Shown piece after piece: positions 1 to 32,000 of a DNA stretch of 32,000 bases (positions within the stretch are counted from its first letter, which is position 1; each line of letters starts with the position of its first letter). Location: NCBI GenBank assembly GCA_038823825.1, contig JAWBCC010000003.1:60001-92000 (forward strand), given 5' to 3'. The stretch comes from Candidatus Hadarchaeales archaeon. Its GTDB lineage: Archaea; Hadarchaeota; Hadarchaeia; Hadarchaeales; Hadarchaeaceae. The position numbers were made by a program, and so were the translations under genes. Under the pieces are notes generated by a model, which saw only the letters and a list, made by a program, of their open reading frames with translations, was not told where the DNA came from and ran no database searches.

Positions 1-1
1 A

Positions 2-1018
2 TCAGATTCTGAGCTTGTTCACGGAGTTATTCTTGATAAGGAAAGGGTACATCCGGGAATGCCGAAGAGAGTTAAAAACGCAAAGATCGCGCTCATCGAT
101 GCTCCACTCGAGATAAAAAAGACAGAAACAGATGCGGAAATTAGAATAACAACTCCGGAGCAACTCAGGGCGTTCATAGAGGAAGAAGAGATGATTTTGA
201 AGCAAATGGTTGACAAAATAATCTCGGTTGGGGCGAATGTTGTGATATGCCAGAAGGGAATAGATGATATTGCGCAGCATTATCTAGCAAAGGCAGGGAT
301 ATACGCAGTGAGGAGAGCGAAGAAATCCGACATGGAGAAGCTGGCGAGAGCAACTGGCGGCAGGATAGTCACGAACATTGATGATCTCACACCCGAGGAT
401 CTCGGTTCGGCAGGTCTAGTTGAAGAAGTTAAAATCGGGGAGGATAAGATGACCTTCGTAAGGGATTGTAAGAACCCGAGAGCGATGGGAATTTTGATTA
501 GAGGAGGAAGCGAGCATGTTGTAGATGAAGTTGAGAGGGCTGTACATGATGCTATTTGTGTGGTTGCCGCAGCCATTGAGGATGGAAAAATTGTCTACGG
601 AGGTGGAGCGCCGGAGATGGAGGTTGCTAAGCATCTGAGAGATTACTCTCAGAAGGTTGGAGGAAAGGAGGCTCTTGCGATCGGCGCATTTGCCGACGCT
701 CTGGAGATAATTCCCAAGACTCTGGCTGAGAATGCGGGTCTTGATGCAATTGACATAATTGTAGAGCTCAGAGCGAAGCACGAGAAGCCGGAAGGCATAT
801 GGACCGGTGTTGATGTTTACGGAGGAAAGGTGGCGGACATGAAGGAACTTGGGGTAGTCGAACCCCTTAGAACGAAGATTCAGGCGATAAAGTCGGCTGC
901 TGAAGCCGCTACAATGATTTTGCGGATAGACGATGTTATCGCCGCAGCGAAGAAAGAAATCTCGCCGCCTAAGGGTGAGGGTGAAGAAGAAACAGAAACA
1001 ACGAGCGAGGAGGACTGA
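2..1018 (+). CDS. ths: thermosome (group II chaperonin) subunit, C-terminal ~340 aa; 5' end outside window
   Basis: The frame-2 ORF is open from the window edge ([22 protein letters not shown]...). The sequence is typical of a group II chaperonin ([46 protein letters not shown]) and ends in an acidic tail. The ATG at 59 is internal. Confidence 0.9.
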
Positions 1019-1024
1019 AATTAA

Positions 1025-1570
1025 TTGAATTTAGTCCCCCGTTATGTTTTCTTCACCCGTGGAGTTGGGCATGATCCTGAGATGCTCAGGTCATTTGAAA
1101 ATGCTCTTGAGAATGCGGGAATAGCGAGGTTCAATTTAGTTCCGGTTTCAAGTATAGTTCCACCAGGTTGTAAGGTTATTTCAAAGGAGAAAGGTTTGAG
1201 CATGTTACAGGATGGACAAATTGTTTTTGTTATTCTTTCCAAGTGTAGTAGCAACGAGAGGAGGAGACTTCTTTCTGCGAGCATTGGTTGTGCCTTGCCC
1301 GCAGATAGAAATATGTACGGCTACATAAGTGAGCACCATGCTTATGGACAGACTGCGGAAGAAGCAGGCGAGTATGCGGAAAATCTTGCCGCTTCGATGC
1401 TTGCCAGCACTCTTGGTCTGCCGTTCGACGCCGATAAAAGTTGGGACGAACGCAAACAGATATGGAAGATTTCCGGAAAGATAGTTAGAACTACCAATAT
1501 CACGCAGACAGCATTTGTTAAAGAGGGAATGTGGACGACCGTGGTTGCAGCCGCGGTTTTCGTTCTATAG
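1025..1570 (+). CDS. pdaD: pyruvoyl-dependent arginine decarboxylase
   Basis: 181 aa with a TTG start. It carries the FNLVPVSSIVPPG motif (Ser-Ser self-cleavage site that generates the pyruvoyl group) and has the overall PdaD family pattern. Confidence 0.85.
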   Translation: MNLVPRYVFFTRGVGHDPEMLRSFENALENAGIARFNLVPVSSIVPPGCKVISKEKGLSMLQDGQIVFVILSKCSSNERRRLLSASIGCALPADRNMYGYISEHHAYGQTAEEAGEYAENLAASMLASTLGLPFDADKSWDERKQIWKISGKIVRTTNITQTAFVKEGMWTTVVAAAVFVL

Positions 1571-1596
1571 GGTCTCAACTGCTTGATTGGCGCAAG

Positions 1597-1604
1597 ATTT
1601 ATAG
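1597..1604 (+). promoter_or_regulatory. TATA-like box upstream of mvk
   Basis: atttatag is centred about 30 nt upstream of ATG 1634, which fits an archaeal TATA box driving a leaderless or near-leaderless mvk transcript. Confidence 0.4.
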
Positions 1605-1633
1605 ACTTTTCATCACGAGTAGCAAAGAGGGGA

Positions 1634-2560
1634 ATGGGAGAAGGAAAAGGTTATGGAAAGGTAATACTTTTTAACGAGCATTTTGTAGTTTACGGCATAC
1701 CCTGTATCGTTTCATCAATCGACAGATATACGACATGTAGGGTAGAAAGAACCCATGGCTCCGGCTGGATTGTTGAGGATCTCAGACCTTCCACGCCAGG
1801 TTATAAAGAGGATAAGCTCGAGCAGCAGAAGGACTCGATAAACAGGATTCTTGCAGCGATGAACATCGAGCCGAGAGATTTTTGTCTGAAAATAACATTT
1901 GGTGGGAATCTGGTTGCGGCGAGCGGGATAGGAGCCAGTGCGGCCTCATGTGTAGCACTCGCTCGGGCGCTATCCGACGAGTTCAATCTGAATCTCAATG
2001 ATGATCGGATAAACGAGATAGCTTACGAAGGTGAAAAGGCATATCATGGATCACCCTCCGGTGTCGACAACGCCGCAGCAACATATGGTGGGGTTCTCTG
2101 GTTCATAAGGGGAAATCCACCGACGATTGAACGATTAAGACTTGCTGGAAGTGTGGAAATTTTGATGGCAGACACCGGAATTGTGGCGGACACTTCAAAG
2201 GTTGTGGCAAGTGTCAGGGAAAGGATGAACAGGGAGAAAGAGAAGTTCGATAAAATCTTTGCTCAAGCAAGAGAACTCGCATATGAGGCAAGGGAAGCTT
2301 TGCTCTCGATGGATCTGAAGAAAGTTGGAGAACTGATGATTGAGAATCATAGGCTTCTGCAGGAAATTGGGGTTTCCAGCCGGGATCTCGACAGACTCGT
2401 CGAAATCGCGTTGGACGCGGGGGCTCTTGGAGCGAAGATGACCGGCGGAGGATGGGGGGGAAATATAGTTGCCCTCGTGCCTGGTGAAGATTTACAGGAA
2501 AAGGTTGCTCAGGCGATCGAGAAAGAAGGTTACAAAGTTCTCAAAACGAAGATATGGTGA
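1634..2560 (+). CDS. mvk: mevalonate kinase (GHMP kinase family)
   Basis: GHMP motifs are present: N-terminal KVILFNEHFVVYG, GNLVAASGIGASAAS, PSGVDNAAATYGG and KMTGGGWGGNIVAL. The ORF opens at TTG 1583, but the TATA box at 1597-1604 argues for ATG 1634 as the start. Confidence 0.85.
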   Translation: MGEGKGYGKVILFNEHFVVYGIPCIVSSIDRYTTCRVERTHGSGWIVEDLRPSTPGYKEDKLEQQKDSINRILAAMNIEPRDFCLKITFGGNLVAASGIGASAASCVALARALSDEFNLNLNDDRINEIAYEGEKAYHGSPSGVDNAAATYGGVLWFIRGNPPTIERLRLAGSVEILMADTGIVADTSKVVASVRERMNREKEKFDKIFAQARELAYEAREALLSMDLKKVGELMIENHRLLQEIGVSSRDLDRLVEIALDAGALGAKMTGGGWGGNIVALVPGEDLQEKVAQAIEKEGYKVLKTKIW

Positions 2561-3840
2561 GAGTTATGAATTTTCGCGAGTTTTTGAAGATTCTCGATGA
2601 GAGGGGCCTTCTCGTAAAAATAAAGAAACCTGTCGATGTGCGGTTGGAGACTTCCACGTTGATGAAAATGCTGGATGGGCGCCCGCTTCTCTTCGAAAAT
2701 GTGAAAGGTTATGAGATGAGAATCGCAGCGAACGTTTTCTCAACCAGAGAGCTTGTGGCGGTAGGTCTTGGTGTGAAGAGAGAAGATCTGATTACGGTTG
2801 TTAGTCGCGCGATTGATAATCCGCGACCGGTTACATCGGAGCCCTTCAAAGGTTATGAAGAAATTCCAGCGGATCTCTCAAAAATTCCGATTCTTTTTCA
2901 TTATCCGTTTGATGGTGGACCATACATAAGTGCTGGCATAGTTGTGGCCAGACATCCGGAACTCGGCGTCAACATGTCATACCACAGGATGATGGTTATT
3001 GACAAGGACAAAGTTGTGATGAGAATTCTTCCTAGAGACTTCAACGAGTTTCTGAAGAGGGGAGTTAAGGAATTTGTGATATGCATTGGAAACCAACCGG
3101 CGGTTGCTCTCGCAGCAGCGATTTCTGTAGAGCTCGGGAAGAGCGAGTTGGACATAGCAAATGCTCTGGCACCCGTCAGAGTTTTCGAGCTGAATGGCCA
3201 TCTTGTGCCCGAGGCCGAGATTGTGATGATCGCGGAGATGACGGAGGAAGAGCATGACGAGGGACCTTTCCTAGATCTCACGGAAACTCCAGACATTGTA
3301 AGAAAGCAGAGAGTTGCGCGCATAAAGAAAATCTTTCTGAAAAAAGGAGAGAGCGTTTATCACGCCCTACTTCCAGGAGGTCTTGAGCACAAGGTGTTGA
3401 TGGGAATGCCAAGGGAACCGACGATATTTAGAGAGGTTAACAAAGTCTGTGAGTGTAAGGATGTTCTAATAACCCCTGGCGGATGTTCTTGGCTTCATGC
3501 TGTCGTAAGCATAAAGAAGAAAGCACCAGATGACGGGAAGAAGGCGATCGAAGCAGCCTTCCGTGGCCATAAATCTCTGAAACATGTTTGGGTCGTGGAT
3601 GATGATATCGATATCCACGATCCGCATCAGGTTGAATGGGCGATGGCAACACGTTTTCAGGGCGACAGGGATATCGTGATGAAAAAGGAAAAGGGGTCTT
3701 CGCTGGACCCATCGGCTGATCCGCATACGTATATGACAACGAAGGTTGGATTTGACCTGACGATTCCTTGGGATAAGGATCCCAAAAGTTTCCAAAAGCC
3801 ACCACTACCGATCAAACTAGATCCGAAAGATTATCTATGA
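2554..3840 (+). CDS. UbiD-family decarboxylase (candidate trans-anhydromevalonate-5-phosphate decarboxylase)
   Basis: 428 aa. The N-terminus (FREFLKILDERGLLVKIKKPVD...RPLLFENVKGY) and length are typical of the UbiD family. The ATG overlaps the mvk stop (ATGGTGA). The specific function is inferred from genomic context only. Confidence 0.8.
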   Translation: MVRVMNFREFLKILDERGLLVKIKKPVDVRLETSTLMKMLDGRPLLFENVKGYEMRIAANVFSTRELVAVGLGVKREDLITVVSRAIDNPRPVTSEPFKGYEEIPADLSKIPILFHYPFDGGPYISAGIVVARHPELGVNMSYHRMMVIDKDKVVMRILPRDFNEFLKRGVKEFVICIGNQPAVALAAAISVELGKSELDIANALAPVRVFELNGHLVPEAEIVMIAEMTEEEHDEGPFLDLTETPDIVRKQRVARIKKIFLKKGESVYHALLPGGLEHKVLMGMPREPTIFREVNKVCECKDVLITPGGCSWLHAVVSIKKKAPDDGKKAIEAAFRGHKSLKHVWVVDDDIDIHDPHQVEWAMATRFQGDRDIVMKKEKGSSLDPSADPHTYMTTKVGFDLTIPWDKDPKSFQKPPLPIKLDPKDYL

Positions 3841-3842
3841 AT

Positions 3843-4136
3843 TTAGCCCTTCCAGAGGCCGATGGCGAGGCCGATTATAAAAGATATCGAAGTGTAGGGG
3901 AGGAGATTCTTCAACGTTTCGGTCTGACTAGAAATTTTTGGTAGATATTTCGTGGCTTTTTCGTAAAGACTTTCTACGGAAAGTGAGATGTAGCCGGTGA
4001 AAGCAAGAATAGCGATCAGTGCGATGACGAGAAGCAGAACGCTGATTGTACGTTTTATTATCGCGCCGATGAGAAGTCCGATAACAAAAGGTATCACGAC
4101 GGGAATTAACCAAGCGATTTCTGGGGGAACCGACAT
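3843..4136 (-). CDS. small integral membrane protein (97 aa, about 3 TM segments), unknown function
   Basis: Three long hydrophobic stretches are present (IAWLIPVVIPFVIGLLIGAII, VLLLVIALIAILAFTGYI, ISFIIGLAIGLW). The ATG at 4136 lies about 27 nt from the symmetric TATA element at 4159-4170, consistent with a leaderless start. Confidence 0.5.
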   Translation of the reverse strand: MSVPPEIAWLIPVVIPFVIGLLIGAIIKRTISVLLLVIALIAILAFTGYISLSVESLYEKATKYLPKISSQTETLKNLLPYTSISFIIGLAIGLWKG

Positions 4137-4158
4137 CGTAATGAATCATTTTTTCGTG

Positions 4159-4170
4159 TTTTTATATTTT
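4159..4170. promoter_or_regulatory. bidirectional TATA-like element (tttttatatttt)
   Basis: An AT-rich, near-symmetric box sits between divergent genes. It is about 27 nt from the minus-strand ATG 4136 and about 70 nt upstream of AcnX ATG 4238, which has its own GGAGGA SD at 4221-4226. Confidence 0.4.
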
Positions 4171-4237
4171 CCGTGTGCGAAGGTTAGGTGTCTCCGTTTC
4201 GACGAATTTTTTAGGTAATTGGAGGATATTGTTTTGA

Positions 4238-5425
4238 ATGTATTTAACGAAGGAACAGGAGCGCATTCTTGAGGGCGAAGAGGGCGAAATTCCGCGGAGA
4301 ATGATGAGACTTCTGGTTAGGTTAGGTGAGGTTTATGGTGCGGACAGGCTGATTCCAATCACCTCCGTTCAGATCGCTGGAGTCTCTTACAAATCGATAG
4401 GAGATCCGGGTCTCGAGTTTTTGGAGAGCATAGCTGGAACCGGCGTCAAGGTGAGAGTTCCATCCACTCTGAATCCGCCAGGAATGGATCTCTTAGACTG
4501 GAGAGAGCTCGGATTTCCTGAAGACTTTGCCGAAAAACAGCTCAGGATAATCGAAGCCTTCAGGCGAATGGGGGTGATGATGACGGCGACCTGTACGCCG
4601 TATTTAGTTGGCAACCTGCCAAGGTTTGGAGAACACATCGCCTGGTCGGAGTCTTCAGCCGTTTCATTTGCAAACTCGGTTCTTGGTGCTAGAACTAATA
4701 GAGAAGGTGGACCTTCGGCTCTTGCGGCTGCGATATGTGGTGTTACTCCAAACTACGGTTTACATTTGGATGAGAATCGGCATCCGACATTGGCTGTTGA
4801 TGTGAAGGTAAATCTCGAAGACATAGCGGATTTTGGGGCGCTTGGATACTATGTCGGTAAAATCGTGAAGGATGGAATTCCCTACTTTCGCGGCATCCGG
4901 CAAGCAAATGTTGATGAGTTGAAAGCTCTTGGGGCAGCCATGGCGGCATCCGGCGCGGTTGCGCTCTATCATATAGAGGGAATAACCCCAGAAGCCGATC
5001 GTGTGAAGAAGGATGGTCTAGAAAAAATAGAAGTTGGAGAACAGGAACTCCGGAAGGCCTATGAGGCTTTAAATAGCGGAGATTCGCCAGATATCGTCAT
5101 TCTAGGATGCCCGCATGCCTCTCTGATGGAAATAGCGAGAGTTGCGGAGATGTTAAAAGGCAGGAAGCTTCGAAAATCTCTCTGGATATGCACGTCCAGA
5201 GCCACAAAGGACATGGCAACGAGAATGGGTTATACGGAGATCATCGAAAGGGCTGGAGGAAAGGTAGTTGCTGATACTTGTGCGGTTGTTGCCCCCATCG
5301 AGCGTATGGGATTCCAGACGACGGCTGTGAATTCTGGCAAGGCGGCAAACTATCTGCCAGGCTTCTGCAAACAAAAAGTTATCTTCAGAAAAACCGACGA
5401 GCTTGTTGAGATGATTTCAGGGTGA
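4238..5425 (+). CDS. aconitase X catalytic (large) subunit, DUF521 family; candidate phosphomevalonate dehydratase large subunit
   Basis: 395 aa. The N-terminus (MYLTKEQERILEGEEGE...ITSVQIAGVSYKSIGDPGLEFL) and length match the AcnX large-subunit family. A GGAGGA SD lies 11 nt upstream. Confidence 0.85.
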   Translation: MYLTKEQERILEGEEGEIPRRMMRLLVRLGEVYGADRLIPITSVQIAGVSYKSIGDPGLEFLESIAGTGVKVRVPSTLNPPGMDLLDWRELGFPEDFAEKQLRIIEAFRRMGVMMTATCTPYLVGNLPRFGEHIAWSESSAVSFANSVLGARTNREGGPSALAAAICGVTPNYGLHLDENRHPTLAVDVKVNLEDIADFGALGYYVGKIVKDGIPYFRGIRQANVDELKALGAAMAASGAVALYHIEGITPEADRVKKDGLEKIEVGEQELRKAYEALNSGDSPDIVILGCPHASLMEIARVAEMLKGRKLRKSLWICTSRATKDMATRMGYTEIIERAGGKVVADTCAVVAPIERMGFQTTAVNSGKAANYLPGFCKQKVIFRKTDELVEMISG

Positions 5426-5432
5426 TAATGTC

Positions 5433-5846
5433 ATGATACTACGTGGAAGATGTGTGAATCCTGGAAAAGCAGAAGGCGAAGCTCTTGTTTCTCGCGAGCC
5501 GCTCAGCTTTTACGGAGGAGTTGATCCGAAGACAGGGATAGTTATAGAAAAGGGGCACGAGCTGGAAGGAAAATGTGTGAAGGGAAAAATTCTCGTTTTT
5601 CCGAACGGAAAGGGCTCTACAGTCGGATCTTATGTGATATACGCATTGAAGTCAAATGGCGTTGCTCCCGCCGCCATTCTGAATAAGGAAACGGAAACGA
5701 TCGTTGCTACTGGAGTTATACTGGCGGACATCCCCTGCGTAGACAGGATAGATGTGAGTATGATAAAAACCGGGGACAAAGTCGTTGTAGACGCGGACAA
5801 AGGTCTCGTCATGGTTGGTGAGGAACATGGCGGTGAGAAGACCTGA
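5433..5846 (+). CDS. aconitase X swivel (small) subunit, DUF126 family; candidate phosphomevalonate dehydratase small subunit
   Basis: 137 aa with GKAEGEALVSREPLSFYGGVDPKTG and ILVFPNGKGSTVGSYVIY motifs typical of DUF126. It starts 7 nt after the large-subunit gene. Confidence 0.85.
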   Translation: MILRGRCVNPGKAEGEALVSREPLSFYGGVDPKTGIVIEKGHELEGKCVKGKILVFPNGKGSTVGSYVIYALKSNGVAPAAILNKETETIVATGVILADIPCVDRIDVSMIKTGDKVVVDADKGLVMVGEEHGGEKT

Positions 5847-6027
5847 GGATGTTCTGAAGGGGAGGAAGCATCTTTTGGAGGAGGCAGCTAAAGATCTTGG
5901 GGCTGATCAGCTCGAGAGGGTTCGCCAGCTTCTCGAGAGATGGGATGAGAAGGCAAGGCTTGAGCTCTTTGTCATGCTCGGTGAGGAAAGGGCTAAAAAA
6001 CTTTTGAGGGATTTGGGAATTCTGTAA
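5827..6027 (+). CDS. small helical protein (66 aa), unknown function
   Basis: ATG 5827 is preceded by a GGTGAGG SD-like sequence. The product is charged and helical (LEEAAKDLGADQLERVRQLLERWDEKARLELF). The gene overlaps the 3' end of the AcnX small-subunit gene by 20 nt. I recognise no family. Confidence 0.4.
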   Translation: MAVRRPEDVLKGRKHLLEEAAKDLGADQLERVRQLLERWDEKARLELFVMLGEERAKKLLRDLGIL

Positions 6028-6054
6028 GTTTTAGGCTGAGCACTTTTTGGTGCA

Positions 6055-6685
6055 TTGCTTCTAATATCGCTTCTCTCCTTCTCTGCTCTGTTTGTAATTC
6101 TGTCCTCGGTGAGAACGGTTTCCGCATCTCCGGACCTACATGCTCCGATATACATAGTTGGGAATGAAAACTTCACGCCTACAAACGGCGTTCGCGGGGG
6201 TTCTGGAACCGAGACAGATCCTTACATAATCGAGAACTGGGAAATCAATGCTTCCACGGCAGGCGGGATCTACATTAAAAACACCGCCGCGTATTTCGTG
6301 ATCAGAAATGTGTTGGTTGAGAATGGAGGGCATTCAGTTTCTGTTACAAACATTACCCCTAACATCTGCAACGATAACTTGGGTTACCGATGATGACTCA
6401 ACAACCGCTGTCGAATACGGACCAACAACGGCATACGGATACACGGCTACGGATGGTATGACAACCAACCATCGGGTAAAGCTCTCCAACCTTTCACCTG
6501 GAACAATCTACCACTTCCGCGTCCTTTCAACCGACAGCGAAAACAACCTTGAGATATCAAGGGACTTCACCTTCATGACGGCCGCGCCTCAACCAGAGGC
6601 CAAGCCAAGGACGGAGATTCTGATAGCTGTGATCGTCGTCATCAAAATGATCATCCTAATCCTTCTCAAGTACAGAAAAAGGTAA
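6055..6685 (+). pseudogene. frameshifted, domain-deleted 'mini' paralog of the giant beta-helix surface protein (signal peptide + first beta-helix turns + FN3-like domain + C-terminal anchor)
   Basis: Three collinear blocks match the giant gene closely at the nucleotide level: 6035-6330 with ~10538-10834, 6331-6582 with 14600-14850, and 6584-6685 with 16271-16378. A 1-nt insertion near 6355-6362 (attacccctaacatct versus atcacgcagacatct) splits the reading frame into ORFs 6055-6393 and 6308-6685. Confidence 0.65.
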
Positions 6686-6691
6686 TCATTC

Positions 6692-6709
6692 GCAAAGAGA
6701 TTTATTTAT
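6692..6709 (+). promoter_or_regulatory. conserved tRNA-Val promoter block (gcaaagagatttatttat; BRE/TATA-like)
   Basis: An identical 18-nt block recurs at 17280-17297 at the same distance (23 nt from block end to tRNA start) from the second tRNA-Val gene. The tttatttat part lies about 24-32 nt upstream of tRNA position 1. Confidence 0.6.
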
Positions 6710-6732
6710 TGCACCATGATACTCTCTACGGA

Positions 6733-6808
6733 GGGCCCGTGGTCTAGTGGTTATGACGGCAGTCTCACACACTGCAGGTCGTGGGTTCGAATCCCACCGG
6801 GCCCACCA
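6733..6808 (+). tRNA. tRNA-Val (anticodon CAC), CCA encoded
   Basis: Manual cloverleaf: acceptor GGGCCCG/CGGGCCC, D arm GTCT..(A)GAC, anticodon stem GCAGT/ACTGC with loop CTCACAC, T arm GTGGG-TTCGAAT-CCCAC, discriminator A, then CCA. Confidence 0.9.
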
Positions 6809-6837
6809 TTCTCCAAATTGTTTTTAATCGAATCGGA

Positions 6838-7986
6838 TCACCGGGTATAGTACTTCGCGTTTTCGGTAAAGGTCGGGTTCGGGACATCTCCCGGGAAGAC
6901 CTCAAGTTTGATTCTCTCATTGTCTATCATCTTTACAAGCAGTGTGTATTGAACTACGAACTCCTGTGACACGAACCACCTGTCAGGATAGAGCTCGGCC
7001 AGCCGCTCCACACCCTCCAGCGTTTCCATCAACTTGTATACAACTTCTCCGGAGTTGACGTCTATTTCTCTGAAGTCTGGACCGTTCCCCTTCACTCGGA
7101 AAAGTCCACCATATGGCGGAAGAGCCTCCGCGCTCAAACTCACCGCGAGATATCTGGGGTCGAGAAGATCATAGACAAAGGCAACAAATTTCTTCCATCC
7201 GTCGTTATCGCAAGTGGTTAGTGTGTTTTCGAGGATCCAGTTACCGACTAGCTTTCCCGGTTCATCAAAGTCATGCTGTCCTCCTCTCGGTTCGATCTCC
7301 CTTAGCGTCAGGTTCAGCAGTCTCGACCTAAGGGGCTCCTTGAAATAATCAAGTGGGCACACGGCGGAAGCTATTTCTGGGCAGTACTTTTCAGGGTGAA
7401 TGAAGTGTTTTACGGTTCTATCGTATGCCCCGAAGTCGAACCTCAGCCATGGTATCCCGATCGGATCTCCGGCTTTAACGGGGATGTAAACGGAGTTAGA
7501 CCCATAATGCAGTTCTCCTACATTCTCCAGGATATTGGAAGAGAGAATCCTTATGTGGTAGAATTTACTCCTGAAAGTGTTCGTGTGGGATATCTCCACG
7601 GAATAATCGTCTTGTGCGCTCATGCATATCCTTGTGATTACCCCACCTGTAGGGGCAACTACTTGACAGGGACTGCGGATGGTCCAATAAGTGTGCTCTG
7701 TAGGAATGGGATGTGCTCCCGGAATATCTTTTCTGTAGAAAATATGTCCTAGGGGAGTTATGTCTTCCAGCAGATTTTCATCTACGGGACACACCTCGTA
7801 GACAACTGATCCTTCTCCGAGTTCAGGGTAATTTCCCCACCACCACTCCCAATGGTCAAAAATGTTTCTATTGTTTTCTTTTCCAGTTTCTTCAAAGATC
7901 TTGTTTAGCAGGGACGAAATTCCAGCCCCGGCAATAATTATAAAAAAAGCCAGAATGACTGCGAGTTTCAGTTTTTTATGCCCCAT
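6838..7986 (-). CDS. hypothetical membrane-anchored/secreted protein (382 aa)
   Basis: A GGGAG SD lies 5 nt upstream of the ATG. The N-terminus has a signal anchor (KLKLAVILAFFIIIAGAGISSLL). The remainder has no family I can name. Confidence 0.6.
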   Translation of the reverse strand: MGHKKLKLAVILAFFIIIAGAGISSLLNKIFEETGKENNRNIFDHWEWWWGNYPELGEGSVVYEVCPVDENLLEDITPLGHIFYRKDIPGAHPIPTEHTYWTIRSPCQVVAPTGGVITRICMSAQDDYSVEISHTNTFRSKFYHIRILSSNILENVGELHYGSNSVYIPVKAGDPIGIPWLRFDFGAYDRTVKHFIHPEKYCPEIASAVCPLDYFKEPLRSRLLNLTLREIEPRGGQHDFDEPGKLVGNWILENTLTTCDNDGWKKFVAFVYDLLDPRYLAVSLSAEALPPYGGLFRVKGNGPDFREIDVNSGEVVYKLMETLEGVERLAELYPDRWFVSQEFVVQYTLLVKMIDNERIKLEVFPGDVPNPTFTENAKYYTR

Positions 7987-8079
7987 GACTCCCAGAAAAT
8001 AATTAACATTCAGGATTTATTAATTCTATAAAAACTCGTGTAGAATTGCTTTTATCCCGCCTGAAAAAAATTTATCTCG

Positions 8080-8658
8080 ATGGAAGACTTGTTGCGGAAG
8101 AGAATAACATCTGTGATTAAAAAACTATACGAGCGTGGTCTGATTTCCGCCAGAAGCGGAAACGTGAGTTGCAGGCTCAATGCCAGCACGATGTTGATAA
8201 CACCCTCCGGAACCGTTGAGGACAAAATGAAACCATCAGGAATCGTGAAAATGGGACTTGACGGGAGAGTCCTCCAAGGAAGAATCCCATCCATAGAATG
8301 GATGATGCACGCGGAGGTTTATAGAAGAAACAAGCAGGTTGGAGCGATAATTCATTCTCATCCGCCGATTACGATTGGTCTTTCCTTGTCTGGAGAATTC
8401 AAAGTTGTTACCGAGGAATGTAAAATGCTCGTAGGTTATGATATTCCAATGGTTCGCGCTCCCCCGGGCTCTGAGGAACTCGCAAGGGCTGTTGCTTCAG
8501 AATCCTCGAAGAAAGTCGTAATACTTCTAGGTCACGGGTTGGTTGCGTTTGGCAGAGATCTCGAGGAGGCCGAAATTTTAACAGAGGCTGTGGAGGAAAA
8601 CGCAAAGGTTGTTCTGGTTTATATCGTTTCCAGGATCAATCCTGACGGATCCTCGTAA
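8080..8658 (+). CDS. class II aldolase/adducin-domain protein (L-fuculose-1-phosphate aldolase-like)
   Basis: ERGLISARSGNVSCRL...MLITPSG at the N-terminus, plus the metal-binding His pattern IIHSHPP and LLGHGLVAFG. Confidence 0.8.
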   Translation: MEDLLRKRITSVIKKLYERGLISARSGNVSCRLNASTMLITPSGTVEDKMKPSGIVKMGLDGRVLQGRIPSIEWMMHAEVYRRNKQVGAIIHSHPPITIGLSLSGEFKVVTEECKMLVGYDIPMVRAPPGSEELARAVASESSKKVVILLGHGLVAFGRDLEEAEILTEAVEENAKVVLVYIVSRINPDGSS

Positions 8659-9580
8659 GAGAGAACATTCTTTCTATCGCTCTTCTAGCTCTCTCAGCAG
8701 TTTTTTCCGGGACTTTTATCTCATATTTTTCATCTCTTAGACTTATGTAGAGTTTTTCTAACGTATGCTTTTTCATCTGTTGACAGATTGCATCGGGGCA
8801 GGCAGGGATGAACTTCTTATCTGGATTCTCCTTTTTCAGTCGATGGAGAAGCCCGATTTCTGTTGCTATGATAAAGGTTCTCGCGTTAGATTCGCGAGCT
8901 CTCTTTATCATCTGGCTCGTGCTGCAAACATGTGTGGCTATTTGCTGGATTTCTGGGTCGCACTCTGGATGGGCCAAAATTTCTGCATCCGGATATTTTT
9001 GTTTTAGAAGAAGGATGTCTTCAACTTTGAACATTCTGTGGACATAACAGTATCCATCATATGGAACCGGGATAACTGTTTTCTTGGTTTTCTGTTGGGT
9101 GAACCAGGCGAGATTTCTGTCTGGACCAAACAGAACGACATCTTCATCGAGCGAGTTAATGACTGAGGGAGCGTTGGCCGATGTACAGATCACATCAGCT
9201 TCCGCTTTAGCTTCTGCTGTCGTGTTTACGTAAAGCACAACTGGAACTCCGGGGTGCTCCTTCTTTTTTTCGAGTAAAACGCGTAGGGGAAGTTGTGCGG
9301 CGAGAGGACATGAGGCCTCCACATCTGGGATAAGGACTTTTTTTTCTGGATTGAGAATAGATGCAGTTTCGGCCATGAAGTCCACACCACAGAAAACAAC
9401 TAGATTTTTATCGATCTTCGTGCACGCAAGTGCGAGTTCTAGCGAATCTCCAACGAAGTCCGCCAAATCTTGGATTTCCGGGATCTGATAATTGTGTGCT
9501 AAAATGACAGCTTTTTTCTTTTCCTTGAGTTCTACGATTTTTTCAACGATTTCATCTACTTTCCTCATCATGTTCACCAA
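8636..9580 (-). CDS. nadA: quinolinate synthase
   Basis: 314 aa. VILAHNYQIPEIQDLADFVGDSLELA together with the length and overall pattern match NadA. Confidence 0.9.
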   Translation of the reverse strand: MVNMMRKVDEIVEKIVELKEKKKAVILAHNYQIPEIQDLADFVGDSLELALACTKIDKNLVVFCGVDFMAETASILNPEKKVLIPDVEASCPLAAQLPLRVLLEKKKEHPGVPVVLYVNTTAEAKAEADVICTSANAPSVINSLDEDVVLFGPDRNLAWFTQQKTKKTVIPVPYDGYCYVHRMFKVEDILLLKQKYPDAEILAHPECDPEIQQIATHVCSTSQMIKRARESNARTFIIATEIGLLHRLKKENPDKKFIPACPDAICQQMKKHTLEKLYISLRDEKYEIKVPEKTAERARRAIERMFSLTRIRQD

Positions 9581-10290
9581 GTCCCGAACATGAAATCTTG
9601 ATACTCGACATATCTTTTGTAAAGGCGGGATCTCCTCCTTTTAACGTAAATTCCGGCGAGAACTCCGACGACTATTCCAATTAGATGGGCAAGGTTCGCG
9701 ACCGAACTTTGCGGAAGAGTAAGAGCCATGAGGGCCGAGAGAATTCCAAAGCCCGTGATGAACATCCAGAGGCGCATCGGAATGAAGAAAAAAAGGAGGA
9801 CCGGGAGTCTAGGCATGATAACCGCTAGGGTTCCGAGTAGTCCAAGAATCGCTCCGCTGGCCCCGAGGACGATGACGTCTGGAGGGCTAACTGAAAGCTG
9901 AGCGAGTGCGGCAATTACGCCTGAGAGGAAAAAGATAGCGAGAAAGTTTGCCTTTCCTATTTTCATCTCTAGCATCGGGGAGAAGGAAATGAAGACGATA
10001 ATGTTCACAAGCAGGTGGAGAATCCCCCCGTGTGCGAATATCGATGTGATGAGAGTCCACGGTCTCTCAGCCAGAGTTCTTCTTGATGGGCACAAATAGT
10101 AAAGAAAAGAATTCCTGTCTCCAGAAATAAAGTAGTTTTCGCCAAGACTGACTTCTGCAACGATCTGAAGGATGAAAACTCCAATTATTGCTGCGGTCAA
10201 GATATAAGTGGCAATGGGTCTTTCCAATCTGCGGAAGACGAAGCGCACAGTTGATGGCTCGTATTCGACGTATCCAAATTCTATGCTCAT
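9574..10290 (-). CDS. rhomboid-family intramembrane serine protease
   Basis: A multi-TM protein with the rhomboid signatures FAHGGILHLLVN (HxxxN) and the catalytic GASGAILGLLG (GxSG). A later His lies in ANLAHLIGIVVG. Confidence 0.85.
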   Translation of the reverse strand: MSIEFGYVEYEPSTVRFVFRRLERPIATYILTAAIIGVFILQIVAEVSLGENYFISGDRNSFLYYLCPSRRTLAERPWTLITSIFAHGGILHLLVNIIVFISFSPMLEMKIGKANFLAIFFLSGVIAALAQLSVSPPDVIVLGASGAILGLLGTLAVIMPRLPVLLFFFIPMRLWMFITGFGILSALMALTLPQSSVANLAHLIGIVVGVLAGIYVKRRRSRLYKRYVEYQDFMFGTW

Positions 10291-10371
10291 CTATGAAAAT
10301 GCAGATATCATTGGATTTAAATCACACTCCTCGAAAAACTTAAAGTCATGTGACGAAAAAAGAGAGAATAG

Positions 10372-10449
10372 GGGCCGGTAGCTCAGCCTGGTATGAGCAC
10401 TCGCTTGGCATGCGAGGGGTCGCGGGTTCAAATCCCGCCCGGTCCACCA
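10372..10449 (+). tRNA. tRNA-Ala (anticodon GGC), CCA encoded
   Basis: Acceptor GGGCCGG/CCGGTCC includes the G3:U70 alanine identity pair. The anticodon stem is CTCGC/GCGAG with loop TTGGCAT, and the T arm is GCGGG-TTCAAAT-CCCGC. A T6 run at 10456-10461 follows as a likely terminator. Confidence 0.9.
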
Positions 10450-10476
10450 ATTCTATTTTTTGTTGAATAAGAGGTG

Positions 10477-10484
10477 TTTAAATA
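10477..10484 (+). promoter_or_regulatory. TATA-like box (tttaaata) for the giant surface-protein gene
   Basis: It lies 30-37 nt upstream of in-frame GTG 10514 and downstream of the tRNA-Ala oligo-T tract. This block is absent from the mini paralog, whose homology begins only at ~10538. Confidence 0.4.
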
Positions 10485-10513
10485 CCCCTAAAGGGATTGG
10501 TTTTGGTGCAAAC

Positions 10514-13500
10514 GTGGATGAAAGTGGTAGTAATGTGCTGAGCACCTTTTTTGGTACATTGCTTTTAATATCGCTTCTCGCCTTCTCTGTTTCGTTTGTG
10601 TTTCTGTTTTCTGCGAGAACGGTTTCCGCATCGCCTGACTCTCACGCTCCGATATACATAGTTGGGAATGAAAACTTCACGCCTGCAAACGGTGTTCGCT
10701 CGGGTTCTGGAACCGAAACAGATCCTTACATAATCGAGAACTGGGAAATCGATGCTTCCACGGGACACGGGATCCACATTAAAAACACCACTGCATATTT
10801 CGTAATCAGAAATGTGTTGGTTGAGAACGGGAGCGGTGCTTACTATGGGATTTATCTAGAAAACGTGGTTAACGGCAGGCTCAGTAATAACATCGTGGGG
10901 AACAACGAGTGCGGTATTTATCTATACTCCTCAGACAATAACACTCTCTCGGGGAACGTCGTTGAGAACAACGAGACCGGTATTTACCTTGACAATTCCA
11001 ACAGCAACTTTCTCTTCGGCAACATCTTGGCGAACAACGGCACCGGCATCTTGCTCATTTATTCAGAAAATAATACTCTATCGGGAAACAATTTGGAGAA
11101 CAACGAGTACTACGGTGTTGATCTATACTACTCCGACAACAACACAATCTCCGGGAACAACATAGAAAGGTCATGGGACACGGGAATATGCATTGATGAG
11201 TCATCCGAAAACAACTATTTGAGCAACAATCAGATTAGACAATCTGATTATGGTTTTTATTTTTACTACTCCGGGAACAACTTTTTAGAAAATAATCTGG
11301 TTGAAAACTCTTCATACTCGGCGATATGGATAGATCACTCCGAAAATATAAAAATGCGGAAAAATGTGATGAAATTAGGACCCAGCCTCGTTATACAGGG
11401 CGGGTACCTCTTCCATTTCCTTCACGATATCGACAACTCAAATCTCGCGAACGGAAAGCCAATCCTCTATTTGACAGGGAAGGAGAACAACCTCGTGATC
11501 AACCAGGACAACAAAGTGGGATGGCTCGGTCTGGTGAACTCCGAGAACATGCGGGTTGAAAACATTGTCGTTGAGTCCATTCTGCTAGCTTTTACGTCAA
11601 AAAGCAAAATCGAGAACGTAATGGTTGAAAATGGATACTATGCAATCGAACTTTTCAAATCTTCCAACAATAGAATTCTGAGATCTTACATTGCTAGGGG
11701 TTTATATGGCATCTATTTACAAAACTCTCCCAACAATTTGATCTCTAGCTGCGAACTGGAAAGATCTTACTATAGTGTATGTGTCACTTATTCCGATAAC
11801 ATCGAAATCTCAAACAACATCGTGAGAATTGCGAGCCTTGGCATATATCTCTATCAGTGCGACAATATGGTTATCGCGGGAAACACGATTCGAGACATCG
11901 AAAATTTTGCGGGAGTTGAGAGCTTTAAACTCACTAATAGCAGGATTTCAAATAACAGCTTTATCAACGTTTCTGCTCAGTATGTGATTGTCAGTTACGG
12001 CTATTCTGAAAATATTTCTATTACCGGAAATATTATCGGAGGAGGAGGCAATTATTATGGGATATACACCGAACATTGGAATGAAGCGTTTATCTGTGGG
12101 AATACTATCGAGAACAACGTGGTCGCGGGCATATATCTCCATAGCCCTGAAAATTGCACAATTGAGAACAATATCTTAAGAAACAACCCAACTGGTATTT
12201 CTCTCTCCTACAATGCGAAAAGCAACAAAATTTCTGGGAACTGGCTGGAAAACAACAATAACTCCTCTCTCAGTATAACGAGTTATTCGGATAACAACAG
12301 GATAGTAAATAACACGATTAAGAAAAGTTCAGAGATGCGCATTAATTGGTCTAATTTCATCACGGTGGAAAATAATACAGTAGAAGACAGTTCCGGCTTC
12401 GCGTATTTATACTCATCCGACAACAATCTCATCTCAAACAATAAAATAACGAATGTTATTAGCGGGATAACCATGAGCACTTCTTGCGAGTACAATAGAA
12501 TAGAAAACAACTTTATTACTAAAGTAGCTACTAGCGGGGTCTTGCTAATGAGCACTAATTGTCAGTGGAACAAGATCTCTGGAAATAAGATTGAAAATTC
12601 CAATTGGGGCATAGAGGTAAGTTATAAAAATAACGAAATCTTTTCGAACGTGGTGAAGTTTTCAAGTAAAGGAATTTATGTCTATGGACAGTCGGATAAT
12701 ACCACAATCTTCGGAAACATTTTGGAGAATAATGAGGAGGGCATCCGCGTATCTAACTCAAAGGCAGAAATCACGGGGAACGATTTAAAGGGAAACACTT
12801 ATGGAATTTACCTAGCGACAAAAACAACCACTGTCTTGCATAATACGATAGTGGATGGCAATTATGGAATTTATTCATACTACTCCGAAAACATTCTGAT
12901 CGAAAACAACGTAATAGAGAGAAATTTGCTCGCAGGCATCTATTTTGATAGTTCAAAGAGCAATTTGATCGAAAACACCAAGATAGAAGGAAACGTTCAG
13001 TACGGCATATATCTTTTCTACTCGGATAACAACAGAATTCTAAACAACGATATCTTGAGCAGTTATCAAGGAATGTATCTATATCAGTCTAAGGACGCTG
13101 TGATCTCCGGTAACAGAGTGGAAAATAATGAGCAGGGAATATATCTTATGTACTCGAGTAAGGACAACATTCTAAACAATACTATACGTAGCAATAAATT
13201 TGGCGTTCTAATCGTCTGGGCTTCGTTAAATAATATAGTTGAGAACAACGAGGTCGATAGCAACCGGACCGGTGTGTATCTGTTTGGATCAAAATCTAAC
13301 ATCCTCCGCAGCAACAAAATCCTGTGGAGCACGGACACCGGGATAGGCGTTTACAATAATGCGGAGCTTAACAGGCTGGAAAACAATACCTGCGAGAACA
13401 ACGCATTTGGGATTCGCTTGGACACGGCGAAAAAAACCATTTTGAGAGGCAACAAACTCGAGAATAACGTTTGGTATGGGTTGTTCGTCAGCGGCTACCA

Positions 13501-16378
13501 GATGGACTACTACGACCACGATATCGACAACTCGAACGAACTCAACGGAAAACCGATTCTCTATCTGGTGGGAGAAAACAACATAGTGATTAACCAAGAC
13601 AACGATCCGGGCTTTCTAGGTCTCGTAGGTCTGGAGAATGTGAGGGCGGAAAATCTACAACCGGAATCTATTCTTCTCGTATTTACCGAAAACGTTTTGC
13701 TTAGAAATCATGCCGCACGCAGTCTCATTATGTGTTTTTCTGAAAACTGTAGACTAGAAAATAGCATCTCCGAGAACGGCATGTTTGGCATTTTAATTTG
13801 GTGGTCTAGAAATCTAACACTCCGAGCGAACCAAGCAAGAAACTGTCTCTATAATTTTGGCGTCGAAGGATGGGAGCTTCCTCATTACCTACATGATATT
13901 GATAACTCGAACTCGGTAAACGGGAAACCGGTCATCTATCTGATAAACGAAAACAACATCACGATTGAGCAGGGCGATCAGCCGGGTTACTTGGGCCTCA
14001 TTAATCTGAGCAGCGCGAAGGTTAAAGATGTCAAATTTGAGAAAAACTGTCAGGGAATTCTGCTTTTCAGCGTAGAGAACATAGAAATCGAGAATGTCGA
14101 TCTCAAAGCCAACTGGTTAGGTCTGGAGGCCAGCTTTTTGAAAGGTGGCGAGGTTAGCAACAACAGGATCGAAAATAACCTTGAAGGTTGCGTAATCCGG
14201 GATTCGAATAGCAATCTTTTCCATTCGAACATAGTGAGGAATAACCAAGAAGATGGTTTTTTGGTGAAAACTTCGGAAAACATTGTTTTCAGCGGAAACT
14301 TCGTTGAGAACAGCAATTATGGTATTAATGCATCCGAAACGGACAACATTATCATCACCGGGAACACAATAGAGCACACCTCAGAGTTTGGAATATACCT
14401 CGATATGATTTTAGGTGGCAGCGTGACTTTCAACAATTTGCGGAACAATCAAACCGGAATTAGAGTTGACAGCGGCAGTCGATTGGTTATTTCCTACAAC
14501 GTTATTGAGAACAGCTCGGATCGAGATATCATATTTAATGGAGAAAATTCTGTTTTCGAGGCAAACGTCTACACAACAGCAGACGGCATTCCTCACATAC
14601 ATTCAGTTTCTGTTACGAACATCACGCAGACATCTGCAACGATAACTTGGGTTACTGATGAGGACTCAACAACCGTTGTAGAATACGGACCAACAACGGC
14701 ATACGGATACACCGCCACCGATGGTGTGACGAAAAACCATCAGGTGAACCTCTCCAACCTTTCACCTGGAACAATCTACCACTTCCGCGTCCTTTCAACC
14801 GACAGTGAAAACAACCTTGAGATATCAAGGGACTTCACCTTCATGACGGCTTCACCTCCACCTCCACCGCCCCCACCGCCTCCTCCACCTGCCCAGATCT
14901 CAACATCCATAACGATCGAGCCATTTGCCTTCTCCATTGTCTCAGGAGGTTCTAGAGAGATAACAGCCATTCTGAGGGATAACGGAGGGAACCCGCTTTC
15001 CGGAAAGACGATATCGTGGAGCACAACCGCTGGAACAATAACCCAGACGAGCGTGACAGACAACCTTGGGAGGGCAATCGCAACCTTCACGGCTCCTGTT
15101 GTCACGCGAGTGGAAAATGTGACTATCACGGCAACATTTGCTGGTGATGCAAGCTATTTGGGGAGTCAGGCAAACGCCCTATGTACGGTTTCTCCAACTC
15201 CTCTCATCCCAACAACCTTGAGAATTTCACCGCCAAGTTTCACAGTCAGAGTTGGTGGAAGGACAACACTGACCGCAATCCTCTTGGATAACGCTGGAAA
15301 TCCGCTCCAAGGGAAGCAGATAGTTTGGAGCACAAATTCCGGTTCGATTGAACCGATGAGCGGTCTCACGGACAACTACGGGAGAATGGAGGTGACGTTT
15401 TTCGCACCGTCGGTCAGCGGATCTGTTGAAATCGGAGCTATGTTCGCAGGAGATTCCACACATACTGGAAGCCAAGCTGCATGTGAGGGAACCGTTTCCC
15501 CTCTTCAGGCCAGGATAGACATAACTCCTGATGTCATCTACAGAGGTTCCCTGCCACGCTGGATCTTCTGCTACATAGAGATCCCGGAGGAGAATGTGGA
15601 AGAGATAGATGTTGGCAGCGTTAGGCTTCAGCAAATTCCTGTTGATCCTAGCGCTCCGACGTCAGTCGGAGATCATGACGGGAACGGAATCCCAGACATT
15701 CTTCTAGGATTCAGCTCCCAGGCTCTTGCGCTTCCAGATTCCCCGGGCATTCTGCAACTTTCCGTCATCGGATTCGTTAAAGGACTGGAGTTCAAAGGCA
15801 CAACCGCTGTCCTTTACACAACCATTTCAGAAAACTTGAAGCCGATGATTTTTATTTTAGAAAACCTCCAGCCCGGCTCCTGGCCGGTTTTCTTGGAAAA
15901 CATCTCTCTAAACCGGATTGACATCATCCTCGAGAACTATAGGGAAAGAGCCCAGCTCTTTGTTCTAGAACTTTTCAGTCCTCCGGAGGGAATTCCTTCG
16001 GCCCCAGGAATAGTCTACAGATATCTCTTGATAACCGTGGAGAACCTGGAGGAGGTAGAAAACGTTTCCCTGACTTTTGCCGTAAGCCGCTCTTGGATTT
16101 CCTCCTCAAACATCTCTGAAAATCTGATTTTCCTAAAGAGATTCGACGCATCTGAAAACATATGGGAAAACATACCGATCACGTTGGTCGGAGAAGATGA
16201 AAGCTACGTCTACTTCCGTGCAAACTTGCGAGGTTTCTCTCTTTTTGCTATCTCCGGTCTCCCCGCAGCTGCGCCTAAACCAGAGGCCAAGCCAAGGACT
16301 GAGATCCTGATAGCTGTGATCGTCGTCATTATCATAATCCTTCTTTTTATCCTAATCTCTCTTAGGAGAAGGCAGTGA
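10514..16378 (+). CDS. giant secreted/cell-surface protein with parallel beta-helix (PbH1/NosD-like) repeats, FN3-like domain, Pro12 linker, two Big_1-like Ig repeats, PGF-pre-PGF-like domain and C-terminal TM anchor
   Basis: A single uninterrupted ORF runs from TTG 10460, which lies inside the tRNA-Ala T-tract, so GTG 10514 or 10535 is the more likely start. It has an N-terminal signal (LLLISLLAFSVSFVFLFSARTVSA/SPD). Dozens of ~22-aa repeats follow the pattern SxNNxIxxNxIxxNxxGIYLxxS. The FN3-like domain is at 14600-14850, the 12 Pro codons at 14855-14890, tandem ~100-aa Ig-like repeats at ~14897-15500, a FSLFAISG-terminated domain at ~16017-16260, and a TM segment with RRRQ tail at the end. 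Confidence 0.85.
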   Translation: MDESGSNVLSTFFGTLLLISLLAFSVSFVFLFSARTVSASPDSHAPIYIVGNENFTPANGVRSGSGTETDPYIIENWEIDASTGHGIHIKNTTAYFVIRNVLVENGSGAYYGIYLENVVNGRLSNNIVGNNECGIYLYSSDNNTLSGNVVENNETGIYLDNSNSNFLFGNILANNGTGILLIYSENNTLSGNNLENNEYYGVDLYYSDNNTISGNNIERSWDTGICIDESSENNYLSNNQIRQSDYGFYFYYSGNNFLENNLVENSSYSAIWIDHSENIKMRKNVMKLGPSLVIQGGYLFHFLHDIDNSNLANGKPILYLTGKENNLVINQDNKVGWLGLVNSENMRVENIVVESILLAFTSKSKIENVMVENGYYAIELFKSSNNRILRSYIARGLYGIYLQNSPNNLISSCELERSYYSVCVTYSDNIEISNNIVRIASLGIYLYQCDNMVIAGNTIRDIENFAGVESFKLTNSRISNNSFINVSAQYVIVSYGYSENISITGNIIGGGGNYYGIYTEHWNEAFICGNTIENNVVAGIYLHSPENCTIENNILRNNPTGISLSYNAKSNKISGNWLENNNNSSLSITSYSDNNRIVNNTIKKSSEMRINWSNFITVENNTVEDSSGFAYLYSSDNNLISNNKITNVISGITMSTSCEYNRIENNFITKVATSGVLLMSTNCQWNKISGNKIENSNWGIEVSYKNNEIFSNVVKFSSKGIYVYGQSDNTTIFGNILENNEEGIRVSNSKAEITGNDLKGNTYGIYLATKTTTVLHNTIVDGNYGIYSYYSENILIENNVIERNLLAGIYFDSSKSNLIENTKIEGNVQYGIYLFYSDNNRILNNDILSSYQGMYLYQSKDAVISGNRVENNEQGIYLMYSSKDNILNNTIRSNKFGVLIVWASLNNIVENNEVDSNRTGVYLFGSKSNILRSNKILWSTDTGIGVYNNAELNRLENNTCENNAFGIRLDTAKKTILRGNKLENNVWYGLFVSGYQMDYYDHDIDNSNELNGKPILYLVGENNIVINQDNDPGFLGLVGLENVRAENLQPESILLVFTENVLLRNHAARSLIMCFSENCRLENSISENGMFGILIWWSRNLTLRANQARNCLYNFGVEGWELPHYLHDIDNSNSVNGKPVIYLINENNITIEQGDQPGYLGLINLSSAKVKDVKFEKNCQGILLFSVENIEIENVDLKANWLGLEASFLKGGEVSNNRIENNLEGCVIRDSNSNLFHSNIVRNNQEDGFLVKTSENIVFSGNFVENSNYGINASETDNIIITGNTIEHTSEFGIYLDMILGGSVTFNNLRNNQTGIRVDSGSRLVISYNVIENSSDRDIIFNGENSVFEANVYTTADGIPHIHSVSVTNITQTSATITWVTDEDSTTVVEYGPTTAYGYTATDGVTKNHQVNLSNLSPGTIYHFRVLSTDSENNLEISRDFTFMTASPPPPPPPPPPPPAQISTSITIEPFAFSIVSGGSREITAILRDNGGNPLSGKTISWSTTAGTITQTSVTDNLGRAIATFTAPVVTRVENVTITATFAGDASYLGSQANALCTVSPTPLIPTTLRISPPSFTVRVGGRTTLTAILLDNAGNPLQGKQIVWSTNSGSIEPMSGLTDNYGRMEVTFFAPSVSGSVEIGAMFAGDSTHTGSQAACEGTVSPLQARIDITPDVIYRGSLPRWIFCYIEIPEENVEEIDVGSVRLQQIPVDPSAPTSVGDHDGNGIPDILLGFSSQALALPDSPGILQLSVIGFVKGLEFKGTTAVLYTTISENLKPMIFILENLQPGSWPVFLENISLNRIDIILENYRERAQLFVLELFSPPEGIPSAPGIVYRYLLITVENLEEVENVSLTFAVSRSWISSSNISENLIFLKRFDASENIWENIPITLVGEDESYVYFRANLRGFSLFAISGLPAAAPKPEAKPRTEILIAVIVVIIIILLFILISLRRRQ

Positions 16379-16462
16379 TGAGAATTCCATATTAACAGAG
16401 TTGATGGACGACTCGCAAAACAGTTTTTAACGTTGACTAAATGATGAACTTTGGAGAACTGT

Positions 16463-16858
16463 ATGAAACGAAGGGAAATTATAAAAATCACATCTGAGTC
16501 CGGTGTGGAGATTTTGTGCGAAATCCGTTTTGACAAAAATCCGAAGACGGCTGAGGCTCTTATGAGGGCGATACCTTTCGAGACTCGAGCGGAGCTGTGG
16601 GGAAAAGAGGTCTATTTTGAGGTACCGTTTCGGATAGCTCTTGAAAATGCAGATGAAACGGTGAATCTGGGTGATGTGGCTTATTGGCCAGATGGTCCCT
16701 CTCTCTGTCTGTTCTTCGGACCAACTCCTTTAAGTCCTTCCTCAAAGGTCATCAAGCCCTATAGTCCTGTGAATGTGATAGGTAGAATTATTGGAGATCT
16801 GAGAATTCTTGAAAAAGTGAGAGAAGGCGAAAAGCTCGAAGTCGAAAGAGTTCCATAA
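16463..16858 (+). CDS. cyclophilin-like superfamily protein (Cyclophil_like/TM1367-like family)
   Basis: The pattern NPKTAEALMRAIPFETRAELWGKEVYF...GDVAYWPDGPSLCLFFGPTP...VNVIGRI fits this family. ATG 16463 is preceded by GGAGAA, and the ORF opens at TTG 16451. Confidence 0.6.
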   Translation: MKRREIIKITSESGVEILCEIRFDKNPKTAEALMRAIPFETRAELWGKEVYFEVPFRIALENADETVNLGDVAYWPDGPSLCLFFGPTPLSPSSKVIKPYSPVNVIGRIIGDLRILEKVREGEKLEVERVP

Positions 16859-16862
16859 ATCA

Positions 16863-17267
16863 TCATTTTTGCTCGGACACAGCCAGCCAGCTTTCCCAAA
16901 GATGGGGGACGGTGTCTAAGGACTTCATTTCCTCTGGGGTAATCCATCTTGCCTCCACATGCTCCCAGTCAATCTTCACCTCTCGATTTCTTACACGAAA
17001 TCTAAAAGGATGAATTACCCAGATAATCCCGAGTTCCTCGTCCTTAAACTCGTATGGTTCTCCCTCCGCCATCAGTTCGAAATCCTGAATGCCGGTCTCT
17101 TCTCGTATTTCTTTTTCGGCAGCTTCTCTAGGGGTTTCTCCCTCTTCGATGTAGCCAGCCACGGCGCCCCATTTACCTTGGTAAGTTCCAACTTTTTCGC
17201 TTCTTTTAAGCAAGAGAATCTTGCCCTCGCACTCTACGAAGCATGTTACGACTCGTTTCCTGAGCAT
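16863..17267 (-). CDS. NUDIX hydrolase
   Basis: The Nudix box GYIEEGETPREAAEKEIREETGI is present (Gx5Ex7[R/K]EUxEExGU). Confidence 0.85.
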   Translation of the reverse strand: MLRKRVVTCFVECEGKILLLKRSEKVGTYQGKWGAVAGYIEEGETPREAAEKEIREETGIQDFELMAEGEPYEFKDEELGIIWVIHPFRFRVRNREVKIDWEHVEARWITPEEMKSLDTVPHLWESWLAVSEQK

Positions 17268-17279
17268 ACAATAGAATTT

Positions 17280-17297
17280 GCAAAGAGATTTATTTAT
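17280..17297 (+). promoter_or_regulatory. conserved tRNA-Val promoter block (second copy of gcaaagagatttatttat)
   Basis: Identical to 6692-6709 and at the same spacing from the tRNA start. The sequence between block and tRNA is also partly conserved (..gata[c/t]tctctacgga). Confidence 0.6.
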
Positions 17298-17320
17298 CTC
17301 ATTACGATATTCTCTACGGA

Positions 17321-17396
17321 GGGCCCGTGGTCTAGTGGTTATGACATCACCCTGACACGGTGAAGGTCGTGGGTTCGAATCCCACCGGGCCCACCA
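17321..17396 (+). tRNA. tRNA-Val (anticodon GAC), CCA encoded
   Basis: Identical to the tRNA at 6733-6808 except for the anticodon arm (TCACC-CTGACAC-GGTGA) and the adjacent junction base, position 26 (A versus G). Confidence 0.9.
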
Positions 17397-17464
17397 TCGT
17401 CAAAATTTTCAAAAATTTTACTAGAAAAATTTATTAACTCTCTTTGTGAATAACTCAGGTTATT

Positions 17465-18496
17465 ATGAGAACCACACCATACTTTGTGGAAAAGGTGAAA
17501 GCGATAGAAGTCAAAGGAAAGAGAATCTCCGAACTTCTTAAGGAGATGGGAGACACAGGTTTTCAAGGAAGAAAGCTCGCAGAAGTCGTTGATGTTTGGG
17601 AGGAGATGATAAAGCAAAAAGATCTCACGATAATAATGGGATTGACGGGCTCAATGAGCACAACCGGCATGTGGAAGATTATCTGTTGGTTAATCGAAAA
17701 TCGATATATCGATATCTTGGTTTCCACCGGTGCAAATATTTCCGAGGACATACTTGATGCCATGGGTGCGGGCTATTGGAAGGGTTCTCACCTCGTTGAT
17801 GACGAGGATCTGCTGCGTCACAAAATAGACAGATTCTACGATGTTTTTGCGGACGAGCTCGAATACCGGAAAATGGAGGAATTGATTGCAGAATTCATGA
17901 AGTCTATCGATGTGAACAAACTGTACACAACTAGGGAGTTCCTCTATAAATTTGGTAAATGGCTGGATGAGCGCGGAATTTATTGTATACTCTCTGCAGC
18001 ATACAGACATAAGGTCCCAGTCTACTGTCCAGCCCTTGTCGATAGCGGATATGGAATAGCTTCCCTTTGTGCGGAGAATAATCTGATGATAGACATGATG
18101 GAGGATTTTCGAGAACTCGTTCATGCTCTTAAAGACAGCAAGACGGGCGTGATTTACATAGGAGGAGGGGTCCCGAAAGATTTCGTTCAGCTTGTTGCAG
18201 TGGGTAGGGAATACCTACACGGTTGGAAAAATGTTCATCCTCATGAGTACGCTATTCAGATTACTACGGATTCTCCACAGTGGGGAGGACTCAGCGGATG
18301 TACTCTAGAAGAAGCGGTTAGTTGGGGAAAGACCTCTCCAAAGGGAAAGAAGATCACATGTTATTGTGATGCCACAATTGCTCTTCCGTTTGTTTCACAT
18401 GCTCTAGCGGAGAGAATAGGAAAGCCTAGAAAGGGCCCTGATTTTTCAGAGCTTTGCGAGAGAGAACTAAAAATTTATATCACCACAAAAAAATAA
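17465..18496 (+). CDS. dys: deoxyhypusine synthase
   Basis: 343 aa with GFQGRKLAEVVDVWEEMI, LTGSMSTTGMWKII...DILVSTGANISEDI and YIGGGVPKDF, which fit the deoxyhypusine synthase family pattern. Confidence 0.85.
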   Translation: MRTTPYFVEKVKAIEVKGKRISELLKEMGDTGFQGRKLAEVVDVWEEMIKQKDLTIIMGLTGSMSTTGMWKIICWLIENRYIDILVSTGANISEDILDAMGAGYWKGSHLVDDEDLLRHKIDRFYDVFADELEYRKMEELIAEFMKSIDVNKLYTTREFLYKFGKWLDERGIYCILSAAYRHKVPVYCPALVDSGYGIASLCAENNLMIDMMEDFRELVHALKDSKTGVIYIGGGVPKDFVQLVAVGREYLHGWKNVHPHEYAIQITTDSPQWGGLSGCTLEEAVSWGKTSPKGKKITCYCDATIALPFVSHALAERIGKPRKGPDFSELCERELKIYITTKK

Positions 18497-18613
18497 TTCT
18501 TTGAGAAATATGGCCTGCAAGTCCGCGAAGAAGAAAAAGAAGGAAGAAAAGAAAGGAGTCTGCTAAAAGGGATTGCTCCGTCATCAAAAGCCTCTTTATA
18601 TCTAAGCTTTTGG

Positions 18614-19579
18614 TCACTTTTGGGTCTCGAAAATACATTCCTCAGGAGATTTGTCTCTTCTTAGGCGCAAAAAAACAGGGGCTCTTAACTTGAGGTCATC
18701 AGTTACTTCTAGAAATCTCACCTCACAGACGAACTCTGGTCTAACCCATCGGACTTCGTAAGGTGGTTCCTCTTCAACTGGTTTTTCTGGAACTTCGATT
18801 TTTTTGAGTTCTGATGTGAGATATCTGATTGTTTCCTCATCAAATCCAGTTCCAACCTTCCCAAGGAAAATCAACTTTTCACGATCGTACGCTCCTATCG
18901 CAAGTGCTCCGAAGTAATCCTTCCGTTCTCCTTCCCCCGGCGTATAGCCCAAAATCACGCAGTCCATCGTCTTGAAAGTCTTGACCTTTATCCAATCCTC
19001 GCTTCTCTTCCCCTGCTGATAGGTGCTCTCGAGCTTCTTACCCATCACTCCCTCCAATCCCATCGCTTTTACGCTCTCCCACAGTCTTCTGCCATCCTCA
19101 GTATACATGCAGAGTCTCAGACGTTCGCTTTCTTTCACGATCTCTGAAAGTTTCTGCTTTCTTTCTCTGAGTGGTTTGTTTGTCATATCTTCTTCATTGG
19201 CAAGCAGAACGTCGAACGCGAAAATAACAGCCGGGTACATTTTGGAAAGTAGCTCTATTTTGAGTGGATGCTCCTGCTGTTCTCTAAGCTGCAAGAGTTG
19301 AAAATCTGGCTTGTTGTTTTTATCGAGCACAACGATCTCGCAGTCGAGAATGCAGGGGTCGGCGAGGATGTTTCTGTGAATGCCTGAAAGTTCAGGATAT
19401 CTGTGTTCAATCCACTTCTTTCTTCTGTTCAGAATTTTTATCCTCTCACCTTTTTTGTAAACGATCGCTCTTGTTCCGTCGAGCTTAGGTTCCCAGATGT
19501 AGTGGGGTTTGCTGAGATCATTTTCGCTTCCCAGCCTTGCAAGCATCGGGCTTATGATGGGTGGCCAGTCTGAGTTCAT
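18614..19579 (-). CDS. ATP-dependent DNA ligase, LigD-ligase-domain-like (321 aa)
   Basis: Nucleotidyltransferase motifs are present: I EPKLDGTRA (adenylated Lys), III LDCEIVV, IV VIFAFDVL and V EGVMGKKLESTYQQGKRSEDWIKVK. The ATG overlaps the ku stop (ATGA). Confidence 0.85.
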   Translation of the reverse strand: MNSDWPPIISPMLARLGSENDLSKPHYIWEPKLDGTRAIVYKKGERIKILNRRKKWIEHRYPELSGIHRNILADPCILDCEIVVLDKNNKPDFQLLQLREQQEHPLKIELLSKMYPAVIFAFDVLLANEEDMTNKPLRERKQKLSEIVKESERLRLCMYTEDGRRLWESVKAMGLEGVMGKKLESTYQQGKRSEDWIKVKTFKTMDCVILGYTPGEGERKDYFGALAIGAYDREKLIFLGKVGTGFDEETIRYLTSELKKIEVPEKPVEEEPPYEVRWVRPEFVCEVRFLEVTDDLKLRAPVFLRLRRDKSPEECIFETQK

Positions 19580-20367
19580 ACCTCGGTTACCTTCTTCTTT
19601 TCAGCGATTCGTAAACTCTCCTCTAGGGCTTTCATGAGATCCACGGTTGTCGGTGCTTCGGCCGGTTTCTCAAGTTTTATAGCAGCTCCTTCAGCCTTTC
19701 CTCTGATCAATTCGAGCAACGCTTCCCGGTATGCATCTTTAAGTTCCTCTGGTCTAAATTCTCCTTTCATCTGCTCTATCAGCTTTTTAGCAAGATCTCT
19801 TTCCCTATCCGAGGTTTCCGGAATTCTCTGGATTTCTGTCAGTTCATCTGTAGGAACGATTTCGTCGAAATAGTGAAGAAGGGTTAGATGAAGACAGTTC
19901 TGTCCGGGCCTTATCACAACCGGATATTCTTTATTCCGAAGGGTGAGCTTCCCGAGAGCAGCGGACCCTGTCTCTGCGAGAGCATGGAAAAGCAATCCAT
20001 AAGCTCTCTCTCCACCCTCCTCGGGAGCGACGTAGTAATGCTCAGAGAAGTAAGTCACGTCTATGTCTCTAATTTCAATGAAATTCGAAATTTCAATGAT
20101 TTTTGTGCTTTTAACTTTAATACCTTCCAATTCTTCTTCTGTTACTTCGATAAACTTATCTTTAGCAAGCTCGAATGCCTTTACGAGTTCTTCGTCTGCA
20201 AGTTCTTTCTGGCATTTTGTGCACCACTTCTTGTATTTTACCGGTGTTTTGCACTCCTTGTGAATTAGATGAAATGAGATAGACTTGTCTCTCGTTGCTT
20301 TGTAAAGCTTGACGGGTATGTTGACGAGACCGAAAGATATTGCTCCTCTCCAAATTGCTCTAGGCAT
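19576..20367 (-). CDS. ku: Ku-type DNA end-binding protein
   Basis: MPRAIWRGAISFGLVNIPVKLYKA...ISFHLIHKEC..YKKWCTKC is the canonical prokaryotic Ku N-terminus. ATG 20367 has a GGGGGAAGGA SD-like sequence upstream, and the ORF opens at TTG 20394. Confidence 0.85.
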   Translation of the reverse strand: MPRAIWRGAISFGLVNIPVKLYKATRDKSISFHLIHKECKTPVKYKKWCTKCQKELADEELVKAFELAKDKFIEVTEEELEGIKVKSTKIIEISNFIEIRDIDVTYFSEHYYVAPEEGGERAYGLLFHALAETGSAALGKLTLRNKEYPVVIRPGQNCLHLTLLHYFDEIVPTDELTEIQRIPETSDRERDLAKKLIEQMKGEFRPEELKDAYREALLELIRGKAEGAAIKLEKPAEAPTTVDLMKALEESLRIAEKKKVTEV

Positions 20368-20411
20368 ATCCTTCCCCCAAAAGAAACCTTCCAACCATTA
20401 AATAAAAAACA

Positions 20412-20711
20412 ATGCAAAAGCCAATATTTTTGATGCCGGAAACGACCGTGCTGCTTGACGAAATGTACATGGGGCTTAAGCCCTTCCTACAAGTCCTCGG
20501 CTGGAATGTTTTAACAGTTGACGATGTTGGTCTCAGAGGAGCTTCAGATGTTGAAGTTGTGGAGTTTGCATCAAAGCAAGGATATATATTGGTTTCTCAG
20601 GAGCCCAGAGTTGGGGAACTTGCGAGGCTTAAGAATGTTCCGTGTGTTGTCGTGGGTCTAGCGGACATCGCAAAGGTGATAGACGCTAGGTTGCGCGAGA
20701 TAAAAAAATAG
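20412..20711 (+). CDS. small PIN-like domain protein (DUF5615 / Mut7-C N-terminal-like), 99 aa
   Basis: The pattern VLLDEMYMGLKPFLQVLGWNVLTV...ASDVEVVEFASKQGYILVSQEP resembles the Mut7-C/DUF5615 fold family. This is based on sequence pattern only. Confidence 0.45.
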   Translation: MQKPIFLMPETTVLLDEMYMGLKPFLQVLGWNVLTVDDVGLRGASDVEVVEFASKQGYILVSQEPRVGELARLKNVPCVVVGLADIAKVIDARLREIKK

Positions 20712-20743
20712 GATTTTATTGACGGGTTCCAGATAGAGATTGG

Positions 20744-20819
20744 AGCCCCGTGGGGTAGCGGTCAATCCTGCCGGACTCTGGATCCGGCGACGCCGGTTCG
20801 AATCCGGCCGGGGCTACCA
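20744..20819 (+). tRNA. tRNA-Gln (anticodon CTG), CCA encoded
   Basis: Acceptor AGCCCCG/CGGGGCT, anticodon stem CCGGA/TCCGG with loop CTCTGGA, T arm GCCGG-TTCGAAT-CCGGC. The D stem has G:U and U:U pairs. A TATA-like gattttatt lies 24-32 nt upstream. Confidence 0.85.
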
Positions 20820-20835
20820 TCTGTCTGAGTAAGGG

Positions 20836-20843
20836 TTATATAT
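20836..20843 (+). promoter_or_regulatory. TATA-like box (ttatatat) of the hydrogenase operon
   Basis: It lies between the tRNA-Gln 3' end and hydB, about 45-50 nt upstream of ATG 20888, which has an AGGTGA SD at 20873-20878. Confidence 0.4.
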
Positions 20844-20887
20844 TGCGGTTCATCATAAAAATGATAAAACGAAAAGGTGATCATCTG

Positions 20888-21904
20888 ATGCACAAGATAC
20901 TCCCGAAAGAGAATTTGAGAAATTTTTTTGAAAAGCTGAAAGAGCTTGGAGAGGTGCACGCTCCCGTTAGACGCGGAACTATCTTCGCTTTTTCCAAGAT
21001 AGAGTCCGTTGAACAAATCGAGTTTTCTTACGTAAGAACGATGATACCACCAAAAAAATATTTCATTCAGACTTGTGAGGAGATCCTTAGGTTTACGCCG
21101 GATAAGGGTTATTCTCCGGTTACTACGGAAACTAAAAAAGTGGTTTTGTTTGGTGTTCATGCTTGCGATATTAATGCGATTAAAATTCTAGACAATGTGT
21201 TTTTGGAAGAGCCGGTCGATCTCTTTTATGAGGAGAGGAGAAAAAACACATTTATAGTTGGGATTTCATGCGAACCAGACGATTTTTGCTTCTGTAAATC
21301 TGTGGGTGCTGACTCTGTTCAGGATAATTATGATCTTTTTTTGTACGACCTCGGGGATAGATACCTCATCGATACGGGAAGCAGAGCAGGTGAGGAGTTT
21401 CTTTTAAGTCTTAACCTGCAGAATCCGACTTCTACGGATTTTGAAGTCTTAAGAAAAATGCTTTCTGAGCGTGATCTGAAGTTCAAAAAAACTCTTAATG
21501 CTCAGGGTCTTGCGCAGATAGTAGACTCGAACCCATCTAGCGAGGTGTGGGGGAGATATGCTGAAAAATGTCTTGCCTGTGGAGGATGTACTCTCGTTTG
21601 TCCAACTTGTCGCTGTTATTCGATCGATGAGTTTAGAGATCTCTCGCTTGAAAAAAGCACAAGGACGAGAAGGTGGGATTCATGCTTTCTGAGAAGCCAT
21701 GCTCTGGTTGCCGGTGGCTTAAACTTCCGTCCAACAAGGCTCGACAGATTTAGGCACAGATACAACTGTAAGAGTTCGATCGAGTGGAAATCTGGTGGAC
21801 TCTTTTGTGTTGGATGTGGAAGATGCAGCGCCTTTTGTCCGGCGGGAATTGACCATGTGGAAGTTTTAAACAACCTTGTGCATCTTTCGGTGATGACGAT
21901 ATGA
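20888..21904 (+). CDS. hydB: group 3b [NiFe]-hydrogenase (sulfhydrogenase-type) beta subunit, 4Fe-4S protein
   Basis: The N-terminus MHKILPKENLRNFFEKLKELGEVHAPV matches the HydB/AsrA family. Two ferredoxin-type motifs are present (CLACGGCTLVCPTCRC and CVGCGRCSAFCPAG). The ORF opens at TTG 20843. Confidence 0.8.
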   Translation: MHKILPKENLRNFFEKLKELGEVHAPVRRGTIFAFSKIESVEQIEFSYVRTMIPPKKYFIQTCEEILRFTPDKGYSPVTTETKKVVLFGVHACDINAIKILDNVFLEEPVDLFYEERRKNTFIVGISCEPDDFCFCKSVGADSVQDNYDLFLYDLGDRYLIDTGSRAGEEFLLSLNLQNPTSTDFEVLRKMLSERDLKFKKTLNAQGLAQIVDSNPSSEVWGRYAEKCLACGGCTLVCPTCRCYSIDEFRDLSLEKSTRTRRWDSCFLRSHALVAGGLNFRPTRLDRFRHRYNCKSSIEWKSGGLFCVGCGRCSAFCPAGIDHVEVLNNLVHLSVMTI

Positions 21905-22779
21905 CGTCTCTCCCACCCCTTCAAGTGCCGAAATTGGCAAAAATAGTTGAAATCGTTGAGATGACGGCGATAGAAAAAATGTTTAAGCTTGAGTTTCTTG
22001 ATGGTAGCACTCTGAGCTTTAAGCCTGGGCAGTTTGTAGAAATCAGCGTAATGGGAGTTGGAGAGGCACCGATTTCCATATGTAAATCGCCCACAAGATC
22101 TGGACCTCTCGAGATAATAGTGAGAAAGGTGGGAAGAGTGACAAAAGCTTTACATGCTATGAAGCCGGGCGATAAGGTCGGGGTTAGAGGACCATTCGGA
22201 AACGGGTTCCCGATGGAGAAGATGAAAGGAATGGATGTTCTGCTTGCTGCGGGAGGCCTTGGAATGGCACCGCTGAATTCGGTTCTCCAATATGTTCTGG
22301 ATAAGAAAGAGGAATACGGGAAAGTAATTCTCATGTATGGGATCAGAAGTTATCAGGACGCACTTTTTAGAGAAGAGGTTTTTAAAATGCTTGAGAGCCA
22401 GACAGAACCGGTTGTGTTGCTCGCTTATGAGCGTGATGATCCTTTGCTCGCGAAGATTGCGGAGAAATATCCGCACAATGTTAGGAAAGGGGTGATAACC
22501 GTTCTCTGCAAAGAGTGTCTTCTTCCACACTTGAGAGCTGATAGAACGTGTGCGGTGGTTTGTGGCCCGCCGATCATGTATAAATTTGTGCTTAAGGAGT
22601 TGGTTGGTCTCGGAATACCCCCCGAGAGAATTTACATGACGCTTGAGAGGAGAATGGAGTGTGGAATGGGTAAATGTGGTCATTGTATCGTGGGCGGTGC
22701 ATCGACAATCAGATATATTTGTAAAGATGGTCCGGTTTTTACGGGTGTCGATGCTCTTACGATAAGGGGCTTGATATGA
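21901..22779 (+). CDS. hydG: hydrogenase gamma subunit (FAD/NAD(P)-binding, 2Fe-2S; PyrK/AsrB-like)
   Basis: 292 aa with GQFVEISV, GPFGNGF and LAAGGLGMAP flavoprotein motifs and a C-terminal CGMGKCGHC cluster motif. An ATGA overlap links it to hydB. Confidence 0.8.
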   Translation: MTSLPPLQVPKLAKIVEIVEMTAIEKMFKLEFLDGSTLSFKPGQFVEISVMGVGEAPISICKSPTRSGPLEIIVRKVGRVTKALHAMKPGDKVGVRGPFGNGFPMEKMKGMDVLLAAGGLGMAPLNSVLQYVLDKKEEYGKVILMYGIRSYQDALFREEVFKMLESQTEPVVLLAYERDDPLLAKIAEKYPHNVRKGVITVLCKECLLPHLRADRTCAVVCGPPIMYKFVLKELVGLGIPPERIYMTLERRMECGMGKCGHCIVGGASTIRYICKDGPVFTGVDALTIRGLI

Positions 22780-23546
22780 AGCCGAAGGTTGGGTTTTACG
22801 AATTAACGGGTTGTGCTGGCGAAATGCTTCACATTTTGAATATGGAGGATATTTTAATTGATGTTTTTAGCAAAATCGATTTGGTCGAGTTCAGGATAGC
22901 GAGCAGTGTGAAGAGACCAGAAAGAGTTGACATCGCTTTTGTTGAAGGTTCTGTGACAACTGAGGAAAACTTGGAAGCCCTGAAGTCGATAAGAGAGAAG
23001 TCTGATGTTCTCGTTGCGATCGGAGATTGTGCCGTATGGGGAGGGATTCAGGCCTCCACAACCGGCGAGGATTGGAAGACATTGATGAAAGAAGTTTATG
23101 GTGTTGAGGAGAACTACTTCAGATTTCTGGGGGAGCATAAATCACTATCCGAGTGTGTGAAGGTGGACTATGAACTTCCGGGATGTCCGATTGAGCAAGA
23201 CGAATTTGTCAGACTCTTCATCGAGCTTTTGGAGGGGATTGAGCCTAAAATCAAGGATTATCCTGTTTGTGTTGAGTGTAAGATCAAAGAGATACCATGT
23301 CTTATCGTGGAGAAGAGAGAGCCATGTTTGGGTCCAATCAGTGTTGGGGGCTGCAAAGCCCGATGTCCATACTACGGAACACCGTGCATAGGTTGCAGAG
23401 GCCCCGTGAGGGAGGAGGCGAATGTCGCTGGAGAGGTTTCGACACTTGTGGAAAAAGGCTGGAGAAAAGAAGATATCGTGAAGAGGATGGAGCTTTTCGC
23501 CAAGAGATATAAGGATATTGAGAAACTTGTGGAGGTCAAAAAATGA
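22776..23546 (+). CDS. hydD: [NiFe]-hydrogenase small (delta) subunit
   Basis: 256 aa, collinear with sulfhydrogenase delta subunits (VDIAFVEGSV, AIGDCAVWGG, LPGCPIE, CVECK...PCLGP..GGCKARCP...CIGCRG). An ATGA overlap links it to hydG. The N-terminal cluster motif reads GCAGE rather than CxGC. Confidence 0.85.
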   Translation: MKPKVGFYELTGCAGEMLHILNMEDILIDVFSKIDLVEFRIASSVKRPERVDIAFVEGSVTTEENLEALKSIREKSDVLVAIGDCAVWGGIQASTTGEDWKTLMKEVYGVEENYFRFLGEHKSLSECVKVDYELPGCPIEQDEFVRLFIELLEGIEPKIKDYPVCVECKIKEIPCLIVEKREPCLGPISVGGCKARCPYYGTPCIGCRGPVREEANVAGEVSTLVEKGWRKEDIVKRMELFAKRYKDIEKLVEVKK

Positions 23547-24832
23547 GGGAAATCCTGGTTGAACATCTGGCGAGAGTTGAGGGTCACGGCAATATAAGAG
23601 TTGTTGTTGATAAGGAGAACGTTCGGGAGGTGAAGATGGAGATTTTGGAAGGACCAAGGTTTATTGAGAAAATTCTTGTTGGAAGGAGCATAGACGAGGC
23701 GCCGGACATAGTTGCAAGAATATGCTCGATTTGCCCGGATCCACACTCGGTTGCATGTGTGAACGCGATAGAGAAGGCCATAGGCTTTAGGCCGAGTGAA
23801 CAAACGAGAGTTTTGAGAGAGCTTCAGCTTATATCGGATGTTATATCGAGCCATGCTCTTCATCTTTTCCTCCTAGCTCTTCCAGACTTTCTTGGTTATC
23901 CAGATGCAATTTCTATGGTTTCCAAGTATGGGAAGGAGGTGGCCTTGGGTTTGAAGGTCAAAAAGGCGGGGAACGTGATCAAGGAGGTTCTGACGGGCAG
24001 ATCGGTTCACGGATGTACGGTAAAGCCGGGTGGATATACGAGAGTTCCGACCCAGGAGGAATTAGAAAAGCTTGAAAAGAGTCTGGCGGAAGCGATGGAT
24101 GGTGCAAGGCTTGCGGTGGATTTGTTTGCTTCTTTCGATCTTCCAGAGGTCTTCAGAGAGGAAAATATGTTTATGGCGGTTGATCCCGGGGAGGTTTACG
24201 GTTTTTCGGGTGAGCACATTTTAATATCGAATGGAGAGAGGAGACCTGTTGAGAATTATAGACTTCTAACGAATGAGAGGGTTGTTCCTCACTCAACCGC
24301 CAAGCACTCATATTATCAGGGCGAGTCCTTCATGGTTGGAGCTCTCGCTCGAATCCTTCTCAACAGGGGAAAGCTAAAGGGTGAAGCGGTGGAGCTGGCG
24401 GATAGAATTTGGGAGAAGCTGGATCCGAAGAATCCTCTGGCGAATAACCTCGCGCAGGCGTTGGAACTCGTGTATTCGGTTGAGAGAGCTATTGAGCTCA
24501 TCGAATGGCTCCTTGATCATGGCATAGGGGAACCTAGAGGGGAGATGAAGATAAAGGCTGGGGTGGGTGTGGCGGCAGTCGAAGCCCCTCGTGGAATTTT
24601 GTATCACTTTTATGAGGTTGACGGGGAGGGAAAGATAGCTCGTGCGGACATAGTCACTCCCACTGCTCAAAATGCCGCGAACATTGAGAAATATCTGAGG
24701 ATATCTGCGCAGAGACTTTTGGAGAGAGGAGTGGATAATCTCGAGCCTCACCTTGAGATGCTTGTTAGGGCTTATGATCCGTGCATTTCCTGCTCGGCGC
24801 ATCTTGTTAGGGTTGTGAGGTTGAACGAGTGA
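23543..24832 (+). CDS. hydA: [NiFe]-hydrogenase large (alpha) subunit
   Basis: RVEGHG at the N-terminus, the L1 motif RICSICPDPH, and the C-terminal Ni-binding DPCISCSAH. An ATGA overlap links it to hydD. Confidence 0.9.
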   Translation: MREILVEHLARVEGHGNIRVVVDKENVREVKMEILEGPRFIEKILVGRSIDEAPDIVARICSICPDPHSVACVNAIEKAIGFRPSEQTRVLRELQLISDVISSHALHLFLLALPDFLGYPDAISMVSKYGKEVALGLKVKKAGNVIKEVLTGRSVHGCTVKPGGYTRVPTQEELEKLEKSLAEAMDGARLAVDLFASFDLPEVFREENMFMAVDPGEVYGFSGEHILISNGERRPVENYRLLTNERVVPHSTAKHSYYQGESFMVGALARILLNRGKLKGEAVELADRIWEKLDPKNPLANNLAQALELVYSVERAIELIEWLLDHGIGEPRGEMKIKAGVGVAAVEAPRGILYHFYEVDGEGKIARADIVTPTAQNAANIEKYLRISAQRLLERGVDNLEPHLEMLVRAYDPCISCSAHLVRVVRLNE

Positions 24833-25260
24833 AATTTGTACTCTGTTTGGGCAGTTTCTTCGCCTCTGACGATGTTTTTGGTCTTCTCGTCGCAAAGGAG
24901 TTAACGAAAAAGGGCTTGAAAAATGTTCAGATCTGTGGTTCGGATCTTTCTCCGCTTATCTCGAGGATAGAAGAGGTGGAGACTCTGATAATAGTGGATG
25001 CCGTCGATTGGGGGGCAAAACCCGGGGAGATTTTTGTGAAAAATTTGGAAGAAATTGAGGATTTTTCAGGTTTGGTTACTCACGGCCTTTCTCCAATTTT
25101 TATTGTCAGGATTCTTAGAGAATTGACAGGGAAGCCGAAGGAGGTCTATATCGTTGGAGTTCAACCAGCCAAAGTTGAGCTTGGTGTGGAAAGCTCTGAA
25201 GATATTGAAAAATCGGTTGAAGATGTTGTTGAAATAGTTTTGGATCTTCTCAAGTCCTGA
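24829..25260 (+). CDS. hydrogenase maturation endopeptidase (HycI/HybD family)
   Basis: 143 aa with a GTG start overlapping the hydA stop (GTGA). It carries LGSFFASDDVFG, IIVDAVD and THGLS motifs (Asp/Asp/His metal site). Confidence 0.75.
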   Translation: MKFVLCLGSFFASDDVFGLLVAKELTKKGLKNVQICGSDLSPLISRIEEVETLIIVDAVDWGAKPGEIFVKNLEEIEDFSGLVTHGLSPIFIVRILRELTGKPKEVYIVGVQPAKVELGVESSEDIEKSVEDVVEIVLDLLKS

Positions 25261-25795
25261 CCTTTCCCTTCTTGATGATCCCTTTTGTATCCATTATCGT
25301 GATGAAGGCTTCGGGGTCGGTTTTTCTAACAAGTTTGAGGAAGTCGGAAAGATGTCTTCGGGCTATGACTGACTGATAGATTAGTCTGTTTCCGCGCAAT
25401 CCGCGTCCTTTGATTATTGTCATTGGGTAACCTGCATTTCTAAGGGCCAGTCCGATTTCTCTGCTTTTGGTCACTGAAATGACCTGAACTGTGACATGAC
25501 CTACAGCCATTTTTTCCTCAATGTTTACGCCGAGGTAAGTTCCGAGTGCGTATCCTAGGGAAAAAGATATGAAATAGCTGATGCCGGCGAGACTGAAAGG
25601 AGCATCGAGGAAGTTCTTCAAAACGACCCCAAAGGTGATGAACCAGATTGTGGTCTCTAAAAAGCTCAGAAAAGAAGCACGAAATCTCTGGCCTCTGAGA
25701 ACCCATATGTCTCTGACCGTTCCGATTGTGTTTTGCAGAAGTCGGGCAAAGAACACGGAAATGCAGACAGTGGATATCTTCAGTATTTCACTCAT
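25250..25795 (-). CDS. UPF0316/DUF2179-domain membrane protein
   Basis: The N-terminal TM region contains NTIGTVRDIWVLRGQR...SFLETTIWF, and the C-terminal soluble domain ends in DPEAFITIMDTKG. ATG 25795 lies about 25 nt from an AT-rich TATA element (25814-25826). The ORF opens at TTG 25804. Confidence 0.7.
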   Translation of the reverse strand: MSEILKISTVCISVFFARLLQNTIGTVRDIWVLRGQRFRASFLSFLETTIWFITFGVVLKNFLDAPFSLAGISYFISFSLGYALGTYLGVNIEEKMAVGHVTVQVISVTKSREIGLALRNAGYPMTIIKGRGLRGNRLIYQSVIARRHLSDFLKLVRKTDPEAFITIMDTKGIIKKGKVRT

Positions 25796-25874
25796 CAAAA
25801 TCAAGAAACATGAAAAATATTTAAAAAGAGATGCTTTTTATTATCGAGAAAAGAAGAATTGCAGAGGTGAAAAT

Positions 25875-26093
25875 ATGACAACAGATCTGGATCCAAGGAC
25901 GCTGAAAGTTTATGAGACGATGAAGAAGCTCGGGGCTACCTCGCCAAACTCTCTGAAGACCGCGGACGACATAATGCGCGCCTGTGGTCTTCCGAAGAGC
26001 GTGGTGAACAACGCTCTAATGACTCTTGTGAACAAGGGTTATGCGAAGAGGGTGGCGAGGGAGAAGGCTGCCGGTTACTATCTTTTGAAGTGA
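25875..26093 (+). CDS. small winged-helix DNA-binding protein (72 aa)
   Basis: ATG 25875 has a GAGGTGA SD at 25865-25871. The product (TLKVYETMKKLGATSPNSLKTADDIMRACGLPKSVVNNALMTLVNKGYAKRV) has a wHTH pattern. The upstream part of ORF 25581-26093 is antisense to the UPF0316 gene. Confidence 0.55.
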   Translation: MTTDLDPRTLKVYETMKKLGATSPNSLKTADDIMRACGLPKSVVNNALMTLVNKGYAKRVAREKAAGYYLLK

Positions 26094-26121
26094 CTATTTT
26101 CCGGCACCTGGCCCTCCACAG

Positions 26122-26144
26122 TTTCTTTTTTCTTTTCTTTTTCC
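26122..26144 (+). terminator. oligo-T/pyrimidine tract (tttcttttttcttttctttttcc), candidate archaeal terminator
   Basis: It begins 29 nt after the stop of the wHTH gene. Archaeal intrinsic termination uses T-runs. It could instead be 5'-UTR sequence of the DUF763 gene. Confidence 0.35.
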
Positions 26145-26156
26145 AAGGTTTAGCTG

Positions 26157-27266
26157 ATGAAAAGAGTGGGTGTTGCGGAGCTTCCTCTTCATGGCGGGAA
26201 ATGTCCTCCTTGGCTTTTCGGCAGGATGAAGAGACTTGGGGGCGCTATTGCGGAGCTCATCGTCAGAGAGTACGGGAGGAAGGAGTTTCTCCGCAGGCTG
26301 GGAGATCCGTTTTTCCTCCAGTCTCTTGGTTGTGTTTTGGGTTATGATTGGCATAGCTCTGGTTTGACGACTGTGACGATGGGTGCTCTTAAAGAGGCAC
26401 TTGCTGAGAGGGATCTTGGGATAGTCGTCTGCGGCGGAAAGGGTCTGGTTTCAAGGAGGACGCCGGACGAGATAGAGAAGGTTGCGGAGAAGTTCTCTTT
26501 CTCGACCGCGGAGAAGGAGAGGCTGAAGTATGCGAGTAGGATGGTTGCGAAGGTGGACAATGCTTGTGTTCAGGATGGATATCAGCTTTACCATCATACT
26601 TTCGTTTTGAGTGAGGATGGGGACTGGGCGGTTGTTCAGCAGGGGATGAGGGAGAAGTTTGCTAGGCGGTATCATTGGATATCGGAGGGTTTGAAGAGCT
26701 TCGTGGAGGAGCCGCATTCGGGGATAGCTGGAGAGAGAAAGGAGGATGTTGTTTTGGATATGACGGCTGAGGAGAGCGAAGAGGCGAGGAAGACGAGCGT
26801 GGATTTGGTGAGGGAGAACCCGAGGAGACTTCTCTCTTATGTTAGGGGTGCGGAGCAGAAGCTTTTGGATGAGTATCTGGAGAAGAAGCCGGAGGTTAAG
26901 GTTCTTCTCATGCCTGCGGGGCACAGGATATCGGAGTTGACGGAAAAGACGATTGCGGCGCTTAAGAGGGCTTACGAGATTCAGCCTGAGAATTATGAAG
27001 AGCTAGTGGCAATAAAGGGAATTGGTCCGAAGGCGATAAGGGCTCTTGCTCTTGTCTCAGCGGTTATCTATGGGAAGCCGCCATCTTGGAAGGATCCTGT
27101 GAGGTATAGCTTCGCGCATGGAGGGAAGGACGGGATTCCGTATCCTGTTGATAGGAAAACATATCAGACGACGATCGAGATTCTCGAAGAGGCGATAGAG
27201 GGAATGGAAGCTGGGAAGGAGGAGAAAATCCGAGCTCTTCGGAGACTTCACGAGTTTGTTGGGTAG
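26157..27266 (+). CDS. DUF763-family protein with helix-hairpin-helix motif
   Basis: The N-terminus VAELPLHGGKCPPWLFGRMKRLG...FLQSLGCVLGYDWHSSGLTTV matches my recollection of the DUF763 family. An HhH-like LVAIKGIGPKAIRALALV lies near the C-terminus. Confidence 0.7.
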   Translation: MKRVGVAELPLHGGKCPPWLFGRMKRLGGAIAELIVREYGRKEFLRRLGDPFFLQSLGCVLGYDWHSSGLTTVTMGALKEALAERDLGIVVCGGKGLVSRRTPDEIEKVAEKFSFSTAEKERLKYASRMVAKVDNACVQDGYQLYHHTFVLSEDGDWAVVQQGMREKFARRYHWISEGLKSFVEEPHSGIAGERKEDVVLDMTAEESEEARKTSVDLVRENPRRLLSYVRGAEQKLLDEYLEKKPEVKVLLMPAGHRISELTEKTIAALKRAYEIQPENYEELVAIKGIGPKAIRALALVSAVIYGKPPSWKDPVRYSFAHGGKDGIPYPVDRKTYQTTIEILEEAIEGMEAGKEEKIRALRRLHEFVG

Positions 27267-27280
27267 TGCACAGCTGTGCA
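27267..27280. repeat. palindrome copy 1: TGCACAGCTGTGCA (perfect 14-bp dyad)
   Basis: It starts immediately after the DUF763 TAG stop. The extended block agTGCACAGCTGTGCAtaatttcg is shared with copy 5. Confidence 0.9.
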
Positions 27281-27317
27281 TAATTTCGCTTCATTCACAA
27301 ATTTGACTAGGGTTGAG

Positions 27318-27331
27318 TTCACAGCTGTGCA
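27318..27331. repeat. palindrome copy 2: TTCACAGCTGTGCA (1 mismatch)
   Basis: The extended block ggttgagTTCACAGCTGTGCA is shared with copy 4. It abuts the TATA-like cttataaa at 27336-27343. Confidence 0.9.
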
Positions 27332-27356
27332 TTCCCTTATAAACCGCTTTCAACTG

Positions 27357-27620
27357 ATGGATCGGTGGGAGTGCACAGCTGTGCACGGTCGAGTAATTCT
27401 TTTCACGTGGGAGCTTAAGGAGAGCTCAAAATCTCGGCGTTGGTTTTACGCAAATCTCAGGCGACTGCTGGATGAGCTTCCGCGAAACAGCTGGTGTAAA
27501 CTTGGGGGTTCGGTCTATCTCGTGGAAAAACGATATTCTGTGAGATTTCTAATGCTTCTCAAAAAGTTTGAAGGACCGGAACTAACGTGGTATTCGTTCG
27601 AGATAGTGCGTCAGGTTTGA
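27357..27620 (+). CDS. small orphan protein (about 80-114 aa depending on start), possible ferredoxin-like (Cas2/VapD-like) fold
   Basis: The ORF is open from 27276 to 27620, with candidate starts at GTG 27276, ATG 27357 and GTG 27381. The core VILFTWELKESSKSRRWFYANLRRLLDEL..KLGGSVYLVEKRYSVRFLMLLKKFEGPELTWYSFEI shows an alternating beta-alpha-beta-beta-alpha-beta hydrophobicity pattern. I recognise no family. Confidence 0.45.
   Translation: MDRWECTAVHGRVILFTWELKESSKSRRWFYANLRRLLDELPRNSWCKLGGSVYLVEKRYSVRFLMLLKKFEGPELTWYSFEIVRQV
27372..27385. repeat. palindrome copy 3: TGCACAGCTGTGCA (16-bp dyad with its flanks, gTGCACAGCTGTGCAc)
   Basis: It lies about 30-45 nt downstream of the TATA-like box, at the predicted transcription start / 5' end of the small ORF. 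Confidence 0.9.
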
Positions 27621-27621
27621 G

Positions 27622-27635
27622 TTCACAGCTGTGCA
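27622..27635. repeat. palindrome copy 4: TTCACAGCTGTGCA
   Basis: It starts 2 nt after the small ORF's TGA. The flank ggtttgag matches copy 2, and caacgccccc follows. Confidence 0.9.
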
Positions 27636-27674
27636 CAACGCCCCCGCTGATCACGGGAAATCCCACCACAGCAG

Positions 27675-27688
27675 TGCACAGCTGTGCA
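27675..27688. repeat. palindrome copy 5: TGCACAGCTGTGCA
   Basis: The extended block agTGCACAGCTGTGCAtagtttcg matches copy 1. It lies about 15 nt upstream of the TATA-like taaattctaaaaat (27703-27716) of tRNA-Tyr. Confidence 0.9.
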
Positions 27689-27739
27689 TAGTTTCGTGTG
27701 CGTAAATTCTAAAAATCGGTGAATAGATGTAGAAATGGG

Positions 27740-27830
27740 CCCGCGGTAGCTCAGCTTGGTAGAGCGGCCGGCTGTAGACCCGTCGGCCGAAACCGGCATG
27801 TCGGGAGTTCAAATCTCCCCCGCGGGACCA
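27740..27830 (+). tRNA. tRNA-Tyr (anticodon GTA) with 14-nt intron at the canonical 37/38 position, CCA encoded
   Basis: Acceptor CCCGCGG/CCGCGGG carries the archaeal/eukaryal Tyr identity pair C1:G72. The D arm is GCTC..GAGC. The anticodon stem GCCGG (27767-71) pairs with CCGGC (27793-97), enclosing 21 nt, which is the 7-nt loop CTGTAGA plus a 14-nt intron (27778-27791, with 1-nt sliding ambiguity). The T arm is GGGAG-TTCAAAT-CTCCC. Confidence 0.85.
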
Positions 27831-27852
27831 TGAGTCCATTTCAATCGCCTGC

Positions 27853-28656
27853 TTAAGGATGACTGGAGAACACTGGAATCGGGGCCGCTTTCGTACACTT
27901 TTCCCGATATCCGCACGCACCACATTTTTCAGCTTTTCTGGTCGGTTTGGCGTTTCTTCTTTCCTCCCAAAACGGTATCGCCCATTCAAGCTTTTCGATT
28001 GCGCTTTCCAGCGAGAAGGGGTACATCCAGACCACTAGTCCAGGAATGTCGAGATCAACCGGTTCTTTTTTATACAGTTCAGGTATGCTCAGCATGCATA
28101 TTGTCTGGTTGAGACTCTCGATCTTTTCTCTGTTCAGATCGTGTGGTGCTACAGAGATGGCGTATCTCAGCTCAGAAGTTTCGAAGCCAAGGTCATGGAG
28201 AAGATATCCGTAAACCAGAGCCTGAACGTGATAACTCGGAAAAATCTTCGGCTTTCTGGAAAACTTGTATTCGATGAGCAGCGTGGGTTTTCTGCGCCTG
28301 AAGAGTATATAGTCCGGTCTACCTGCGATTACGCATTCCCGGTACTTTCCGAGTAGAAGCATAGAAGCCCCAACCGTTGGCTTTTGAAATATGTCTCTCC
28401 AGAGATCCTCTCTTTTTACAGGAATCATGCCGGAAAGAGTCAGTTCATGCTTTTCATCACCCTTTTCCATTTCTTGGGTCTGAATCTTCCCGTAGGTGTA
28501 TTTGAGTTCCACTTTTTTCTCGCAATAAAACTGTTCTGCTATCTCCGAGGCATTCACAAAATGTAGTCCAAAGCGGAGCCTTTTTTTACTCTCTTTTGCT
28601 TCCTCCAGCAATGACATAAATCTTCTAAACGGTTTCCACCTTTTCATGGAACCCAC
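27853..28656 (-). CDS. Cas4-like PD-(D/E)xK nuclease with 4-Cys Fe-S motif (stand-alone, no CRISPR array or other recognisable cas genes in window)
   Basis: The N-terminal Cys is in ASEIAEQFYCEKK. The nuclease core is GRPDYILF...LLIEYKFS (D...ExK), followed by QALVYGYLL (QxxxY) and the C-terminal CGACGYREKC (Cx2Cx5C). The start is GTG 28656 or ATG 28647. Confidence 0.8.
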   Translation of the reverse strand: MGSMKRWKPFRRFMSLLEEAKESKKRLRFGLHFVNASEIAEQFYCEKKVELKYTYGKIQTQEMEKGDEKHELTLSGMIPVKREDLWRDIFQKPTVGASMLLLGKYRECVIAGRPDYILFRRRKPTLLIEYKFSRKPKIFPSYHVQALVYGYLLHDLGFETSELRYAISVAPHDLNREKIESLNQTICMLSIPELYKKEPVDLDIPGLVVWMYPFSLESAIEKLEWAIPFWEERRNAKPTRKAEKCGACGYREKCTKAAPIPVFSSHP

Positions 28657-28738
28657 AAAACTAAATTAGGGTTTTGTCATAAAATACGCTTGGGCAGTTA
28701 ACAAGATCCCACAAACGAGAGTAGTTTTTTAAATTTCG

Positions 28739-29176
28739 TTGTTTATAAAGGAGCTTCATTCAATCAGCTTGTGGGTTGTTTTGTCAGGTGTTCGGATATC
28801 ATCGCCGCATGACATATTTGCTCTCGTAAAAGGAGATTTCTCGAATGATAGCGAAAAGGTGGAGCTTGTAATGCTAGATTCGATGTGCAACGTTCTCGCA
28901 AAGGAAATTGTTTCCGAGGGAAGCGAGAACTCGGCTCCCCTCCATCCCCGTCAAGTGCTTGCCGTGGCTCTTCGATATCCGACGGTTTTCATTGTTCTTG
29001 TTCATAACCATCCGAAAGGTTGTGTGGAACCCAGCGAGGAGGATATAGAGGTAACGAGGAAAATTGCAAAGGCTGGAAAAATGGTTGGCGTTTACCTACT
29101 CGATCACCTGATAATTGGGAATGGGAAATTCTTTAGTTTCCTTCAGCAAGGTCTAATTTCTCCTTCAATTAGATAA
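28739..29176 (+). CDS. RadC-like JAB/MPN domain protein
   Basis: The JAMM signature VLVHNHPKGCVEPSEEDIEVT is present, followed by VYLLDHLIIGNGKFFSF. It is the C-terminal RadC domain only. The start is uncertain (TTG 28739 from the track, with other in-frame TTG/GTG/ATG codons downstream). Confidence 0.8.
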   Translation: MFIKELHSISLWVVLSGVRISSPHDIFALVKGDFSNDSEKVELVMLDSMCNVLAKEIVSEGSENSAPLHPRQVLAVALRYPTVFIVLVHNHPKGCVEPSEEDIEVTRKIAKAGKMVGVYLLDHLIIGNGKFFSFLQQGLISPSIR

Positions 29177-29198
29177 GCAGAAATTAAAGCTGCTTATC
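29172..29198. promoter_or_regulatory. perfect 9-bp inverted repeat (GATAAGCAG-n9-CTGCTTATC) between radC-like gene and hsdM
   Basis: The stem overlaps the radC-like TAA stop, and a third agataag follows at 29199-29205, 10 nt before the hsdM ATG. It could be a hairpin (terminator or processing site) or a dimeric operator. Confidence 0.35.
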
Positions 29199-29214
29199 AG
29201 ATAAGTTTATATGC

Positions 29215-30996
29215 ATGAAAGAAGAAAATTATAAGATTAATTTGGCAAAAAGAATCGACAGATGGCTAGAAAATAGGCGAATTTTGCTCATGAAAACTTT
29301 TGGGACTAGAGAATTTACCCGTAGAGAAGCTACAGATGTCCTAAAAGAAAAATTTGGTGATGATGAGAAAGCAGTTGCTGCAGTTCTCTCGGAGTTAAAG
29401 CATGCTGGTTATCTCGAGATGAGACCGGATCCTACTGACGCCAGGAAAACGATATACTGCCTAAAAGAAGTCAAGATTCTCAAGCCTGAAACAGAGGAGC
29501 TGACAAGGGATGAGCTAGAATCGCTCCTAAAAAGAGCCGCGGATCTCATACGAACTCGTGTTGATTACAAGTTCATTCTCATTCTGCTCTTTCTCAAGAG
29601 AATAAGTGATAAGTGGGAGATGGAGTTTAAACAGGTTTACGAGCAGCTTCTCCGGAATGGACTTTCGGAGGAAGAAGCCGAGGAGGAAGCTAAGAGCAGC
29701 ATCTACCACGAGTTTGATTTGCCTGAGAAGTTCCTTTGGGAAAACCTTCGCAAAGATGTGGCTAGACTCCCGGAGAGACTCGCTGAATGTCTCAAAACCC
29801 TCGCCGAACGCAACCCGGAGTTGAAGGATGTGGTGGATAGGGGAGATTTTCTCCAGTTTGCGAGAAGTTCGGAAAATGCGGAGATTTTGAGGCAGCTTGT
29901 TGAACTCTTCAGTTCTCGCAAGCTCCACCACGTTTCTCCCGATGTGCTCGGAGACGCGTATGAATGGGTTTTGAGGTACTTTGCTCCGGAAAAGGCGAAA
30001 GAGGGAGAAATCTACACACCAAGGGAGGTCATAAAACTGCTCGTTGAGATTTTGAATCCGAAATCTGGAGAATCTGTTTATGATCCAGCGTGCGGATCGG
30101 GTGGAATGCTCATTTTGTCGTTCAAGAATGTGGAGGAAAAGGAGGGGAGGGAGGCAACCCGAAAGCTCTCCTTGTACGGACAGGAGGCAAACCGGGAGAT
30201 TTTCGCTCTCTGCAAAATGAATATGTACATCCACGATATTAGGGATGTCAACATTGAGTGGGGTGATACGCTTCTCTATCCAAAGTTCATTGAGGGGAAC
30301 AGGCCAAAGACTTTCGACGTTGTGATGGCGAATCCACCTTGGAATCAGGATGGTTATCACGAGGAGGTTCTGAAGAAGGGAGAGTTCTGGGGAGAGAGGT
30401 TTGTCTACGGTTTCCCGCCCAAACAGTCTGCGGACTGGGCATGGATTCAGCATATGCTGGCTTCCGCCGACGGGAAAAACGGAAGGGTTGGGGTTGTTAT
30501 AGACAACGGTTGTCTGTTCAGGGGAGGGAAGGAGCGGGCAATAAGGGAGAGGGTGCTGAGAGATGACCTGCTGGAGTGCGTGATCCTTCTGCCGGAGAAG
30601 CTCTTTTATAACACCGGAGCCCCGGGAGCCATTCTGATTTTCCGTAAACATAAGCCAGCCGAGAGGAAGGGGAAGATCCTGTTCATTAACGCGAGCCAGG
30701 AGTATGAGAAGCATCCAGAGGTGAGGAAGCTGAACAGGCTTGGGGAGGCAAACATAAGGAAGATCGCTGAGGCCTACAGGAACTTCAAGGATGTTGAGGG
30801 TTTCGCCAGAGTGGTTTCGCTGGGGGAGGTGAGGGAGAACGATTACAATCTAAACGTCACGCTGTACGTCTTTCCGGAGGAGAAGGTCGAGGAGATAGAC
30901 GTGGCGAAGGAGTGGGAGGAACTCCGCAAGATTGAGAAGGAAATTACAGAGGTTGAGGAGAAGATTCAGGGATATTTGAGGGAGGTTGGAGGTTAA
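29215..30996 (+). CDS. hsdM: type I restriction-modification N6-adenine DNA methyltransferase subunit with about 95-aa N-terminal winged-helix extension
   Basis: The HsdM_N-like region is AADLIRTRVDYKFILILLFLKRISDKWE. The AdoMet motif is VYDPACGSGGML and the catalytic motif IV is VMANPPWN. Residues 1-95 (..REATDVLKEKFGDDEKAVAAVLSELKHAGYLEMRPDPTDARKTIYCL) look like a MarR-type wHTH. Confidence 0.9.
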   Translation: MKEENYKINLAKRIDRWLENRRILLMKTFGTREFTRREATDVLKEKFGDDEKAVAAVLSELKHAGYLEMRPDPTDARKTIYCLKEVKILKPETEELTRDELESLLKRAADLIRTRVDYKFILILLFLKRISDKWEMEFKQVYEQLLRNGLSEEEAEEEAKSSIYHEFDLPEKFLWENLRKDVARLPERLAECLKTLAERNPELKDVVDRGDFLQFARSSENAEILRQLVELFSSRKLHHVSPDVLGDAYEWVLRYFAPEKAKEGEIYTPREVIKLLVEILNPKSGESVYDPACGSGGMLILSFKNVEEKEGREATRKLSLYGQEANREIFALCKMNMYIHDIRDVNIEWGDTLLYPKFIEGNRPKTFDVVMANPPWNQDGYHEEVLKKGEFWGERFVYGFPPKQSADWAWIQHMLASADGKNGRVGVVIDNGCLFRGGKERAIRERVLRDDLLECVILLPEKLFYNTGAPGAILIFRKHKPAERKGKILFINASQEYEKHPEVRKLNRLGEANIRKIAEAYRNFKDVEGFARVVSLGEVRENDYNLNVTLYVFPEEKVEEIDVAKEWEELRKIEKEITEVEEKIQGYLREVGG

Positions 30997-31000
30997 ACAA

Positions 31001-31651
31001 ATGAAAAGATCAAATGATGAGATTCGCGAGTTAATTCTAAGAGAATTATATGAAGTTCACAAAAAAGCTAGGAGTCTAAAAGCCACGGGAAAAAGCATAA
31101 GCGAGTTGAAACGCCAACTTAAGAAGCAATATGGACTAAGTGAAAAAGAAATTGTGCCCAATCTTGATTTTTTAATCCAATGCGGTTGGGTAAAGGTAGA
31201 GAAAGAAACATCCGAGTTTAAAACTCCAAGAGGGTTTATAAAGAAACAGGAGAAAGGTATCTTCAAAATTTCAGATATGGGTATCAACTATTTTGAAGGA
31301 CAATCCAAATTCCAAAGGATAGAGAGATCGCTTGCTGGTATAAACATAACTAATATAGGTGGGGTCACAGTCTTAGGGGACGGAAATGTAGTTGTAAATG
31401 TAAACTATGTTGATTTATACAAAGAACTGTCTATGCTTTCAGAGATCATAAGAAAAAGTGATCAACTCAAAGATGTTGACAAATTAAACTACATCGCGGA
31501 AATTGAAACAATAAAATCCCAGTTGATGAAACCGGAACCTGACAAGAACATAATAAAGCAAGCTTGGGAAAAACTAAAGCCACTTGCAACTATTGCTGGC
31601 ATAGCTTCGTTTTTCGAGCGAGTTGTTAAATTAATGGGGGCATTGTTTTGA
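31001..31651 (+). CDS. hypothetical protein encoded between hsdM and hsdS (N-terminal wHTH-like region, C-terminal helical region)
   Basis: ATG 31001 has a GGAGGT SD 7 nt upstream, and the ORF opens at TTG 30986. The stop TGA overlaps the hsdS TTG start. This stretch is visibly more A+T-rich than hsdM. I recognise no family. Confidence 0.55.
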   Translation: MKRSNDEIRELILRELYEVHKKARSLKATGKSISELKRQLKKQYGLSEKEIVPNLDFLIQCGWVKVEKETSEFKTPRGFIKKQEKGIFKISDMGINYFEGQSKFQRIERSLAGINITNIGGVTVLGDGNVVVNVNYVDLYKELSMLSEIIRKSDQLKDVDKLNYIAEIETIKSQLMKPEPDKNIIKQAWEKLKPLATIAGIASFFERVVKLMGALF

Positions 31652-32000
31652 AAACCGGTTACAAACAAACGCCAATCGGTAGTATCCCGAAGGAGTGGGA
31701 GGTTGTCAGGCTTGGGGATATTTCTAAGGTATCTTCGGGGAATACAGCACCGCAAGATAAAAAATATTTTGAAAATGGGAAATATCCTTTCATAAGAGTT
31801 CAGCACCTTAGTACATTGCTAGAAAATAAATATCCTATTATTTGCGATTTTGTAAATGACTTGGCTGTTGAGGAACTCAAATTGAAAAAATTCAAGAAAG
31901 GTTCTATAATATTTCCGAAAAGCGGGGAGTCTATAAGGCTTGAAAAAAGGGCGATACTAAGAGAGGATTCCTATGTGGTAAACCACTTAGTTGTTGTCGA
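31648..32000 (+). CDS. hsdS: type I R-M specificity subunit, N-terminal part (continues beyond window)
   Basis: This ORF is not in the supplied track because it has no stop in the window. The frame-1 ORF from TTG 31648 reads LKTGYKQTPIGSIPKEWEVVRLGDISKVSSGNTAPQDKKYFENGKYPFIRVQHL..., the canonical HsdS target-recognition-domain N-terminus. Confidence 0.8.
   Translation, partial: MKTGYKQTPIGSIPKEWEVVRLGDISKVSSGNTAPQDKKYFENGKYPFIRVQHLSTLLENKYPIICDFVNDLAVEELKLKKFKKGSIIFPKSGESIRLEKRAILREDSYVVNHLVVV

Follow-up and report, generated by a model that had tools for sequence, protein, structure and literature searches.

Cas2 lies as a dimer on duplex DNA in the established structures of Cas1-Cas2 complexes, and we know of no Cas2 that acts as a sequence-specific DNA binder. 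There is precedent for stand-alone Cas2-like proteins outside CRISPR loci (PMC10491678). The locus described here, located in a 32-kb stretch of DNA (i.e. the window), consists of a small ORF bracketed by copies of a short palindrome. The ORF product resembles Cas2 and the stand-alone Cas2/VapD-like proteins (e.g. BPSL1038 and VapD) in its fold match, and an acidic residue that closes its strand 1 may correspond to theirs. It differs in showing no sequence or profile similarity to them and in having no cas1, CRISPR array or VapX-like partner, whereas the known proteins are neither tied to a cognate palindrome nor known to recognise specific duplex sequences. A VapD/VapX type II toxin-antitoxin pair was rejected, as there was no second conserved ORF and the spacers between palindromes were unrelated among loci.

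Palindromes over the promoter or start of their own gene, with several per promoter, are shared by this locus with archaeal repressors that act at or just 3' of the TATA box and with type II antitoxin operators. The locus is also, like small autoregulated repressors, a compact module in varying genome contexts. It differs from these in a fold that is not HTH, RHH or AbrB, in consisting of one gene that has neither a toxin nor a target gene beside it, in having sites 3' of the coding region as well, and in placing the start codon inside the operator. Dimers of papillomavirus E2 and EBNA1 read palindromes with a 4-bp centre (i.e. ACCG-N4-CGGT) at sites clustered in a control region. The 4-bp centre and the clustering recur here as an analogy of mechanism only; E2 and EBNA1 are eukaryotic viral proteins, and structural comparison gave just a faint BFVD match (probability 0.15) and none among the top 50 PDB matches.

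Other systems combine a gene with repeated sites. The Tus/TerB, RTP/Ter and SopB/sopC systems also place a gene beside arrays of spaced palindromes and autoregulate through those sites, whereas for this cassette no distant sites, partner ATPase or link to replication landmarks were seen and its protein has an unrelated fold. In REP/RAYT (REPtrons) and IS200/IS605 elements a small gene is likewise flanked on both sides by a short palindrome; these were rejected as no HUH/Tyr motif or transposase domain was detected using Pfam, NCBIfam and alignments. CRISPR arrays have regular repeats of 23–47 bp and unique spacers of constant length. Such an array was discounted for this locus, where the repeats are of 14–18 bp, the spacing is irregular (13–108 bp) and the gene lies inside the array. 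A type III toxin-antitoxin arrangement (ToxIN-like) did not fit either, with only a core of 14–24 nt being repeated and the promoter lying between copies 2 and 3.

Composition and insertion of the cassette

Five copies of T[G/T]CACAGCTGTGCA, a 14-base palindrome, were present in the window. A scan for TGCACAGCTGTGCA with up to two mismatches returned five matches in the 32 kb, at 27267, 27318 (TTCAC), 27372, 27622 (TTCAC) and 27675, as compared to a mean of 0.03 matches in shuffled windows (0 of 100 shuffles reached five). Start-to-start spacings were 51, 54, 250 and 53. The features of the locus were as follows.

26157..27266, + strand: DUF763 gene, the left host flank, outside the cassette
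27267..27696, + strand: whole cassette of about 430 bp, absent from orthologous DUF763/tRNA-Tyr junctions
27265..27288, + strand: 24-nt direct repeat AGTGCACAGCTGTGCATA(A/G)TTTCG (sub-type A), left copy, bounding the insertion
27267..27280, no strand: palindrome copy 1 (TGCACAGCTGTGCA), directly 3' of the DUF763 stop (27264-27266), at the left end of the inserted segment
27318..27331, no strand: palindrome copy 2 (TTCACAGCTGTGCA), its 3' end 5 nt before the TATA-like box
27337..27343, + strand: predicted TATA-like box ttataaa of the ORF promoter, from sequence reading
27364..27371, + strand: putative Shine-Dalgarno-like purine-rich ggtgggag, ending 9 nt before GTG 27381
27372..27385, no strand: palindrome copy 3, with the GTG start codon of the ORF at positions 10-12
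27381..27620, + strand: ORF of 79 aa plus stop, GTG start, with an alternative in-frame ATG at 27357
27622..27635, no strand: palindrome copy 4 (TTCACAGCTGTGCA), beginning 2 nt past the ORF stop (27618-27620)
27675..27688, no strand: palindrome copy 5, at the right end of the insert and 15–20 nt 5' of the tRNA-Tyr promoter region
27673..27696, + strand: 24-nt direct repeat of sub-type A, right copy, bounding the insertion
27703..27716: tRNA-Tyr promoter-like TAAATTCTAAAAAT
27740..27830, + strand: tRNA-Tyr (GTA), the right host flank, 91 nt long and therefore intron-containing

The preliminary description of this DNA had reported the five copies and their absence from the rest of the 32 kb, the neighbour spacings of 51, 54 and 53 bp, the two flank sub-types and the placement of copies relative to the DUF763 stop, the ORF stop, the TATA-like box and tRNA-Tyr, and all of these were confirmed by the scan, the shuffles and repeat comparison. 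Sub-type A corresponds to the 24-nt direct repeat, whose two copies are identical at 23 of 24 positions in the window and at 24 of 24 in strains L024 and L001. Sub-type B, ggtt(t)gagTTCACAGCTGTGCA, occupies 27311-27331 and 27614-27635. Copy 3 had been assigned to the predicted transcription start; its position stands, and the feature that it covers is best taken to be the start codon, GTG 27381. The proposed helical phasing fits within the window, where 51–54 bp corresponds to five turns, but was not kept in relatives: 24 neighbour spacings of 33–99 bp gave a Rayleigh p of ~0.44 at 10.5 bp, and phasing was rejected as a conserved property. An N-terminally extended frame of 114 aa from 27276, which is open owing to upstream spacings divisible by 3, was not conserved (the spacings are 61 and 65 in L002) and was set aside.

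Orthologous DUF763/tRNA-Tyr loci were compared, as the preliminary description had suggested. The distance from the DUF763 stop to tRNA-Tyr is 473 nt in the window and only 35–41 nt in relatives (L025, L026, L028, L030 and L034), indicating that 27267-27696 is an insertion; a tRNA lies 36–51 nt after the DUF763 stop in L038 and L039. The cassette has most likely moved between genome positions, and offers a clean case of a moved 430-bp unit of gene plus operators with an identified empty site. The earlier view of a self-contained unit of ORF and palindromes was upheld by its occurrence in at least 11 gene contexts and by co-variation of the palindrome with the protein lineage, whereas that of a relic integrated at tRNA-Tyr was abandoned. 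The cassette is situated 5' of the tRNA promoter and not at the tRNA 3' end, contains no integrase or replication gene and has no relatives among the virus, phage and plasmid sequences searched. No att-like second copy of the tRNA-Tyr 3' end was detected within the window, and Rfam identified only the tRNA over 26500-28500. A partition centromere, or a relic of one as first suggested, was likewise rejected given that no partition NTPase of the ParA/ParM type is conserved beside the cassette and no plasmid homologues were found. Across 11 contexts there was no conserved second gene next to the cassette. The nearby TrmB-like wHTH gene (25875-26093) is absent beside other cassettes and was rejected as the source of the binder.

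The ORF family and its predicted fold

The ORF is a genuine gene under purifying selection, with dN/dS values of 0.03–0.23 among family members and saturated dS. Alignment with 13 close homologues revealed 26 invariant columns. The family is tiny, unannotated and previously undescribed: of 1.84 billion cluster representatives, 21 matched. All named members belong to Hadarchaeota, a phylum for which we know of no characterised regulators. Pfam and NCBIfam gave no match at E values up to 10 for any of 16 family members. A PADLOC scan of the ORF and the 16 members was empty, searches of IMG/VR (with the protein and the paired-palindrome pattern), PLSDB plasmids and INPHARED phages did not match the cassette, and a literature search on the motif strings returned no paper. 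Most members have a pI of ~10–11. A basic conserved segment, RRKRWFYxNLKR, lies at the start of helix 1, and a W-(E/D) pair at the end of strand 1 is invariant in the alignments of all members.

Structures were modelled with AlphaFold (AF2) for the window protein and a distant member (i.e. P0033), with pLDDT values of 84 and 92. In a Foldseek comparison with the PDB, the top 27 matches to the window protein were all Cas2 (TM 0.51–0.62, E from 9e-4), and for P0033 Cas2 and VapD ranked first with weak scores (E from 0.06), Cas2 chains accounting for most of the leading matches. On these models the ORF product is predicted to have a Cas2-like ferredoxin fold, as had been guessed from its hydrophobicity pattern; the match is modest (TM 0.5–0.62, best E values of 9e-4 and 6e-2) and is to a ferredoxin-like fold that is very common. 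Comparison of the family profile with PDB sequences produced nothing relevant and no sequence or profile link to Cas2, and hhalign against a small Cas2 alignment gave a non-significant probability of 0.2. The correspondence of the strand-1 acidic residue to the metal-binding or catalytic Cas2 Asp was a non-significant hhalign match of 12 columns. The BFVD viral fold library yielded nothing significant. Neither Cas1 families, among the called neighbours of all loci, nor a CRISPR array were found. A Cas4-like gene adjoins the cassette in the window, yet is not conserved with the cassette.

Palindromes and protein lineages across loci

The motif search, with a scope of about 180 kb sampled around cassettes, identified 48 copies within -250/+300 nt of the ORF in 15 non-redundant loci, as compared to 2 weak copies in 127 kb of cassette flanks. 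There were none in the other 31.5 kb of the window and zero in 437 kb of unrelated DUF763 loci. Dispersal of the motif as a general repeat, a possibility raised in the preliminary description, was thus not seen in any of these sequences, and this further speaks against a REP/RAYT arrangement. At least six motif variants track sub-lineages of the protein, i.e. palindrome and protein co-vary. The variants were distributed over loci (numbered with an L prefix) as follows.

Centre AGCT: window and L014
Centre GGCC: L002, L005, L008, L009, L011 and L012
Centre ACGT: L013, L015 and L105
Palindrome GTGGAC-ACGT-GTCTAC: L017
Palindrome TCTAGAC-ACGT-GTCTAGA: L022
Palindrome T(T/A)TCAC-ACGT-GTGA(A/T)A: L019

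One MAG encodes two paralogues with separate variants (GGCC for L009 and ACGT/ACAT for L013). The four-base centre is palindromic in nearly all variants, which fits two-fold symmetric recognition of duplex DNA. Noncoding copies were 14/14 identical between loci with saturated silent sites, which places the palindrome sites under selection. Roughly one in two type-1 copies is asymmetric (TTCAC...GTGCA), and almost all of these have the same orientation. The left-arm change of G to T occurs in 14 of 27 type-1 copies and is never compensated on the right; such uncompensated arm changes argue against recognition of a hairpin.

The layout is operator-like, and the geometry of promoter and start codon is conserved. 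The window TATA-like box lies 29–35 nt 5' of copy 3, and an equivalent box precedes the start-proximal palindrome by 29–42 nt in L002, L005, L008, L009, L011 and L012; L014 has a similar TATA box and no start-proximal palindrome. Relatives carry GGCGGG(G) or GGAGGG at the Shine-Dalgarno-like position. Further palindromes are situated 5–18 nt 5' of the TATA box. In all seven core Hadarchaeales loci a palindrome is situated at -9 of the start, with the start codon at positions 10-12, and each of the seven core type-1 loci has a second copy 250–274 bp 3' of the start-codon copy. The motif therefore overlaps the core promoter and start of its own gene and is conserved in orthologues, as expected for an autoregulator. 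The start-codon copy is absent from L014, L021 and L022, and the downstream copy from L013, L015, L104 and L105. Downstream arrays comprise six copies in L017 and four in L022, the latter with none upstream, and L104 contains five head-to-tail units upstream of the TATA box.

Readings of the cassette

As the gene is regularly flanked by its own palindrome, it most likely encodes a new kind of self-regulating DNA-binding protein, for which we infer binding to the palindrome, a dimeric state, repression and a mode of cassette movement. The explanation that we consider probable is that a relocating cassette encodes a small basic protein of Cas2 fold, which binds to the palindromes in their double-stranded form and represses its own promoter. 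A symmetric dimer of the ORF product would most likely recognise 14–16 bp of T(G/T)CAC-NNNN-GTGCA in double-stranded DNA, at one site over its own start codon and just 3' of the TATA box, at additional sites just 5' of this box and at one or two past the coding region. Once occupied, these sites would switch the promoter off (i.e. negative autoregulation), and the flanking sites may also favour cooperative binding, form loops or block read-through. The gene together with its sites makes up the unit of ~430 bp that is inserted between DUF763 and the tRNA-Tyr promoter here and located elsewhere in other Hadarchaeota. Against an autorepressor, the downstream arrays of L017 and L022 exceed the needs of a simple one and, against pure two-fold recognition, such recognition does not predict asymmetric type-1 copies in one orientation. 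If the inference holds, these proteins form a new sequence-specific DNA-binding family that uses the Cas2/VapD ferredoxin fold in place of HTH, ribbon-helix-helix or AbrB folds, and the family would add a non-CRISPR branch of the Cas2-like fold associated with short palindromic repeats. The binding site would be readable from the genome with natural variants at hand (centres AGCT, GGCC and ACGT; arms CAC or GAC), giving a directly testable pair of protein and site from an uncultured archaeal phylum.

The palindromes could instead act in RNA, where the start-codon and post-coding copies can pair because they are identical palindromes. A 5'-3' panhandle or small hairpins could then mask the start codon and ribosome-binding site or make the mRNA more stable, and the protein, RRM-like or Cas2/VapD-like, could bind these RNA structures or cleave them as an RNase, in translational autoregulation. 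In the MFE structure of 27362-27700 (z-score -3.7), copies 3 and 4 pair with each other and enclose the entire ORF, and the Shine-Dalgarno-like GGUGGG pairs with a CCCCCGC flank; the two copies of the seven core loci, 250–274 nt apart, agree with such a structure. RNase activity is reported for Cas2 and VapD relatives (PMC3351183). We regard an action in RNA as unlikely: in 9 of 14 loci perfectly conserved copies lie 5' of the TATA box, where they would fall outside the cassette's own transcript, the left-arm changes are uncompensated, single-copy hairpins are weak (-0.2 to -5.6 kcal/mol with DNA parameters), in L002, L005 and L008 the flanking bases past the palindrome are not kept complementary, and the downstream copy is missing from L105, L104 and L015 and the upstream copy from L022. 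A different assignment of the operators is to an unlinked regulator of Hadarchaeota, with the small ORF as its most tightly controlled target and not a DNA binder. The binder could be such a factor, as sequence-specific DNA binding is not established for the Cas2 fold. The search covered approximately 180 kb around cassettes, and beyond it there may be a wider regulon with further sites and the true binder. This assignment is quite improbable, since an unlinked factor would need two specificities for the L009 and L013 paralogues of one MAG, the motif shifts stepwise as the ORF protein diverges, the cassette has no conserved neighbour gene, and no site was seen away from cassettes.

The cassette could also be an autonomous miniature mobile element: the Cas2-like protein would recognise and perhaps nick or cut the flanking palindromes, or recruit host recombination, to move the 430-bp unit into new intergenic positions. 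The ten type-1 loci without common neighbours, the precise empty site in relatives, the 24-nt direct repeat that contains the palindrome and bounds the insert, the invariant W-(E/D) at the end of strand 1, where Cas2 nucleases also have an acidic residue, and decayed copies (i.e. the L013 pseudogene and the in-frame deletion in L001) are all consistent with such an element. We nevertheless give it little credence, because there is no recognisable target-site duplication, extended terminal repeats are missing from L002, L005 and L008, the promoter is outside the two palindromes in L009 and L011, genomes carry 1–2 copies and no dispersed family, type-2 cassettes occupy the same syntenic place in three lineages, the protein lacks the catalytic motifs of all transposase and recombinase families, and statistics do not back the alignment of its acidic residue with the Cas2 Asp. 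Were it true, no smaller protein-coding mobile unit would be on record for archaea, the protein being of ~80 aa. The cassette would then also represent a free-living relative of the Cas2 lineage in which short palindromic repeats are already coupled to a Cas2-like protein, with a bearing on the origin of CRISPR adaptation modules and repeats. A site of chromosome organisation with its dedicated binder protein (e.g. a centromere-like site, replication-fork barrier or boundary element, cf. sopC/SopB, Ter/Tus and RTP) is very improbable, given a lack of a conserved partner NTPase, the restriction of sites to the gene itself, the dispensability of the gene in some strains and the confinement of the family to one phylum and its absence from plasmids. 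The features that speak for such a site are the palindrome arrays on both sides of the gene, with up to eight copies at a spacing of 33–99 bp, and the consistent orientation of the imperfect half-site.

The palindrome array and the enclosed gene

Searching the whole 32 kb for TGCACAGCTGTGCA, at most two mismatches being allowed, returned matches at 27267, 27318, 27372, 27622 and 27675 only (i.e. copies 1 to 5), as compared to a mean of 0.03 in shuffled sequence; these are the five palindromes of the preliminary description. Spacings of 51, 54, 250 and 53 were returned by a repeat finder, reproducing the three reported between neighbours. Both proposed flank sub-types were also recovered, with copies 1 and 5 forming a 24-nt direct repeat when their flanks are extended and copies 2 and 4 having ggtt(t)gag in common on the left. 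The suggestion that the sites occupy one face of the helix holds in the window, where neighbours lie about five turns apart, but not across the family, where neighbour spacings of 33–99 bp exhibit no helical periodicity (Rayleigh p ~0.44), and the five-turn spacing is therefore not a conserved property. The array lies among the following features:

26157-27266, DUF763
27381-27620, ORF (79 aa)
27740-27830, tRNA-Tyr, intron-containing
27853-28656, minus strand, Cas4-like PD-(D/E)XK nuclease, 3' of tRNA-Tyr
28739-29176, RadC-like JAB protein, 3' of tRNA-Tyr

The start of the ORF is placed at GTG 27381, within copy 3, because the N-termini of homologues begin M-H (GTG-CAC). A single reading frame (27264-27620) is shared by DUF763, upstream copies 1 to 3 and the ORF; because 51 and 54 are both divisible by 3, every upstream palindrome is read as (C/F)TAVH and the frame stays open from 27276, giving an ORF of 114 aa. 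A change of centre from AGCT to GGCC is synonymous in this frame, which is not retained in the homologue locus L002. The 114-aa ORF was rejected as the upstream portion is not conserved among homologues.

As previously remarked, the ORF has no recognised family: Pfam, NCBIfam and PADLOC contained neither a match to it nor a model for its relatives. A collection of 5.8 billion proteins yielded 13 relatives, one identical to the window protein, and all of those named were from Hadarchaeales or Hadarchaeota MAGs. Searching 1.84 billion cluster representatives exhaustively with an HMMER profile found only 21, and a second, broader profile search added six clusters, none annotated; further named members were again Hadarchaeota. 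No relatives were found in IMG/VR, INPHARED phages or PLSDB plasmids. The family alignment contains 26 invariant columns (including W-E-L, RWFY, GGSVYL and FEGPEL), and pairwise dN/dS of the core is 0.03–0.23 with synonymous sites saturated. The ORF is a genuine gene, and its family is very small.

Given the family alignment, AlphaFold2 confidently predicted a beta1-alpha1-beta2-beta3-alpha2-beta4 arrangement, with pLDDT values of 84 (window protein) and 92 (P0033, a distant member). In Foldseek searches of the PDB, the first 27 matches to the window model were Cas2 chains (TM 0.51–0.62, E from 9e-4), followed by Lrp/AsnC RAM domains and VapD; Cas2 and VapD were again top, weakly, for P0033. 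The models thus bear out the earlier guess of a Cas2/VapD-type ferredoxin-like fold. The family profile had no match among PDB sequences, and hhalign against a small Cas2 alignment gave a probability of 0.2, matching only strand 1 (W-E-L over Y-D-I). The protein is best described by its predicted fold, which resembles that of Cas2, and not as an established Cas2 family member. Most members are strongly basic (pI 10–11) and helix 1 starts with a conserved basic segment. Cas2 is not known to bind in a sequence-specific manner. BPSL1038, described as a stand-alone Cas2-like protein outside CRISPR loci, is a precedent (PMC10491678).

Palindromes across the family

Palindromes of a common design adjoin the ORF in every homologue locus fetched whilst the neighbouring genes differ.

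Palindrome designs at family loci (L numbers; type-1 and type-2 are sub-lineages of the cassette, the window being type-1 and L013, L104 and L105 type-2)
Window, L014: T(G/T)CAC-AGCT-GTGCA; in the window, copies 1-5
L002, L005, L008, L009, L011, L012: T(G/T)CAC-GGCC-GTGCA; 2-4 copies
L013, L015, L105: TTCAC-ACGT-GTGCA; upstream only
L017: GTGGAC-ACGT-GTCTAC; 8 copies, 2 upstream and 6 downstream
L019: T(T/A)TCAC-ACGT-GTGA(A/T)A; 3 copies
L020, L021: (G/A)TC(A/T)C-N4-GTGA(C/T), centres ACGT, ATAT, AGGT; L020, 3 upstream and 1 downstream (that at 907 is TGTCTCACGTGTGACA); L021, 1 downstream
L022: TCTAGAC-ACGT-GTCTAGA; 4 perfect 18-mers, from the stop codon onward
L104: 13-nt units TTCACAG(C/G)TGTGC; five, head-to-tail, upstream of the TATA box

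Lineage-specific motifs gave 48 copies within -250/+300 nt of the ORF as compared to 2 weak ones in the other 127 kb; the general pattern did not occur in 437 kb of unrelated archaeal DUF763 loci. The palindrome and the gene belong together. The central four bases are self-palindromic in almost all variants. In about half of the type-1 copies the left arm is altered to TTCAC whilst the right arm, GTGCA, is unchanged, and orientation to the gene is nearly always the same. Noncoding copies stay identical between loci with saturated silent sites, indicating that the sites are under selection. One MAG carries two paralogues with differing variants, GGCC in L009 and ACGT/ACAT in L013. The latter, a type-2 copy (934-1295), is a pseudogene with an in-frame TGA stop; its palindromes are degenerating (TTCACACATGTGCA, GTGCACACGTTGCG) and the downstream copy is absent.

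In seven core Hadarchaeales loci, the start-proximal palindrome sits exactly at -9 of the start codon, with another copy 250–274 bp further downstream, right after the conserved coding core. This start-proximal copy is preceded by a TATA-like box 29–42 nt upstream and abutted by a purine-rich Shine-Dalgarno-like element, and other copies end 5–18 nt before the TATA box. The five units of L104 (~9965-10035, directly 5' of the TATA box of the P0014 gene) overlap one another, as compared to 40–70 bp spacing in spaced arrays. The flank 3' of the post-ORF palindrome is alike in the window (27636-27650, CAACGCCCCCGC) and the distant locus L002 (5388-5402, CAACGTCGCCCCC). In the window, the SD-like GGTGGG that precedes copy 3 finds its complement in this flank, and the two are paired in the RNA fold; no such complementarity was seen in L005 or L008.

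Insertion of the cassette and its neighbours

Scanning metagenomes with the DUF763 protein of the window gave 80 loci, among which the ORF lies downstream of DUF763 only in L024 (same species). In five relatives (L025, L026, L028, L030 and L034; DUF763 69–74% identical) tRNA-Tyr begins 35–41 nt after the DUF763 stop, and in the more distant L038 and L039 (64–68%) a tRNA follows after 36–51 nt, as compared to 473 nt in the window. The extra segment, 27267 to ~27696, has a 24-nt direct repeat, AGTGCACAGCTGTGCATAGTTTCG, at its start and at its end, the two copies being perfect in L024 and L001, and shows no evident target-site duplication. This segment is an insertion. All-against-all comparison of neighbours placed ten type-1 cassettes in ten unrelated contexts; those of L013, L104 and L105 all lie between NTP-transferase and phosphoglucomutase genes, across three lineages.

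In L001 (a near-identical strain, Logan assembly), 72 bp flanked by two TCGG repeats have been deleted in frame at 5077-5090. The deletion corresponds to window 27366-27437 (24 codons of the frame starting at ATG 27357). Lost with it are copy 3, the GTG start codon and the first 19 residues of the 79-aa product, among them strand 1 and its invariant W-E-L. The gene appears dispensable or decaying in the L001 population.

In relatives, tRNA-Asp and tRNA-Lys follow tRNA-Tyr, in place of the nuclease and JAB genes of the window. Beyond these lie a 593-aa ORF (29215-30996), which by eye we take to resemble a type I restriction-modification methyltransferase (HsdM), and a 221-aa ORF (30986-31651) of no family. 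Window 27853-32000 has the appearance of a distinct defence island, inserted 3' of the tRNA; the window contains no further att-like copy of the end of the tRNA. The intron-containing tRNA beginning cccgcggtaactcag is clearly present downstream of DUF763 but was missed or mis-called by ARAGORN (Leu, '???' or nothing) in several of L026, L029, L033, L034, L038, L039 and L045; in L033 only its first 16 nt are left, and the DNA beyond them is unrelated. Near the type-2 cassette of L105, 11674-13602 encodes an anaerobic ribonucleotide reductase NrdD with faint intein and LAGLIDADG domain matches.

Possible roles of the cassette

A small basic protein is encoded by a gene whose promoter and start codon always bear a site that has two-fold symmetry and is specific to the lineage. 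The simplest account, which we infer on this basis and consider reasonably probable, is that the protein, probably dimeric, binds the palindrome in double-stranded DNA and represses its own expression. Occupancy of the promoter and start codon would produce self-repression, and the combination of upstream and downstream copies may provide cooperativity, looping or read-through protection; autorepression alone does not explain the long downstream arrays.

A role at the RNA level is suggested by a predicted transcript fold pairing copy 3 with copy 4 (z = -3.7), but 9 of 14 loci have conserved copies 5' of their TATA box, changes in one arm are not compensated in the other, and hairpins formed by single copies are weak. 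Binding by an unlinked regulator is at odds with the paralogue-specific variants within one MAG and with the failure to find sites elsewhere in the flanks searched. The 72-aa TrmB/IclR-like winged-helix protein (25875-26093), which is encoded between DUF763 and a gene for a DUF2179/DUF5698 membrane protein and is conserved at this position in L001, was not found beside other cassettes and is thus an unlikely palindrome binder. Both the moving cassette and an invariant acidic residue are compatible with a putative self-mobilising element whose protein would cut or mark the palindromes, a less probable reading. A centromere-like or fork-barrier-like site, akin to the iteron/partition-like relic proposed initially, is disfavoured as neither a partner NTPase nor distant sites were found.

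The motif strings had no match in the literature searched. Autoregulated DNA binders with operators are already known; what is new here is the fold used, an operator that incorporates the start codon, a gene bracketed by sites of its own, and a unit that has moved.
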